A stretch of DNA of 64,000 nucleotides from a virus. How positions within the stretch are numbered: the stretch's first letter is position 1; every line of letters begins with the position of its first letter. Shown piece by piece: positions 1 through 64,000 of the stretch. Both the position numbers and the translations under genes were made by a program. Below the pieces are notes generated by a model. That model searched no databases. It was not told where the DNA came from and saw only the letters and a list, made by a program, of their open reading frames with translations. The DNA lies in the IMG/VR virus record IMGVR_UViG_3300042883_000668, positions 1 through 64,000 of that record; one strand, written 5' to 3'.

Positions 1-1
1 T

Positions 2-136
2 ATAGTATACTGCATAATCTACAGGTATTCTTTTGTTGTTAAAAGATGCTCTACAATAATCTTTGTAGAAATCTTTAGTTGATAAGTCTTTAGTAAATTT
101 TCCTTTAGTTCTTTTAGTTGCCTTAAATTCTATCAT
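2..136 (-). CDS. Partial gene (runs off window), possibly IHF/HU-like protein
   Basis: Manual translation MIEFKATKRTKGKFTKDLSTKDFYKDYCRASF...; ATG overlaps stop of 133..813; position after a ring-protein gene as in crAss-like phages. Confidence 0.45.
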   Translation of the reverse strand, partial: MIEFKATKRTKGKFTKDLSTKDFYKDYCRASFNNKRIPVDYAVYY

Positions 137-813
137 TTCTTACCTAATTGATTCTGAGATAATGCATCATTACTTGTATCATGTGGCATTTGTAAGAATG
201 GCATTACTTTAGTTTGCATTATAATATTAGTAATATCATTAGCCATCTTTAATGACACAGGATATTTACTATCCCAAGAAAAACATGCAGATGTTCCACA
301 TGAACTTAATCCTGTTAGATCTTCTGGGTTTTCAAAGATAGCAAATATATTTACATATTCCAATAATAAATCTGAAGTAATATATAAATAATTATCTCTT
401 AAATACCATTGATGTTTAGTACCTGTATATTTATTATACTTATTGTACTTAACTTCAAAAGGATTAGACTTGGATATAATATTTCCTGTAGGAGTAGTTA
501 CTCTTATAATAAAGTTATCACTAGATGTTTCAACAGTTACTGGAATTTGCAATTTAGTTTTAAGTATGTAACAATCTGTAGTTATAAAACAACAATCACT
601 AGCATCTACTAATTCTAATTCAGCACAAGATATTTCTTGTACCCATACATCAGATATATCTTGTCTTTTAGATACTGCTTGAGAAATAAGCATAGATCTA
701 ACTTCATGAAACCAAAAAGCTATTTGCTCATCACTAATTCTAAATGAATAGTTATTCTTACCTGAGTCAGCTATATTCCTGACATCAGCAACTCCAGTTC
801 TTAATGTAAACAT
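133..813 (-). CDS. crAss-like tail ring/tubular protein
   Basis: 226 aa; C-terminal YLYI...IFENPED...YPVS pattern resembling crAss ring proteins; structural block. Confidence 0.6.
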   Translation of the reverse strand: MFTLRTGVADVRNIADSGKNNYSFRISDEQIAFWFHEVRSMLISQAVSKRQDISDVWVQEISCAELELVDASDCCFITTDCYILKTKLQIPVTVETSSDNFIIRVTTPTGNIISKSNPFEVKYNKYNKYTGTKHQWYLRDNYLYITSDLLLEYVNIFAIFENPEDLTGLSSCGTSACFSWDSKYPVSLKMANDITNIIMQTKVMPFLQMPHDTSNDALSQNQLGKK

Positions 814-815
814 AA

Positions 816-1406
816 TTATTTTTTTCTTTTATTTTTAGGTGTCCATCCAAACATTCTATATTTAAATCCAATTATAGGTTGTTTATTAAATGGATTATAT
901 CCAATACTATAAGTACATCTGTCTATACTTAAATCAATTGTAGGTGCTAACATTGTAAGTCCTACAACTAGTCCACCATGTAATTCATATTTGTAAGGTC
1001 TATAAATTAAACTATCTTTTTTAACTACTGTACAATCTTTAATCATTAAAGGTACTTTAAGTTTAATACCTAATTTCATATCTCTTAATATACCTTGAAC
1101 AGTAGTTTGAGTATATGCTTCATATTCAACTTTTTTAATAGTATCATTATATACTAATATTTTATTAACATCTACTGAATCAAAAGGTATCCATACTGTA
1201 TCATGTTTAGGTTTACTAGGATACCACTTATTTTCATAAATAGTATCTTTAGGAAATATAGTATCTCTGTAATTAGTTATAGTAACAACTTCAGGTTCTA
1301 ATATTTTAATTACTTTATTACTACAAGATTTACCTAATAAGAATACTATACAGATTATTACAACTATACAAATTAATTCTAAATTATCTTTAATTTTTTT
1401 AAACAT
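816..1406 (-). CDS. Membrane-anchored lysis accessory protein (spanin-like)
   Basis: N-terminal hydrophobic helix ending LLGKSC, beta-rich C-terminus, directly after holin/endolysin. Confidence 0.45.
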   Translation of the reverse strand: MFKKIKDNLELICIVVIICIVFLLGKSCSNKVIKILEPEVVTITNYRDTIFPKDTIYENKWYPSKPKHDTVWIPFDSVDVNKILVYNDTIKKVEYEAYTQTTVQGILRDMKLGIKLKVPLMIKDCTVVKKDSLIYRPYKYELHGGLVVGLTMLAPTIDLSIDRCTYSIGYNPFNKQPIIGFKYRMFGWTPKNKRKK

Positions 1407-1588
1407 TATTTTTTTAGTTTTAATGTTGACACATAACCACCTGTTGCAATTACTGCAGAAAGTACTAATTTAGGCCATTCTTTTTTAATATCAAAAGTTG
1501 TCCATTCTATTGTCATCCATGCAGAAGCTATTGCTACTACTAAACTTAGTATTGTTGCTCCATAATCTGCTAATTTTCTTTTTGACAT
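1406..1588 (-). CDS. Putative holin
   Basis: 60 aa, two hydrophobic segments, basic termini, adjacent to endolysin. Confidence 0.55.
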   Translation of the reverse strand: MSKRKLADYGATILSLVVAIASAWMTIEWTTFDIKKEWPKLVLSAVIATGGYVSTLKLKK

Positions 1589-1589
1589 A

Positions 1590-2135
1590 TTAAAATTCTT
1601 TAAGTATTGTGTAACTAAAATCTTTTAATCCTGATTCTTTACATCTTTTTATTAAAAAGTTAAAGTCTAAAGGATTGTTTAATACTGTACAGCCCGCACT
1701 CCATTTATCTATTATTGAAGATATTACAGATGGATTTGCTCTATGTATATTGATACCAAATAATCCTGTATCAACTACTGCTGTTTCTTCACTAAAATTA
1801 TTCTTATTAGAATCTCTGTAAACAGTTACAGGTTTTCTTTGACAAAGAGCTTCATATTTACCTTGATGTAAAGCTAACTTCCAAGTATCTAAATATTGAT
1901 TAGGTTTAAGTAATGCTGCACCTTTTGAATTTAATAAATTCTTTAACCAATGAGTGCCAGGATTAGTAGTTCCTGTAAACCAAGTAATGTTATCTTTTTC
2001 AACAAGTCCTATTAAGTCATCAAACTTATTTGGACTATCTGTTTTTGATCTAATACCAACTATCTGAAATGGCAACCACTTGTAACCTAACTTGGTAAAT
2101 TGTAATTGTAGTTCTTCAACTTTGTATTTTTTCAT
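1590..2135 (-). CDS. Putative endolysin, YkuD/L,D-transpeptidase-like cysteine peptidase
   Basis: GINIHRAN...WSAGC matches the Hx(14-17)[S/T]xGC catalytic signature; flanked by membrane proteins. Confidence 0.7.
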   Translation of the reverse strand: MKKYKVEELQLQFTKLGYKWLPFQIVGIRSKTDSPNKFDDLIGLVEKDNITWFTGTTNPGTHWLKNLLNSKGAALLKPNQYLDTWKLALHQGKYEALCQRKPVTVYRDSNKNNFSEETAVVDTGLFGINIHRANPSVISSIIDKWSAGCTVLNNPLDFNFLIKRCKESGLKDFSYTILKEF

Positions 2136-2137
2136 GA

Positions 2138-2548
2138 CTAGATATTTTTAGCTTTTAAATAACCTGTTAGTTCAGCTAAACTATTGCTTATGCTTTGTTG
2201 CATCTTTTCAACTGAATCTAACTTATTCCACAATTTATTGTGGGCTACTTCTTGTTCACTTTTAATCTCACTTATTTTAGTGTAAATTAGATTTTCTTTT
2301 TTTTCTACTGTATCCATGATATATTCTACTGTTGCTTTTTTAGTATTCTTGGAATGTAAAAACTTTTCATTTACAATCTTTTTAAATTCATCTAATTCAT
2401 CATTAGTTTCTGTAATTTTTAATTCAGTTTTTTCAGTACTAGATTTAATCATATAAATAAAACCAATAACAGAACCTAAGCCAATAACAATTGTAACTAC
2501 GTCTTTTATATTAAATGTTAATTCATTTGCGTCCATATTATTTAACAA
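2138..2548 (-). CDS. Single-TM coiled-coil protein (holin/antiholin/spanin-like)
   Basis: TM VVTIVIGLGSVIGFIYMI followed by coiled coil; in lysis cassette. Confidence 0.45.
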   Translation of the reverse strand: MLNNMDANELTFNIKDVVTIVIGLGSVIGFIYMIKSSTEKTELKITETNDELDEFKKIVNEKFLHSKNTKKATVEYIMDTVEKKENLIYTKISEIKSEQEVAHNKLWNKLDSVEKMQQSISNSLAELTGYLKAKNI

Positions 2549-2551
2549 AGT

Positions 2552-2755
2552 TTATTTTAATGCGTTTATTAATTCGTCAATTGTTTTATAGTTTATTTCA
2601 TTCACTGATGTATTTGGATAGTCAAAGTAGTAAGTGTTATATCCTGCTAATGTTAAATTCAAAGCCATTTCATCTAATTTTTGAATATCAATTATATCAG
2701 CATTTTGAATATCTCTCCACGTAATTGTATTATTTATTTTAATTAAATTTTCCAT
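2552..2755 (-). CDS. Hypothetical protein (possible fibre chaperone)
   Basis: 67 aa ORF translationally coupled to fibre gene. Confidence 0.4.
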   Translation of the reverse strand: MENLIKINNTITWRDIQNADIIDIQKLDEMALNLTLAGYNTYYFDYPNTSVNEINYKTIDELINALK

Positions 2756-4242
2756 TAAAATTTTTGTATTATAAGTGAACTCATTACCGTGCTATTACCT
2801 ACCGCTGCATTTTGAAAGGCTGCAATTACATATTGATTAACAGCCCAATTAATATTTAAACTAGATGCGCCACTTGTGCCAGCCGCTACTTCACTACCAG
2901 CAGCACCACCACTTGAGTTAATAGTTTCGCTATTAGTTGAAGATTTAATATATAAACTACGTTCCATTCCAAAAAAAGAAAATGTGCCTTGTGCTATTCC
3001 AACAAGCGTTGCACCTGTTAAACTATTAGTCGTATTAATGTATAAATAATCAGTAGCAGCACCAGTTGCAGTACTTCTAACAGCTCTATTTAATACCTTA
3101 ACAATATCACCAGTTGTAAAAGTATTAGCAGGTATTAATACTGATTTCATTAAAGTAATGGCAGTCGTTCCTGTTAGGGCTGTGCTATCAGTAATATCTT
3201 TAGATACAATTTGAATTGAATTGCTAGGAGATACAGTTAAAGGTAAAGGAACTAAAGACCTAACAGGATTTGAACCTCCAAATTGAAAATCATAAGTAGG
3301 GGCAGAACCACCTACTATTCTACTTCCATAAAACTTTAAAACAATTCTATCAGTTGATAAAAATGTTCCATCATTCCATAATGCAGTTGCTGAAAATTGA
3401 GCATAAACACCATTAAAAACAGGAGGAGTACTTCCCGAAGTAGTAATTAAAGTTTCAGTTCCTGCACTATCTCTTTTATAAACTTCAAAATAAAATTCAG
3501 CATCTCCCGAACCCGCAGTTTTTCTAATATTTCCAATCGTAGAAATATTAATAACACCAGGATTACCAACTATTACATTTGTTGAGGTAATTAAACTAGA
3601 TATAAATTGATTAGTAGTTGTTATCGAGCCTGTGCTTACATCTGCTGCAACTGTGTTATAACTTGGGTCTGTTATGCTACTTACTAGCTTAACATAAGTA
3701 GGAATGTCACTTGCAACCGTTGTAGCATATAAAATAAGATTAGAAGGTAAATCATTTAAAGAAATAAATTTATTACCGTCATCACCGTCATTTATTAAGT
3801 CAGAAGTCTTTGTTACGGCTAATGCCACAGTTTCAATTATTCTATCATAATTTAAGTTAGAATAATATACTGACTTAATCTTAATTGAATAGATTAAAGC
3901 TACAGTTGCATCTGTATAAGTTCCTGATGATGTCCATGCCCCTGTAGTGGGATTAAGAGATGCTGTTACTACAACTCCACCTACCGTTTTAGGACTCTCA
4001 TACGTTGGCTTATTCGAGCCATCAATCTTTGAAAGTATTGCGTTACCCGATAAACCAAACTCATTTGAGTTAATGGTTGAGTTTGTTGGGATTGTGAGGC
4101 TTCCGCTTGTTCCTGACACAATCTCATAATATGTAATTTTGTATTCATTGTTTTCTAAAGTTGTTACACGATTATTTAATGCAGGGTCTGCTCCAGCTTG
4201 ACTGAATATCTTTTTAGGATTTTTAAATGCTGATTGTCCCAT
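2755..4242 (-). CDS. Tail fibre/receptor-binding-like protein
   Basis: 495 aa, S/T/G-rich beta-type composition, VTKTSDLINDG fibre repeat-like motif. Confidence 0.6.
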   Translation of the reverse strand: MGQSAFKNPKKIFSQAGADPALNNRVTTLENNEYKITYYEIVSGTSGSLTIPTNSTINSNEFGLSGNAILSKIDGSNKPTYESPKTVGGVVVTASLNPTTGAWTSSGTYTDATVALIYSIKIKSVYYSNLNYDRIIETVALAVTKTSDLINDGDDGNKFISLNDLPSNLILYATTVASDIPTYVKLVSSITDPSYNTVAADVSTGSITTTNQFISSLITSTNVIVGNPGVINISTIGNIRKTAGSGDAEFYFEVYKRDSAGTETLITTSGSTPPVFNGVYAQFSATALWNDGTFLSTDRIVLKFYGSRIVGGSAPTYDFQFGGSNPVRSLVPLPLTVSPSNSIQIVSKDITDSTALTGTTAITLMKSVLIPANTFTTGDIVKVLNRAVRSTATGAATDYLYINTTNSLTGATLVGIAQGTFSFFGMERSLYIKSSTNSETINSSGGAAGSEVAAGTSGASSLNINWAVNQYVIAAFQNAAVGNSTVMSSLIIQKF

Positions 4243-4247
4243 ATTTA

Positions 4248-4508
4248 CTAATTTTCACTAAATGGTGGAAAAGGATTTTCTTTAGGTACATATAGTATTA
4301 ATGGTAAATCTTGTACCCACATATAATTTGGATTTATGTTATTAGCCATCTCCTCAACAGAGATAATCCAATTATCTGCGTTATCTTGAATAGGATTAAA
4401 ATAACAATCTGGAGCATACATTTGCCCTACTAATTCATCTTTTTGAGTTTCTGTTAGAAGTCCTACATAAGTAGTATATTCTGCTCTTGTTATATCTGTT
4501 AGTTTCAT
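4248..4508 (-). CDS. Hypothetical protein (fibre-associated)
   Basis: 86 aa ORF following 4521..5348. Confidence 0.5.
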   Translation of the reverse strand: MKLTDITRAEYTTYVGLLTETQKDELVGQMYAPDCYFNPIQDNADNWIISVEEMANNINPNYMWVQDLPLILYVPKENPFPPFSEN

Positions 4509-4520
4509 AATTTATATTTG

Positions 4521-5348
4521 TTAAACATTTCTACCTAAAGTTACTTGGAAGGCATTAACGGCATTGTAAAAAGCTAAAGCTTCAGCATCTGTTAAGCCAT
4601 CACCAATTGATGCAAAGGCACATTGAAAATTTGAAAATTGACTTACTACTCCGTTTAAATTTAAAGCACCAATTGTGATAGGAAAATTTATAGTTGCAAC
4701 ATTATAAGTATTAGATGCTACATTATTTAAAGCCATAACAGCGTTTCTATAAGACTTAAATGATGTGCTTGTAGTTCTACTATTTATATAAAAAGCAGCA
4801 CCAGTGTTATCACTTACAAAATTTCTACAAGTAGTATAATTATAAGAATCCATTGTCACTGAGTTAATTGCATTCCTGCCATAAATAGTAAATAATGGTA
4901 AAGACGTTGCTCCTGTGGATGCACCAATTAAGCCAAGATTAGCTCCAGATGTTACCGTTCTTGAATAATAAGACATGTGAGTATTATTATTTGTTAAAGC
5001 CGCTAATGGATTTAAAAAAGTAGATGCGTAGGCATTTGTACCATTTGGCAGATAGCCATTTGCACTAAACGTACCACCACCAAAAAAAGTTAATCTATAA
5101 GCGGCATTGCTATCAACAGGGTTTTTTAAATTCCACTTGCAACTTGTTGAAGTTCCACCTACCATTGGATAAACAGCTTTAAACTTAGTCCAAATGTTGG
5201 CTGCTTTGCTATCTACTACCCATTGATTAACAGCATTTTTTTCAGTAGTAGTAAGCGTTACTCCTGCTCCTGTTTGAGCATTAAAGAATAACTGAGCATC
5301 TGGGTCATAAGCTGTACCAACAGAATATATGTAAGGATTTATTATCAT
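4521..5348 (-). CDS. Putative virion beta-sandwich (ConA/LamG-like) fibre protein
   Basis: 275 aa; N/T/S-rich; C-terminal ITIGALN...CAFASIGDGLT..EALAFYNAV pattern resembles LamG-like end. Confidence 0.45.
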   Translation of the reverse strand: MIINPYIYSVGTAYDPDAQLFFNAQTGAGVTLTTTEKNAVNQWVVDSKAANIWTKFKAVYPMVGGTSTSCKWNLKNPVDSNAAYRLTFFGGGTFSANGYLPNGTNAYASTFLNPLAALTNNNTHMSYYSRTVTSGANLGLIGASTGATSLPLFTIYGRNAINSVTMDSYNYTTCRNFVSDNTGAAFYINSRTTSTSFKSYRNAVMALNNVASNTYNVATINFPITIGALNLNGVVSQFSNFQCAFASIGDGLTDAEALAFYNAVNAFQVTLGRNV

Positions 5349-5788
5349 GCCCTAACTCCTTTTAATAATATTTTTAAACCTTTAGCAGTACCATCTCCTA
5401 TTTGGTCAATATCTATAGTTATTAAAGCATCATCTGCCAAAGCACTATCTGATATTACAGGGTCTGTTGTAGCAGTTGTGCTAGTTAATTCAGTATTATC
5501 TATTGTTAATTTAGTAGAAAGTATTGTTGCTCCCGCTTCATTAATATCTACTGTAAATATAGTGCCACTTGCTTGAGCAGTTACCAAAGAAGCTCTAACT
5601 GCTGATACAGTCATAGCAAAAGGCATTCTAAAGCTAACCTTAGCTGTACCTGTTGTTAAAGCAGTAGATTCATCACTTGCAGCTAATTGAATTTCACATG
5701 GAGAACCTACTAAGTTAACAGCAGCTCCATTACTACTTCCTCCATTTTGAGAAAATAATTTTCTTGCATTTTTAAAAGCTGAAATCAT
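5345..5788 (-). CDS. Putative virion structural protein
   Basis: 147 aa, A/T-rich beta protein; shares N-terminal motif with 2755..4242. Confidence 0.5.
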   Translation of the reverse strand: MISAFKNARKLFSQNGGSSNGAAVNLVGSPCEIQLAASDESTALTTGTAKVSFRMPFAMTVSAVRASLVTAQASGTIFTVDINEAGATILSTKLTIDNTELTSTTATTDPVISDSALADDALITIDIDQIGDGTAKGLKILLKGVRA

Positions 5789-5794
5789 TGTTTA

Positions 5795-6145
5795 TTATTT
5801 ATAATAAGTAATATGTAAAGTATGAGTACCTGCACCAGTTTGTATTGCTTGAAAATTAACTAGATTTTGATAATCACTTATATCAAATATATCTAAATTA
5901 TTTAAAGCCATACCATCAGTTGCTGTAGGAATACCACCTGTAATTAAATATCTTACTGGGATAGATGCAGTCACTGAAGATTCTAATCTAATTTCTGCAT
6001 ATTTAGCATTTGCAGGAACAGTTAAAGTTGTTGCAGTACCAGTAACTGTTAGTTTTTGATAAGCAAATGCTTTAAAACTATTAAGGTTTTGTTTAAGTAA
6101 CTGGTCTAAATAACTTTTACTTTGATTTCCAAATTGTAAATTCAT
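5795..6145 (-). CDS. Putative virion structural protein
   Basis: 116 aa small beta-sandwich-like ORF in tail block. Confidence 0.45.
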   Translation of the reverse strand: MNLQFGNQSKSYLDQLLKQNLNSFKAFAYQKLTVTGTATTLTVPANAKYAEIRLESSVTASIPVRYLITGGIPTATDGMALNNLDIFDISDYQNLVNFQAIQTGAGTHTLHITYYK

Positions 6146-6156
6146 TTTATTTTATT

Positions 6157-6783
6157 TTAAGTTGTTAATTGGCAATCACAAATATCACATTGACGCATTA
6201 TATCATGCATCATAATATCTGCTTGTTCTTCTGTTAAGCAATTTTCAACAAGAGTTGTTGTTGTAGTTGAACATACTCCAGGAAGAGTATTATTAAATAT
6301 AATTTCAAAAGGAGTTTCTCTACCATATTGTGCTGTAAAACTAATATTTAATATATTACAAGTTAATACTAAATTAAATATTTTATTTTTTTCACCAGTT
6401 ATTGTATAAGAAACAAGAACTCCTAATGCAGTTAATTTATTTATTATTAATTGATAACCACTATTTACACTATCTGAAAGAAGTGTATATGTTGTACCAT
6501 TAACATTTAATTGAATGGTTAAATTAGTTTTACTACTTAACCAAAAAAATTCTGATTCAGATAGTCCTGTAAAAAATTTACCATTAATATTTTCAGATAT
6601 TGTAACTATTGGAAAGTTATAACATTTTAATGTTTCAATTCTATCAATTAATAATTTTAATTTATCAAATTCAGTATCTACACAAATGTTACCTTTGTTA
6701 TATAAATTAGCTACACTATTTGCTAATTGACTAGAGCAACATAATGCATTAGATAATACTATATTTAAATTTGTTTCTGTCAT
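6157..6783 (-). CDS. Putative tail hub protein, Cys-rich C-terminus
   Basis: 208 aa; ends CLTEEQ...QCDICDC. Confidence 0.45.
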   Translation of the reverse strand: MTETNLNIVLSNALCCSSQLANSVANLYNKGNICVDTEFDKLKLLIDRIETLKCYNFPIVTISENINGKFFTGLSESEFFWLSSKTNLTIQLNVNGTTYTLLSDSVNSGYQLIINKLTALGVLVSYTITGEKNKIFNLVLTCNILNISFTAQYGRETPFEIIFNNTLPGVCSTTTTTLVENCLTEEQADIMMHDIMRQCDICDCQLTT

Positions 6784-7238
6784 TATCCTAATATTACTAA
6801 TCTATAAGTTCCATAATTACCAGCAGTATCAATTCTAACATCTCCTGTTGCACTAATTACTCTTACATCATAACTAAAAGTTGTACTAAAATCACCATTA
6901 CTTAATAATAACCAATAAGGTGATTCTCCATTTATATAAAGCCATAATTGAATATGTATATCTACAAAAGGATTTGCAGTAGTTCCATCAGCTAAACAAC
7001 CTGTTGGAACAATTCTACAAAATCTCCATTGTGAATATGGTACAACAATAGTTTGTTCTATATCTTCAGTTACAAATTGTTTTACAAATTTAAAAGCATT
7101 AGTACCATCAATTCCATTTGTACCATTTCTACCATCTGTACCATCTGTACCATCAACACCATCTGTACCATTATTACCAGGTATCCCTTGAGGACCAATT
7201 GGACCAATAGGTATTGTTAATTCATTACATTTACACAT
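6783..7238 (-). CDS. Collagen-like repeat virion protein
   Basis: GPIGPQGIPGNNGTDGVDGTDGTDGRNGTNGIDGTN Gly-X-Y run. Confidence 0.7.
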   Translation of the reverse strand: MCKCNELTIPIGPIGPQGIPGNNGTDGVDGTDGTDGRNGTNGIDGTNAFKFVKQFVTEDIEQTIVVPYSQWRFCRIVPTGCLADGTTANPFVDIHIQLWLYINGESPYWLLLSNGDFSTTFSYDVRVISATGDVRIDTAGNYGTYRLVILG

Positions 7239-7242
7239 ATTA

Positions 7243-8058
7243 TTATATTTTAATTATGTAATTAAACACTACATATGGTTGCATATTATTGTGAGTTCCT
7301 CCACCAGCTTGTCCACTAGTTGTACCATCACCAGTATTACCTGTATGTCTATGATCACCATTTGATGTTGTAACACCAAAATTAGTTACTGGTTCACCAC
7401 CTGTACCATCAAGATCTGCAAGATTAGAATTTCTATTTACAGATCCACCTTGAAGATTATAATTGTGTTGGTGATTTCCAGAAAGATTAAAAATAGCTCC
7501 ATCTACACCTTGATCTAATTTATGAGTATGTTTAGGTATTTCTGCATTAAGTAATAAATGATCTGTTTCACCACCTACATTTCCTAAAGTATTAAATGCT
7601 GTAACACTAGAATCATATCCTACTGGTACACTTGTTTTTAAATTAGGTAAATTAAAAGTAGAAAACCCATCACCTACACCATACTTATCACCTATTACTG
7701 CAAATAATGCAGCATAAGTTCCAGCTCTATTAACTATTTGACCATTGCAACTAACCCATCCTGTTGGAGCAGTTAATGAGCCAAATGGTAATATTGCTCC
7801 TGTTGGAACAAGTCCACCTGAACTAGAACTATTTATAATAGTTACTAATGCAGCAGTATCAATACCAATTACTGCAGAAGTTGAAGTACCTGTATTAGTA
7901 ATAGGTGCAGTTACACTAATAACTCCACTAGGACCTTGTACTCCAGGATCACCTTGAATACCCTGTTCTCCCTGAATACCTTGAATACCCTGAGGTCCTT
8001 CTGGACCTTCTGGACCTTGAGGTCCTATAGGTATATTTAGTTGACTACAATCATCCAT
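7243..8058 (-). CDS. Collagen-repeat tail fibre with phage tail collar domain
   Basis: Gly-X-Y run, then [23 protein letters not shown]...YAALFAVIG...TFNLPNL collar motif and C-terminal [15 protein letters not shown]. Confidence 0.85.
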
Positions 8059-8059
8059 A

Positions 8060-8473
8060 TTATACTACTTTTATAACAGTTATTGATCCATTATTTATAT
8101 ATGCATTTGATCCAGAAGCAGCTAATCTAAATCCTATATCATCTCCTGTAACAACTCCTGTAATTTTACAATTATGAGTATATGTAGTTTCAGGTATTTC
8201 ATCAGGACCTACTCTATGATTAGCATTAATATTTGATTCTACAATATTATTTTTAGTTAATTGTGAAGTTAAATAAGTTGCTCCTTCACTAGGAATAAGG
8301 TCAATATATAATTCTAATTGAAGAATATAATCTCCATCTTCTAAAGCAGTATATTCAAATGCGTAAGAAGTATCTTTTAAAATATCAATAGCTTCTACAG
8401 ATATAAAATCTACAGTATTTACTGATGTAGTAGTATTTGTTTGAACTATTATTTTTTTACAGCAATCACACAT
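8060..8473 (-). CDS. Putative virion protein (C1q/TNF-like beta head possible)
   Basis: 137 aa; begins MCDCCKK; beta-rich. Confidence 0.4.
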
Positions 8474-8500
8474 GGTTATATAATATAAGGTTTTTATTTG

Positions 8501-9076
8501 TTATTTGCAAGTTTTACAATTATTATTTTTACATAATTTTGTAATTATTTTTAATATGTTAGTAAAAGTGGTAACATCCCCACATTGAGCAGCATTTTTT
8601 AATGCTTGTAAAAATGTCCAAGCTTTGTAATAATCTTTAATATTTTCATCAGTTTCACAACAATCACATGTTAAGTTTAAATTAGATAACATTTGATTAA
8701 CACAACATTCTGCATTACAATAAAATAACTTACTTATAGATTTACTATATGTAACAATAGAACCATGATTATCATAAGTTACTTTGTATACAAATGTATA
8801 CATTCCATCAGGTAAAACTGTTGAAGAAGTAATAGTGTAACCATCAGCAATAATATCATCTGTAGGAAATCCTTCAGGCATTAAGTCAATAGTAGTTACT
8901 AAACCACTAGGATTTGTTGTAGTTAATGTTGCAGTAGTTGCAGCAGCAGTAGTTTCATTAGGTGCACCATATCCACCTGTATTGTAAGTAGCATCATATT
9001 TACCAGTAGTTTCTGAAAAGATTAAATCTTTACAACCATTGGCTTGACATATTTCAAAATTAAGTATTAATGACAT
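8501..9076 (-). CDS. Putative tail hub/structural protein, Cys-rich
   Basis: 191 aa; LPDGMYTFVYKV and multiple CxxC/CC motifs. Confidence 0.5.
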   Translation of the reverse strand: MSLILNFEICQANGCKDLIFSETTGKYDATYNTGGYGAPNETTAAATTATLTTTNPSGLVTTIDLMPEGFPTDDIIADGYTITSSTVLPDGMYTFVYKVTYDNHGSIVTYSKSISKLFYCNAECCVNQMLSNLNLTCDCCETDENIKDYYKAWTFLQALKNAAQCGDVTTFTNILKIITKLCKNNNCKTCK

Positions 9077-9103
9077 TTTTTTTAAATTTTTAGTGCATAA
9101 GTA

Positions 9104-9145
9104 AAGCCCCTGGAAAACTTTTAAGGAAGAAAAACCAGGGGCTTA
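9104..9145 (-). terminator. Stem-loop, probable terminator/attenuator
   Basis: AAGCCCCTGG...CCAGGGGCTT inverted repeat in intergenic gap. Confidence 0.55.
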
Positions 9146-9206
9146 TTATACTAATTAAGGCTTTAAAGTTTGATATACCAGATAGGTATAATAAGCAATC
9201 TAAGAA

Positions 9207-10463
9207 CTAGACTGCAAAAGTTAATACTGGAGCAGCAGGAGTAGTTGCTAACCAAGCATTTAAGTTAGTTAACAATGCAGCACCTTCTGTTGAACCTGCA
9301 GAGATAGCTGTATAAGCTGCACCTGCATTAATAGCTGGAGTTGCAATATACACTGATTTACGAGCTACAGAGATTAAATCTGCACCTGAAGTAAATGAGT
9401 TGTCAGTAAATTCTACTATTAACAAGTTATAAAAATATTTAAGTTTAACTGCTGATAAAGCTGCAATAGCAGGAACTACAGTAGTTAACACTGCAACAGT
9501 TGCACTGATAAAATATTTTACTTCATACATGTTACCATTTAATTCTACTAATTCACCTGGACGGATAATAGCTGCTACTGTTGCTGAGAAAGTTACAGTA
9601 TCTTCACCTACTACACCTGTTACTGTTGGTACAATAGCCGCAGTTAAATAACCTGTATTAGCTACATTAAAACTAACTTGTTGTGCTGGCCATAATCTAC
9701 GATTAGATAAACCTTCATATTGATAATCAAAGTTTTCTTTATTGTAAATATAGTTATAAGTTCCTTCTCCTGGATTGTTTGCAGAAATTTGAGTACAAGC
9801 TGTACTAGATCCAAATCCTGTAGAATCATCTACTTGAACTGAAAAATATACACGGTTTTCTTTGTAAGTTGAACTACGGAATTGATTAATATCTAATGCT
9901 GTAATTTCAACACCCCAAGCAGTAGCTGCAGTTAAACCATAGATACCTGTACCATTACCAACTACAATTGCTTTTACTAATGTTTTAAAACCACCATTAT
10001 TAATTACTGCTGCAACTTGAGTAGCAATAGATAATTGAGTAGCTGTAGCAGAAGAAGTAAAGTTAATTCTTAACATTTCTGGTCTTTCAGAATATAAAGA
10101 TTTATCATTCTTAAAAAGAATACTTGCTGTATAATCAGAAGCATTGTTTACTTCAATAGAACCTGCTGCTGATTGACGGTTATAACCAATAGCCCATACT
10201 TCACGAGTAGCTGGAGAATAACGCTTACCACGAGCACCAACAACTGAAGCTCCATCAATTAACATTGATTTTTTAAATGAACCATCAGCAAATGTTTCAG
10301 ATACTTGAATTTTTTGTGTAGCAGAACTAGCTACATAAGCTGTAGTTAATGCTGTGTTTCCCATAGTAAATAGACCTAATTTACCAGGAGTTAATGTATT
10401 AACGTCAGCTTCTAATGCTGAACCATTACCTACAAAAGTGTTTGTTACTTTATGAATTGACAT
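9207..10463 (-). CDS. crAss-like conserved structural protein (auxiliary capsid/tail)
   Basis: 418 aa, A/T-rich, codon bias of a highly expressed gene; conserved position downstream of MCP and ring gene. Confidence 0.55.
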   Translation of the reverse strand: MSIHKVTNTFVGNGSALEADVNTLTPGKLGLFTMGNTALTTAYVASSATQKIQVSETFADGSFKKSMLIDGASVVGARGKRYSPATREVWAIGYNRQSAAGSIEVNNASDYTASILFKNDKSLYSERPEMLRINFTSSATATQLSIATQVAAVINNGGFKTLVKAIVVGNGTGIYGLTAATAWGVEITALDINQFRSSTYKENRVYFSVQVDDSTGFGSSTACTQISANNPGEGTYNYIYNKENFDYQYEGLSNRRLWPAQQVSFNVANTGYLTAAIVPTVTGVVGEDTVTFSATVAAIIRPGELVELNGNMYEVKYFISATVAVLTTVVPAIAALSAVKLKYFYNLLIVEFTDNSFTSGADLISVARKSVYIATPAINAGAAYTAISAGSTEGAALLTNLNAWLATTPAAPVLTFAV

Positions 10464-10508
10464 TGTTTTTAATTTTTAAATTTTATTTATTGAGATATTT
10501 GTTTTTAA

Positions 10509-10928
10509 TTAGTTGATTACATTAAAATGTATTTTAACTACATCATTTAATGCTGCACCAGTACTAGCATTTAATAATCTTACATTAAAAGATCCTGCTG
10601 CTACTGCTTCTATTAAACATACAGGAAAACCTGTTTTACCAGTAGCATATTCTACAGTTGCTTGAACAATAGATGATGTTGTTACTTTAGAGTTAGTTAC
10701 TACAAAAGGTCCTGCTACAGTACTTGCTGCTGTAGTTAAACTTACAGTTGTAATTACACCTTTAGTTGCATTAGCTGTAACTCCAGTAGTAATACTTGTT
10801 CCTTGTGTTACTGCTACTTGTGTACCATTAACGTAGTTAATTATTTCATCAACTTTAGCTGATAAAATTTTAACATTTGGGATAAATGAACCTAAGAAAT
10901 ACTTAGGTGATATTGTTGAAATTGCCAT
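10509..10928 (-). CDS. Putative head fibre/decoration protein
   Basis: 139 aa, T/V/A-rich, VTQGTSITTGVT..ATKGVIT motif. Confidence 0.5.
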   Translation of the reverse strand: MAISTISPKYFLGSFIPNVKILSAKVDEIINYVNGTQVAVTQGTSITTGVTANATKGVITTVSLTTAASTVAGPFVVTNSKVTTSSIVQATVEYATGKTGFPVCLIEAVAAGSFNVRLLNASTGAALNDVVKIHFNVIN

Positions 10929-10947
10929 TTTAATTTTAATTTATTTA

Positions 10948-11625
10948 TTATTCGTTAGTATTATTAATCAAAGGATTAAATGTTTGAGATCTTTTACTTT
11001 CTATACTTTCTAATGCTATACCTACTGCTATATCAACTAATTCATTATGAACATGTTCTGATAATTCACAAGTAGTATTTGTTGTTAAATCAATTTTAAC
11101 AGGTTGTCTTAAGTATCTAAATTGATAATCTACTATTGTACAACTTGATAATAATTCAACTTTACCATCAATTGTTAACCTAAGTACTTTATAAGAATTA
11201 GGTTTTTTAAATGGATCTCTTAAAGTCTTAGATGCTTCAGCATGTGTTATTGGAATTACTTCAACTCTTTGAGTTGTTGGTGTTCCACAATTAGTACATG
11301 TTATTCCTGCTCTTTCTTGTATAGTAAACCAGTGATCTGTTGGTAACAATACAAACCTTGCAGTTGCATCTATGTTATCTACTGAATAAGGTTGAGGTGT
11401 TAATATTGCATTAGTTGTAATATTCTTTAAGTCCTCAGTACGCTTTTCAGTTTCTTCAAAAGATTGTCTTTTATTATTATTAAGACCATACCTCTGTTTA
11501 ATTAATCTGTCTTGAGCATTATTTAAAATTAAATCTACTTCTTCAGGTAAGAAGTTAGGATAGTTTAAAGTATCTAACTTATCACATCTAAATTTAAATT
11601 CTAAGTGTAATTCTGCTGCAGTCAT
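10948..11625 (-). CDS. crAss-like ring (head-tail adaptor) protein
   Basis: FLPEEVDLILNNAQ...FEETEKRTEDL...YLRQP...CELSEHVHNELVDIAV pattern recognised from crAss ring proteins. Confidence 0.75.
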   Translation of the reverse strand: MTAAELHLEFKFRCDKLDTLNYPNFLPEEVDLILNNAQDRLIKQRYGLNNNKRQSFEETEKRTEDLKNITTNAILTPQPYSVDNIDATARFVLLPTDHWFTIQERAGITCTNCGTPTTQRVEVIPITHAEASKTLRDPFKKPNSYKVLRLTIDGKVELLSSCTIVDYQFRYLRQPVKIDLTTNTTCELSEHVHNELVDIAVGIALESIESKRSQTFNPLINNTNE

Positions 11626-12422
11626 TAATCAGTTTTGGTTTTCTTAGGTTTTAACTTACTTTCTAATGCTAATTTAACAGCTTGGTTTTTTAAATCTGAT
11701 AAGTAACTTACAACTTCATCAGTTGAACTACCTAGTAAATCTTCACCATTATAGAAGTAAGTACCCTTCTTTTTAATAATATCTTTTTCAGTTAAAGCTT
11801 TTACTAATGCTCTTGTAGGAGTATCTTTAGCTTTAACTATTCTAATAAACTCTTTAAAATCTTCTTTAAGTTTTTTAAATAGTTCAGTTTTAACCATGGT
11901 TTCAGACATATTATCTACACCTGTTTTACCATAAACTCTTAACAGACCTCTTCTTTCTTCTACCGTTGTACTATGAAAAGCTTCCATAGCTGCAAACTCG
12001 AATTCCATTTTAGCATCTTCAATTTTACTTGCTGCCTCTGGATCATATATATAAAATTTAGCTGTTGAATTACCAACCACATCATGTTCAGTATTTGCAA
12101 TCCAATCATGTTGTTGTAACATTCTAAATTTTATTTCATCATAAGCATTTACTATATTAAATATAGTTAACTTATCATTTCTTAACCTTACTTCCATATC
12201 TCCCCAAAATTCTGCATTACGCCTACTTAAGGTTCCTTTTGCTAAGTTTAACTCTTTTTCAAAATGTGCTTCATCTTCATTAGATAATCCAGTTTTATAC
12301 AATCCTGTATTACTTAGTTGAGCACCCATTATTACAGTAAGAGTTTTATTGTAATAAGATTGACCTGAAAATTTGTTACGTATGATAGGTCTAATAACAT
12401 ACTGTCTGTTAATTACTTCCAT
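11625..12422 (-). CDS. crAss-like conserved protein downstream of MCP
   Basis: 265 aa; conserved position; C-terminal LGSSTDEVVSYL motif. Confidence 0.6.
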   Translation of the reverse strand: MEVINRQYVIRPIIRNKFSGQSYYNKTLTVIMGAQLSNTGLYKTGLSNEDEAHFEKELNLAKGTLSRRNAEFWGDMEVRLRNDKLTIFNIVNAYDEIKFRMLQQHDWIANTEHDVVGNSTAKFYIYDPEAASKIEDAKMEFEFAAMEAFHSTTVEERRGLLRVYGKTGVDNMSETMVKTELFKKLKEDFKEFIRIVKAKDTPTRALVKALTEKDIIKKKGTYFYNGEDLLGSSTDEVVSYLSDLKNQAVKLALESKLKPKKTKTD

Positions 12423-12451
12423 TGTTTTTAATAATTTGCCTTTATTAGTTT

Positions 12452-12485
12452 AAAAAAAAGGAGTGTTTGGGTAGAGTACACTCCT
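12452..12485 (-). terminator. Rho-independent terminator after MCP
   Basis: Minus strand AGGAGTGT-loop-ACACTCCT followed by T-run. Confidence 0.75.
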
Positions 12486-12503
12486 AAGAAACTCTATATT
12501 GGA

Positions 12504-13955
12504 CTAGCTAATGCTAGATGCATCTAAAATTAATTGAGCAGCATCTGATGGATCACGTAACATGATACCACATTCTGTCATTGCTTCAAATGTGTAACCA
12601 TCTACTGAACTTGCAGATGAACCATTTTTCTTAGGTCCATAAGGGCCATACATTCCTTCAATGTAAGTTGTTACCATCTCACGATCTTTAGAATATACTT
12701 TTTGGATATTTGGTTCTCCTTTGTTATAAGATTTAAAGTTTAAGAAAGTCGCTTTATAAGACTCTGCTGGCTTACCAGTTTGAGGGTGTAATAAACGATT
12801 TCTCATTGTATCATTATAAGGCTTATACTCTTTCAATGTAATTTTATCTCCATTCAAACCTGTATAAGTCATAAACTGACCATGTAATTCTAAGTTTTGT
12901 CCTTCACCTGCAATGAATTTACTATCAACTAAGTTGAAAGCAGATGCTGAACGCTTCATAGCTTGATCAAATAAGTTCATGAATTCACGACCACATAAAG
13001 CCACATATTCACGAGGACCATCTTCAGTACCATTGTATGCTAAATCTCCCATGAAATCACGGATAGTTTTTTCATTCAATGTAGTATAAAGACGTTTGTT
13101 ACCTGGAGCAATTTGACCTTCTAAACCAGCACCAGAATAAATTGTATTTCCTGAAGCACCTTTTAAGTCAGTTGTACCATTAGATTTAATGTTAGATTCA
13201 CCAAACATTAACATGATTTCAATTTCATCCATGAATTGCTTCCAAAATTCCCACTCAGCATATTTTACCCAAGTGTTAGTTTTTTCATTAGTTTCAGGAT
13301 TTAACATAGAGATAACCATAACACGGCTGTGAGCAGCACCAGTTACAGAATATTTCTTACGTAATGTAGTCATAAAGTTTTCTAACATCATTGGTGTAGC
13401 ATAGTGAGTTTCACCTGATGTACGAGAATGATCATGTTCTACAATGTTGTATTCTTTAGATACCTCTTTACCAACTACTAATAAAGTTGAAGGTACAGAT
13501 TTAGTGATATCTGCAGTAACTAATTGACATACTAAGATGTAATCAGCACCATCATAAATTGGTTCAGAAATTACACGAGCTTTATAATCTGGACTGTCAA
13601 ATAATAAAACGTCACCTTCTGTAAACCATTTTTCACCAACACCAATTTTAAAAGATGTAGCGTTAATACCTACTAAAGTTGCAGCATCAAATACTGAACG
13701 AGTAATAGAGATTGCTTTACGAGAGTCACCAATGATATTCCAACGGTATTGGATACCATCAATTTCTTTAGCTTTACCCATTCCACCTGTTAAGAAAGAA
13801 AGAGCATTTTTATAACCATTTTGTTTGTTATAAATACGAGTAATAACTTGGCTAGCAATAGCTGGCTCAGTTAAAAAGAATGTGGACAAATGAGAGTCTT
13901 GAGTAAGACCAGCATGCCAATTCATGTTTGTTATTTGTAATGGACTAATTTGCAT
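12504..13955 (-). CDS. Major capsid protein (crAss-like)
   Basis: 483 aa; strong codon bias; SGAGLEGQI and SSASSVDGY motifs; portal-scaffold-MCP order; followed by terminator. Confidence 0.85.
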   Translation of the reverse strand: MQISPLQITNMNWHAGLTQDSHLSTFFLTEPAIASQVITRIYNKQNGYKNALSFLTGGMGKAKEIDGIQYRWNIIGDSRKAISITRSVFDAATLVGINATSFKIGVGEKWFTEGDVLLFDSPDYKARVISEPIYDGADYILVCQLVTADITKSVPSTLLVVGKEVSKEYNIVEHDHSRTSGETHYATPMMLENFMTTLRKKYSVTGAAHSRVMVISMLNPETNEKTNTWVKYAEWEFWKQFMDEIEIMLMFGESNIKSNGTTDLKGASGNTIYSGAGLEGQIAPGNKRLYTTLNEKTIRDFMGDLAYNGTEDGPREYVALCGREFMNLFDQAMKRSASAFNLVDSKFIAGEGQNLELHGQFMTYTGLNGDKITLKEYKPYNDTMRNRLLHPQTGKPAESYKATFLNFKSYNKGEPNIQKVYSKDREMVTTYIEGMYGPYGPKKNGSSASSVDGYTFEAMTECGIMLRDPSDAAQLILDASSIS

Positions 13956-13992
13956 TTTGTTTTTGTTATATTAAATTAATAATTGTTCTTTT

Positions 13993-15108
13993 TTATAATA
14001 AACCTTTATCTAAGGCTTGTCTAAAGGCACTAAAGTTGCCTGAAGATTTTTCAGATCCAAATCCATCAGATTGACCTGATTTTAATTTAGACCTTCCATC
14101 TTTAAAGTTAGATAACTTACTTGCTAACTCAGAGTTAACTTTGGTCTTAACTTGTCTTTCTAATTTACTTAAGTCCCAATCATTCATTGCTAAATAAGCA
14201 TACATGAATTGAGCATTAGTATTAGTTTCATTATGCTTTTGTAATCCTGTTTTACCAGTCTTATCAGGTTTCATAATAAAGTCCCAAAGATTGTCTTTCA
14301 TTTTAGGAGTTAATTTAAACCCTTGAATTTCTTCTTTAGCATACAAGTCAGCTTTGAAATCTTCATATTGTTTCTTAGCTACAGCCTTTTGTTCAGCTTC
14401 ATACTTTTTTTGAGATTCTACCAATTGATCTTGGTAGCTTTTCTCATAGTTTTGTAATTTACCTAAAGCACTCTTAGCTTTCTTTTCTAAAATACCAGAA
14501 ACTTCATATGTATCTAAAGTTTCTTCTATTTCTTCCATATCTTCTCCTTGTGCCTTTAAGTATTCTCTTAATACAATTTTTTGAGTAGTGTCAGTGTCTA
14601 TTTCAAAATCACTCCAAGTTACTTCATTGTAATATGCATTAATAAAATCTTTAGGATTACCTCCTGCTTCAACAAATTCTACTAACTTGTGAACATCATC
14701 TGGTAAACTATTTTTGTAGTTTTCCACTTCTCGTTCAACAGTAGAACTCATTAGTTTTTTTAAACCATCTTCAGAATCTTCAAAAGTTTCTTCATCATAG
14801 TCTACTAAACCTTTATCTCCTAACCAACTTGCAAATACTTTGAGAGAAGAACCCTCTTCAGTAGTTTCTTGTTTAGATTCAACCTTAGCAACTTCTTTAG
14901 TTTCTTTGGTTTCTTCTTTAGGTAGATCTTTAACAACTTCTTTAGTTTCATCAACTTGAGGTGTTACATCTTCTAGTTCTGGAACTAGTGGTTGTGCTAC
15001 TGAATTGTTTTCTTGAAAATCACTAGAGAACTCATCATTAAACTGCATTTCTAGACCTTCACCAAATGGTGTGTCAAGAATATTAAATTCTTTTTTTTCC
15101 TTACTCAT
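13993..15108 (-). CDS. Putative capsid scaffolding protein
   Basis: Acidic N-terminus, coiled coil, immediately upstream of MCP. Confidence 0.65.
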   Translation of the reverse strand: MSKEKKEFNILDTPFGEGLEMQFNDEFSSDFQENNSVAQPLVPELEDVTPQVDETKEVVKDLPKEETKETKEVAKVESKQETTEEGSSLKVFASWLGDKGLVDYDEETFEDSEDGLKKLMSSTVEREVENYKNSLPDDVHKLVEFVEAGGNPKDFINAYYNEVTWSDFEIDTDTTQKIVLREYLKAQGEDMEEIEETLDTYEVSGILEKKAKSALGKLQNYEKSYQDQLVESQKKYEAEQKAVAKKQYEDFKADLYAKEEIQGFKLTPKMKDNLWDFIMKPDKTGKTGLQKHNETNTNAQFMYAYLAMNDWDLSKLERQVKTKVNSELASKLSNFKDGRSKLKSGQSDGFGSEKSSGNFSAFRQALDKGLL

Positions 15109-15134
15109 TTTTTTGCCTTATTAGTAATATACTA

Positions 15135-15166
15135 TAAATATAACTGTTTTGGTTATTGTTTGCAAA
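15135..15166 (-). promoter_or_regulatory. Bacteroidota-type promoter for scaffold/MCP operon
   Basis: TTTG-N20-TATATTTA. Confidence 0.65.
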
Positions 15167-15217
15167 TACAAAAAGTTACATAACCAGATAACTTTTGATA
15201 GCTTTAATGTTATTTTA

Positions 15218-16015
15218 TTACTTACCTGTTTTTTGAAAATAGTTTAAAATATTATTTTGATACTCAGTAGATTGATTAGAAGGTAGTGTTGAAAATTGTC
15301 CATTTTTATACAACTGATTAAATGCAGGTGAATTAGAATGACCTGTTGAAGAATTAAAAATTTCAAATCCACCACCAGGAAGTTGTTTTGTATAACTATA
15401 CAAAGTATCATTTGTACCATTAGGATAATGTTCAATTTGCATTCCTCTGTTTAAAAATGATTGTCCATTGTACAATGTATTATCATTTCTTACAGTTGTA
15501 GATAATAAATTATTATTTGCACCTTTTTTACCACCATCGTCAAATCTTTGAATTCCTCCGTATTTATACTCTTCATAATTTCTCATCATTGGAGCAACTT
15601 CTTTATAATGTTCTGCAAAATATTCAGCATCTTCAGCTCTTGAAAATTTAAAATCTTCAGAACTAGGAGTTTTACCATCAACAAGTTTTAAATTCTTATC
15701 ACCTTTATCTTGCAATAAAGGGACAGCATATTCATCCATTGAAGTCATATAATGAGTACCTGTACCTTTAGGAGTCATACCAGTTTTAGGATTAGGACTA
15801 ACCATTCTTAATGCAGCAGGATTTCCATAATGAGCTTCAGTAGCTATTTTAGATTTCATCATTCCTGTCATTCCATCAGACTTACCTCCATCTTTAAATT
15901 TTTGATAACTAGTGTTATAATCATTTACCATATCACGATAAGACATGTCAGGGTTAGCCTTTCTGTAAGACTTCATCAAATCCATTCTTTCTTTTATTGG
16001 TAACTTATTATACAT
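15218..16015 (-). CDS. Hypothetical, probable virion cargo-type protein with repeated (F/Y)xxGG motifs
   Basis: KFKDGG, EYKYGG, RFDDGG separate sequence blocks. Confidence 0.5.
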   Translation of the reverse strand: MYNKLPIKERMDLMKSYRKANPDMSYRDMVNDYNTSYQKFKDGGKSDGMTGMMKSKIATEAHYGNPAALRMVSPNPKTGMTPKGTGTHYMTSMDEYAVPLLQDKGDKNLKLVDGKTPSSEDFKFSRAEDAEYFAEHYKEVAPMMRNYEEYKYGGIQRFDDGGKKGANNNLLSTTVRNDNTLYNGQSFLNRGMQIEHYPNGTNDTLYSYTKQLPGGGFEIFNSSTGHSNSPAFNQLYKNGQFSTLPSNQSTEYQNNILNYFQKTGK

Positions 16016-16214
16016 TTTTATTTATATTAAAAGTATTGTTTTTACATAATCTAACATCATTACTATTGTAATGTTTTATCATACCATTTTCTTCAAGTGC
16101 TACAACAAATATTGTATTTTCATGTGGACCATAATCCATTATAAATAATACTTGACCATCTCCATGTGGAGTTATTACCCAAAGTATTTGTTTTACTTCA
16201 TGAATTAATGACAT
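16008..16214 (-). CDS. Hypothetical protein
   Basis: 68 aa, coupled to neighbours. Confidence 0.55.
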   Translation of the reverse strand: MSLIHEVKQILWVITPHGDGQVLFIMDYGPHENTIFVVALEENGMIKHYNSNDVRLCKNNTFNINKNV

Positions 16215-16217
16215 CTA

Positions 16218-16745
16218 TTATCCTTTTAATTCATGATCAAATAATCTCATTGCAATCTTATCTTCACCAAATGCTTCTAATTGATCAACTAAGTTTTGTA
16301 CTTTACCTAATTCTTCTTGTTGTTCAGTTAAGAATTTCATAGCTAACTGATATAACAAATGATTGCCATACTTCATAGCATGTGATGCTAACTCATTACA
16401 TTGTTGTGTAACCATTATCTCATGTGCATATGATTGTTTAATAACATCAGGTAAACCTGTAAATGTTTGAGGTGGTTCTTTTAATGCTGGAGTCTTAGGT
16501 GTAATACCCATATCTAATAAGAAAGACTTAGCCCAACCTGCGTGAACCATTTCTCCTTCTGCATCTTTTTCCCAAACTGCTGCTGCACCTAAATACCCAT
16601 GGTCATTTAACCACATTGACATTGCAGTGTAAAATCTAGAAGAATATTCTTCTTGTTCAATTCTAAAGTTTAATATGTCAATACATTCCTTACTTACAAA
16701 AGGATTTGTTTTTGCTGCTGGAGGTGTTAATTTTAAACTACTCAT
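16218..16745 (-). CDS. ftnA: Ferritin (non-haem, FtnA-like)
   Basis: EQEEYSSRFY, EGEMVHA, HEIMVT, FLTEQQEE ferroxidase-centre residues; 175 aa. Confidence 0.85.
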   Translation of the reverse strand: MSSLKLTPPAAKTNPFVSKECIDILNFRIEQEEYSSRFYTAMSMWLNDHGYLGAAAVWEKDAEGEMVHAGWAKSFLLDMGITPKTPALKEPPQTFTGLPDVIKQSYAHEIMVTQQCNELASHAMKYGNHLLYQLAMKFLTEQQEELGKVQNLVDQLEAFGEDKIAMRLFDHELKG

Positions 16746-17287
16746 TATTTTTTAGGTGTTTTAGGTTTATTTGGATTTTTTTGAGGTCCTCTAATACCTC
16801 TCATTTTTTGTTTTGTTTCTTCACTCATTTTTGTTCCAAGCATTCTTTTTCTACATGCTTCTTTATAATCTTTTCCAAATTTTATTCCTTTTGTTGCTTG
16901 ATTACCTTTATTTGCTAATCCTATTTTTCTTTTATGTTCTTCTGAACAAGGTTTTTTAATTTTACCTTTATTTCCAATAGATATTTTATTTTTATGTTCT
17001 TCAGATAATTTATAAGCAATTCTACCACCTCCACCTGGAGCAAGATTATAACCTATATTAGAATGTGTTGAATTATATAATTGAATATAATGTATTTCTA
17101 ATTCATCTGTTAGTTTTATATTAAAATTTCCTTCTGTAATTATTTCAAATTTAAAATTTTCTTTACCGTATTTTTTAACAGCTCTTTTAAAATATTTTCC
17201 ACCACCAATATAAGATTTAGATTTACCATTAAATTGCCCTATATAAATTTTATTATTTATAAGATTTGTAGTTTTATAAATTATCAT
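16745..17287 (-). CDS. GIY-YIG homing endonuclease with NUMOD3 repeats
   Basis: IIYKTTNLINNKIYIGQ, GYNL, SEEHKNKIS/SEEHKRKIG/SEETKQKM repeats. Confidence 0.9.
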   Translation of the reverse strand: MIIYKTTNLINNKIYIGQFNGKSKSYIGGGKYFKRAVKKYGKENFKFEIITEGNFNIKLTDELEIHYIQLYNSTHSNIGYNLAPGGGGRIAYKLSEEHKNKISIGNKGKIKKPCSEEHKRKIGLANKGNQATKGIKFGKDYKEACRKRMLGTKMSEETKQKMRGIRGPQKNPNKPKTPKK

Positions 17288-19845
17288 TTTTTAGGTTTAT
17301 TTTTAATTTTTAGTCGTTCAATTTCAAGTTTATTTTTCATTTCTTTTTCTTTAAGTTCAGCTTGACGCTTTTGAATAAGTTCTTGAGATTTGTTTTGCGT
17401 ACGAATAGCTTCAATTTTTTTATTTTCAAGCTCATTTTTGAGCTTCATTTCTTTATCTTTCAATGCAATTTGAGCTTCATGTTTAGATTTATCATTACCA
17501 ATCTTAGATTGTTCTAAGAACATTCTAGATGACATCTCCTGTTGTTTTATTGCATTAGCTGCAATCTCTGAAGGATCTGGTATACCATTATCATTAAGGT
17601 CAATATCTTGTTGTTTATTATATACAGCAATCTCAGCAACTTGTATTCTAGTTTCATTGTTTTGTTCAGCAATATATCTTTCTTGATCAAGTTTAAGATG
17701 TTCAAATTCAACTTGTTCAGCATGCATTTGTTGTTGCATTTGCTCAACCTGCATTTGATGTTCTTGTTGAGATTTTTGAGATTCAGCTTGACGTTTATAA
17801 AATTCTTCTTCTTTACGTTGTAATAATCTAACTATATCTCTAGGTGAATCATTCATCAATGTTTCAACTATTGCAGATAAATCTACTTTTTCAGATTGTA
17901 AAGCTACCTGAACTAATTGATCTAACTTAGCTTTTAATTCAAGATCTTTAGTATTGTTAGTTACAAATACACTAAATTCTGAATTTTCAAATTCATTTTC
18001 ATCTAGTCTTAATAACTCAATTGCCATATCATCTAAAACATACTGAGCAACTAATCCTTTTTTATAAGCAATCTTAGCTACTTCAATAACTGCAGTATAT
18101 GCTCTACGTTTAACTTCAGTATGAGCTTCATACAAATATTCAGTAATTAAAGAAGATTGATTAACAGATCTTTCTACATTACCAACTAATTCAGAGTTAT
18201 TAATAGCACCTAATCTTTGTGGAGTAACTCCAGATACAAATGCTACTTGTGCTTTGATATAATCTAGCATGTTAATATACTGCTGGATAGATTGACTAAG
18301 ACTTAAGTCTATTGCTTGGAACTGATTAAACTTATTAGCTAATTGTCCAGTAGCAGCACCTTTTTTTCCTTCTTCAAAACTATTAATAAAAGCAATATTC
18401 ATTTCTTTTAAATAGTATAACCATCTATCCATGTCAATACCATGACTTGCAGGTATTTGAGCTAAGTCCATTATAAACTTCTTACCTTGATCAGAAGCAA
18501 ATGCTATCTCTAATCTGTAAGATATAATATCATATAAATATTGATAAGGTTTTAACCTGTCAATTAAACTAACTGATTGAGAGTTAGTTGCTTCATATAT
18601 AAATCCTGTATAACCTAATCTACAGAAATAAGGATTATCTAATCTACGTCTTTGATTAGGTTTAGGTTTAATATCTGTAAAAATATCTAATCCTATTTTA
18701 ACACCTTCCCAAGCTTCATTAATCCAATACCATTCTACTTTAGCATCTGGAAAAGCTTCTTTAAATACTCTTGTACTAAATAACTCATCAACTATTTCTG
18801 ATTGTAGAGTTCCATCTTCATCAGTCCAAGTTAATTCACCAATCTTTTTCATTGATTTCCATTCAACTCTTGTAACTCTAATAGAATAGTTATTACTATT
18901 ATTTCCATTATAAGCATTAGTAGGAGTAATTCCTGCAAAAGCATTCTGTCCATTAACTACATCAAATTGAGGTTCAAATCCACCTGCAGTATTAAAAGAA
19001 CCAAAGGTTCCTCTTGTATAATTTTCTAATTTGTCAACATCATCTTTAGAAAGAATATCACCATATTCATCTAATATAGTATTGATAGCTAACATTCTTT
19101 CTTCAACTACTGCAATAGCATCATCAATAAAAGTTGTGTCACCATCTAAGATAACTGTTAAGTTAACAGGGTTAACTCTACGCATAGCTACTTCAGCATT
19201 CTCAATACCTACCCAATAAACTTCTTCTCCTGCAATTAATGCATCTTTCCAACCTTGAGAAAATAACAATCTTGTATTAAGTCTTTTCTTTAATACTTTA
19301 AGTATTTTGTTAGCTTTAGATTCAATTATATCTGAAGGAGTATGTTTTTCATGTTTAAGTATTTCTTCAGGTGGTGGCGGGGGATTTTCTGGATCAGCAT
19401 TAGGATCTATTTGATAAGCCAAACCTTCTTGTAAAGCTTGAAATATTTTTTGCTTAACTCCTGCTGTTTTACGATTAATATCTTCTGGAGATTCAGATAC
19501 TACAATATGATTATCTGGTCTTTTAGTTTCTTCACCTATTAATAATCTAATTGGTTCTGACACTATATCATAATGTTGAAACCTAGCAGAGAATGTACTA
19601 GAAGTATTAACTCCTAATGGATCACATATAGTTTCAATATCTTTATGGTTTACTTTACCATTGTATAAATCATAGTTAATTAACTTTCTAAATCTATCAG
19701 ATCTTAAGTTACTACCATTGGTATATCTATAGTTTGAATAATAATTAATACAAGACTTACCCCATTCTTTGTCTTTACTAGACATAGGTAATTTTTGTTG
19801 AGGTAAATTCTGACCACCTAGATTGGCATATATATCTTGACTCAT
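17284..19845 (-). CDS. Portal protein (crAss-like)
   Basis: 853 aa; LPQQKLP, WINEAWEG, SLIDRLKPYQYLY, GVTPQRLG; follows TerL. Confidence 0.9.
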   Translation of the reverse strand: MSQDIYANLGGQNLPQQKLPMSSKDKEWGKSCINYYSNYRYTNGSNLRSDRFRKLINYDLYNGKVNHKDIETICDPLGVNTSSTFSARFQHYDIVSEPIRLLIGEETKRPDNHIVVSESPEDINRKTAGVKQKIFQALQEGLAYQIDPNADPENPPPPPEEILKHEKHTPSDIIESKANKILKVLKKRLNTRLLFSQGWKDALIAGEEVYWVGIENAEVAMRRVNPVNLTVILDGDTTFIDDAIAVVEERMLAINTILDEYGDILSKDDVDKLENYTRGTFGSFNTAGGFEPQFDVVNGQNAFAGITPTNAYNGNNSNNYSIRVTRVEWKSMKKIGELTWTDEDGTLQSEIVDELFSTRVFKEAFPDAKVEWYWINEAWEGVKIGLDIFTDIKPKPNQRRRLDNPYFCRLGYTGFIYEATNSQSVSLIDRLKPYQYLYDIISYRLEIAFASDQGKKFIMDLAQIPASHGIDMDRWLYYLKEMNIAFINSFEEGKKGAATGQLANKFNQFQAIDLSLSQSIQQYINMLDYIKAQVAFVSGVTPQRLGAINNSELVGNVERSVNQSSLITEYLYEAHTEVKRRAYTAVIEVAKIAYKKGLVAQYVLDDMAIELLRLDENEFENSEFSVFVTNNTKDLELKAKLDQLVQVALQSEKVDLSAIVETLMNDSPRDIVRLLQRKEEEFYKRQAESQKSQQEHQMQVEQMQQQMHAEQVEFEHLKLDQERYIAEQNNETRIQVAEIAVYNKQQDIDLNDNGIPDPSEIAANAIKQQEMSSRMFLEQSKIGNDKSKHEAQIALKDKEMKLKNELENKKIEAIRTQNKSQELIQKRQAELKEKEMKNKLEIERLKIKNKPKK

Positions 19846-21941
19846 TAGTTTTTGCTTGGATTAAATTGGGATTGAGAATTCCTCCTGTTAAATATAAGGT
19901 TTTTTTGGTAAAGTCTTTCTAAGAAATCACCAGACGTTGTTTTCATATCTAATAGCTCTTCTACGTGTATTCTGTGTAGTTCGTATGTTTGCAGTACGCA
20001 TAGCATAACTGCAATAACTCTATCAGTGTTAATATCTCTGTCATATGCTATTAATTCTTTAAGTAAAGGTATTGATTTAATTGTTTGAAATCTACATACT
20101 TTAGTTCCTTCTGTTTCACCACTAACTTCTTCATATAACCACTTTTTAAGATATAACTCACATTGATCTTTAATACCACTTGCTCCATTAGTACCTCTAT
20201 TCATATGAATACCATAACCTCTTTGTACTCTAGAATCTTTAACCATATCTCTAATAATACCAGGTTGTTCACACATATATTGTAAAGCATTCTTTTGTTC
20301 AAAGTATACTTTTAAACCTTTTAACTGGTTCTCATACAATACTTTAGCATTATAATACATACATAACTTTCTACAGTTTTCATAAAATTGTTCTGCAGTA
20401 TCTGGTCTAGAAGTATATTCTGCAACTATAATATCATGAGTTCTATCTGCTCTGTAAAATCTTTTATACACAAAGAATGATCCTAATGAACCAGACTCTG
20501 ACTTATCTTGATCATAAGGGTCACATCCTGCAATGTATAAATAACTAGGTATTTCTCCATTATCTTGTTTTTCAGGATGTTCCCATATTACTGCACAACT
20601 ATCTGTTGTAAAACTTTGACCAGACTTAGGATCTTTTCTTAATGGGAAATCAGTTATATAAATCAACTCATCATTAGGTCGCCATTTAATTTCTCCTTTA
20701 TCAAAGAATAAATCACCTTTTTGAGCTTGACCTCTAAGACTAGGTGTATTTTCTAAATGACCTAACCACTCTAACATTTCTGGTGAACCAAATACATTAC
20801 CTTTATTTCTAAGGAAAGCTTCTTTCCAGTTTAAAGGAAATTGAGTAGTTTCATTATGAATAGCTTTAGGATCTAAACCATTACGCTTACTAATTCTATT
20901 AAATTCAATATCATCTTGTGCAGCTTCATAGTTAGAGTTACCATTTTCATCTGTCATTGGTTGTTTATACCATTTAGAATTAGGATTAAGACACTTACCT
21001 AACCTACCTTTTGTAGCTGAACTAAAGAATCCTATTTTAGAATTAGGATTGAATGGATCTTCAAAAGCTAGCATATTATATTTTTCAGGATTAGTAAACA
21101 TCTCATAAAAATACTTACTACCAGAATCCATATCTCCAGAAGATCCAAATACTAATGCTACTCCTGTATAAGTACTACCATCTTTAATAAGTGGTTCAGT
21201 ATATCCATAAGTATCTGTAATATTGTTAAATACACCTGCCTCATCTAAGATTAACCAGGAAGCACTTAAACCAACTGCTGCAGTAGGATTATCTTTAAAG
21301 GATATTGATCTAACTTCTGAGTTAAATCCTTTCCAAACCTTAACACCATTTACAGTAGCTTGGTATCTAGCTTTAATAAAATCCTTTAAATCAGGATTAC
21401 GTTGTTTTCTAAACTCTGTATTAGTATTAATAAAGTTAGAGTTATCAACTACCATGTTCATTGTATTCTGACTAAATGAACTAAAGAATGCCCCAATTAC
21501 AGCTTTACTGTCTGGGTAGAAATAAAACTCATGAGTACATATTGCTGCTGCTTTGTAAGACCAACCTTGACGTCTACCCTTTACAGCAACTAAAGATTTT
21601 TGATTTATTCTACAATATTCTATCATGTGAAAGAATTCATAATCTAAATCTATAAACCTAGGAAAAATTTTAGATTTCTTTCCAGTCTTTTCATTAAGAC
21701 CTAATATAGGACAAAAGTTTAAATAAAAGAAATGTTGTCCTGTAATTGTTTGACCACAAGAATTAGTAAATCCTTCTATACATATATCTCTAACTTCTTG
21801 CCAGAAGTCTAAGTATTCTATAGTTCCGGGAATAGCACTAGTGTACATTCCTGTTTTATTATACTGTTCAGCTAAGTAACTAAACTCTTTAGTATTCTTA
21901 AATAAGTCTACACAAGTTATATATGGGTTGTCTGCTAACAT
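19845..21941 (-). CDS. terL: Terminase large subunit
   Basis: KGRRQGWSY Walker A-like, LILDEAG Walker B, AGCDPYD and NTDRV nuclease motifs. Confidence 0.92.
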   Translation of the reverse strand: MLADNPYITCVDLFKNTKEFSYLAEQYNKTGMYTSAIPGTIEYLDFWQEVRDICIEGFTNSCGQTITGQHFFYLNFCPILGLNEKTGKKSKIFPRFIDLDYEFFHMIEYCRINQKSLVAVKGRRQGWSYKAAAICTHEFYFYPDSKAVIGAFFSSFSQNTMNMVVDNSNFINTNTEFRKQRNPDLKDFIKARYQATVNGVKVWKGFNSEVRSISFKDNPTAAVGLSASWLILDEAGVFNNITDTYGYTEPLIKDGSTYTGVALVFGSSGDMDSGSKYFYEMFTNPEKYNMLAFEDPFNPNSKIGFFSSATKGRLGKCLNPNSKWYKQPMTDENGNSNYEAAQDDIEFNRISKRNGLDPKAIHNETTQFPLNWKEAFLRNKGNVFGSPEMLEWLGHLENTPSLRGQAQKGDLFFDKGEIKWRPNDELIYITDFPLRKDPKSGQSFTTDSCAVIWEHPEKQDNGEIPSYLYIAGCDPYDQDKSESGSLGSFFVYKRFYRADRTHDIIVAEYTSRPDTAEQFYENCRKLCMYYNAKVLYENQLKGLKVYFEQKNALQYMCEQPGIIRDMVKDSRVQRGYGIHMNRGTNGASGIKDQCELYLKKWLYEEVSGETEGTKVCRFQTIKSIPLLKELIAYDRDINTDRVIAVMLCVLQTYELHRIHVEELLDMKTTSGDFLERLYQKNLIFNRRNSQSQFNPSKN

Positions 21942-22177
21942 ATAGTTCCAGGAATAGGATTTATAGGGTTAGTGTACCACATAGGTGTTGGATTAAAATC
22001 AAAAGGTTTAATTGTACCAAAATCTTGTGGTGGTATATAAGGATAATTTGGAGTAATTTTAGTAAATACTAATTTAAGATGATCTTTAATTATTTGAGTT
22101 TGTTTTTCATCAATAGATTTAGGATCTGCTGTTTCTATAAATCCTTGTAACCAGTATGTAAATTGTTCTGCTGTCAT
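21935..22177 (-). CDS. Hypothetical protein
   Basis: 80 aa; MTAEQFTYWLQGF start typical of a small phage family. Confidence 0.6.
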   Translation of the reverse strand: MTAEQFTYWLQGFIETADPKSIDEKQTQIIKDHLKLVFTKITPNYPYIPPQDFGTIKPFDFNPTPMWYTNPINPIPGTIC

Positions 22178-22192
22178 ATTTTTATATTTTTA

Positions 22193-22711
22193 TTATCCTT
22201 CAAAAAGCCCAAGTGTTGCCTGACCACGAACAGTGTCACCAGATGCTTGCTCCTTTTGGCAGTTATTGAGAGCACTCTGTACAGCTTCCTGCATCTTAGG
22301 CATATCTATAATTGCTTTCTGTATTTTAGTAATACTATCTTCATTGTACTCTGCAGTCATAAAGAATTCTTCCATCTTATTAATAGATTCTTGAACAGCT
22401 CTAAATAACTTCATTGCTGGAGTAGTATTAATCTTTTCATACATTTTAACACATTCTTCTAATTCTTTAGTTACCTTAAACTTATCATCTTTAATGATAT
22501 GACTTAAGATTAACTTAGATCTATCTGTATTACTGTGTTGAAAAAAAGGTGATTTAAATGAAGCATAGTACCAAGTATATTTAATCATATTAAATGCTTG
22601 AGTCTTATCTTTAGATTTATCTTTCTCCCAAATAGATTTAAATGGTTCTATAACCAAACACTCTGGAGCTACTATAATCTTACTATCTATTAAATCTATT
22701 ATTTTAATCAT
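22193..22711 (-). CDS. crAss-like conserved protein (terminase small subunit candidate)
   Basis: 172 aa helical, DKSKDK motif, C-terminal VRG; just upstream of terL. Confidence 0.5.
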   Translation of the reverse strand: MIKIIDLIDSKIIVAPECLVIEPFKSIWEKDKSKDKTQAFNMIKYTWYYASFKSPFFQHSNTDRSKLILSHIIKDDKFKVTKELEECVKMYEKINTTPAMKLFRAVQESINKMEEFFMTAEYNEDSITKIQKAIIDMPKMQEAVQSALNNCQKEQASGDTVRGQATLGLFEG

Positions 22712-23112
22712 TTAATTTTAACTCTTTTAAATTTAGAATATGCTTGCTCAAAGAACTCAAAGTTTTCTGATATAAAATAACCATACATATAAGCATATGG
22801 TTCATTAGGTTGTTTTCTTTGATAGTATATATCTCTAGATTCTAATACTTCCTGTATTAAATGCATTGTTTCATGAGCAATAGTGGCCCAGTATTCTTTC
22901 TTATCTGAAGTATAACCTACTACTAAATAATAGACTTGTCTATCCATTATAGGTGAATTATCTGAATTACAGAATCCTCCCATATTAGATAAATCTTCAT
23001 CTTCTGTAATACCATAAGTATCAGTAAGATGCTTTACTGCTTCATTCATACTATTAGTAACTTGAATACTAACTAAACAATCATATATAGGAATTATTAA
23101 TTCTTTATTCAT
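22708..23112 (-). CDS. Zincin-like metallopeptidase-motif protein
   Basis: TIAHETMH (HExxH) and NEPYAY. Confidence 0.65.
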   Translation of the reverse strand: MNKELIIPIYDCLVSIQVTNSMNEAVKHLTDTYGITEDEDLSNMGGFCNSDNSPIMDRQVYYLVVGYTSDKKEYWATIAHETMHLIQEVLESRDIYYQRKQPNEPYAYMYGYFISENFEFFEQAYSKFKRVKIK

Positions 23113-23378
23113 TTTCCTAATCCTTTAATTACAATTGGTGTAAAATACTTATCTCTCAATTCTTTGTAAGGCATGTTAATTTTATAATATTCTGAATCAT
23201 ATTTAACAGTAGTAAATTTTTTGATAGTAGTACCCCTACTATCAATATGTTCTTCTATCTGCATAGACTCAACTACAAATAACTTTTTTTGAAATACTCT
23301 AAGAGGTGCATATCTAGCAATAGATCTACCTGTTTCACGTACAGGATATTGATTTATAACCTCTAGTTCTATTACCAT
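23109..23378 (-). CDS. Hypothetical protein
   Basis: 89 aa coupled ORF. Confidence 0.55.
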   Translation of the reverse strand: MVIELEVINQYPVRETGRSIARYAPLRVFQKKLFVVESMQIEEHIDSRGTTIKKFTTVKYDSEYYKINMPYKELRDKYFTPIVIKGLGK

Positions 23379-23575
23379 TTTCCCTCAGGACATTTAGAGT
23401 ATTCAGATCTAGTCTTAGCAATTAATGGACAACCACAAGCATCACAAGTATTATTTATATTTTTATCACAAGAACTACAAATAGTAGCTCTGTCTAATGC
23501 CATTTTTTCTATCTCTGGTTTTTCCCAAATAACATTTTTCCAGCCATTTAAGATTTCTTGTAATTTACTCATCAT
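23372..23575 (-). CDS. Small zinc-finger protein
   Basis: RxxICxxC...CxxCGC...K...CPxGKW. Confidence 0.7.
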   Translation of the reverse strand: MMSKLQEILNGWKNVIWEKPEIEKMALDRATICSSCDKNINNTCDACGCPLIAKTRSEYSKCPEGKW

Positions 23576-23798
23576 TTTTTAATTTTAAGCGTTTAGTATA
23601 ATCAGTGTTGTACATTGTAGGTCTAAACTTACCTAGGTAAATTAGTTGAATAACTTTACCCTCTCTGTTAGACATAGTATCTCTTATAACCCTAAATTGT
23701 GAGTCACAAATTCTTTCAAGTTCCATCTTAGACAAGTCAAACTCACTCTTAATTTCATCCAATACTTCTTCATATATATTACTTTTAGTTGAGTTCAT
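23565..23798 (-). CDS. IHF/HU-like DNA-binding protein
   Basis: ELERICDSQFRVIRDTM...IQLIYLGKF resembles HU/IHF fold motif. Confidence 0.6.
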   Translation of the reverse strand: MNSTKSNIYEEVLDEIKSEFDLSKMELERICDSQFRVIRDTMSNREGKVIQLIYLGKFRPTMYNTDYTKRLKLKNDE

Positions 23799-24118
23799 TA
23801 TTCAAAACTTAAATTAACGGAATCATGTTTTAAAATATGCAATATCCAAGGATTAACTTTAAGTGTTAATCTATCTACTTGTTGTAATACTTTCTTAGTA
23901 ACTAGTTTCTTAATATAATTATTAAAATTAAACTTATCCATATTTAAAGTCATACGAACATCAGTTCTAGTGTCCTTATTAATAATAGATATTTGCTTAT
24001 CAGCAATAACAACTAATATATCAATCTCTTTCTCAGTTAAATTACCCATAACAGGATTTAACATTCTAATGATATATTCAGTTTTTTTAGATACTGGTAG
24101 TTTAAGTATATATTCCAT
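23798..24118 (-). CDS. Winged-helix DNA-binding protein
   Basis: LTEKEIDIL...FNNYIKKLVTKKVL...VNP pattern. Confidence 0.55.
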   Translation of the reverse strand: MEYILKLPVSKKTEYIIRMLNPVMGNLTEKEIDILVVIADKQISIINKDTRTDVRMTLNMDKFNFNNYIKKLVTKKVLQQVDRLTLKVNPWILHILKHDSVNLSFE

Positions 24119-24122
24119 ACTA

Positions 24123-24154
24123 CAAATATAACTGATTTGATTATAATAACCAAA
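24123..24154 (-). promoter_or_regulatory. Bacteroidota consensus promoter, probably leaderless transcript
   Basis: TTTG-N20-TATATTTG, 4 nt before ATG at 24118. Confidence 0.75.
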
Positions 24155-24169
24155 TAAATTATATAACTA

Positions 24170-24535
24170 ACTTAGTTATCTACAAGACACAATATTCCCC
24201 TTCTAGATTTTACTCTTCTTGATGGATTAATTATAAACTTATATCTATCTGTCTTTAACCGTTCCTAGTAACTAGGCCACTGCTTACTTTAATCCTGTTA
24301 ATTCAGGGGGATACTTCATACCTCTTGTAGCAGCTATAGAATTTCACTTATAACCTTTTTTGTACCTATCGGAGAAACCTCTGTTCACTATCATTATATG
24401 CATTTAAATATAAAACCCTGATATTCAGGTAAATTATATGTCATTACATATAGAAGTTACTTATACTATCCAACTTCTAACCAGGTGTTAACTTATTAGG
24501 TATTCCCTGGTGACTAACTGTTTAAGTTAGAGTAC
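24170..24535 (-). ncRNA. Candidate large structured non-coding RNA
   Basis: ORF-free; own promoter; many local hairpins plus long-range pairings (24180-24187 with 24323-24330; 24193-24201 with 24305-24313). Confidence 0.6.
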
Positions 24536-24538
24536 ACT

Positions 24539-24570
24539 TAAATATACACTATTTTTAGACAATATGCAAA
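24539..24570 (-). promoter_or_regulatory. Promoter upstream of ncRNA candidate
   Basis: TTTG-N20-TATATTTA. Confidence 0.6.
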
Positions 24571-24580
24571 TTTATTTTAC

Positions 24581-24793
24581 TTATTCTTCAGTTATAGGGG
24601 TAAGCCCTGTAAGTAAGTAAAACTTATTAATCTTTTCAGCCATAATTAACTTATCATTAATCTGATCCATATCTTCATAATCTAGTTTATCATTATAGTG
24701 TTTTTTAGTTACACCCATTTTAAGGTATACTGATCCATCAGGTAAAATACCTTTTACTTGGGAGTCATTAAAATTCTTTGACTTTGTTCTCAT
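24581..24793 (-). CDS. Hypothetical protein
   Basis: 70 aa ORF. Confidence 0.5.
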   Translation of the reverse strand: MRTKSKNFNDSQVKGILPDGSVYLKMGVTKKHYNDKLDYEDMDQINDKLIMAEKINKFYLLTGLTPITEE

Positions 24794-24896
24794 TATTATT
24801 ATTTGTTAATTCCCAGGAAGAGTTATCCCCTAAAATAACCTCAATAGGTTTATCTTCCCAAAACTGTTGTTGTTCATATTCTGATGTACTTGCCAT
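24768..24896 (-). CDS. Small hypothetical protein (42 aa, not in ORF track)
   Basis: MASTSEYEQQQFWEDKPIEVILGDNSSWELTNNNNENKVKEF; TAATG coupling with upstream gene. Confidence 0.45.
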   Translation of the reverse strand: MASTSEYEQQQFWEDKPIEVILGDNSSWELTNNNNENKVKEF

Positions 24897-25108
24897 TACC
24901 AACTAAATTGTTCTTTAGGTCCATTAATAAAATACTCTTGTAATATCTTGTTTCTAGCAATAATATAATCTGATCCTGAACCTTCAACTCTATTAGCAGG
25001 TTTAATTATATCAATATATTCAGCAGTTGTAAGTACATGACTTACATCATTTACAACAATAGTAATATGATCTACATCTGGTTCTCTATATTTAATCTCT
25101 GGTTTCAT
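24896..25108 (-). CDS. Hypothetical protein, first leftward gene
   Basis: 70 aa; promoter directly upstream. Confidence 0.55.
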   Translation of the reverse strand: MKPEIKYREPDVDHITIVVNDVSHVLTTAEYIDIIKPANRVEGSGSDYIIARNKILQEYFINGPKEQFSW

Positions 25109-25112
25109 GTTC

Positions 25113-25144
25113 TAAAGTTACTTATTAACTATCTAATTACCAAA
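25113..25144 (-). promoter_or_regulatory. Promoter, probably leaderless transcript
   Basis: TTTG-N20-TAACTTTA, 4 nt before ATG at 25108. Confidence 0.6.
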
Positions 25145-25203
25145 TAAGTATGGTAAATTAAATGACATAGAATATAGCTTTTTAATAAATTTTTTGTAAA
25201 ATA

Positions 25204-25267
25204 TTTTTTAAAAAATTTTGTGTAGTCGAGGATTTGAAAAAATAGTTTTTTAAAAATTTTTGTGTAG
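25204..25267. repeat. 22-nt imperfect direct repeat at strand switch
   Basis: TTTTTTAAAAAATTTTGTGTAG (25204) and TTTTTTAAAAATTTTTGTGTAG (25246). Confidence 0.7.
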
Positions 25268-25348
25268 GTTAAGATGGGGGACACCCCATGAAAGACTACC
25301 CCTACTAAACTTTGAGAGAAAATGTTTTCTGCTCATAAAATTATCACA

Positions 25349-25633
25349 ATGAAAATCTTATTTAAAGTTTCCGCAATTAATGTTCGTGTTAACACTAAAG
25401 ATAACACTGAATTCACTTCTATCTCTTTATTCAAAGAAGTAAAGAAAGAGATTAATGGTTCTGTCTCTGTTGGTAGAAAATATGCAGAGCATGCATGTGT
25501 TAGTACTACACTAAAAGTTAATGATACATTTACTTTTGACTCAGATGTGTATGATATGGTTAAGCAAGCTTACACTGATGATGAAGGTGTTGAGAAGTTT
25601 GCTAACAAGATTTACTTAAGAGCTGACGCATAG
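25349..25633 (+). CDS. Hypothetical protein, first rightward gene (OB-fold-like possible)
   Basis: Likely start MKILFK; beta-rich; followed by hairpins. Confidence 0.55.
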   Translation: MKILFKVSAINVRVNTKDNTEFTSISLFKEVKKEINGSVSVGRKYAEHACVSTTLKVNDTFTFDSDVYDMVKQAYTDDEGVEKFANKIYLRADA

Positions 25634-25923
25634 CTCGGGGACCTTTGGTCCTTATTTCATAAAGTTAAACCCAGTTAAATGTAATTGGGTTTAATTTTAT
25701 TGAATATAAATAAATTATTTGTTGTAAATGCTTGTAAAGTGTTGGTATCAGTGGGTTACACCTATCACAATATTCAATTCACCTCTTTCTCAATTAACCT
25801 CAATATAATAAACCCTATTATATACATAGCTTAAATAAACTCTTTATGTTCCTTTCATAGAGTATAAACAATGATAAATACAAGGAGTGCATGGTAGCTC
25901 AAACTCAAAAAAATTATAAAATT

Positions 25924-26148
25924 ATGAAAATAGCAGCAATTTATTCAAGTCCATATAATAATCAACACAAAAGATTAGAATTACTAGAAGTTAATCACTT
26001 ACCTAAAAATTCTGTTAATCTTGTAGCTGTTGAAAGATTAGATGGTACAAAAGAAACAGGAGGATTACCTTATTGTATGTATAATAATGAAATTTATCAT
26101 TATAAAAATGGTCAATATTATCATGAAAAATACATGGAAAAATTCTAA
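25924..26148 (+). CDS. Hypothetical protein
   Basis: ORF track; likely start MKIAA after A-rich leader. Confidence 0.5.
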   Translation: MKIAAIYSSPYNNQHKRLELLEVNHLPKNSVNLVAVERLDGTKETGGLPYCMYNNEIYHYKNGQYYHEKYMEKF

Positions 26149-26456
26149 ATTCTTTGAGTTCAGGGGAGATTACTTCAATCCTGAACTTATTTTAACTTAA
26201 TAACTTTCTAAGTTGTTAAAAACACCAGTTTCCATCACTGAACTAACATAGTTATTGTTAGTTATATGGTTTTAAGTGTAAAACATATTCCTAATGCACT
26301 AAAGTTGTAATAGTAGAGAAACGTAAACCTTATACTATACTTAATAGTCGAAAGTAAGGAATTACAACTAAGTGCTTAGGATAAATAAAATCTCTTAACG
26401 GTGGTCGCCTGGAGATTTAAATTAAATAATTATTAACAATCTAAAACTATCTAACA

Positions 26457-26645
26457 ATGAAAAACTTAACTAAAATCTTAATCTACATTGCAATGTTCTT
26501 TGGAACATTCTTTTTATTAGCATTTCTAATTGGAATAATTAGTCAACAAGACTTAATTCATAGTCTACCAACATTCTTATTTTACTCAATATTATTAGGT
26601 TGGTGGATACCATTACCTGTAATATCAGATGAATTTAACAAATAA
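26457..26645 (+). CDS. Small two-TM membrane protein
   Basis: Two hydrophobic segments in 62 aa. Confidence 0.6.
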   Translation: MKNLTKILIYIAMFFGTFFLLAFLIGIISQQDLIHSLPTFLFYSILLGWWIPLPVISDEFNK

Positions 26646-26665
26646 CAATCTAAAACAAAAACCAA

Positions 26666-26809
26666 ATGAAAAAACTAGTGTATTTAACAGTGTGTTACTT
26701 AGTAACAATCGTATGTCTTATAGCAATAACTTCATTAACAAGTTGTGCAAGTAAAAAATCTATAGTTAAGTATAACGTAGATAAATGTCCTACTTGGGCA
26801 AGAAAATAA
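26666..26809 (+). CDS. Small lipoprotein (47 aa, not in ORF track)
   Basis: MKKLVYLTVCYLVTIVCLIAITSLTSCASKK...; LTSC lipobox. Confidence 0.6.
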   Translation: MKKLVYLTVCYLVTIVCLIAITSLTSCASKKSIVKYNVDKCPTWARK

Positions 26810-26828
26810 TCATAAAAACTATCCAATC

Positions 26829-27023
26829 ATGAATTTACTTCAAAAAACTACAAAGAATGGTAGGCCTATTATAAATAAGTCTACTAAATTACCTGAGTAT
26901 CAATTTTCAGTACACAATAGATTAAACACCATTAAGCGTGAATTAGGTTATGTAAATCATAAACCTAGTCATGACCAAATATGGGCATCAATTTGTGTAA
27001 GTGTATCACTTTTAACAACTTAA
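26829..27023 (+). CDS. Hypothetical protein
   Basis: 64 aa ORF. Confidence 0.5.
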   Translation: MNLLQKTTKNGRPIINKSTKLPEYQFSVHNRLNTIKRELGYVNHKPSHDQIWASICVSVSLLTT

Positions 27024-27026
27024 TCA

Positions 27027-27266
27027 ATGGAAACAATCTATTTAATTGCATTCATATCAACATCATGGTATGGATGCAATATACTAGCTGATGTAACATA
27101 TAACAGACATTTATCTGCACATGTTGGATTAGGATTAGTATCAATCATTAGTTTATGGTCAATTATTCCAGCCTTAGCAATAGGAATATTAATTATGTTC
27201 ATAATATATTCAGGTTTAATACTTGGATTATATATTGAATCTAAAAAATCTAAACGTCATGCTTAA
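27027..27266 (+). CDS. Small membrane protein
   Basis: 79 aa, largely hydrophobic. Confidence 0.55.
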   Translation: METIYLIAFISTSWYGCNILADVTYNRHLSAHVGLGLVSIISLWSIIPALAIGILIMFIIYSGLILGLYIESKKSKRHA

Positions 27267-27541
27267 TGTAACACCACAAGAAATTGCATATGTAAAATTT
27301 GTGCAATATTGGTTAGCTTTAGAAGCTAAACTTAATGTAATAACAATGTCTTAACAATATTCAACAATTAATAAGCTCTCATATAATCTAATTAGCTATT
27401 TATAGCACTCTGGCATAGCCAATATATTAGTTATATCATCTTATTAATTGTTAAATAGCCCTTATATGAGCTAAAATCATATAACAAAATCAAATAAATA
27501 AATCAATTAAAAATCAATTAACAATTTAAAAAACAAAAATT

Positions 27542-27988
27542 ATGAAAAATTCAGTAGTAGTGATCGCAAACAAAACAACAGGTTTAGTATTTAATTCAAC
27601 AGGAATCAGTGCAAAAGATGGTAAAGAGTATGGATGGTACACAGTACAATCTACATTTGTAGACAGAAGTGGTGCATTAGACAAAGTAACTGTATTATCA
27701 GCACTTCGTTCAACTAGTGCAGAAGCATTTAATGCAATGCCATTAGTAGCAGGTGAGATTTTAGATGGTAAAATTGTAATTAAAGAATCTACAACTAAGA
27801 ATCCATTCCGTGCAAATCAAGAGCCTAAGCGTAAAGGCAAAGATGGTGGTATCTTATTATTTAATGGTCAACCAATCTATCGTGAAACAGAATTCACAAG
27901 TGATTTAAATGCACAAAATGTGTTAGTAGCTTACACAAGTGAAGCACCAGTTGCAGCTTCAACAGCTTCAGCAAAACTTAATGCATAA
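27542..27988 (+). CDS. crAss-like conserved protein (SSB-like candidate)
   Basis: LDGKIVIKES...PK..G..G..L..NGQPIYR.T.F motif; high-expression codon bias. Confidence 0.55.
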   Translation: MKNSVVVIANKTTGLVFNSTGISAKDGKEYGWYTVQSTFVDRSGALDKVTVLSALRSTSAEAFNAMPLVAGEILDGKIVIKESTTKNPFRANQEPKRKGKDGGILLFNGQPIYRETEFTSDLNAQNVLVAYTSEAPVAASTASAKLNA

Positions 27989-28000
27989 TTAAGTTAAACA

Positions 28001-28074
28001 GTATGATATAGCTCGTTGTGTATGAGCACCTGATATTAATCAGGAGGTAGTGGGTTCAATTCCCACTATCATAC
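28001..28074 (+). tRNA. tRNA-like element with 6-nt anticodon loop (identity undetermined)
   Basis: Acceptor GTATGATA/TATCATAC, D-stem GCTC/GAGC, AC stem CCTGA/TCAGG with loop TATTAA, T-arm GTGGG-TTCAATT-CCCAC. Confidence 0.7.
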
Positions 28075-28119
28075 CTTATTTGTATAAATAGTTTATACAA
28101 TAATTTAAAAATAATAAAA

Positions 28120-28629
28120 ATGAATACAATTTGGAAACCTTTAAAAAACTTTGAAAATACACATTTAATATCTAATAATGGTGATATTAAAAAATTAATA
28201 GATGATACAATTTTAAATAAATTAATACATACTAGAGGATATTTAAGTGTATCATTTAGAGTAAATAATATAAAATATCATTTATTAATACATAGATTAT
28301 TAGCTATTAATTTTATTAATAATCCTAATAATTATTCTCAAGTTAATCATATTAATGGTATTAAAACAGATAACAGATTAGAAAATTTAGAATGGTGTTC
28401 ACCTAGTCAAAATATGAAACATGCTTTTAAAACAGGACTAAATAAACAATCAGATTTTCAAAAAGAAGTTTTAAGACAAAGAGTTTCTAAAAAAGTAATA
28501 AATATTGAAACAAATGAAATATTTAATTCAGTTAAATTAGCTGCTGAAAAATATAACATACATCCTTCAGTATTAGCGTCTAAATTAAGAGGTGAAAAAA
28601 AGAATAATACACCTTTAAAATACTTGTAG
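28120..28629 (+). CDS. NUMOD4-HNH homing endonuclease
   Basis: IWKPL..ISNNG; HRLLA..FI.N; VNHINGIKTDNRLENLEWC. Confidence 0.9.
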   Translation: MNTIWKPLKNFENTHLISNNGDIKKLIDDTILNKLIHTRGYLSVSFRVNNIKYHLLIHRLLAINFINNPNNYSQVNHINGIKTDNRLENLEWCSPSQNMKHAFKTGLNKQSDFQKEVLRQRVSKKVINIETNEIFNSVKLAAEKYNIHPSVLASKLRGEKKNNTPLKYL

Positions 28630-28952
28630 AATTATTTCGTGATAGTTTTTATTCTACACAGTTTAAGTATTCTGTAAAAATACTCCTTTGAGGTTAGTTG
28701 GTTAAACCTTTATTTAAAATATTAGTTAAGTGTTAGATTAATGTTTGTAGGTAGTCATGTACCTTTTGTGCATTAATCTTTCACTTAATTAAATTACTTA
28801 TAAGTTGTCCTTTAACTAGGCACGATAATATCTGAGAAAGCCAACGCATTTAAAGTTGTGATATTATTAAGCATGAAACTTACAATCAGGTGAAAAGCCT
28901 GTTCTTTTAAAATAATTAACAATTAATATAAACAATTAAAAACTAAAATTAT

Positions 28953-29438
28953 ATGAAAACTCAAATGACAGAATCAGTGAAAATCAAATTATTAGTAACA
29001 GGGTTATTAATAGTTTTAATGACAGCATGTGCAATAGCACAAACAGCAGGTTTTGATACTAACAAATTAAAATCTAAAAGAGAATTAAAATCATTAGATA
29101 GAGAAAAAGTTAAATTAGATTTATCAGTTAAGATTAACAACAAATGTGTACAAGATACATCATATGTATTAACAGTATATAATTTTGATACAGAAGAATT
29201 TGTAAAAACTTATGTAACTGATAATTTTGTATTATATTTGGACTACGACAATCAATTTGAAATATCTGTATCTTACAAAGGAACAAATATTAAAGTTATT
29301 ACAATTGACACTGAAGCACCATATGATAATTGGTATATTATGGCAGATGTTAATTTAAATACAAATAATAACAAAAGAATAATTGCAGGTGGTATCAAGT
29401 TTGATAAAAACTTGCAAACATTTAGAAAATACAAATAA
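28953..29438 (+). CDS. Putative exported protein
   Basis: Signal peptide-like KLLVTGLLIVLMTACAIAQ; beta-rich mature part. Confidence 0.55.
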   Translation: MKTQMTESVKIKLLVTGLLIVLMTACAIAQTAGFDTNKLKSKRELKSLDREKVKLDLSVKINNKCVQDTSYVLTVYNFDTEEFVKTYVTDNFVLYLDYDNQFEISVSYKGTNIKVITIDTEAPYDNWYIMADVNLNTNNNKRIIAGGIKFDKNLQTFRKYK

Positions 29439-29493
29439 CAATTAAACTCTTACTTGTGAAATATCTTGTAAGAGTTTATTTAAAACTTTAATT

Positions 29494-29679
29494 ATGACAG
29501 CAAAATTAAAAGCAAAAGAATTAGTAAATAAGTTTTATAAAAAAGGAAAATATATGGAACATTCTATATTATGTGCTTTAATATTAGTTGATAAAATATT
29601 ACAAGTTATAAAACAAAATTCTTTAAATTTAAATAAAAAATATTGGAAAGAAGTTAGACAAGAAATAATTAAATTATAA
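29494..29679 (+). CDS. Hypothetical protein
   Basis: 61 aa; KAKELV..F...YWKEV.QEI small phage family pattern. Confidence 0.6.
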   Translation: MTAKLKAKELVNKFYKKGKYMEHSILCALILVDKILQVIKQNSLNLNKKYWKEVRQEIIKL

Positions 29680-29699
29680 ATTAATTAACAAATAATAAC

Positions 29700-29948
29700 A
29701 TGAAAAGCAAAGAAGAAATAGAGCAGTTAGCTAAAATAATAGTACCTACACCAATGGAAGGAACTTCTTATATAAATGTAAGAAATGGTTTTATTCAAGG
29801 TTACAACCAATGCCAAGAAGATAACAAGGATAAGAAATACACAAAGGAAGATTTAGAAAATGCTTTTAATAGTGGTAGAGGGTATGGTGTACCTGATAAT
29901 ATAAAAGATTTTAACTCATTTATCAACTCACTAAACAAACAAGACTAA
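29700..29948 (+). CDS. Hypothetical protein
   Basis: 82 aa; GFIQGY..CQ...KKYTKED. Confidence 0.6.
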   Translation: MKSKEEIEQLAKIIVPTPMEGTSYINVRNGFIQGYNQCQEDNKDKKYTKEDLENAFNSGRGYGVPDNIKDFNSFINSLNKQD

Positions 29949-30088
29949 TATGAGAAAGATAATGTACTATGCCTGGATAGGCTTTTGGATAACACTTGGA
30001 TTACCTATAGTTCTAGTTCTCTTATTAGGACTATGGGTACAAGATAAGTATCATAAATTAACCTGTAAAATCTGTAAAAAATAAGACT

Positions 30089-30337
30089 ATGAGTAAAGAA
30101 GAACTTAAACAAGAAACACTTAAAGAATTTATTAAAAAATCATATTTAAGCAGATTAGAAGATTGTTTAAAAGTAGATTTTGAAGATGGTGTAAAATTAG
30201 GTGCTAAATGGCAACAAGATAATTCTGACAATAAATATTCAGAACAAGATGTACAAAATATATTAGATGGGTTTACTAACGAAGCTCCGGGAGAATATAT
30301 TAAAACTAATTTTATTGGGTTATTAAATAAAGAATAA
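30089..30337 (+). CDS. Hypothetical protein
   Basis: 82 aa; KQETL..GAKWQQ..KYSEQD. Confidence 0.6.
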   Translation: MSKEELKQETLKEFIKKSYLSRLEDCLKVDFEDGVKLGAKWQQDNSDNKYSEQDVQNILDGFTNEAPGEYIKTNFIGLLNKE

Positions 30338-30654
30338 TATAAACTAAAAACAAATAATATATGCAAGAATCAAAATTTAAAAAGCTAGAAATTCTTTTTT
30401 GTTGGGGAGAATTTTATTCAAATGGTAAAAATTTAGAAGTACCAACTAATCCTGATAAAGTTAAATTTAATCAGATTCAAAGACAAATTAATGAGTTAAA
30501 ACAACAAATAATAGATTAATTATGGGAATAATAGTAGAGAAAATAAATATTGATAGATCAGTGTTTAAAAAAACTAAAGAAGAGAAAGCTAAACTTAAAG
30601 AGTTAAAAAGACTTTACAAATTAAGTGTTAAAAACTTTACAAATTAGTAATAAT

Positions 30655-30978
30655 ATGGATGATTCAGGAGAAATTTTTAAATTTAATAATTTAACAGATT
30701 ATGAAAAATTGTTATTTGCTAATTCTCAAATTAAAGAATTAAAGCAAGAGTTAAAAGAATCTAATTATAAATTAGGAGAATTACAATCTGAATTTGATTA
30801 TTATCTAAATTTAAATATAGATAAAGCTAGTATGCATAGTCATAAACAAGAATTAAAAAATTGTGTTAATAAAATTAATCATTATAAAGCAAAAATTAAA
30901 AATTTTGATGATGATTCTTGGAAAACAAAATACAATAATTTATTTTTAGATTATATTAAATTAAAAAACAATTTATAA
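30655..30978 (+). CDS. Coiled-coil hypothetical protein
   Basis: ORF track; likely ATG start MDDSG. Confidence 0.5.
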   Translation: MDDSGEIFKFNNLTDYEKLLFANSQIKELKQELKESNYKLGELQSEFDYYLNLNIDKASMHSHKQELKNCVNKINHYKAKIKNFDDDSWKTKYNNLFLDYIKLKNNL

Positions 30979-31292
30979 TGAATGTACCTTGTTTATGTAT
31001 AAATGATAAAAATAAACCTAATGAAATATTACCTGAAAACTGGATTATTGAAGGAACAAAATATACAATAAATTATGTATATTACCATGTTAATCAAGGA
31101 ATTCAAGGTGTTACTTTAAATGAAGTACAAACTAAATCATTAGAATATACAAGTTATAGATTAGATAGATTTGCTTTTACTCAAGATGGTTTAAATCAAT
31201 TAATAGAACTAATGAAAGAATGTACTGAATTAGGTAAGATTGACATTATGGAATTAATTGAAGAAAGTAATTTAAAACTAATAGAAAATTAA
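30978..31292 (+). CDS. Hypothetical protein
   Basis: 104 aa coupled ORF. Confidence 0.55.
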   Translation: MNVPCLCINDKNKPNEILPENWIIEGTKYTINYVYYHVNQGIQGVTLNEVQTKSLEYTSYRLDRFAFTQDGLNQLIELMKECTELGKIDIMELIEESNLKLIEN

Positions 31293-31467
31293 AATATTCT
31301 GCTGGTGGGGTAAGCAGGACAACAGAATGTCCCATTCATACTATTAGTAGTATGTTGTAAAAGTTGTACTCAGTGTACCCAGAGAATAAATGGGTGCTAT
31401 TGGTTTCTGAAGAACAGGAAACACGGTTAACTGCAAGTTAAGTTATGACTGATGGAAAGACATCAAA

Positions 31468-31538
31468 TAGTCATATAGCTTAATGTAAAGCCCTAATTTG
31501 GATTAGGAAGATGCATGGTTCAAATCCTGCTGTGACTA
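31468..31538 (+). tRNA. tRNA-like element with 6-nt anticodon loop (Pro-TGG or Gln-TTG derived?)
   Basis: Acceptor TAGTCATA/TGTGACTA, D-stem GCTT/AAGC, AC stem CCTAA/TTAGG with loop TTTGGA, T-arm GCA(T)GG-TTCAAAT-CCTGC. Confidence 0.6.
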
Positions 31539-31647
31539 CAATTAAACAAAATAAGTTCTGTGAATATAGGTACAGAATAATTTAGATCCTCATTATTGAA
31601 TAATGTGTATAAGCTTAGAGTGTTTAATTATCTCTAGACGTCAGAGT

Positions 31648-31678
31648 AAACCACTTAGGAAAATCCTAGGTGGTTTTT
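31648..31678 (+). terminator. Rho-independent terminator-like hairpin
   Basis: AAACCACTTAGG-aaaat-CCTAGGTGGTTTTT. Confidence 0.65.
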
Positions 31679-31711
31679 AATTTAAAAAACAATCACTAAA
31701 ACAAAGAAATT

Positions 31712-32221
31712 ATGAACAGACTATTAGAAAAAAAAATTATTGAATATGAAGATATATACGAAATTAATAATTTAGGTATAATTAAAAACAAAATTACAAA
31801 TAAAATTTTAAAATATAAATTACATAATAAAGGTTATTTTAGTATAAATTTATATAAAAACAAAATTTCCAAAACTTATTTAGTTCATAGATTAATTGCT
31901 ATTCATTTTATACCAAATCCTAATAATTATCCATGTGTTAATCATATTGATGGAAATAAATTAAATAATAACTTAGAAAATTTGGAATGGTGTAGTTATA
32001 AAGAAAATAATCAACATGCTTATAATACAGGATTAAAAAAAATGTCAGATTATAATAAAGCAATTTTATCTAAAAAAGTAATAGATAATAATACAAAAGT
32101 TATTTACAATTCAATAAAAGAAGTAGCTGATTTATATAATATCAATTATGTAACTTTATGTTTTAAATTAAACGGTAGTTCAAAAAATAATACAAATTTT
32201 AAACTTTATACAAATGAATAA
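31712..32221 (+). CDS. NUMOD4-HNH homing endonuclease
   Basis: VHRLIAIHFIPNP..VNHIDGNKLNNNLENLEWC; 169 aa paralogue of 28120..28629. Confidence 0.9.
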   Translation: MNRLLEKKIIEYEDIYEINNLGIIKNKITNKILKYKLHNKGYFSINLYKNKISKTYLVHRLIAIHFIPNPNNYPCVNHIDGNKLNNNLENLEWCSYKENNQHAYNTGLKKMSDYNKAILSKKVIDNNTKVIYNSIKEVADLYNINYVTLCFKLNGSSKNNTNFKLYTNE

Positions 32222-32534
32222 TTTATTAAATAATTATTATAAAATGTTATATTTTATAAAAGGAAAACCTTCCAGATTAGAAAAACTAAGTAATTGGGAA
32301 TTAAATGGTATATTGTTACACATTAACAAATATCCTCAAGGATTGCTTAATGGTTATGATAAATCAGAATACATTAATGCTGTAAAATACATCATTAAAT
32401 GTAGAGCCAATGTTAAAAATCATAAAGAAGTAATGATTGAAACTAGATTAGCTAACAAAGCATTAACTAATGCTGAAACACTATCTAATGAATTATTAAA
32501 CATGATGATTAAAACAGAAAAACAATATGAATAA
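32214..32534 (+). CDS. Hypothetical protein
   Basis: 106 aa ORF. Confidence 0.5.
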   Translation: MNNLLNNYYKMLYFIKGKPSRLEKLSNWELNGILLHINKYPQGLLNGYDKSEYINAVKYIIKCRANVKNHKEVMIETRLANKALTNAETLSNELLNMMIKTEKQYE

Positions 32535-32991
32535 ATTAGCATTTGTAAAAGCATTGTGGTCACCATTTAAACCATTTAAATTAAAATGGTATTGTGGTAA
32601 AATTGCAATAGGTACACCTTATTTTTATCCAAGAAGATGGAAAAATAATATGCCAATACCTAAAAAAATAGGATTTGATTTTGTAGAATTAGGATGGAAA
32701 ACTAAATGGAGTAATACTGATTATAGGTTTGAATGGTATCCACTAATATCATTTGTATTCTTTGGTTATCAAATAGCTGTAATTATAAATGCTCCACATA
32801 GTAGTAATTATTGGGAATCTTGGTTGTATTATGAAAGAAATACTGATAAAACTAAATCTAAAAAAGAAAGAATTGAACAATGTAAATTAGAATTTTCTCA
32901 AAAATATACTTCACATTATTCAGATGGTAAAAAAGAAATAATAGATTATTATAAATTAATATTAAAAAAGAAATATTTATGGACACAATAA
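32527..32991 (+). CDS. Hypothetical protein (aromatic-rich)
   Basis: 154 aa ORF. Confidence 0.55.
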   Translation: MNKLAFVKALWSPFKPFKLKWYCGKIAIGTPYFYPRRWKNNMPIPKKIGFDFVELGWKTKWSNTDYRFEWYPLISFVFFGYQIAVIINAPHSSNYWESWLYYERNTDKTKSKKERIEQCKLEFSQKYTSHYSDGKKEIIDYYKLILKKKYLWTQ

Positions 32992-33069
32992 TTTTATTAC
33001 AAACAAAATGGTGGGATTCATTTAACTATGAATTGTATAAAAAGTATTTAGAAACTAAAATTAAATAAT

Positions 33070-33294
33070 ATGCAAAACAAAAGACAATCTTTGTCAAATG
33101 CTATTAGACAGCATGCTAAATTACATGCTAAGTATAAAGAATATTCTTTAAAAACTATTGAAGAATTAGAAGAAATGCTACCTATATTAGGTGGTGGTTA
33201 CAAAGAAGTTTGTCTTTCAGTAATGAAAGAGAAATTTATAGAAAATTTAAAAGATAAACAAACTGAAGAATTACCTGAAGGAGGTGTAGAATGA
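33070..33294 (+). CDS. Hypothetical protein
   Basis: 74 aa ORF. Confidence 0.5.
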   Translation: MQNKRQSLSNAIRQHAKLHAKYKEYSLKTIEELEEMLPILGGGYKEVCLSVMKEKFIENLKDKQTEELPEGGVE

Positions 33295-33503
33295 TAAATA
33301 AAGATAAAGTATTAGAGATTATATCTAAAGGAAGTCCCGGAGAATTAGAACAAATACAAGTTATTGTTAAATATATCTTTGATAAAACTAAACAAGATAT
33401 ATCTGATAGACCAATTAATCCTCCTCAAGATCAAGGCATGTTCTTTTTAATGATGCACATGTATCAAACAGCTAAACAATATTATCAAACTGATGGAAGG
33501 TAA
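33291..33503 (+). CDS. Hypothetical protein
   Basis: 70 aa ORF overlapping polB start. Confidence 0.5.
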   Translation: MINKDKVLEIISKGSPGELEQIQVIVKYIFDKTKQDISDRPINPPQDQGMFFLMMHMYQTAKQYYQTDGR

Positions 33504-35325
33504 ATGGCAAAAAGTAATTTATGATGTTGAAGTTTATTCAAACTGTTTTCTTTGTGCTATTCAAGATGTGGATAGTAAAGAGAAAATAGTTTGGGAAATT
33601 TCAGATAGAATAAATGAATATGATAATGTTGTAGAATTTTTTAATAAGTTCAATCAATATCTTATTTCATTTAATGGAATACATTATGATAACTGTATAA
33701 TGTTGTATATTATCCACAATAAGTTAGATAATGTGGATAATTATCTACAAAAGCTTAAAGCATGGTCAGATTATATAATTAACAATGATTTTTGGTGGAA
33801 TGACAAAGAATTAAGTAAATACAAATATCATAATAAATGGATAGACATAGATTTATTCTTATATTGGAGTAAAATGCTTAGATTAAGTAAAAAGTTAAGC
33901 TTAAAAGGTCTTGCTATTCAACTTAATTACCCTGTAGTACAGGAATTACCATTTGATCCTGCAATGAGCTTAAATCATGCTCAAATTGATGAATTAAGGC
34001 ACTATAATAGTGTACATGATTTAGGTATAACTGAATTACTATATAATTCAATGTTATCTGATGTCAAGTTAAGGCAATATATCAATGAAACATATAACTT
34101 AAAATGTTATAGTTGGGATGCACCTAAAATGGCATCTGAATTATTGTTACAAGAATATTGTAAGATAACTAAAAAAGATCCAAAATATGTTAAATCACTT
34201 AAGTTTGAACATACTCACAAATTAGAATTACCTGAGATTAATTTTAAAATGGAATGTTTTAGAGATTTATATAATGAAATGTCAGATTCTTTAAATGAAT
34301 TTAGCAAAGAAATTATTATAATTAAAAACAATACTACATTAAAATTAACTTATGGTAAAGGTGGTTTACATTCAGTTAACAAGAATGAATCTTATTTTGA
34401 AGATGATGATAATTGTATAGTAACAAGTGACATAGCTAGTTTATATCCAAATCTTATTATTAATTATAATCTTTTAAGACAACCTGAAGTATTAACTTTA
34501 TATACTAATGTTAAATCTGATAGAATTAATGCTAAAAAAAATGGTGATAAATCTAAAGATGCTTTGTTAAAGTTAATTCTTAATTCAACTTCAGGTATGA
34601 TTGACAATCAATATTCTTGGTTATATTATCCAGAAGGTGCAATGAAGCTTAGATTAATGGGTCAACTAATTCTTACTATGACAATAGAAAGATTGGTATT
34701 AGCTGATTATCAAGTAATTAGTGCAAATACAGATGGTATAGAAGTTATTGTTCCTAAAGATAAAGTATTAGAATATAAAGCAATTGTTGATCAAGTTGGT
34801 AAAGAATTTAACTTAGAGTTTGAGCATGATACTTATCAAAAGATTATCTACATGAATGTAAATAATTATTTAGCTGAAGGATCTAAACTTAAACAAAAAG
34901 GATTATTTGTTGAGAAACCTGAATTAGGTAATAGTGTAGATTATCTTATTATACCTAAAGCATTAAAAGCTTATTACATAGATAATGTACCTGTTAAACA
35001 ATTTGTTGAATTACATACAAATATATTTGACTTTTGTTGTTCACAAAAAGTAGACAAGTCTTATCATGTTGAATGGACTTCACCTAATTTTATTAAATCT
35101 AAACAACAAAGATTAAATAGGTTTTATGCATCAACTAAAGGTGGATACATTTACAAATGTAGACATGGTAAATCTAATCATTTATTAAAAGATTCAGGTG
35201 TAATGATTTACAACAATCATAATCCAGATGTATTTCCTACAGATATTAATTACAAATTTTATATATCTCAAATTAACAAAATAATTAAAGATATAAGTAA
35301 TAAAAATCAACTTAATTTATTTTAA
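33493..35325 (+). CDS. polB: Family B DNA polymerase
   Basis: Exo motifs YDVE, FNGIHYD, YNSVHD; polymerase motifs DIASLYPN, KLILNSTSG, ANTDG. Confidence 0.92.
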   Translation: MEGKWQKVIYDVEVYSNCFLCAIQDVDSKEKIVWEISDRINEYDNVVEFFNKFNQYLISFNGIHYDNCIMLYIIHNKLDNVDNYLQKLKAWSDYIINNDFWWNDKELSKYKYHNKWIDIDLFLYWSKMLRLSKKLSLKGLAIQLNYPVVQELPFDPAMSLNHAQIDELRHYNSVHDLGITELLYNSMLSDVKLRQYINETYNLKCYSWDAPKMASELLLQEYCKITKKDPKYVKSLKFEHTHKLELPEINFKMECFRDLYNEMSDSLNEFSKEIIIIKNNTTLKLTYGKGGLHSVNKNESYFEDDDNCIVTSDIASLYPNLIINYNLLRQPEVLTLYTNVKSDRINAKKNGDKSKDALLKLILNSTSGMIDNQYSWLYYPEGAMKLRLMGQLILTMTIERLVLADYQVISANTDGIEVIVPKDKVLEYKAIVDQVGKEFNLEFEHDTYQKIIYMNVNNYLAEGSKLKQKGLFVEKPELGNSVDYLIIPKALKAYYIDNVPVKQFVELHTNIFDFCCSQKVDKSYHVEWTSPNFIKSKQQRLNRFYASTKGGYIYKCRHGKSNHLLKDSGVMIYNNHNPDVFPTDINYKFYISQINKIIKDISNKNQLNLF

Positions 35326-35326
35326 T

Positions 35327-35773
35327 ATGGAAATAAGAGTTGGAATAGAATATTTATCTAAATCAGGTAAAAGTGGTTGTGTATTTGAAGTTGAAAAAGG
35401 AAATATTAAAGTTTATTTTAATGATAATAAATCTGATGTAGGAAGTGATACTATTAAAATTTTTACTAAATATTTTGAAAAAGGAAGTTTTAAATTATTA
35501 CATTATCCTTATAAAGTAGGAGATTGGGTTTATGATATTAATGATGAATATACTAAAAGTCATAATACACCTAAAATTACTCAAATTACTCAAATAAGAG
35601 GAGAAGATAATTATTCAAGATATTATGTTAATAATGAAGATTCTGGAGTAACTGAACAATATTTTCAATTAGAATACAGACCTTGTTTTGATTATGAAAT
35701 ACCTGGTCAAAAGATTAAAAAAGAAAGTATGACTTATTTAATAAAATTTTTAAAAAAAAGAGGAATAATATAA
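35327..35773 (+). CDS. Hypothetical protein
   Basis: 148 aa ORF. Confidence 0.55.
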   Translation: MEIRVGIEYLSKSGKSGCVFEVEKGNIKVYFNDNKSDVGSDTIKIFTKYFEKGSFKLLHYPYKVGDWVYDINDEYTKSHNTPKITQITQIRGEDNYSRYYVNNEDSGVTEQYFQLEYRPCFDYEIPGQKIKKESMTYLIKFLKKRGII

Positions 35774-35782
35774 ACAATAAAT

Positions 35783-36574
35783 ATGGAAAAACAAATGCTT
35801 GATGTCCTAAATAAAACCTATGAAAATAGGATATTAAGGAAAAAAACTGTACCTTTATTCATGTCAAATCCAGGTATAGGTAAGACTACAATCATTAAAA
35901 ATTTTGTAGAAGAAAAAGGTGTTAACATGGTTAAGATAACACTAAGTCAAAGAATGCCTAATGAGGTAGTAGGTATGGTTATGCCTGATGTAAAAAGTGG
36001 TAAATTATTAGTGTATGATAGTTATGAATTAAACTCTTTAAAAGATGGTGATATATTATTTTTTGACGAAGTATTTAATGGTACTCTAAAACAAACTTTA
36101 GATGCTGTATTAAACTTGTTAGAAGATAGAATGTTACCTTCGGGTAAAAAGTTAGCTGATGTAATGATTGTTGCAGCAAGTAATCCTCAAGGATTAATTA
36201 ACTTGACTCCTCAGATTAAAGAAAGATTTATTAAATATGATTTGAAATTTGATTCTGCAGAGTATCAAGTTTTGATGAAAGATAAATATGGTATGCCTAA
36301 TAGTATTTCTTCTCATTTGTGTACATTAATTAATAAAGAGAAATTTGATAGTGCCTCATGGGATTATGTAACTCCTAGAAGTGTTGAGAAAGCAATAAAC
36401 CAAATTGGTTGTGACTTAGAAAGTCCTTATGGAGATTTGTTAATCCCTTATCTTAGTCAGAAAATAATATCTCCTACAGATATTAAATCTATTAATGTAA
36501 GTAAAGGAGATGAAGTTGAATATATAAATTTACTAAAACTAATAATAAAAAATGATAACAAAAATCACAAGTAA
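35783..36574 (+). CDS. MoxR-like AAA+ ATPase
   Basis: SNPGIGKT, LFFDE, IVAASNP, ERF arginine finger, TPRS sensor 2. Confidence 0.85.
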   Translation: MEKQMLDVLNKTYENRILRKKTVPLFMSNPGIGKTTIIKNFVEEKGVNMVKITLSQRMPNEVVGMVMPDVKSGKLLVYDSYELNSLKDGDILFFDEVFNGTLKQTLDAVLNLLEDRMLPSGKKLADVMIVAASNPQGLINLTPQIKERFIKYDLKFDSAEYQVLMKDKYGMPNSISSHLCTLINKEKFDSASWDYVTPRSVEKAINQIGCDLESPYGDLLIPYLSQKIISPTDIKSINVSKGDEVEYINLLKLIIKNDNKNHK

Positions 36575-37487
36575 AAAAATAGAAATACCCCCAATATTTC
36601 TAATTGAAAATGAGGAAGATTTTAAAAATCTACCTAAGGGAATACCATACATCATAGGTACTCAAGCAGAATTAAAGTTTATAACTGTATTCTTAGAATT
36701 CCAAGTATTATACAAATCTTGTTTAAATACAGGTATACCAATTAAATGGTTAGATTGTTTAAGAAAGATTGGATATAATAATGTTAGAGATTATGAACTA
36801 CATTCTGGTGGATTCTATACTGATGGTGGTTCAGGGCAATATGCAATAAACATAGATAATTTTGTTGAAGATCAATATTTTGTTGATTTTGATGAATTAT
36901 CTAAATTAAAAATCTTACCAGTTTGGTTAGAAGATATTAAAGCTAGTATTGAAACTAACATCGTTGATGAAGTTACTTTTGATCCTACAGCATTTAATAA
37001 ACAATTAGGAATAAACATTGGCTATAGTAACATTAAACATAATATGAAGAATCTATTAATACTAGATATTTCATCATCTATGCCTCCATCAGTAGTATTA
37101 ACTATTACTAATTTGGCTAAATTAATGTCTAAGAAATTCTATGCAGATGTAATCTTAACAGGTAGAAGAAGTTATTTAATAGATTATGATGATGTACCTA
37201 ATACTGACATTGTAGGAGCTGTAAAGTCATATGGTGGTGGTAATGAAGGAGATATGTATCTAGAGATTATTAAAGAACACAAAGAATATAACACAGTTAT
37301 TTCTTTTGGTGATAATGATGCTCCTTCATATTATGCTAAGAATGGAGATATATGTAATTTTAAAGTTCAAACTTTATATTCATTACATACTGAAAAAACA
37401 AGTAACAATATTACTGGCTATGCTAGGTGTTTTGAACCTAAAAATACAAACATAGTGAGAAGTTGGATTAATACAATAAACAAATAA
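36552..37487 (+). CDS. VWA-domain protein
   Basis: LLILDISSSM MIDAS motif, GGGN, ISFGD; adjacent to MoxR. Confidence 0.75.
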   Translation: MITKITSKKIEIPPIFLIENEEDFKNLPKGIPYIIGTQAELKFITVFLEFQVLYKSCLNTGIPIKWLDCLRKIGYNNVRDYELHSGGFYTDGGSGQYAINIDNFVEDQYFVDFDELSKLKILPVWLEDIKASIETNIVDEVTFDPTAFNKQLGINIGYSNIKHNMKNLLILDISSSMPPSVVLTITNLAKLMSKKFYADVILTGRRSYLIDYDDVPNTDIVGAVKSYGGGNEGDMYLEIIKEHKEYNTVISFGDNDAPSYYAKNGDICNFKVQTLYSLHTEKTSNNITGYARCFEPKNTNIVRSWINTINK

Positions 37488-37516
37488 ATATAAACCCTAA
37501 AACCCAAAAACAAAAA

Positions 37517-38005
37517 ATGGAATTTTTAACAGCAAAACAGTTAGATTTGAATGCAGCAGGTTACTTAATCAGTAAAGACTCTAAGAAACCAGTAAATCAT
37601 GAAGCTTTTGTTAGACAACAAAAAGCAGCAGAGTATATTGTTAAATTAGCAGAAGCTATTAAAGACAAAAACTTTAAACCAGGTAAAGTAGATAACTTGT
37701 CAGCAATTAAAGCTGAAGTATTAGCAGCTATTAATGATACAGCTAAATCTTATGTAGCTATGCCTGCTAAACCAACTAGTAAAGTACAAGATGAATTAGT
37801 TAAATATGCATTAGATTTTGTTAATTATGAAAGTTCTAAAGTAGAAACTTCAAGAATTAATGAGATTATGAATGAGTATAACAAAATTGATGATGTAGAA
37901 TCAGTTGGTGATTACTTTTCTGAAGGTGTAGTAAAATTAAATGCTATCTATAATATTAAAACTATTTTAGCAGCAGTTAATATTACAGCAGAAAAATTAA
38001 AATAA
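37517..38005 (+). CDS. Hypothetical protein
   Basis: 162 aa helical, Ala-rich. Confidence 0.6.
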   Translation: MEFLTAKQLDLNAAGYLISKDSKKPVNHEAFVRQQKAAEYIVKLAEAIKDKNFKPGKVDNLSAIKAEVLAAINDTAKSYVAMPAKPTSKVQDELVKYALDFVNYESSKVETSRINEIMNEYNKIDDVESVGDYFSEGVVKLNAIYNIKTILAAVNITAEKLK

Positions 38006-38092
38006 TATAATAAATTAGGTATTAATCTGCCGGGACAGGGATTAATTAAATGTGATTAATGACCACAGCCTATTTATTTTAAAACAAACTAA

Positions 38093-38830
38093 ATGAAAGA
38101 ACAAATTGATAGTGCTATTGAAATATTAAAAAAACAAGAGATTAATGGATGTATTACAGGTTCATGTCTTTTAGATTACTTTGAAGGACAAGACATTGAT
38201 TTATTTACTTATGATAAAGCTAGTTTTACAAAACTACTTTGGTTTATGTATTATAATCCAATGTTTAATATCTTAGATCCTTTAGAAAAACATAAGTTTG
38301 ATGAGTTTACTAATGAAGATAAATCATCTTTAGATTCATTAGGATTAATTACAATCAAATTTAAATATAATTTATGTGTAGATGTAAATGTTATATTTAA
38401 AAAGTTTAACAAAACTTGTTTTGATGTAGTTAGTAACTTTGACTTAGATATTATAACAACAGCTTATGATATTAAGACAGGTAAAACAATGACTTTAAGA
38501 GAATCTACAGGTAAAGAAGGTACATGGAATAAGTGGAATAGTACATTTTATAGATGTAATTTCTGGGGTACTAAACGTCTTTTAAGACAGTTTGAAAGAG
38601 TAGTTAAATATACACAAAGAGGTTATGACTTAAGTTCTGTAACTGATAAGTATATTGAAATTATAGAAGAAATTATTTTAACTGATAATTTTTATAAATC
38701 AGAAAAAGGTAATAAGTATTTTGAAGATACTATTGAACAATTTGAAGTTGTACTAAAGATTCTTAAAGTTTGGAAAAGAGATCTAAGTATTACTCCAGAG
38801 CAATTATTAACATTAAAAACAATTATATAA
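38093..38830 (+). CDS. Pol-beta superfamily nucleotidyltransferase (CCA/poly(A) polymerase head-like)
   Basis: ITGSCLL...QDIDLF, NFDLDI, RVVKY..RGY. Confidence 0.7.
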   Translation: MKEQIDSAIEILKKQEINGCITGSCLLDYFEGQDIDLFTYDKASFTKLLWFMYYNPMFNILDPLEKHKFDEFTNEDKSSLDSLGLITIKFKYNLCVDVNVIFKKFNKTCFDVVSNFDLDIITTAYDIKTGKTMTLRESTGKEGTWNKWNSTFYRCNFWGTKRLLRQFERVVKYTQRGYDLSSVTDKYIEIIEEIILTDNFYKSEKGNKYFEDTIEQFEVVLKILKVWKRDLSITPEQLLTLKTII

Positions 38831-39549
38831 TGAAACATTTAACAATAAACAATTATAATGAAGCTGAGTTATTAGCAATACCTGTTCCAGCTAAGACTTT
38901 AAGTTATAGTCCTATTTCACATGGGGAAATAATAGAAGGTATTAAAGAGCAGTTAGATATTAAAGGTTTTAAAATTAAAACTACTAATTATCATGCTAAT
39001 CATGAAGGTACTAAACTAATAGGTTACTATGGTATAGAACATACTGATAGTGAGTTAGGTATTATGATAGCTTTTAGAAATAGTTATAATAAAACTATGT
39101 CTGCAGGATTAGCAATAGGTGGACAAGTATGGATTTGTTCAAATGGTATAGTATCAGGAGATATTTCTTTAATTAGAAAACATACTGGTGCAGCTAGTTC
39201 AGTTGTTAAAAATAAAATTATAGATTCTATCAATGAATTTGATGTTTCATTTAATTCTATTATTGCTGATAGAAATTTAATGAAAGAAAGAGATATAACA
39301 AAAAAGACTTGTTCTGAATTGTTAGGTAGAATGTATATTGAAGAAAAAATGATAACATCTACTCAGTTAGATATTATCAAGAATGAGTTATATTATTCAA
39401 AAGATTTTACAAATGATACTGTTTGGGATTTTTATAATAATATTACAGAAAGTTTAAAAACAAGTACTCTCAATAACTATTTAGGTGACCATGTTAAAGT
39501 ACATAACTTTATAAAAAAAGAATTATTAACCTTAAAAACATTAGCATAA
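38830..39549 (+). CDS. DUF932/DUF945-like protein
   Basis: FRNSYNK...G..VWICSNG...RKHTG...TVWDFYN..TE. Confidence 0.75.
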   Translation: MKHLTINNYNEAELLAIPVPAKTLSYSPISHGEIIEGIKEQLDIKGFKIKTTNYHANHEGTKLIGYYGIEHTDSELGIMIAFRNSYNKTMSAGLAIGGQVWICSNGIVSGDISLIRKHTGAASSVVKNKIIDSINEFDVSFNSIIADRNLMKERDITKKTCSELLGRMYIEEKMITSTQLDIIKNELYYSKDFTNDTVWDFYNNITESLKTSTLNNYLGDHVKVHNFIKKELLTLKTLA

Positions 39550-39731
39550 TGAGTGAAATAGATAACTTATTAAATGAATTAAGAAATATGAAAGCTGAGG
39601 CTAAAGCACATTTACTTAATAACAAAGAAACATGGAGTAAAATAGGAAACAAAGATTTATCTGGTTTAGGTTTTAACTCTGTTGATGAATTACAAGCATG
39701 GTTGCTTGAAAACCCTTATAGCAATATTTAA
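39549..39731 (+). CDS. Hypothetical protein
   Basis: 60 aa coupled ORF. Confidence 0.5.
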   Translation: MSEIDNLLNELRNMKAEAKAHLLNNKETWSKIGNKDLSGLGFNSVDELQAWLLENPYSNI

Positions 39732-39733
39732 TT

Positions 39734-39985
39734 ATGAGAAAGTTTATAACAGATAATGATATTTCTTTTGAGCCAGGCTCAAGAAATAGTAGTGTAGTAA
39801 CACTTATTGGATATGCTCAACATTTAGGATTAATGCAAGAGCAATTAGAAGATGAATTAAATGATGAAATTAAAGCTGATGGATTTATTGGAACTGAAAT
39901 AGATAGACTTTGGGATTATTGCAAAGGTAGTAATTACAAAAAGTGGTGGTCAACTAAACAAGCTAAAGCTCAATATAAATTCTAA
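39734..39985 (+). CDS. Stand-alone PriCT-1-like helical domain
   Basis: FEPGSRNSSVVTLIGYA...G resembles the GxRN start of primase C-terminal domains. Confidence 0.5.
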   Translation: MRKFITDNDISFEPGSRNSSVVTLIGYAQHLGLMQEQLEDELNDEIKADGFIGTEIDRLWDYCKGSNYKKWWSTKQAKAQYKF

Positions 39986-40140
39986 TGAAAACTTTTGTAT
40001 TTATTCAGAAAAATAGTAGTGTTGTAGTAAGTTTATCTGCAGAATCATTTGAAGAAGCTGAAAAATTATTATTTGAAACAGTTGTTTCAGATTATGGTTG
40101 GAAAGTTGAAAATGAAGAAGGTGAAGAACAACAATATTAA
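39985..40140 (+). CDS. Small acidic hypothetical protein (51 aa, not in ORF track)
   Basis: MKTFVFIQKNSSVVVSLSAESFEEAEKLL...; TAATG coupling. Confidence 0.55.
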   Translation: MKTFVFIQKNSSVVVSLSAESFEEAEKLLFETVVSDYGWKVENEEGEEQQY

Positions 40141-40151
40141 AAACAAATATT

Positions 40152-40625
40152 ATGAAAAGTTTTCTTTTAAAATCAAATGCTCCTATTGTAAAATGGTCTA
40201 TGGTTCCAGATAATACATTTTTTGAAGGTTCTGTACCAGAAGGTTATGCGTTAGCAGTAGCACCATCAGATAATTATATTATACTAGATATTGATGTTAA
40301 GAACGATAAGAATGGTTATGAATTCATACCTGATAATATTTTATCTGAATTACAACAATCATTTATGTATAATACTAAATCAGGTGGAGCTCATTGTTGG
40401 CTTAATTATACAGGAGATAAGCAACTTTTAAATAAAGCCACTAAGTATGGCTTAGATTTAAGAGTTGCTAAAGGTTCTTATGCAATGGGTTATGTTAAGT
40501 ATCCACATAATGTAGATATTAGACAATGTATCCATTTAATCAAGGAAACTTCTTCTGATATGAATAATTGGCTAGAATCATTATTTCAAGGAGTAAAAGT
40601 AGATAATCAAATAAATAACAAATAA
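40152..40625 (+). CDS. Prim-Pol (bifunctional AEP) N-terminal domain protein
   Basis: IILDIDVK, TKSGGAH, LDLR...GYVKYP motifs. Confidence 0.75.
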   Translation: MKSFLLKSNAPIVKWSMVPDNTFFEGSVPEGYALAVAPSDNYIILDIDVKNDKNGYEFIPDNILSELQQSFMYNTKSGGAHCWLNYTGDKQLLNKATKYGLDLRVAKGSYAMGYVKYPHNVDIRQCIHLIKETSSDMNNWLESLFQGVKVDNQINNK

Positions 40626-40636
40626 AACAAAAACAA

Positions 40637-40867
40637 ATGGAAGATCAAGTAAACACAGTAACTGAGGTTACTTCAGTAGCAAAGACTACTACAACAGCTA
40701 GAACAATTTCTAAAGTAGAATTAGCTTCAATGGTTGAATCAGGAACTAAGAAAGAAGCTATTGCAGCTCATTATGGTTTAAATACTGCTCAAACAACTAA
40801 GTTGTTAAAATCAGCAGGTTTAAAAATTCGTAAATTTCATGCACCAGCATTTACTTTAGTAGACTAA
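40637..40867 (+). CDS. Small HTH-like protein
   Basis: KKEAIAAHYGL..AQ..KLLKSAGL. Confidence 0.5.
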   Translation: MEDQVNTVTEVTSVAKTTTTARTISKVELASMVESGTKKEAIAAHYGLNTAQTTKLLKSAGLKIRKFHAPAFTLVD

Positions 40868-40868
40868 T

Positions 40869-41963
40869 ATGGTTACTAGAGAAGATATTCAAAATAAAGT
40901 ACTTTCTATGTTAATTAAAATAGATAGAGGTACAGCAGCACTTTCTGGTGGAACTGGAAAAACATTAATTGGTTTAAAGCATATGGATCATATGTTTGTT
41001 AAAGGAATAAATGATAAATTTTTAGTAGTTGCACCAAAAAGATCAATTTTTGAATCTTGGAAAGATGATGCTAAAAAATTTAATCTTGAATTTCTTCTTG
41101 AACATATTACTTTTTCCACTTATTTATCTTTAAATAAACAAGCTAATGATTATAATATGATTTATTTAGATGAATGTCATTCACTTAAATTAAGTCATAA
41201 TGAGTGGTTAAGTAAGTTTAAAGGTATAATAATTGGATTAACCGGAACTCCTCCTAAAGATGAAAAGTCTGAAAGAGGATTTATGGTAGATAAATATTGT
41301 CCTGTAATATATTCATATAATACAGATCAGGCAGTAGATCACTCTATATTAAATGATTATAGAGTAGTTGTACATTATGTACAATTAGATAAAGAAAAAA
41401 ATATTAAGGTTGTGAAACCTCAAGCTACTTGGATGACTAGCGAACATGCTATTTATACTTATTGGTCAGGAAGAGTAGAAAACTCACATGGTAAGATGAA
41501 ACAGATTGCAGCTATACAACGCATGAAGGCAATGCAGGGATTTTTCACCAAAGAAGTTAAAGCTAAGAACCTGTTAGATAGTATAGGATTATACAGTAAA
41601 TGTTTATGTTTTGCTAGTACCCAAGAACAGGCAGCAAGAATATGTCCTATAACTTATCATTCTAATAATAAATTCTCTGAATCTAATTTAGAGAAATTTA
41701 AAGTTAGTACTGGTATGAATAATAAATTATGTGCAGTAGAACAACTATCAGAAGGTGTTAATATACCTAATCTAAAGTTTGGAATTATCTTACACTCTTA
41801 CGGCAATGAGAGAAAAGCTAGTCAAAAGATATTTAGATTTCTTAGATTAAATCCTGATGATTGTAGTACTATACACATACTTTGTTATAAGGATACAATT
41901 GATGAACAATGGGTTAAATCTGCATTAGAAGGATTTAACCAAGATAAAATAACATACTTATGA
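40869..41963 (+). CDS. SF2 DExH helicase
   Basis: GGTGKT, LDECH, GLTGT, SEGVNIP, Q..FRFLR. Confidence 0.88.
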   Translation: MVTREDIQNKVLSMLIKIDRGTAALSGGTGKTLIGLKHMDHMFVKGINDKFLVVAPKRSIFESWKDDAKKFNLEFLLEHITFSTYLSLNKQANDYNMIYLDECHSLKLSHNEWLSKFKGIIIGLTGTPPKDEKSERGFMVDKYCPVIYSYNTDQAVDHSILNDYRVVVHYVQLDKEKNIKVVKPQATWMTSEHAIYTYWSGRVENSHGKMKQIAAIQRMKAMQGFFTKEVKAKNLLDSIGLYSKCLCFASTQEQAARICPITYHSNNKFSESNLEKFKVSTGMNNKLCAVEQLSEGVNIPNLKFGIILHSYGNERKASQKIFRFLRLNPDDCSTIHILCYKDTIDEQWVKSALEGFNQDKITYL

Positions 41964-42562
41964 TGGAAAAATTTAGTGTAGACTTAAGCAAATTATATAC
42001 TAATAAACTAAAATTAGAAGAATGGTTTATTTTATATTGTTTAGTCAATAAAGAAGAAGAAATACTTGTAAAATATGTCCAAAGTTGTGGACCAATTGAT
42101 ACAGAAGTATTTTATAATTTAAGAAATTCTGGATTTATTGTATTGAAAGATGCTTTAAATTGCACTTTTAATAGTATTATTGTGACTGAAATCACAAAAA
42201 ACCTATTTAATGTGCAAGATAGTGCACTTTTTGATACATTATTCAGAGAATTGTTGTCTACTTATCCTAGTAGTGTTAAAAGAATTACTGGTGGTACAAG
42301 AAGATTGCATAATGATTTAGTAAGATGTAAAAAGTTATATAGATCTTGTCTAGTTAACGGTGAAAATATAAATATAGATTTACATAAGAAAATATTATTA
42401 TGTGTTCAATTGTATTACAGAGAGCACTTAAAGGATAATAAACAAGAATTTATGCAATTATTAGCTACATTTCTTTCTCAAAGAACTTTTGAGCAATATC
42501 TAAGTGATGTTACTAAAATAGAAGTATTACCTAAATCAAACACTGACTATGACGCAATTTAA
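41960..42562 (+). CDS. Putative replication initiator/helicase loader
   Basis: F.ELLSTYP...FMQLLATFLSQ; directly upstream of DnaB-like gene. Confidence 0.5.
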   Translation: MMEKFSVDLSKLYTNKLKLEEWFILYCLVNKEEEILVKYVQSCGPIDTEVFYNLRNSGFIVLKDALNCTFNSIIVTEITKNLFNVQDSALFDTLFRELLSTYPSSVKRITGGTRRLHNDLVRCKKLYRSCLVNGENINIDLHKKILLCVQLYYREHLKDNKQEFMQLLATFLSQRTFEQYLSDVTKIEVLPKSNTDYDAI

Positions 42563-43607
42563 GCAAAGAATAGAACAAGGATTATCAGGTGAATACACTG
42601 GATTAGCTAACGGCTTTGATAGAATTAACAAGTACATTTATAATATTCAAAGAAGTTGTTACACCTTAATAGGTGGACTGTCAGGAAGTTCTAAAACAAC
42701 TCTTTGTGATTTTATATTATTGAATGGCTTACAAGATGCTAAGGCTAAAGGTATTCCATTTAATGTTACTTATTACTCTTGGGAGATTGATGAAATTAGT
42801 AAGAAAGCTAATTGGTTATCTATTATGATTTATAAAAAGTATGATAGAGTAATATCACCACAAACTATTAAAGGTTTAGGTGACTCTAGATTAACTGATG
42901 AAGAAAAAGAAATAGTGTATGCTGAATTACCTGAATTAGAAGAACTATTTGCAGAAATAGATTGGCATTGGGTTCCAGAAAATCCTACAGGCTTGTATCA
43001 CTTATGGTGGAAAACAATGTCTGCTAAGGGTGAGTTTACAACAATACCATATACTGATGAGGAAGGTAATTCTAGAGAAAAAATAATCAGTTGGAAAGCT
43101 AATAATAAAGAAGAATACAATATTGTAGTGTTAGATCACATGGCTCTAGGTCGTCTAGAAAGAGGATTTAATCTTAAACAGAATATTGATAAAATGTCTG
43201 AGTATGTTGTTGCTTGTAGAAATATGTTTAATATGACATTTTTTGTAGTGCAACAATTTAATCAAGGTTTGAGTTCAGTAGATAGATTGAAGTTTAAAGG
43301 TGCAGATATTTCTCCACAACAAACTGATTTCAAAGATTCTACTAATCCTTACCAAGATGCAGATGTAGTATTAGGTTTGATGAATGCTTATAAGATGGAC
43401 TTAGAAACAAGTTTAACTTACAATATTAAAGTTGATGGATTTCCAGGTAATTTAAAAGGTAAATACAGACTTCTTAAAGTAATTAAGAATAGATTAGGTC
43501 AAGATAATATATCCATAGGATTATATACTAAACCTGAAGCTGGTTATTTTGAAGAATTACCTAGAGAAATGACAACAGAAGATTACACAATGTACTTAAA
43601 CAAATAG
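42549..43607 (+). CDS. DnaB-like replicative helicase
   Basis: GGLSGSSKTT, VVLDH, VQQFNQ, YQDADVVL, KNRLG. Confidence 0.85.
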   Translation: MTQFKQRIEQGLSGEYTGLANGFDRINKYIYNIQRSCYTLIGGLSGSSKTTLCDFILLNGLQDAKAKGIPFNVTYYSWEIDEISKKANWLSIMIYKKYDRVISPQTIKGLGDSRLTDEEKEIVYAELPELEELFAEIDWHWVPENPTGLYHLWWKTMSAKGEFTTIPYTDEEGNSREKIISWKANNKEEYNIVVLDHMALGRLERGFNLKQNIDKMSEYVVACRNMFNMTFFVVQQFNQGLSSVDRLKFKGADISPQQTDFKDSTNPYQDADVVLGLMNAYKMDLETSLTYNIKVDGFPGNLKGKYRLLKVIKNRLGQDNISIGLYTKPEAGYFEELPREMTTEDYTMYLNK

Positions 43608-43608
43608 A

Positions 43609-45159
43609 ATGGGAAGAATTATCTTAGCTATCGGTAATCCTGGTAGTGGCAAATCTAGAGCCATATTAAATTTAGATGAGAATACAACTCTATTAGTTAA
43701 ACCTAATAGAAAAGAACTACCTTTTAAGGGTGGTGCTGTGAAATACAGTTCAGAAAAAGGTAATGTAGTAAATTGTTCTACATTTCCAGAGCTTAAAGTT
43801 ATATTAACTAAAGCTAATGATGGTACAAAATTCAAAACAATTGTTGTTGAGGATTTTACTCACTTTTTAACTAATAGAGTTATGGCTGATGCCAAAATTA
43901 ATGGGTTCTACTAAAATTGAAGCTCAGGATAAACCTATTTAACTGACTGGAAACTCCTTAGAGTCTTACACACTCCCTACAACAGTGATGATTGTAGTAT
44001 AGTAAAAGAGGTAAGAATTGGACAATCAGCAGCCAAGCATCTTTATGAGATGAAGGTTCAACGACTATCGAAACACATATTTGTGAAAATATGAATGGAG
44101 TAGAGTAGACAAATTTTAGTCGAAAATTTGTCGAAAAGGTAGGTTATTATTTTATCTTTGTAATAAAATAAATAATATGAGAAAAATTAATGGTAAATTA
44201 ACAAAAGAATATCAAGCTTGGAAAGCAATGAAAGCTAGATGTTATTCTAATTGTCATAAAGATAAAAATTATCAATTGAATAATATTCAAGTTTGTGATA
44301 GATGGAAAAATTCTTTTAAAAACTTTTTACAAGATATGGGAGTATCTCCTGAAAATCATTCTTTAGATAGAATTGATAATCTAGGTAATTATGAACCAAA
44401 TAATTGTAAATGGGCAACAGCTAAAGAACAAACTTCTAATAGAAGTGATTTTAATTTAAAATACACTTATAACGGAGAAACAAAAATACTTTCTGAATGG
44501 GCTGAATTATATAATTTAGATTATAATAATTTGCATAAAAGAATATTTAGAAGTAATATGTGTTTTGAAGAAGCTATTGTTTATGACAATTTAAAATTAA
44601 TTTTTTATAAAAAAGAATTTAAAACTGCTCAAGAATGGAGTAAGTTATTAAATATACCTTTAAGTATTATTTATGATAGAAAATCAAGAGGTTGGACATC
44701 TGAAAGAATGTTTGAACAACCTATTGGTGCAAAGAAAAATGTAATAAAAGATATAGTCTGACGTATAATGAAAATTATACGATATTTGTTCAAAAGTGGT
44801 CAGATTTAGCAGTTGACGTATTTCAAGGCTTGATTAAGATGGAAGAAAAGTTACGTGATGATTTAAATGTGATAGTGATAGGACATACTGAAAGAAGTAC
44901 TAATATGAATGGTGATACAGAAATTACTCTACAAACTGTAGGTAAATTATTGGATAACCAGATTAAGATTCCTTCTTATTTTACTTATGTCTTACATGCT
45001 GATGTAAAAGAAGTGAATGGAAAAATGGAATATTCATTTTTAACTAATTATGATGGTCTAAGACTTGCTAAATCTCCAGAAGGTTGTTTAGATAAGTTTG
45101 AACCAAATGATTATAGATTAATTTTGGATAAAATAGCAAAATATCAATTAGGAGAGTAA
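43609..45159 (+). CDS. AAA_24/Sak4-like ATPase, spliced: exon1 43609-43906, exon2 44789-45159 (222 aa)
   Basis: GNPGSGKS, IVVED in exon1; joined junction reads INGFQKWSDLA; IVIGHTE, GKLLD, AKSPEG in exon2. Confidence 0.85.
44127..44160 (+). promoter_or_regulatory. Intron-internal promoter for homing endonuclease
   Basis: TTTG-N22-TATCTTTG, 16 nt upstream of ATG 44177. Confidence 0.55.
44177..44761 (+). CDS. Intron-encoded HNH-type homing endonuclease
   Basis: W.AMK.RC...I.VCDRW..F..F..DMG...SLDRIDN.GNYEP.NC.WAT; stop lies in intron S element. Confidence 0.85.
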   Translation: MRKINGKLTKEYQAWKAMKARCYSNCHKDKNYQLNNIQVCDRWKNSFKNFLQDMGVSPENHSLDRIDNLGNYEPNNCKWATAKEQTSNRSDFNLKYTYNGETKILSEWAELYNLDYNNLHKRIFRSNMCFEEAIVYDNLKLIFYKKEFKTAQEWSKLLNIPLSIIYDRKSRGWTSERMFEQPIGAKKNVIKDIV

Positions 45160-45202
45160 TCCTTTCCTATAATTTAAATTATTAATTATAAAAACAAAAA
45201 TT

Positions 45203-45796
45203 ATGTTCAATTTTGAAAATGCAGAAGTATCTAAAGGTAATTACAAAGAAACTATTAAACCAGGAATTAGTGTAGTTAAAACTACAGCTATTACTACTGG
45301 TGTTAGTTCACAAAAACAAACTCCTTATTTAGAGTTTGTAGTAGAAGATTCACATGGTGCTGAATTAAAACAACAGTATTATTTAAGTACTGTAGTTAAT
45401 CCTGGTAAACAAAAGTCTGCTTGGGATATTTCTAAGAATGCAATTTTAGCATTAGTTGCTGCATCTAATAACTTAGACGAAGCTACAGCTAAAACTAAAA
45501 TGCCTAATGCTAAATCTGCTGAAGAATTAGCTCAGAAGTTAGCTATCTTATTAACAGGTAAAGAATTCAGATTAAAAATTACTGGTGAAGAGAAAATTTC
45601 TCAAAAAGGTACTAAGTATGTAGCTTCTTCATTTGGTAATGGTGTATTTTGTGAGTCTAAATCAGTATCTGAAGCAGATTCTAAATTATACTTTAGTGCT
45701 GATAAGAATGTTAAAAAATTAGCTATTGAACCAGCGAATACTGCAGATGCTCAATCAGCATTCTCTAGTCCTGCTGATGATTCAGTTACATTTTAA
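45203..45796 (+). CDS. Putative single-stranded DNA-binding protein
   Basis: Follows Sak4-like ATPase; OB-like N-terminus, acidic tail ending DDSVTF. Confidence 0.6.
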   Translation: MFNFENAEVSKGNYKETIKPGISVVKTTAITTGVSSQKQTPYLEFVVEDSHGAELKQQYYLSTVVNPGKQKSAWDISKNAILALVAASNNLDEATAKTKMPNAKSAEELAQKLAILLTGKEFRLKITGEEKISQKGTKYVASSFGNGVFCESKSVSEADSKLYFSADKNVKKLAIEPANTADAQSAFSSPADDSVTF

Positions 45797-45836
45797 TTTG
45801 TCACATATTTGTCTATATTTGTGACAATAAAACAAT

Positions 45837-45869
45837 ACTCCTTAACCCCGTAAGGTTAGGGAGTTTTTT
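45837..45869 (+). terminator. Rho-independent terminator
   Basis: ACTCCTTAACC-ccgtaa-GGTTAGGGAGT followed by T-run. Confidence 0.7.
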
Positions 45870-45880
45870 AATTTAAATTT

Positions 45881-46891
45881 ATGTTCAACTTTGATAGTGC
45901 AAGTTTACAGATAACAAAAGATGAAATACTTAAGTATATTACAGAGTTACAGATATTAGAAAGATATTGTAGTAATTATAAATCAATAGATTCTAGTTTT
46001 AAATCAGAATTCTATAATGATAGAAATGCCAGTTGTAGAATAGTAATTAGTGCATCAGGAATACCTTATTATAAAGATTTTGGTAATGGAGATTATTTTC
46101 TAGCATTTGATTATGTAAGTAGAAAGTATGGATCTAACTATCATGAAACTTGTAATATCATTGCTAATGATTTTGGATTAAAAAGTACTAACTTTAATGT
46201 TACTCCTCAATTATTAATATCTAATGATACTCCTAAGCTAGTTAAAGTTAAATCTAATATTCAAGTAGTCGTAAGACCATTTAACATGTTAGATTATTAC
46301 TATTGGAATCAATATCATATTTCACTAGCAACCTTACAATTATTTAATGTCAAAGCTTGTAAGAATGTTTATTTAGTCAAAGGAGATAAGCATTATGTGT
46401 TTAATCATAAGAATGATAATCCTTTATATTCTTATAAATTCTTTAAAAATAATACAGAATATCTTAAAATTTATAGTCCTTATTCAGTTACTAAAGAAGG
46501 TAAATGGTTAAGTAATGTAGGTGCAGATTGTTTACAAGGTTATGATCAATTACCTGAAACTGGAGATTTACTTATTATAACAAAATCAATGAAAGACGTT
46601 TTGTGTCTATATGAAATGCAATATAATTCTGTAGCAGTACAAGCTGAAACAAATGACTTATCTAAAAAAAGTTATGAAGAATTAAAAAGAAGATTTGGTA
46701 TTATAATTTCTTTATATGATAATGATGAAGCTGGTAAAAATGGAGCACAAAAACTTTTGGAAAAGTATAATATTTTACCTATCTTTATACCTGAAATCAC
46801 AGGTTGTAAAGACATAAGTGATTTTATAAAATCAAATAACTTAGTTAAAGCTAAGAAATTAATTATAAAATTATTAAATGGGAAAATTTAA
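45881..46891 (+). CDS. DnaG-like Toprim primase (crAss type)
   Basis: YKDFG, LIITKSMKDV, YDNDEAG, KDISD. Confidence 0.85.
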   Translation: MFNFDSASLQITKDEILKYITELQILERYCSNYKSIDSSFKSEFYNDRNASCRIVISASGIPYYKDFGNGDYFLAFDYVSRKYGSNYHETCNIIANDFGLKSTNFNVTPQLLISNDTPKLVKVKSNIQVVVRPFNMLDYYYWNQYHISLATLQLFNVKACKNVYLVKGDKHYVFNHKNDNPLYSYKFFKNNTEYLKIYSPYSVTKEGKWLSNVGADCLQGYDQLPETGDLLIITKSMKDVLCLYEMQYNSVAVQAETNDLSKKSYEELKRRFGIIISLYDNDEAGKNGAQKLLEKYNILPIFIPEITGCKDISDFIKSNNLVKAKKLIIKLLNGKI

Positions 46892-47456
46892 AGATTTAAC
46901 AGGAAATGTTTATGGTAGACTTACAGTAATAAAATTAGATAGTAGGAGAATTAAACCAAAATCTCAACTTCCATCTATTTATTGGTTATGTAAATGTATT
47001 TGTGGTAAAGAAAAAGTTATAGCTGGAAGTTCTCTTAAACAAAATTTAACAAAAAGTTGTGGATGTATAGTTAAAGAATCAGGATTAAAAATTAGTGGAC
47101 ATCGAAGTTCTACTCGTGGAGCATTTGATGATTTACATAATGTTTATATGCGTGGTGCTAAAAGAAGAAATCTAATTTTTAATTTGACAATTGATGAATT
47201 TAAAAATTTAACAAGCAATAATTGTCATTATTGTGACGTTCCACCTTCACAGGTGAGAAAATCTCAATCTAAATATAATTCTGAATCTAAAAATTACACA
47301 TATAATGGTATAGATAGATTAGACTCTACTAAAGGATATATTTTAGGAAATGTAGTATCTTGTTGTCATACTTGTAATATTATGAAAAGAGATAAATCGT
47401 ATTTAGAATTCTTAATTAGAATTGAGAAAATATATGAAAAATTAATTAAAAATTAA
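46878..47456 (+). CDS. HNH-type homing endonuclease
   Basis: DLTG..YGRLTV, WLCKCICG, KSCGC, CHYC, NGIDRLDSTKGY..GNVVSCC..CN.MK. Confidence 0.85.
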   Translation: MGKFKDLTGNVYGRLTVIKLDSRRIKPKSQLPSIYWLCKCICGKEKVIAGSSLKQNLTKSCGCIVKESGLKISGHRSSTRGAFDDLHNVYMRGAKRRNLIFNLTIDEFKNLTSNNCHYCDVPPSQVRKSQSKYNSESKNYTYNGIDRLDSTKGYILGNVVSCCHTCNIMKRDKSYLEFLIRIEKIYEKLIKN

Positions 47457-47462
47457 TATATT

Positions 47463-47753
47463 ATGATAAATTTAAACTGGCAACAATTTGTTGAAAAGTA
47501 TTCTCCAATAAAGAATACATTTGTAAAAGATGCTGCATGTGATGGACACTTGTTTCAAGAAACTGATCACTTAAAAGATATACCTAAAAATAAAATATGG
47601 ACATTATTAGATAATAATGATGGTGAAGATATGTTTATTCTTAATGGATTATGGTTTATTAATGCATTAGGGTATTTAGTAGCAAGAGAAGAATATGCTT
47701 TAGAAGAAAAAACTGAAGTAAGATTAGAAGATGGATATGAAATAAAAGAATAA
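47463..47753 (+). CDS. Hypothetical protein
   Basis: 96 aa ORF. Confidence 0.55.
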   Translation: MINLNWQQFVEKYSPIKNTFVKDAACDGHLFQETDHLKDIPKNKIWTLLDNNDGEDMFILNGLWFINALGYLVAREEYALEEKTEVRLEDGYEIKE

Positions 47754-47755
47754 TT

Positions 47756-48196
47756 ATGGAAATAATAAAAGTAAGTTTTGATCCCACTGAAATTTGGAAT
47801 CATGAAGATTTTAGACAATTAATTAAAGCAATTAATGAAAATGATTATTCACATTTAGGATTTGAATATGAATTATGGATTATTACTACAAATGATAGTC
47901 TTGCTTATATTAATGCCTTAGCTACACAACTTGATATTCCATCAGAAAGAGTTCAAATGTGTTTAAATGACTCTACTAAAGTAGGTATTATAATATTAAA
48001 TAGTGACATTCATTTTGATAATGATCAAGTTATTATTAATACTTTAAGACCTAATACTACACTTAATCCTGTAGGTATTTTAGTAGATAGAAAAATAGAT
48101 TATCCAGGTATGGGACTTAAGTATATTAAGAACTTAGATACTTGGACAATGGCAATTATGAGAGAGAGGAATGGTGATGAGAAGAAAATTTGTTAA
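47756..48196 (+). CDS. HAD-like hypothetical protein
   Basis: KVSFD, LWIITT, K, DIHFDND resemble degenerate HAD motifs. Confidence 0.4.
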   Translation: MEIIKVSFDPTEIWNHEDFRQLIKAINENDYSHLGFEYELWIITTNDSLAYINALATQLDIPSERVQMCLNDSTKVGIIILNSDIHFDNDQVIINTLRPNTTLNPVGILVDRKIDYPGMGLKYIKNLDTWTMAIMRERNGDEKKIC

Positions 48197-48743
48197 GAAA
48201 ACTAAAGTTTCTACAAAACCAAAGAAAAAAGCAGTTCCTCATGGAGTTCCAACTGTACATGATGGTGTTCAACTAAGATCTGGATTAGAGAAAGTATGTT
48301 ATCAGGCTTTACAGAAAGCCGGTATAACACACTTTAATTATGAAGATGATGTATTTGAACTACAATCTAAATTTACTGCTTCAGGAACTAGTTATCAGCT
48401 TTATAAACGTATGATGACTTATGATGAAGCTAAAGCAGAAGGAATAAATGCTAGATTTAAAGATAAAAATAAAGCAAAGTATGTTTATCAATTTGGAGAA
48501 GTTACTAATAAAATGAGAGCAATCACTATTAAACCTGATTTTAGTTGTTTAAACAAAGACACTAAAACTGGTTGGATTATAGAAACTAAGGGAGATTATA
48601 CTAATGAGTATCTTCTTAAGTTAAGATTGTTTAAGTATTGGTGGACTATGAATGGATGGATTATAGATTACTTTGCTCCTAACAACTTAACTAATGTAAA
48701 CAAATGTATTAAATTAATTAAAGAAAAATATTATGGATTATAG
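48171..48743 (+). CDS. PD-(D/E)xK endonuclease (T7 endonuclease I-like)
   Basis: RSGLE, KPDF, IIETKG. Confidence 0.75.
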   Translation: MVMRRKFVKKTKVSTKPKKKAVPHGVPTVHDGVQLRSGLEKVCYQALQKAGITHFNYEDDVFELQSKFTASGTSYQLYKRMMTYDEAKAEGINARFKDKNKAKYVYQFGEVTNKMRAITIKPDFSCLNKDTKTGWIIETKGDYTNEYLLKLRLFKYWWTMNGWIIDYFAPNNLTNVNKCIKLIKEKYYGL

Positions 48744-49212
48744 AGATAAATTTAAAAAAATAAAAAGTGTCTACTTTATTACAATGTGTATTTGTAGTGT
48801 ATTATTAGGTTGGTGTATTGGTAGATTAATTTTTTCAGATTATTCAAAACCTAAACTAATACCTAAACCAAGTCCTTGTGCAGATACCGTTAGAATAGAA
48901 GGTTTCAGTGAAAACAATTTGATAGAATTTATGATGCTTATTGAAATACAATATCCTGAAATTGTATTAGCTCAAGCTAAATTAGAATCTGGTAATTTTA
49001 CATCTGAAAGATTTAAAAAATATAATGCTTTATTTGGTTTCCAAACATCAGATACAAATATTATAAAATATAAATCTTGGAAAGAGTCAGTTATTCATTA
49101 TAAAGCTTGGCAAATGAAAAGACTTAAAAGTAATGAAAATTATTATGACTTTTTAATTAGAATAAAATATGCCTCAGATAGTAATTATATTAACAAATTA
49201 AAACAATTTTAA
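48733..49212 (+). CDS. Membrane-anchored GH73/glucosaminidase-like muralytic enzyme
   Basis: N-terminal TM; LAQAKLESG, NALFG, YASD.NY..KL. Confidence 0.75.
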   Translation: MDYRDKFKKIKSVYFITMCICSVLLGWCIGRLIFSDYSKPKLIPKPSPCADTVRIEGFSENNLIEFMMLIEIQYPEIVLAQAKLESGNFTSERFKKYNALFGFQTSDTNIIKYKSWKESVIHYKAWQMKRLKSNENYYDFLIRIKYASDSNYINKLKQF

Positions 49213-49213
49213 A

Positions 49214-49396
49214 ATGCCAAAAGTAAACTACGCAGATTTAGAATCTGTAACAAAGTTTTTAGATAAATTAAGTTATGAACTTGAGATTGGTATTGAACCA
49301 GGAATCTGGAGTAAAAAAACAATACTTAAAGCTAAAGAATTATCTAAAATGATTAAAGATAAATACACTGAAATAAAACCTGATTATGAAAAGTAG
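49214..49396 (+). CDS. Hypothetical protein
   Basis: 60 aa ORF. Confidence 0.45.
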   Translation: MPKVNYADLESVTKFLDKLSYELEIGIEPGIWSKKTILKAKELSKMIKDKYTEIKPDYEK

Positions 49397-50180
49397 TATT
49401 GCAATAATAGATTTAGACTCATTGTGTTATACTGCATTTCATCCTAATAAACAATTAGATGAATTTGGTATACCAATGAGAACTGATGACAATACAAAGT
49501 TTTTGTATATTGATAAATCAGAAGAAGAAATTGAATTATCTTGTGATAATTTAATGAGAATGGTTTTAGAAAATTCTAAAGCTACACATTACATTGCTTT
49601 TATTAAAGGTAAAAATACTATAGCTAGTAAATTAGCAGTAGATCCTTTATATAAGCAAGATAGAACTAAAGAATCTCCTAAAATGTGGGGATTTACAAAA
49701 GATTATTTTATTAAAAAACATGGTGCAATAGAAGTAAATAATATTGAAACGGATGATGCTGTAAATATTGCTAGATTAAATATTCCAAATGCTTTTATTT
49801 GTGCCATAGATTCTGATCTATTAGGATTAGAAGGTACTCATTACAATTGGAAAACTGGAAATTGGATTACTTGTACTAAAGAAGAAGCTAATTTGAAGTT
49901 TTGGCAAGATATGATTAAAGGAACTCACAATAATACTAAAGGAATTCCAAAAAAAGGTCAAGTGTATGTAAATAAGTTGTTTAATAATGTAAATAATAAT
50001 TATGCAATTAATGTATTACATGAATATATTGAACATTTTGGTGAAGAAATTGGAATTAAAGAATACTATAAAAATTATATCTGTTTGTATATACTGGAAA
50101 AATATGATAATATGATAATTCCAGAACCAATAAAAAGCACAGAAGTTTATGCAAGAACGCTTGGAGTGGTTGGAGAATAA
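49386..50180 (+). CDS. 5'-3' exonuclease (T7 gp6/PIN-like)
   Basis: IIDLDS, YKQDR, IETDDA, IDSDL, GIPKKG. Confidence 0.8.
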   Translation: MKSSIAIIDLDSLCYTAFHPNKQLDEFGIPMRTDDNTKFLYIDKSEEEIELSCDNLMRMVLENSKATHYIAFIKGKNTIASKLAVDPLYKQDRTKESPKMWGFTKDYFIKKHGAIEVNNIETDDAVNIARLNIPNAFICAIDSDLLGLEGTHYNWKTGNWITCTKEEANLKFWQDMIKGTHNNTKGIPKKGQVYVNKLFNNVNNNYAINVLHEYIEHFGEEIGIKEYYKNYICLYILEKYDNMIIPEPIKSTEVYARTLGVVGE

Positions 50181-50742
50181 TGGTTATATTAATAATAATG
50201 TAATTAAAAATACCAAAACTACAACATTTTTAATGCCTTTAATTGGCATATCTGAATTTAGTATTGAACATCTTAACCCTAAATTGTTAATAAATGCTCA
50301 TATTAAAAGTAAAGAAGATAAATTAATTTATGTAATTTTGAATAAGTTAGACTTTCCTGAACAAGCTAATGATTATGTAATTATTCAAAATTTAAATGAA
50401 CACTTTGTTGAATACATTGACGAAGAACAAGAATACATATTAATTTATAAAATACCTGAACACTTTTATGATGATTATGATAAAATACTAGATGGACAAT
50501 ATTCTAAAACTAGTATTCATTATAAAGAAATCATGATTAGAGTTTATGGTATACAAACAAATAGAGATAATTATTTATCTACAGTTCATGATGTATTATA
50601 TCCTACAATTATTAAAAGAGAGCAATATGCTGTATTTTTAAATGTAGATGTAAAGTTAATTCAAGAAGTATGTAGTAAACCTAAATTACCTTATGAAACA
50701 TATAAAACTATAAAACAATTAAAAGAAAATTATGGAATATAA
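50149..50742 (+). CDS. Hypothetical protein (crAss-like conserved)
   Basis: TTFLMPLI...G.YSK.S pattern. Confidence 0.55.
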   Translation: MQERLEWLENNGYINNNVIKNTKTTTFLMPLIGISEFSIEHLNPKLLINAHIKSKEDKLIYVILNKLDFPEQANDYVIIQNLNEHFVEYIDEEQEYILIYKIPEHFYDDYDKILDGQYSKTSIHYKEIMIRVYGIQTNRDNYLSTVHDVLYPTIIKREQYAVFLNVDVKLIQEVCSKPKLPYETYKTIKQLKENYGI

Positions 50743-50944
50743 AGAAAGAGTAGACCAAATTGTTGAATCTAGTAATCAAAGAACAGAAAGAATGTTTCCA
50801 ATATTGAATAAAATAGATAGGATTTGGAATCACCATTCAGATTTACAATTTTGTGAATTGGTTAAATTAATTGTTTTAGATAGTACTGACTTAGAATTTA
50901 CTAAAAAATTAGATGAATATATAGATGACAATGGAATTAAATAA
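50732..50944 (+). CDS. Hypothetical protein
   Basis: 70 aa ORF. Confidence 0.5.
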   Translation: MEYKERVDQIVESSNQRTERMFPILNKIDRIWNHHSDLQFCELVKLIVLDSTDLEFTKKLDEYIDDNGIK

Positions 50945-51752
50945 TTATACAATAGATGATTTTATTAAAATAGAACCTGTAATTTTTGAATATTGTGTAA
51001 ACTTAACACAAAAGAAAACCTCCACTTCTTGGTATAGAGACGTAGCTGATGCTAAAGACCTATATCAAGAGGTTTTCTTGTTTGTACATGATACTTATTT
51101 CAATAAGCCTAAAGAACCAACATATGAAGGTAGATTTATTCAAATAATGAAAAATGCTACATATTGGGCTTATCATAAAAGAATTACTACAGCAAATTCA
51201 AGAATTTACAGAAGTTTGAATAGAATTGATGATTCACCTAAAGATTTATTTTTATTTGAACAATCAAGTTATGAATCAGGTAAAACATACTTGAATTTTA
51301 AAGATAGTATTGACTATCAATATTACACTAAATCATTAGATCCAATAGAATTAAAAGCAGTAGAATTGTATTTACAAGGATACCCTATTAAAGAAATTGA
51401 TGAAATGTGTAATAAGCGTAGAGGATTTTTTGAATATCTTATGAGATCTAAAGTAGCTAAAATTGCAAAGAAAGATGTTGTTAAGCCATCTAAACCTATT
51501 AGAAAAATAGTTGAAAAAAAAATGAAACTAATAGAAGATGATGTTGCTTTTCTTAAAGCTAAAGTTAAAGATTATGATAAAATATTTACATCTAAAAGAA
51601 TAAATGAAAAGAATATTAAATTATATTCATTATATTTGCAAGGTATTTGTCTTAAAGATATAGGTAAAATATTTAAAAGATCTAAACATCAAGTTGCTGT
51701 AGAAATTTTTAGAATTAAACAAAAAATTAAAAAACATGGTACTGGAGAATAA
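50925..51752 (+). CDS. ECF-like sigma factor with duplicated region-4 HTH
   Basis: DAKDLYQEVFL region 2; LYLQGYPIKEI and LYLQGICLKDIG HTH repeats. Confidence 0.65.
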   Translation: MTMELNNYTIDDFIKIEPVIFEYCVNLTQKKTSTSWYRDVADAKDLYQEVFLFVHDTYFNKPKEPTYEGRFIQIMKNATYWAYHKRITTANSRIYRSLNRIDDSPKDLFLFEQSSYESGKTYLNFKDSIDYQYYTKSLDPIELKAVELYLQGYPIKEIDEMCNKRRGFFEYLMRSKVAKIAKKDVVKPSKPIRKIVEKKMKLIEDDVAFLKAKVKDYDKIFTSKRINEKNIKLYSLYLQGICLKDIGKIFKRSKHQVAVEIFRIKQKIKKHGTGE

Positions 51753-52104
51753 ACATGAATTAATTCCTTTAGAAGAAAAAATTGAACATATTAAAGAAAC
51801 ACTTAAATTTGATAATGGTAAACCTTGTATAAGTGATATACCTCAATTAAGTTTAATGTCTTTAGCTAAAGTGTTTAATTATGGAGCTATAAAATATAGT
51901 AAATTTAACTACTCCCATGGCACGGAGTGGTTAAGATACTATGATGCTGCTCAAAGACATATGAATGCTTGGATGACTTGTGAAGATATAGATGAATCTA
52001 CACATCATCATTTAGACCATGCAATAGCTAGTCTTATGATGTTAAGAGAAAATATCCACCTTGATAAAGGTGTTGATAACAGAAATCCAATATATAAAAA
52101 ATAA
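51736..52104 (+). CDS. dATP/dGTP diphosphohydrolase-like (DUF5664)
   Basis: KFDNGKP...YGAIKY...YYDAAQRH..AW...D.DES..HHLDHA. Confidence 0.8.
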   Translation: MVLENKHELIPLEEKIEHIKETLKFDNGKPCISDIPQLSLMSLAKVFNYGAIKYSKFNYSHGTEWLRYYDAAQRHMNAWMTCEDIDESTHHHLDHAIASLMMLRENIHLDKGVDNRNPIYKK

Positions 52105-52105
52105 T

Positions 52106-53194
52106 ATGGTATTAAACAAAATACAAAAACCAATTTATGATTGGTTATTATCTAAAACTGGTTATCTTAAATGTAGTCCTAAAGTAGTTGCTAAGAATTA
52201 TCCTAAAACAGTAGATATTAAGCATATAATTATTGCATTAGAGCAAGCTAGAATTGAAATTAAACGCAGAGAGTCTGCTAAATCTTTAGTTAAAAAAGTA
52301 TCTTTAACACAACAAGTTGAAATACTTAAAAAATCTATGAATTTAGAAACTAGAGCACCTAAAGTTGTTAGAGATGGTACAGTTAAAATTACTAATGATT
52401 TTAAATTATCTAGACTTGCAATTAGAGGTCAAAGATACTTAACTCCAGGTATGTATATTGTACTAGGTTGTGTGCATGCACCATTTCACTTAGCTCCAGC
52501 ATTTAAAGCTGTTGAACAATTGTTACATGATAATAAATCTGAAATAGTTGGATTAGTGTTAGATGGTGATTTTGCAGATATAAATTCACTTAGCTCTCAT
52601 GACAAAGGTAGAAAACCTATTCCAGGTGTTACATTAGATTGGGAATATACTGAGTCTGAAATTTTATTAGATAGTTTATTAAATCCATTAGCTTCTAATA
52701 TATCTAAAATATTTATTTATGGAAATCATGAAGATAGATATAACAGATATATGTCTGATATTGATAATTCTAAATTAGGGGCAAGTTTAAAATCTCCAAT
52801 AGAAGGTTTAAACTTAATATCTAAAGGGTTTGACATTTATGAAAATTGGAAAGAAGATTTTGTTACACTAGGTCATCATTTAGATGTATCACATGGAGAG
52901 TTTTATAACATACATTCAGCTAAAAAACATATAGATACTTATAGACGATCTATCTTATATTATCATACTCATAGAGTACAACAATATATTGAAGGTGCTG
53001 TAGGTGGTTATAATGGTGGTTCTATGGCAGATTTTAGTGCACCTGTATTTGGATATGCTTCAAGAGCTATGAAAAATAGTTGGCTTAATGGATTTAACAC
53101 TGTTCATGTAGATGAACAAGGATTTTATCACATTCAACAGATAGTTTGTTATAACAATAGCTTTGTATTTGGTAATAAAGTTTACAAGTATTAA
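52106..53194 (+). CDS. Calcineurin-like metallophosphoesterase
   Basis: CVH, GDFAD, GNHE, SHG, HTH motifs. Confidence 0.8.
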   Translation: MVLNKIQKPIYDWLLSKTGYLKCSPKVVAKNYPKTVDIKHIIIALEQARIEIKRRESAKSLVKKVSLTQQVEILKKSMNLETRAPKVVRDGTVKITNDFKLSRLAIRGQRYLTPGMYIVLGCVHAPFHLAPAFKAVEQLLHDNKSEIVGLVLDGDFADINSLSSHDKGRKPIPGVTLDWEYTESEILLDSLLNPLASNISKIFIYGNHEDRYNRYMSDIDNSKLGASLKSPIEGLNLISKGFDIYENWKEDFVTLGHHLDVSHGEFYNIHSAKKHIDTYRRSILYYHTHRVQQYIEGAVGGYNGGSMADFSAPVFGYASRAMKNSWLNGFNTVHVDEQGFYHIQQIVCYNNSFVFGNKVYKY

Positions 53195-53357
53195 AAAACA
53201 TTGTACCAACAACCTCTGAATATGTTCAAAGTTGAGTGCCTTAGATGCAACTCGAGTGCAGGTCTAAGTAGCTATATAAGATTGATTATTTTTTATCAGT
53301 GTTTATATTAATCCAGAAAGCTAAAGTCGTCTGGTTTATTTTATAAAAAAAATAATT

Positions 53358-53753
53358 ATGATAAAAGGAACTAGAAATCAATTATATAATGTTAATAATG
53401 CCTCTCAAGGAGAAACTAAGAAAGTATTAACAGTATGTTCTGCAGGATTATTAAGATCTGCAACTCTTCAAAATATGCTTATTAAAGAATATGGATATAA
53501 TGTTAGAAATTGTGGTACAGTAGAATCTTATGCATTAATACCTATTAGTGAAGCTTTAGTAAAGTGGGCTGATGAAATTGTATTTGTTAATATGGAAAAC
53601 TTTAGAGATGTTAAAAAAGATATTGAAGAATTAGGATTATTAGATAAAACTTATGTTTTAGATATTCCCGACATGTATGAATTTAATAATCCTGAATTAT
53701 TAGAAATATGCAAAGAACAATATAATAATAAAACTTTAATTAAAAAAACATGA
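53358..53753 (+). CDS. Low-molecular-weight PTP-like phosphatase
   Basis: VCSAGLLRS (CX5RS), WADEIV, LDIPD. Confidence 0.8.
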   Translation: MIKGTRNQLYNVNNASQGETKKVLTVCSAGLLRSATLQNMLIKEYGYNVRNCGTVESYALIPISEALVKWADEIVFVNMENFRDVKKDIEELGLLDKTYVLDIPDMYEFNNPELLEICKEQYNNKTLIKKT

Positions 53754-54085
53754 GTGGAGGACATTTTGAATACCAGCAACACAGAATCAATGATATACTT
53801 GAGTCAATTGAAGCACAAATTGATAGAAGTGGTAGAGCAAAAACCAAAGAAGAATTAAGAGAATGGGGTGGATATGATCCTGAATATTATGAAAAATATC
53901 CTGAAGAAAAATTCTATTATAAATATTCTGATGAAGTAATTAATGAATTTAAAATAGGTGTAAAAAAGCTTAAAGAAGCTTATATTTATGCTCAAAGAAT
54001 AGATTGGTTATTGAGTGGTGATGATGGAGAAGAAACATTTTTAACAAGACTTAAAAAAGAATTAAATGAAAATAAAAGTAAATAG
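53750..54085 (+). CDS. Hypothetical protein
   Basis: MSGGHFEY...IDWLLSGDDGEE small phage family pattern. Confidence 0.6.
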   Translation: MSGGHFEYQQHRINDILESIEAQIDRSGRAKTKEELREWGGYDPEYYEKYPEEKFYYKYSDEVINEFKIGVKKLKEAYIYAQRIDWLLSGDDGEETFLTRLKKELNENKSK

Positions 54086-54353
54086 TGAAAAGTTTGTATC
54101 TATAGTTGTAGATTACATGTTGAGAGAATTTAATGCTAATTATGAATCAGTTAAAAAGAAACCTAAAATTAAAAATGTAGATTGGTTTGAATACTATTGG
54201 GATAATCCTGAAAGTAAACAAGAATTTTTAGATTGGTTAAAAAAGTTTTTAAAAGCAAAAGTTAATTATAGTCCTTACAAAATTAATGATGTTGTATCTC
54301 AAATAGATTTAATGTGGGGTTTAAAAGTATATGAAGATGATGTTAAGAAATAG
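54066..54353 (+). CDS. Hypothetical protein
   Basis: 95 aa ORF. Confidence 0.55.
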   Translation: MKIKVNSEKFVSIVVDYMLREFNANYESVKKKPKIKNVDWFEYYWDNPESKQEFLDWLKKFLKAKVNYSPYKINDVVSQIDLMWGLKVYEDDVKK

Positions 54354-54414
54354 TATAAAATGTTAAATATGTTAAATTATTAGTATTGTTGATGGTAATA
54401 ATGTATATTTGTAT

Positions 54415-55221
54415 ATGAAATATACACTAGCACAACTTCAAAAAATAGAAGAGTTGTATTTGCAACAATATACAGCTAGAGAAATTGCAATATTATTAAA
54501 TATTAATGTTGGAATTATTTTTAAACAAATAAAAAAAGCAGGAATTTCAAGACCTATTTCCGAAGCAAAAAGAAAATATACAATTAATGAAAATTTATTT
54601 AAAAACATTGATTGTTATTGGAAAGCTTATTTTTTAGGTTGGATGTATTCTGACGGTAATATTTATTTAGGAGCAAAAAGAAATTCTGCATCATTATGTT
54701 TATCAGAAAAAGATAAAATTGTTTTAGATTATTTTAATAATAAAATCTATAATAATTTAAAACCTTTAAATTATAGAAAAAGTAGATATAAAAAAGATAC
54801 TTTATATTTTTGTAGTCCTCTATATAGATTAACAATTGATTCTAAAATAATATGTAATGATTTAATTTTACAAGGAGTTCTTCCAAACAAATCTAAAATA
54901 ATTGAATCTCCTTTATATTTAAAAGAAGATTTTTTCCCTGCTTTTATTCAAGGTGTATTTGAAGGTGATGGTTGTATTAAGCAAAATCGAACAATAGCTA
55001 ATAAAACTATTGAAATATTATCTGCATCTAAACCTTTTTTAATTTGGTTACAAAAAGTATTACAAAATAATTACAATATAGTTATGGATATTAGAAATCA
55101 AACACCTACATTATATATATTAAAAACATCAAGAAAAGAAACAATAATGCAATTTAAAGATTTACTTTATACTAACGCAGAATTTAAACTAAAAAGAAAA
55201 TATGAAAAATTTAATTATTAA
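54415..55221 (+). CDS. Free-standing LAGLIDADG homing endonuclease with N-terminal HTH
   Basis: AYFLGWMYSDG and FIQGVFEGDG motifs; TATATTTG immediately upstream. Confidence 0.85.
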   Translation: MKYTLAQLQKIEELYLQQYTAREIAILLNINVGIIFKQIKKAGISRPISEAKRKYTINENLFKNIDCYWKAYFLGWMYSDGNIYLGAKRNSASLCLSEKDKIVLDYFNNKIYNNLKPLNYRKSRYKKDTLYFCSPLYRLTIDSKIICNDLILQGVLPNKSKIIESPLYLKEDFFPAFIQGVFEGDGCIKQNRTIANKTIEILSASKPFLIWLQKVLQNNYNIVMDIRNQTPTLYILKTSRKETIMQFKDLLYTNAEFKLKRKYEKFNY

Positions 55222-55615
55222 AAACTATCTTTTAAATAGTATACAAACACCAGATGGTACAATATTAACTAGTACTCATCGTCATGACTATAAAACATAT
55301 AAAGATAAAAACGGAGAAGAGTACATGGTGGATGGGGGTAATTCCTATTTACGAAGAAATATTAATATTGAACCTTATATAGATTTATCAATAGAAGATG
55401 ATGGTACACATGAACTTAGAAGGCAATATCTTACATGGGGTAAAAACTATGATAAAGATATGAATAGATTACCTGAAACAATCTATAGTCCAATTAAAGA
55501 TATGACTTCTGATCATATTCAAGCAATATTAGATGGTAATTATGCTAAAAATAATCCTTTTTATGAAGAATTATTTAAAGAAGAATTAATTTTTAGAATT
55601 AAAGATTCAGTATAA
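55202..55615 (+). CDS. Hypothetical protein
   Basis: S.HRHDY...VDGG.SYLRR phage family pattern. Confidence 0.6.
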   Translation: MKNLIIKNYLLNSIQTPDGTILTSTHRHDYKTYKDKNGEEYMVDGGNSYLRRNINIEPYIDLSIEDDGTHELRRQYLTWGKNYDKDMNRLPETIYSPIKDMTSDHIQAILDGNYAKNNPFYEELFKEELIFRIKDSV

Positions 55616-55815
55616 TGGAAAGACAAGAAGGATATTATTGGGTTAAAATAGTAAATAGAGATAAACATGAAATAGTTTATTTTCAAATAAATCAAAAAAT
55701 GAGTAGAATATCTACAAGTTGGTATTTAGTTGGTGATGAAAGATGTTATTTTGAATCAGATTTTGAACACATTAATGAAAATAAAATTAAAGAACCTGGT
55801 GAATTACCAGATTAA
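55615..55815 (+). CDS. Hypothetical protein
   Basis: 66 aa; REGYYWVK-type start. Confidence 0.55.
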   Translation: MERQEGYYWVKIVNRDKHEIVYFQINQKMSRISTSWYLVGDERCYFESDFEHINENKIKEPGELPD

Positions 55816-55818
55816 ATT

Positions 55819-55856
55819 AAAAAGTCCCCTAGAGTTTTTCTAGAGGACTTTTTTTT
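55819..55856. terminator. Bidirectional terminator at convergence point
   Basis: AAAAAGTCCCCTAGAG-loop-TTCTAGAGGACTTTTTTTT. Confidence 0.8.
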
Positions 55857-55870
55857 ATTCACCGCAATAT

Positions 55871-58800
55871 TTATTTAATTTTTTCTACATATTTTTTCTC
55901 ATTAAATAACTCAGGTACATTTTGCCCTAATTGGTTATATCCTGGTATTACTTGACCTAAACTTCTATAGAATTTATTTTCTCCTTTATGTGCACCAGAT
56001 TTAACTTCATACTCTCCACCATATGCAAAATAAGGTATATAAGTTGCAACATCTACTAATTGACCAACTAATTTTGTTAAAGCAAAAGGATTTTTTACAA
56101 AAGAAATAACATTTTTAGGATTAGAAAGAAATAATATATCATTAGATGTTTTATCTAATTGATCCATAAGAAATTTATAAGTAGCAGTCTTTTTACGTTT
56201 ATCATCATCATCATCCATACCCATAGCTATTGCTGTAAGATTTATTGCTGTAAAAATAACAATTTCTGTCATAGTTTTTCTTAAATTGTAAATTTCCATT
56301 TCAGATAATTCACCTTTATTAAATCTTTCTACAGATTTTTTAAGACTCATAGTTAACTTTATAAAAGTTATCCATCTACCTTCTGTTTCAACCATTAACC
56401 TATCATTATATTGCTTACGACCTAATCTAGTTTCAACAGCAGCAGGAATCCATTTCTTAAATTGAAAAGCCATTCTAAATAAAACATTTTGATTTAATAT
56501 AGCAGCATCTCTAGTAGAATATCTACCATGAATTTGTTCATTAACTCCCATAATTCTAGTAGAGTTTCTTAACATATAATCTTTAAATTCTTCTTGAGTA
56601 CCAAAGTGTTTTAAATGTTCAGGTTTAAGTTCACCTTTATCATCTAACATTTCCCATAAACTAGTTTTACCATCTGGTTTAGTATGAAGCATCATTGCAA
56701 TCATAGTTCTAGTTTGTAAAAAAACTTCACCTGATTTTTGAGGTAAATATATAAAGTTTTTTAATTTTTCACCAGTTAATCCATAAAAACCTTGTCTAAT
56801 ACTTACATTAGAAGCATATTCATAATCTGTTAATTCTTGAAGCATTGGATATTTTTCAATTAACATTCTTGTTTTAGAATCTTTTTTATTTATTTGAGCA
56901 ATAAATATTCCTCCTGCTTTATTTAAATCACTAAGATTAAAAAATCTACCACCTGCAGCTTCAATAACATTACCTATTTCACCTACAGCTAAGTTGGTAA
57001 ATGCAGTAATAGGATTTAAACCAATCCTAAGTAAACTATTCCACTTTAAACCAAAGTCAGCTAATTCACCCATTTTAATATATTTCTTACCTATTTCTTC
57101 ACCAGTTTTTTCATCATATATTGTACCAATAGTTAATTCATCTACACCTTTTGTTTTTTTACCTAAAATTTGCATTTCAATAAATTTATCAACCATATTA
57201 TAAATATTAGAATCTTCACCTTCAACAGCTTTTCCTCTTTTATGAGGATTAATAAATGTATTATCTGCTAAACTACGTTGTAATAATCTAGTTTGTGGTA
57301 ATATATCAGATAAATTTTCATGTTCAATAGCCATTGCTGCAAACTTAAATAAGCTTTCACCTAAATCTCTTGATTTTTCTTCACCTGTTAATTTACTAAT
57401 ATATTTTAAAGAAATAACATCTCTTTCTAAAGATTCATCTTTAATAAGATCATCTTTTGTAATTCTATATACTTGCATTCCAGTAATATATTTAGCTAAA
57501 AACTTTAACTTACCTGTAAATCCTTCAGCTTTAGCAATATCGACTAATGATGTTGCATATAAATTAGGAATAAAATCTTCAGGATTTATTCTTTCAGTTT
57601 GTTCATTATCTGGAAGTCTTTCTAAAGATTGTTTAATTGTTTCTTGATAAAACTTATAGAAATTAGCTAATTCTTCATTACCTTTTTTAAATATAGTTTC
57701 ATAATTAGGATTGACATATTTAGCAGGATTAATTGGTACATGTCTATTAGTTGCACTATCCCATTTAGCAAAATTTAAATATAATTTATCTTTAGCTTTT
57801 AAAGAAGCATTTAACTTTTCATAAAACTCTGTAGTATAAGGTCTAGTTAACACGGTAGTATTATTTAAATCTTGTATAAATAAATCATATACTTGTTTTA
57901 TATTCATATTATGACCTTTAGCATAAACTTTTAAACCTTCAGTATATGCTTTTATTTTTTCATAAATAGCACCTTGTTCACCAGATATTTTAATTTGTGT
58001 AGTTTTAATTAACATACCAATAGTTCTAGCAATTCTATTATCAGAATTAGCTAAAGCTCCAGTCATCATATTTAAATAACTAATATCTCTTTTATCAGTT
58101 TGTAATTCATCATAAGATAAATCTTCTTTCTTATTAGAAGTTGCATCTACAGAAGTTTTAACAATATGTTGCATTACATAAGTATATCTTTTTCTAAGAT
58201 TATTAACTCTTTCAGGAATACCTTCTTCAGATAATTCATATAAACTATCTAATTTTTCTAATAACTCAGAAACAACTTTAACACTAGCTTCTCTATTACC
58301 TTTTTCATAAGCTCTAATTAATGCTTCAATGTTATCTAATTCCATATTAGCTAATGCATATAAATAAGCTTTGTTTTTAGTAGTTTCATACTTAGATAAC
58401 ATATCTCTCATAGAAACTTCCATTGCTTTAAACCTTTCATACTGTTCAGTTCCAGGTTTATATTTTTTAACAGCAGCTTTAACTCTACCAATACTTCTTT
58501 TTAAATTAACTATTTGATTTTTATACTCATTAGCTGATTTAGATTTTTCAAATTCTGCTTTTTTTTCAGCTTCAGTATAACTCATTTGAGCAGTAGCATC
58601 TAACTTTAAAATTTGATAAACATAAGCTGGTTTTTTATTATCAAAGAAATCTTTAATATGTTGAAGTTTAAGTTCTTCATCAGTAAATTTCTTTTTTAAA
58701 TAAGCAATATTACCAATATCAGAAGCTTGAGATAAATTAGGATTAACTAATGTTAATTGATAAAAAAACTTACCAAACTTATAAACACCAGAAGGATATT

Positions 58801-59071
58801 TCTTTTGTCTAATAGTTATAGTTTTACTTCTATCTTCTAACTTTGGTAAATTAGAATTTTGCATAGGAAATCCTTTACTAGATACAAAACTTCCTGTAGA
58901 AGGAGTATTTTCAATATCTTTAATTGATTTTAAATCATTTATATTAGGAAAAGAATCTAATCCATTAACTTTTTGCCATAAAGCAATTTTAGCTTTAAGT
59001 AGTGGTTCAGACATTTTACTTAATAGTAATAAATGTTTAAACTCTTGTGATGATGTATTTATACACGACAT
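55871..59071 (-). CDS. Large virion cargo/ejection protein
   Basis: 1066 aa helical; QIHGRYS..D...MAFQFKKWIP..EGRW motif; downstream of virion RNAP. Confidence 0.65.
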   Translation of the reverse strand: MSCINTSSQEFKHLLLLSKMSEPLLKAKIALWQKVNGLDSFPNINDLKSIKDIENTPSTGSFVSSKGFPMQNSNLPKLEDRSKTITIRQKKYPSGVYKFGKFFYQLTLVNPNLSQASDIGNIAYLKKKFTDEELKLQHIKDFFDNKKPAYVYQILKLDATAQMSYTEAEKKAEFEKSKSANEYKNQIVNLKRSIGRVKAAVKKYKPGTEQYERFKAMEVSMRDMLSKYETTKNKAYLYALANMELDNIEALIRAYEKGNREASVKVVSELLEKLDSLYELSEEGIPERVNNLRKRYTYVMQHIVKTSVDATSNKKEDLSYDELQTDKRDISYLNMMTGALANSDNRIARTIGMLIKTTQIKISGEQGAIYEKIKAYTEGLKVYAKGHNMNIKQVYDLFIQDLNNTTVLTRPYTTEFYEKLNASLKAKDKLYLNFAKWDSATNRHVPINPAKYVNPNYETIFKKGNEELANFYKFYQETIKQSLERLPDNEQTERINPEDFIPNLYATSLVDIAKAEGFTGKLKFLAKYITGMQVYRITKDDLIKDESLERDVISLKYISKLTGEEKSRDLGESLFKFAAMAIEHENLSDILPQTRLLQRSLADNTFINPHKRGKAVEGEDSNIYNMVDKFIEMQILGKKTKGVDELTIGTIYDEKTGEEIGKKYIKMGELADFGLKWNSLLRIGLNPITAFTNLAVGEIGNVIEAAGGRFFNLSDLNKAGGIFIAQINKKDSKTRMLIEKYPMLQELTDYEYASNVSIRQGFYGLTGEKLKNFIYLPQKSGEVFLQTRTMIAMMLHTKPDGKTSLWEMLDDKGELKPEHLKHFGTQEEFKDYMLRNSTRIMGVNEQIHGRYSTRDAAILNQNVLFRMAFQFKKWIPAAVETRLGRKQYNDRLMVETEGRWITFIKLTMSLKKSVERFNKGELSEMEIYNLRKTMTEIVIFTAINLTAIAMGMDDDDDKRKKTATYKFLMDQLDKTSNDILFLSNPKNVISFVKNPFALTKLVGQLVDVATYIPYFAYGGEYEVKSGAHKGENKFYRSLGQVIPGYNQLGQNVPELFNEKKYVEKIK

Positions 59072-59072
59072 A

Positions 59073-59453
59073 TTAACAGTTGTTTTTAGATTGCCAAATT
59101 ATCATTTCTTTTTCAGACTCAGAAGCATTATTCCATTCTTCAGGAGTTACTCCATACTCATTAAACATATTAGACTTAGTTTTTTCTTCTTCTTCCTGAT
59201 AATATTCTTCTTTAGTACCTTCAAGAGTTAACTCATATTTATAATATTCATCAATTAATGATTGAGGTATTTTAATATTACTTAAATAAGTATCATCATT
59301 TTGTTTAAAAAAATCAACAACAGGTGTTTTAAACCTATTGTTAATTGTAGTTTTTAACTTTTCAATATATGATGGAGATCTGTTAATATAATTACCAGAC
59401 ATATCATTTATTTCTTTAGTTATATTTTCTTTAATTGTAATTGGACAAGGCAT
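59073..59453 (-). CDS. Small protein between cargo genes
   Basis: 126 aa; begins MPC, ends NNC. Confidence 0.6.
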   Translation of the reverse strand: MPCPITIKENITKEINDMSGNYINRSPSYIEKLKTTINNRFKTPVVDFFKQNDDTYLSNIKIPQSLIDEYYKYELTLEGTKEEYYQEEEEKTKSNMFNEYGVTPEEWNNASESEKEMIIWQSKNNC

Positions 59454-59454
59454 A

Positions 59455-62400
59455 TTATGAACAGCTTTCAGGTGAACGATCTATTCCTGGTAGACCATCT
59501 GGTTTATTTTGAGTTATTTCAGGATTAATAATTGTTGAAGATACACTTTTTTCTTGACTTGGTGAAATATTATTTTTAAGTTCATTAATTATATCTTTAA
59601 AAGTTCTTTTTATATTATATTTTTGTTGAAGAGCATTGGCTGCTTCAAATTGTCCTAATCTTGTTCCAGGATCTTTTATATTAGTATCAGTATATAATTG
59701 TTGAATTAAAGGATTTAAACCTGCTTTTTCTATATTAGCTTTATCATTAGCTGAGGAATCTTCTGAGACATAAAAACTAAACTCTCCTTTTTTATTATAA
59801 TCAGCCCATTTATATAATCTAGTAAAAAGATTTCCTTTTTTTTCTTCTATTTTAACCATCCATCTACCAGAAGATCTTTCAAATATTATATAAGGTTTTT
59901 CAGATACATCTGGATCAATATTAGTAACTTTAGTTTCACCAATAATAATAGGATTTTTTAATTCTGTATCTATAGCATCATGAATACTAAAAACTTTATA
60001 TGTTCTAGTAATTAGTTTAATATTATTAGCTAACCAATCAGCTTCTTCTTGAGTAAGTTCTTTACTTTCAACACTAGTAGTTGATTCAGTAGTTTCTTCT
60101 TCAAATTCTTCATCGCCCCATTCATCAGCTAAATCTTGTGCAGATAATATTGAACCTTCAGGTTTAATTTCAGCTTGACCATCAGTAATATTTTCACTAT
60201 CAGAATTAGTTTCTACTTCTGATGTTTCTGGTACAGAAGTTAATTCATCATCACTAAGAAATTCTGCAGCTAAATCTGCTTCAGATCTTCCATTAGTAGT
60301 TTTAGTTTTATCTTTATCTACAAATTTTTCATATTCATTATTAGGGAATTTAGTTTTTACTTCATCAGAATTAGGATTAATTTCTATTTTTTTAGCAGGA
60401 GAACCTAAATAGCTAACTTGACGATAAGTAATTTGACCACTTTCTTCAGTAGCTTCAACATCTAATTTGTAAATAGGAGTAAATGTATCATTTAAAGTAT
60501 ATCTAATATACATTGGATGTTTATTATCTTCACCTGGTCTATTTAATTCAGTTTTTAATCTAGAGTCTTTAGAATTCATATCAACAATAATTGTTTTACC
60601 TTCTTCAATTTCAGTAAATAACTTTTGATTATTATCATAAACTCTAGTAAACTTCTTAGCATTATTTCTAACTAACTGATCAATAATTCTTGCCATTCTT
60701 CCTTTATTAGTAGATTCAGATTTAACCATTTCTCTAATTTTTGCTCTAGCTTCAATTAACCCCATATCTTGTAAAATACTAGGATGAATTAATCCTGAAT
60801 AAGCATGTAATCCTGAAAAGAATCCTGTATCTTTAAATGCTTGTTCAATTAATCTAACAGCAAATTCTTTATATTTTGAATTGTAAAGTCTAACTAATTC
60901 ATCAATCATCATTTCTTTTTGAGCTAACTCATATCTGTTACCTTTTAAAGCAACATAATTTTGATTAGAGTTTTTAATTGATACTACTTCTAATGATTGA
61001 AGTAAAGCTGTAGATTTTAATTGTTCTTGAGCTTTAGCAGTTAATACTTTATCTCCAAATATTTTATATTTATAACTTGTAGAAATCTTTTTACTTAATA
61101 ATACTTTAAGGTCATTAATAAAATCTTCTTCAGGTATTCTATTTTCATCAGTATAAATATTATCAAATGTTTCTTCAGCATCTAAGAACATCTGAATAAA
61201 TCCATTAATAACTTCTCTATCTTCTGCCGGAATTCTTGTAAGATTTGATCTATTACCATACTGCATTTTAGCTAATTCATCTTTAATGTTATTAAAGAAT
61301 GGTGAAGCAAAATTATAATGTTTAGCCATAATCTCAAATTGAGCATCAATAGTATCAATATAAGGTTTAATTGCATCACTGTTTAATAATTGTCCAATAC
61401 CTGAAATAGCAGTATCATCTTTTATCAATGACTCTTTACTAGCTTTTTTACTATTTACATCTTCAAAGTTAGGTCCAGTTTCTTTGTTAATACTAAACAA
61501 CTGATTTAATTCTCCTAATTCTTTAATTACATCTTCAGAATCTTTAAACACATTTAAAGCTACAATTTGTGATTTTAAATAATTAAGTTTATCTGTACCA
61601 GTTAATTCTTCATTTTGTTGACTAAGACTTTTATAAGGTTGCTTTAATTTCTTTTTAGCTAATTCTTCAGGGTTTAATGTTGAATATTTTTCTAAATCTT
61701 TTAAAGATAATGTATTATATTTACCTATTTTTTCAGAATCATTTTTTTCTAAATATTCTACAATCTTTCTACTGTTAATAGAATTTCCTTCATTAAATTT
61801 ATTTTCTGCATATAAGGCATCATAAGCTTCTTGATATTTTTGTATATATTCTGCTCTTACAGTATTAACATCTTGTTTAACAAAATCTTTACTTTTTAAT
61901 TGCTTATCATTATTTTCTAATGCTGCAGATAAATCTTTAATAGCTTGTTGAGATGTAAACTGACTAGCTGTTCTAGAACCAAAACCTAATCTTACTAAAT
62001 AAGACCATATTGGTAAAGTTTTCATACTAATACCAATAGAAGGTAACTGATTAGGAGATTTAACAGCATCTAAGATTACAGCCATCATTGAAGATAATTC
62101 TTCAACAATTTTATTACCAGAATCAGAAATAACTTTACTTAAATTCTTTTTAATTTGAGTTTCATTTTTACCTTCTTCATTTTTACTAAATACTTTTACA
62201 CCTCTTTCAATAACAATACTTTCTCCATTTTCTTTAATAGTAATAGGTTTAATTTCTAAATTACCTTCAGTAGCCCAAGCATGACCTGTAACTTGTAATG
62301 CAGATACACCTTTTAACATAGATATTTTATGGAATAAATCTTTTAAATATACTTGATGTCCTGGAGTAAAGTAATTACCATGATCTTCAGATTCTTCAAC

Positions 62401-63999
62401 ATTTTCATAAACATCAGCAATAGCACCTGGCCCAGAAGGAGTAATTAAAGATTCTAACATATTTACAGATCTTAAAATTTGCATATAGTTATCTAAAATC
62501 TTATTATCTCTAGCAGGTTTAATATTTTGATCAGCTACAGATAATTTAGCAAAATCTTCAGGGAATGGAATAATGTTATTGTCTAATAATACTTGAATTT
62601 TATCATTATAATCTAATGTATAATCAAATTCTTCAATTTCTTTATTAGCTTGTTTAACTAAATCTCTAGCATTTTTATCATTTTTTAAAACATGATTAAT
62701 TAATGCTTTATATCTATCTAATACATTTTGTTCAGAAGTACCATCAATGTATTTAAATATTTTAAACTTACCATCTTTAGACATTACAAAGTCTTTAACT
62801 ATAAAGTAGATTTTGTCAAAGTCAAAGTCAGCTCCAAATTGTTGAGTTACTTCATAAGGTAATAACATTGCACCTTTGTATTCTGCAGGTAAAAACCCTA
62901 CAACTCTAATAACCATTGAAGAGTGAGCTCCCTCATAAGGTATACGATAAATTAACATTTGTTTTAATTCATCAGGAATATTATCTTTAAATGAACCATC
63001 TGGATTAATAAACTCTCTAGCATGTGCTGGTGCATAAGCTTCAATAAAATCAATAGAAGATACTTTACCTGTTTTAGGATCAACTTCTCCTTTTCTTACC
63101 CAATTTAAACTAGTTTGTAATTTACTTAATTCTGGAGAAGCTTCTACAGCTTCTTGAAATGCTTTAGCTGTTTTATAATCAGATTGCTTAGGAGCAATTT
63201 GTAGACCTACAGAAGATACTTGTACTGCAGCACCACCTTTAAATTCTTGTCTTACTACACGCTTACTAAATACTGAAGATATTAATTGAATAGTAGCTTT
63301 AGAGTTAATTAAATCTAAAGGATATGAGAATGTACCATCAGGTTTTTGTTCAAATACTGCTTCAATAATTGAAGTTGAATTTCTAGAAGTAATTGCATTT
63401 TGAATAAACTCATTAAACTCTTTATTGTTTCCTTCAAATGCACTAACTACTTTACCTAAAGCTTCTTCAATATTAGCTTTATCTAACATTGCTATTTCAT
63501 CTTTAATTTGTCTACCAGTTTTATCACCATACATTAAATCTTTTCCATTAGCATCTTTTTCTTGAACCATTCCATACATTAACATCTTCATCTGTCTTAG
63601 TGAACTATTACTAGAATCTAACATGTGATCAGGATTTGCTACTTGCTCACCAAAGTTATTTAAATCTAATTCAACAATACTTGTTTCACCAATATTTTCA
63701 ATCTTAACTCTGTTAGGTAACATTGCTTTCATTGATGATTCAAAAGCTATTACTTGAGGATAGTTTTCATCAGCATCCATTAAAGCTTTATGTTCAGCTA
63801 ATAAAGGATTATTAGCAACATATTTATTACTTAATGGGAATATACTACACTTAACTTGTATAGGTACATATCTTTGGTATTCTTCATTCCATTGAACACC
63901 ATAAAAGAATGGTTTTATAATATCTAAAATTCCTTGTTGAGATTTAGGTACATTATTTAAAGCATCTGCTAAATCAGCATTACTAAATCCTTCTGTTAA
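59455..63999 (-). CDS. Virion-packaged single-chain RNA polymerase (5' end outside window)
   Basis: YRIP...GADFDFDK catalytic DxDxD motif; frame stays open upstream of 63780 to window edge (LTEGFSNADL...PIQVKCSIFPL). Confidence 0.85.
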   Translation of the reverse strand, partial: LTEGFSNADLADALNNVPKSQQGILDIIKPFFYGVQWNEEYQRYVPIQVKCSIFPLSNKYVANNPLLAEHKALMDADENYPQVIAFESSMKAMLPNRVKIENIGETSIVELDLNNFGEQVANPDHMLDSSNSSLRQMKMLMYGMVQEKDANGKDLMYGDKTGRQIKDEIAMLDKANIEEALGKVVSAFEGNNKEFNEFIQNAITSRNSTSIIEAVFEQKPDGTFSYPLDLINSKATIQLISSVFSKRVVRQEFKGGAAVQVSSVGLQIAPKQSDYKTAKAFQEAVEASPELSKLQTSLNWVRKGEVDPKTGKVSSIDFIEAYAPAHAREFINPDGSFKDNIPDELKQMLIYRIPYEGAHSSMVIRVVGFLPAEYKGAMLLPYEVTQQFGADFDFDKIYFIVKDFVMSKDGKFKIFKYIDGTSEQNVLDRYKALINHVLKNDKNARDLVKQANKEIEEFDYTLDYNDKIQVLLDNNIIPFPEDFAKLSVADQNIKPARDNKILDNYMQILRSVNMLESLITPSGPGAIADVYENVEESEDHGNYFTPGHQVYLKDLFHKISMLKGVSALQVTGHAWATEGNLEIKPITIKENGESIVIERGVKVFSKNEEGKNETQIKKNLSKVISDSGNKIVEELSSMMAVILDAVKSPNQLPSIGISMKTLPIWSYLVRLGFGSRTASQFTSQQAIKDLSAALENNDKQLKSKDFVKQDVNTVRAEYIQKYQEAYDALYAENKFNEGNSINSRKIVEYLEKNDSEKIGKYNTLSLKDLEKYSTLNPEELAKKKLKQPYKSLSQQNEELTGTDKLNYLKSQIVALNVFKDSEDVIKELGELNQLFSINKETGPNFEDVNSKKASKESLIKDDTAISGIGQLLNSDAIKPYIDTIDAQFEIMAKHYNFASPFFNNIKDELAKMQYGNRSNLTRIPAEDREVINGFIQMFLDAEETFDNIYTDENRIPEEDFINDLKVLLSKKISTSYKYKIFGDKVLTAKAQEQLKSTALLQSLEVVSIKNSNQNYVALKGNRYELAQKEMMIDELVRLYNSKYKEFAVRLIEQAFKDTGFFSGLHAYSGLIHPSILQDMGLIEARAKIREMVKSESTNKGRMARIIDQLVRNNAKKFTRVYDNNQKLFTEIEEGKTIIVDMNSKDSRLKTELNRPGEDNKHPMYIRYTLNDTFTPIYKLDVEATEESGQITYRQVSYLGSPAKKIEINPNSDEVKTKFPNNEYEKFVDKDKTKTTNGRSEADLAAEFLSDDELTSVPETSEVETNSDSENITDGQAEIKPEGSILSAQDLADEWGDEEFEEETTESTTSVESKELTQEEADWLANNIKLITRTYKVFSIHDAIDTELKNPIIIGETKVTNIDPDVSEKPYIIFERSSGRWMVKIEEKKGNLFTRLYKWADYNKKGEFSFYVSEDSSANDKANIEKAGLNPLIQQLYTDTNIKDPGTRLGQFEAANALQQKYNIKRTFKDIINELKNNISPSQEKSVSSTIINPEITQNKPDGLPGIDRSPESCS

Positions 64000-64000
64000 T

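What the first reader, a model, noticed from the sequence alone, without database searches (positions are those of the whole stretch)
24170..24535. Candidate ~360-nt multi-domain ncRNA with its own promoter at the head of the packaging operon
Seen (minus strand): an ORF-free block more GC-rich than typical spacers, between two promoters. The 5' domain has hairpins CTAAC/GTTAG, CCAGG/CCTGG, TAGAAGTT/AACTTCTA, TATGT/ACATA and CCTGA/TCAGG. The 3' domain is closed by long-range CTACAAGA/TCTTGTAG and TATCCCCCT/AGGGGAATA helices enclosing CCTG/CAGG and CCTAG/CTAGG hairpins. It has no group I/II core and no tRNA-like ends. The next gene has its own promoter, so this is unlikely to be just a 5' UTR. 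Inference: an independently transcribed structured RNA of unknown class, possibly packaging-associated (pRNA analogue), a protein sponge or an anti-defence RNA. Best candidate for a novel system here.
Basis: partly seen in the sequence, partly recalled or inferred. Interest (0 to 1): 0.8.

Follow-up and report, generated by a model that had tools for sequence, protein, structure and literature searches.

The report
New structured RNA in lake phages
A freshwater crAss-like phage and its relatives carry a gene for a roughly 340-base, intricately folded RNA of a kind not described before, placed just ahead of the DNA-packaging genes; what the RNA does is still unknown.

Summary
The ORF-free block is real and is a gene for a conserved structured RNA. 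It is read from the minus strand, from about 24533 to at least 24190. No Rfam 15 family matches it or two diverged relatives.

Comparative evidence is strong. Over 22 relatives, 98.3% of cells in 35 pairs (7 helices) are paired, against 33-46% when partners are slid. 24 pairs change on both sides. The 116-nt core has 40 distinct sequences; 20 of 25 pairs are compensated. G.U cells outnumber A.C cells 46 to 0, which fixes the strand.

Its two long-range helices are wrong: those strands pair elsewhere. A Bacteroidota-type promoter precedes the RNA. No terminator follows it.

Four metatranscriptome runs hold short contigs inside the RNA. This is weak support, because the runs were picked by conserved words.

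More distant relatives carry two other structured RNAs at the same position, one with a clear terminator. Endonuclease genes sit in or beside the RNA.

My reading: a late-expressed RNA that works as a folded RNA and probably acts in trans. A leader role in cis is the main rival. Its function is unknown. Parts of it may already be listed in the supplements of PMC10690425, which I could not open.

The parts
24540..24570 (-). Promoter P1 (TTTG-N20-TATATTT, Bacteroidota type); the -7 box ends at 24539
   Evidence: Pattern match. The hexamer columns are invariant in 17 relatives. It is the same class as the promoter ahead of the capsid genes at 15136-15166.
24190..24533 (-). The structured RNA. The 5' end is inferred from the promoter; the 3' end is not defined and lies at or beyond the GAAGGGG motif
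   Evidence: Conserved in terL relatives. Covariation shown. Strand set by G.U cells. RNA-library contigs lie at 24191-24507.
24368..24530 (-). 5' domain. P1 hairpin 24530-24514. P2 24510-24481. Conserved UUAGAAGUUGG. P3 24474-24469 pairing with 24373-24368, which closes a variable arm. In this clade the arm holds a roughly 45-nt insertion with a terminator-like hairpin at 24429-24417
   Evidence: P2 and P3: 99-100% of cells paired, and 4 and 3 pairs changed on both sides. P1: a hairpin is present in 33 of 36 sequences, with different sequences. Insertion seen; terminator-like site.
24229..24345 (-). Core domain. P4 24340-24336/24248-24244. P5 24333-24327/24287-24280. P6 24323-24308. P7 24307-24294 with loop AAUUAA. 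P8 24276-24264. Conserved junction GGGYUMAAKAC
   Evidence: Covariance model R1 scores 121 bits here; it is the only copy in the window. Pair counts.
24229..24355 (-). P9, a long-range helix: 24355-24347 pairs with 24237-24229. It stacks outside P4 across an internal loop
   Evidence: RNAalifold on A1. Clade-specific helices at the same place have unrelated sequences. I did not count this helix with the pair-counting tool.
24197..24203 (-). GAAGGGG, a near-invariant 3' motif with no settled partner
   Evidence: AGGGG is invariant in 22 sequences. It is not a ribosome-binding site: 64 phage genes show no such motif upstream. Candidate partners are listed.
24163..24179 (.). Palindrome ATAAC-N7-GTTAT just upstream of P2. 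Probably a DNA operator and not part of the RNA
   Evidence: It travels with P2, not with the RNA, where an ORF is inserted between them (L019). Similar palindromes precede P2 in loci that carry other RNA types. A second copy lies inside the capsid promoter.
24124..24154 (-). Promoter P2 of the next gene; the ATG lies 5 nt after it
23798..24118 (-). Downstream gene, 106 aa, winged-helix-like; a constant neighbour of the RNA
   Evidence: A homologue lies downstream in 45 of 45 RNA-bearing loci. The family profile matches PDB 3r0a_A, a putative transcriptional regulator, at E = 4.5e-4.
24581..24793 (-). Upstream gene, 70 aa, no known family
   Evidence: Homologues were found upstream in 26 of the 32 other loci compared. 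No Pfam or PHROG match.

Best explanation
The block is a gene for a new family of phage structured RNA, about 325-370 nt long.

Transcription (inferred). Host RNA polymerase starts at promoter P1. P1 is of the same TTTG-N20-TATATTT class as the promoter ahead of the capsid genes, so the RNA is probably made together with late genes.

Fold (shown). There are two parts:
- A 5' domain: hairpin P1, hairpin P2 with a large conserved loop, and helix P3 closing a variable arm.
- A long stem, P9-P4, that carries a junction of P5 (itself bearing P6 and P7) and P8.
Nearly invariant bases are concentrated in junctions and loops: UUAGAAGUUGG, the GAAG loop of P6, the AAUUAA loop of P7, GGGYUMAAKAC, and GAAGGGG at the 3' end.

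Mode of action (inferred). Selection acts on the folded RNA, not on DNA or a peptide. I think it most likely works as a discrete folded RNA that binds a conserved partner, either a phage or host protein or part of the host machinery. It would act in trans, either released from or riding on the 5' end of the P1 transcript. The identity of the partner is unknown.
For: Conservation:
- The non-coding DNA is kept in relatives whose flanking proteins have diverged. Core stretches are 88% identical in loci where the neighbouring 106-aa protein is 38% identical and terL about 67%.

Structure:
- 35 pairs in 7 helices are 98.3% paired, against 33-46% when partners are slid. 24 pairs change on both sides, against 15.9 in shuffles (0 of 500). 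Further pair types number 52 against 43.3 (0 of 500).
- The core has 40 distinct sequences; 20 of 25 pairs are compensated and 97.7% of cells are paired.
- P1, P9 and a GNRA-capped hairpin keep their place with unrelated sequences.
- In helices, 46 cells are G.U and 0 are A.C.

Not a peptide:
- The 11-codon ORF in the core loses its ATG, or gains TAG, in L050, L054 and L066.

Promoter:
- P1 is conserved.

Expression:
- All 4 metatranscriptome runs laid (from 3 studies) hold 151-243-nt contigs lying inside 24191-24507.

Stand-alone unit:
- The same slot in more distant relatives holds other structured RNAs. One has its own promoter and a 13-bp stem followed by a U-run terminator.
- An endonuclease VII gene sits in the variable arm in L040, with both halves of the RNA kept.
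- There is one copy per genome and no cellular homologue.
Against: - No terminator follows the RNA in this family.
- In L019, L022, L071 and L027 an ORF without a promoter starts 24-34 nt after GAAGGGG. There the RNA is at least also a 5' leader.
- The RNA-library contigs were found through conserved 31-mers. They cannot show transcript ends, strand or level, and DNA carry-over is not excluded.
- The 3' motif can pair with two pyrimidine stretches inside covarying helices, which would suit a switch.
- No partner has been identified and no experiment exists.
- The single-sequence fold is not significant.
Confidence: 0.5

Rival explanations
1. It is a regulatory leader acting in cis. The folded RNA would be the 5' untranslated part of the P1 transcript and would control the downstream block (winged-helix gene, HU-like gene and onward to terL). 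It could do this by sensing a ligand or protein, like a riboswitch with alternative pairing of the GAAGGGG tail. Or it could make RNA polymerase resistant to termination along the 25-kb late operon, as the put and EAR leaders do.
For: - No terminator lies between the RNA and the next genes.
- Promoter-less ORFs follow the RNA directly in 4 relatives.
- Conservation is concentrated in junctions, as in aptamers.
- AGGGG can always pair with CYYYU at the P6/P7 boundary. Only C/U changes occur there, and the divergent allele in L016 has GCCCU with AGGGC.
- The tail resembles the 5' strand of P3 and can pair with its 3' strand over 7-10 bp in some clades.
Against: - In most loci a strong promoter, P2, lies between the RNA and the next gene, so most of that gene's mRNA would lack the leader.
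- I found no expression platform, meaning no terminator or start-site hairpin.
- Pairing of the tail with the 3' strand of P3 is broken in L030 and L066, where P3 itself is compensated.
- L036 and L038 differ in the tail without matching changes.
- Another RNA type in the same slot ends in its own terminator.
- At about 340 nt it is far larger than the put or EAR leaders (sizes recalled, not checked here).
Confidence: 0.3
2. It is an RNA part of the virion assembly or DNA-packaging machine, working like the phi29 pRNA. This is a special case of the trans-acting reading.
For: - Late-type promoter.
- Position at the head of the block that ends in terL and portal.
- Strict single copy.
Against: - The pRNA model did not match.
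- This phage has a classical large terminase, which is not known to need an RNA (established knowledge).
- The P7 loop palindrome AAUU is lost in L050, L059, L061 and L070, so a conserved loop-loop ring through it is unlikely.
- Nearness to terL is not a property of the pRNA gene itself (recalled).
Confidence: 0.07
3. It is a self-processing ribozyme or intron-like element. The complex conserved core would be a catalytic centre, and the endonuclease gene in a peripheral arm would echo group I introns.
For: - A many-helix fold with invariant junction bases.
- A GNRA-capped hairpin in several clades.
- An endonuclease VII ORF inside the variable arm in L040.
Against: - No Rfam ribozyme or intron model matched up to E = 10, in three diverged members.
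- The flanks are separate genes with their own stop, start and promoters, not exons.
- Upstream genes differ between loci.
Confidence: 0.06
4. It is a signal at the DNA level (pac site, origin or operator array), or a chance fold in a spacer.
For: - A real DNA palindrome lies at the 3' edge.
- The single-sequence fold is not significant.
Against: - Compensatory changes occur in at least 7 helices.
- G.U cells outnumber A.C cells 46 to 0, which only an RNA of the minus strand explains.
- The palindrome is separable from the RNA.
Confidence: 0.02

Closest known systems
GOLLD, ROOL and OLE ('ornate' large bacterial and phage RNAs; PMC12286853, seen as a search listing and abstract only)
   Same: - A large, many-helix RNA with strong covariation and unknown biochemical function.
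- Associated with phages (recalled for GOLLD and ROOL).
- Invariant bases sit in junctions.
   Different: - No sequence or structure match to their Rfam models.
- About 340 nt, against roughly 580-800 nt (sizes recalled).
- The host group is Bacteroidota-type phages from lakes.
- Oligomer formation was not tested.
phi29 pRNA (packaging RNA)
   Same: - A phage-encoded structured RNA.
- The only known precedent for an RNA in a DNA-packaging motor.
- Here the gene lies upstream of the packaging genes.
   Different: - No model match.
- About twice the size.
- This phage has a TerL-type terminase.
- I found no covarying loop-loop pair.
Riboswitch and leader RNAs, including the HK022 put and EAR antitermination leaders
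   Same: - It lies downstream of a promoter and upstream of an operon.
- The conservation pattern resembles an aptamer.
- Alternative pairing of the 3' motif is possible.
   Different: - No expression platform was found.
- A second promoter intervenes in most loci.
- It is much larger than the put or EAR leaders (recalled).
- No Rfam match.
Candidate structured RNAs mined from IMG/VR (PMC10690425; passages read)
   Same: - Same data source and the same kind of evidence: intergenic conservation plus covariation.
- Pieces of this RNA may be among the 8495 'DNAVirus_X' motifs.
   Different: - Those motifs are 29-151 nt long and are not characterised one by one.
- The text I read does not mention crAss; 'terminase' occurs once, in a passage that was not shown.
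- The supplements were closed, so overlap could not be checked.

Membership tests
Any Rfam 15 family (4227 models) | Covariance-model match at the gathering score, or at least a consistent weak match across members | tested here: not met
   In the window only two tRNA hits appear, both elsewhere. With E up to 10, the window RNA, L036 and L061 give only snoRNA, lncRNA or sRNA noise of 19 bits or less, with no family shared between them.
phi29-type pRNA | Match to the pRNA model | tested here: not met
   No pRNA hit.
phi29-type pRNA | Two loops with covarying intermolecular complementarity that build a ring | tested here: inconclusive
   The column-pair scan found no extra covarying stack beyond the helices. 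The P7 loop palindrome is not conserved. Variable loops were poorly aligned.
phi29-type pRNA | Binds the portal and is needed for packaging | not testable with these tools
   This needs purified procapsids.
Group I or II intron | Conserved catalytic core, and flanking exons of one interrupted gene | tested here: not met
   No intron model matched. The upstream ORF ends in a stop before P1, and the downstream ORF has its own promoter and ATG. Upstream genes differ between loci.
Riboswitch | Conserved aptamer with variable helices and invariant junction bases | tested here: met
   29 invariant columns of the 116-nt core, mostly unpaired, beside helices that covary. This pattern is not specific to riboswitches.
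Riboswitch | Expression platform (terminator or start-site hairpin) joined to the regulated gene | tested here: not met
   The only terminator-like site lies inside a clade-specific insertion. P2 separates the RNA from the next gene in most of the 33 loci checked.
Riboswitch | Ligand binding | not testable with these tools
   This needs in-line probing or ITC.
Stand-alone bacterial sRNA gene | Own promoter | tested here: met
   P1 is conserved. Promoter activity itself was not measured.
Stand-alone bacterial sRNA gene | Own intrinsic terminator, or a defined 3' end | tested here: not met
   None was found in this family. The type C RNA in the same slot of other phages does have one.
tRNA, tmRNA or tRNA-like | Cloverleaf or tmRNA found by ARAGORN or Rfam | tested here: not met
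   ARAGORN finds one gene in the window, at 28002-28075, and none in this block.

The most novel reading that the evidence does not exclude
This lineage of lake crAss-like phages may keep a dedicated 'RNA slot' ahead of its packaging genes. Interchangeable, unrelated large structured RNAs (at least three classes) would fill it and serve one RNA-based late function. That function could be an RNA subunit of an assembly or packaging complex, or a decoy aimed at a conserved host factor or defence system. The RNA studied here would then be the first member of a new functional class of phage RNA.
Probability: 0.15. Interest if true: 0.9.

Novelty: categorically new. Interest (0 to 1): 0.72.

Why it matters
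Large RNAs with many covarying helices and invariant junctions are rare. They have repeatedly turned out to be ribozymes, riboswitches or cores of RNA-protein machines.

- This one is widespread in lakes: 14 DNA runs from lake or freshwater samples hold 43% or more of the sampled words.
- It is under stronger selection than its neighbouring proteins.
- It sits at a fixed place ahead of the packaging genes.
- In sister lineages other structured RNAs replace it at the same place.

Together this makes a concrete question testable: do these phages need an RNA for a late step of infection?

The family also gives a ready alignment and a covariance model for structure work.

Tried and rejected
1. Coding under another genetic code. 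All six frames hold all three stop codons. Rejected.

2. Micro-ORF MKYPPELTGLK in the core. It is broken in L050, L054 and L066. Rejected.

3. GAAGGGG followed by AUG or GUG as a ribosome-binding site plus mini-ORF. 64 genes of the window show A-rich upstream regions and no such motif. AUG is replaced by AUA or AUU in several members. Rejected as a translation signal.

4. The palindrome as the RNA's terminator. It has no G+C-rich stem. It travels with P2 when an ORF is inserted (L019). It is missing in L076. Similar palindromes precede P2 next to other RNA types. I read it as a DNA operator. The U.G-compatible variants leave a small doubt.

5. Partners of the 3' tail. Two sites recur: the P6/P7 boundary and the 3' strand of P3. 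Neither is proven. An AUGUC/GAC pairing seen by eye is not conserved.

6. Column-pair scan for pseudoknots. It gave only the known helices and 3-bp noise.

7. F/H duplex against shuffles. This was not significant for single A/U-rich sequences. P9 therefore rests on its constant position with changing sequence, and I did not count it with the pair tool.

8. DNA search of GenBank phages and a tblastn search with the 106-aa protein. No match. The terL protein reaches only 35% identity or less to gut crAss-like phages, so no cultured relative is at hand.

9. Prokaryote genomes. One pattern hit, inside a 1750-aa ORF, scoring 15.9 bits with broken helices. This is a chance hit.

10. R1 with filters off on 8 loci that have the winged-helix gene but no RNA hit. 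All 28 matches scored 15.5 bits or less, and none lay upstream of that gene.

11. RNA-library contigs. They cover the RNA, and in one run the next gene. The other parts of the 5 kb laid had no cover, which proves nothing. Two pieces of 37 and 48 nt belong to contigs that are otherwise unlike the window, and I ignore them.

12. Literature. Four searches found no paper on a structured RNA of crAss-like phages. For PMC10690425 I read passages only; its supplements are closed. For PMC12286853 and PMC9226505 I saw the listing and abstract only.

Full report
**Setting.** The window is part of an 85,961-bp virus record that is 96% complete by CheckV.
- Minus-strand genes run from about 25100 down to 1. 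They include the large terminase at 19845-21941 (phrog_6681, E = 5e-118), the portal at 17284-19845 and the major head protein at 12504-13955.
- terL is at most 35% identical to terL of gut crAss-like phages. Flavobacterium and Cellulophaga phages are also among the 165 matching records. This is therefore a distant, uncultured crAss-like lineage.
- 14 DNA runs labelled lake water or freshwater hold 43-100% of the sampled words of 23800-24800.
- Upstream regions of 64 genes are A-rich and lack a Shine-Dalgarno motif. Promoters read TTTG-N20-TATATTT. Both are habits of Bacteroidota (established knowledge, not tested here).

**The observation.**
- The gap 24119-24580 has no ORF of 30 aa or more on either strand. 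It has stops of all three kinds in all six frames.
- GC is 0.31-0.335, slightly above most neighbouring windows.
- Two promoter-like sites flank it, at 24540-24570 and 24124-24154. A third of the same spacing precedes the capsid genes at 15136-15166.
- The minimum-energy fold of 24170-24535(-) is no better than shuffles (z = -0.83). The sequence alone proves nothing.

**Relatives.**
- A terL search of IMG/VR confirmed 107 of 108 candidate stretches; 80 loci were kept.
- blastn of the 462-nt gap hit 46 of the 80 loci. It was nearly full length (75-99% identity) in loci with terL at 74-100% identity.
- In loci with terL at 53-67%, three islands remained: P1, a core, and P2 with its palindrome.
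- A core motif pattern found 30 stretches in IMG/VR and 18 in JGI metagenome contigs. All 18 of the latter scored 100-128 bits with my core model.
- The one stretch found in 185,579 prokaryote genomes lies inside a 1750-aa ORF and scores 15.9 bits with broken helices. This is a chance hit.
- The window has one copy.

**It is RNA, on the minus strand.**
- On 22 full-length members (alignment A2), the RNAalifold structure has 35 pairs in 7 helices.
- 98.3% of 749 cells are paired, against 33-46% when partners are slid by 1-3 columns and 76% in shuffles.
- 24 pairs change on both sides (15.9 in shuffles, 0 of 500). Further pair types number 52 against 43.3 (0 of 500). The structure was derived from the same alignment, which favours it somewhat. 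The slid controls and the type counts are still far apart.
- For the core domain I wrote the structure by hand on a 27-sequence alignment (A3). 97.0% of cells are paired, and 17 of 25 pairs change on both sides.
- I built model R1 from it. Aligning all 51 matches gave 40 distinct sequences, 97.7% paired cells and 20 of 25 pairs changed on both sides. That alignment is fitted to the model.
- In A2's helices, 46 cells are G.U and none is A.C. This is expected only if the minus strand is the RNA.
- The short ORF in the core (11 codons) loses its ATG or gains TAG in three clades.

**Architecture** (window coordinates, minus strand).
- Inferred start near 24533.
- P1 hairpin 24530-24514. A hairpin is found at this place in 33 of 36 members, with unrelated sequences.
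- P2 24510-24481, with a conserved large loop.
- The string UUAGAAGUUGG. Its last bases (24474-24469) form P3 with 24373-24368. P3 closes a variable arm.
- In the window's own clade (5 of 36 members) the arm carries about 45 extra nt with two hairpins. One of them looks like a terminator (24429-24417).
- P9 (24355-24347 with 24237-24229), an internal loop, and P4 (24340-24336 with 24248-24244) form a long stem.
- That stem bears P5 (24333-24327 with 24287-24280). P5 in turn bears P6 (24323-24308, loop with GAAG) and P7 (24307-24294, loop AAUUAA).
- Then come P8 (24276-24264) and the conserved junction GGGYUMAAKAC.
- Distant clades add a 7-bp hairpin capped by GUAA or GUGA after P9.
- The RNA ends with a small variable hairpin and the near-invariant GAAGGGG (24203-24197).
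- L046 and L047 keep P4, P6 and the junction but lack P5, P7 and P8. They score 23 bits.

- Its hairpins CTAAC/GTTAG, CCAGG/CCTGG, CCTG/CAGG and CCTAG/CTAGG are right.
- Its closing helices CTACAAGA/TCTTGTAG and TATCCCCCT/AGGGGAATA are not what evolution keeps.
- Even so, AGGGG can always pair with CYYYU at the P6/P7 boundary. Only C/U changes occur there. The divergent allele of L016 and L027 has GCCCU with AGGGC.
- The tail also resembles the 5' strand of P3 and can pair with its 3' strand, over up to 10 bp in L074. That pairing is broken in L030 and L066, where P3 itself is compensated.
- I leave an alternative fold open and do not claim it.

**Context.**
- Gene order is constant: a 70-aa gene, P1, the RNA, a palindrome with P2, a 106-aa gene, a 77-aa gene with a weak HU-like match, a 67-aa gene, and on to terL.
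- A homologue of the 106-aa protein lies downstream in 45 of 45 RNA-bearing loci.
- The palindrome ATAAC-N7-GTTAT (24163-24179) stays with P2 when an ORF is inserted (L019). Similar palindromes precede P2 beside other RNA types. A second copy lies inside the capsid promoter. The window has 7 such sites against 2.4 expected. I read it as a DNA operator, perhaps for the 106-aa protein (inference).

**Is it a separate transcript?**

For:
- Its own conserved promoter.
- P2 follows in most of the 33 loci checked.
- More distant relatives that have the 106-aa gene but no R1 match (8 loci, filters off) hold other ORF-free sequences of 300-420 nt in the same slot.
- Type B (L073, L078) keeps 9 pairs through changes on both sides. 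Type C (L072, L045, L043) keeps 11.
- Type C has its own promoter and ends in a 13-bp stem followed by UUUAUUGUU.
- Neither type matches Rfam.
- L055 has only a 120-nt gap.

Against:
- This family has no terminator.
- In L019, L022, L071 and L027 an ORF starts 24-34 nt after GAAGGGG with no promoter. There P1 transcripts must continue.

**Mobile genes.**
- In L040 an endonuclease VII gene (PF02945, 78 bits) sits inside the variable arm, with both halves of the RNA kept.
- The ORFs directly after the RNA in L071 and L027 are DUF559 endonuclease-like.
- L016 and L027 have terL 86% and 80% identical to the window's, yet carry a strongly divergent allele of the RNA (52 and 47 bits). The gene is therefore exchanged between close relatives.

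**Expression.**
- Six RNA runs held 5-13% of the words of 23800-24800. I laid four of them on 21000-26000.
- Each has a contig of 151-243 nt inside the RNA: X15 at 24252-24494; X16 at 24256-24381 plus 24464-24507; X17 at 24191-24322; X19 at 24238-24379. The X16 contig carries a different variable arm, so it comes from a relative.
- Only X19 also has a contig in the next gene (23835-23986).
- X16 and X17 are from one study.
- These are assembled contigs chosen through conserved words. They show that the sequence is present in RNA libraries. They do not show ends, strand, level or freedom from DNA.

**Reading.**
- Shown: a conserved, folded RNA of the minus strand, with a conserved promoter, one copy per genome, specific to this phage lineage and new to Rfam.
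- Inferred: late expression, from the promoter class.
- Inferred: action as a folded RNA with a conserved partner. The grounds are junction-centred conservation, three GAAG-containing conserved single strands, stronger conservation than its neighbours, tolerance of a gene in a peripheral arm, and replacement by other RNAs, one of which is self-contained.
- I put a trans-acting RNA at about 0.5. A packaging or assembly role (0.07) is listed separately as a special case of that reading. A leader acting in cis is at 0.3, a ribozyme or intron-like element at 0.06, and a DNA signal or chance at 0.02.

**Novelty.**
- No Rfam match for three diverged members.
- No paper was found in four searches.
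- One survey mined IMG/VR 3.0 for 8495 motifs of 29-151 nt (PMC10690425, passages read).

Noticed in passing
L073:1500-1830 and L078:1905-2200: A different conserved ORF-free RNA ('type B', about 300 nt) lies in the same slot, between a promoter and the winged-helix gene. Nine pairs are kept through changes on both sides between the two copies. It ends in a stem followed by a pyrimidine run. No Rfam match.
   Followed up: partly
L045:1455-1800, L043:705-1050, L072:3160-3480: A third RNA ('type C', about 320 nt) lies in the same slot. It has its own promoter and a 13-bp stem plus UUUAUUGUU terminator. Eleven pairs are compensated between L045 and L072. No Rfam match.
   Followed up: partly
L040:127-525: An endonuclease VII gene (PF02945, 78 bits) is inserted inside the variable arm of the RNA, between the two strands of P3. 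Both halves of the RNA are conserved.
   Followed up: partly
L071:2117-2551 and L027:1516-2067: DUF559 endonuclease-like ORFs start 24-34 nt after the RNA's GAAGGGG motif, with no promoter of their own.
   Followed up: partly
L016:1450-1790 and L027:1170-1510: Phages whose terL is 86% and 80% identical to the window's carry a strongly divergent allele of the RNA (52 and 47 bits). P7 is rebuilt (CUGG/CCAG) and the 3' motif is GAAGGGC. This points to exchange of the RNA gene between close relatives.
   Followed up: partly
window 24163-24179 and 15140-15156: ATAAC-N7-GTTAT palindromes lie just upstream of P2 and inside the promoter ahead of the capsid genes. The window has 7 such sites against 2.4 expected. 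They may be operators for the 106-aa winged-helix-like protein.
   Followed up: partly
L019:2632-2952, L022, L066:3437-3814, L016, L076: A family of 107-126-aa proteins (N-terminus M-E/K-I/V-S/T-K-E-F, then ADSKVRSK) is inserted between the RNA and the winged-helix gene in some relatives. No Pfam match for the two members scanned (L019, L066).
   Followed up: no
window 28002-28075 and 31469-31538: Two tRNA-like genes match the Rfam tRNA model (46-47 bits). ARAGORN calls only the first, with an undetermined anticodon ('tRNA-???').
   Followed up: no
window 16745-17287: A homing-endonuclease-like gene (phrog_314, with a weaker match to a GIY-YIG homing-endonuclease family) lies directly after the portal gene.
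   Followed up: no
window 24118-24154: P2 ends 5 nt before the ATG of the 106-aa gene, so its mRNA is probably leaderless or nearly so.
   Followed up: no
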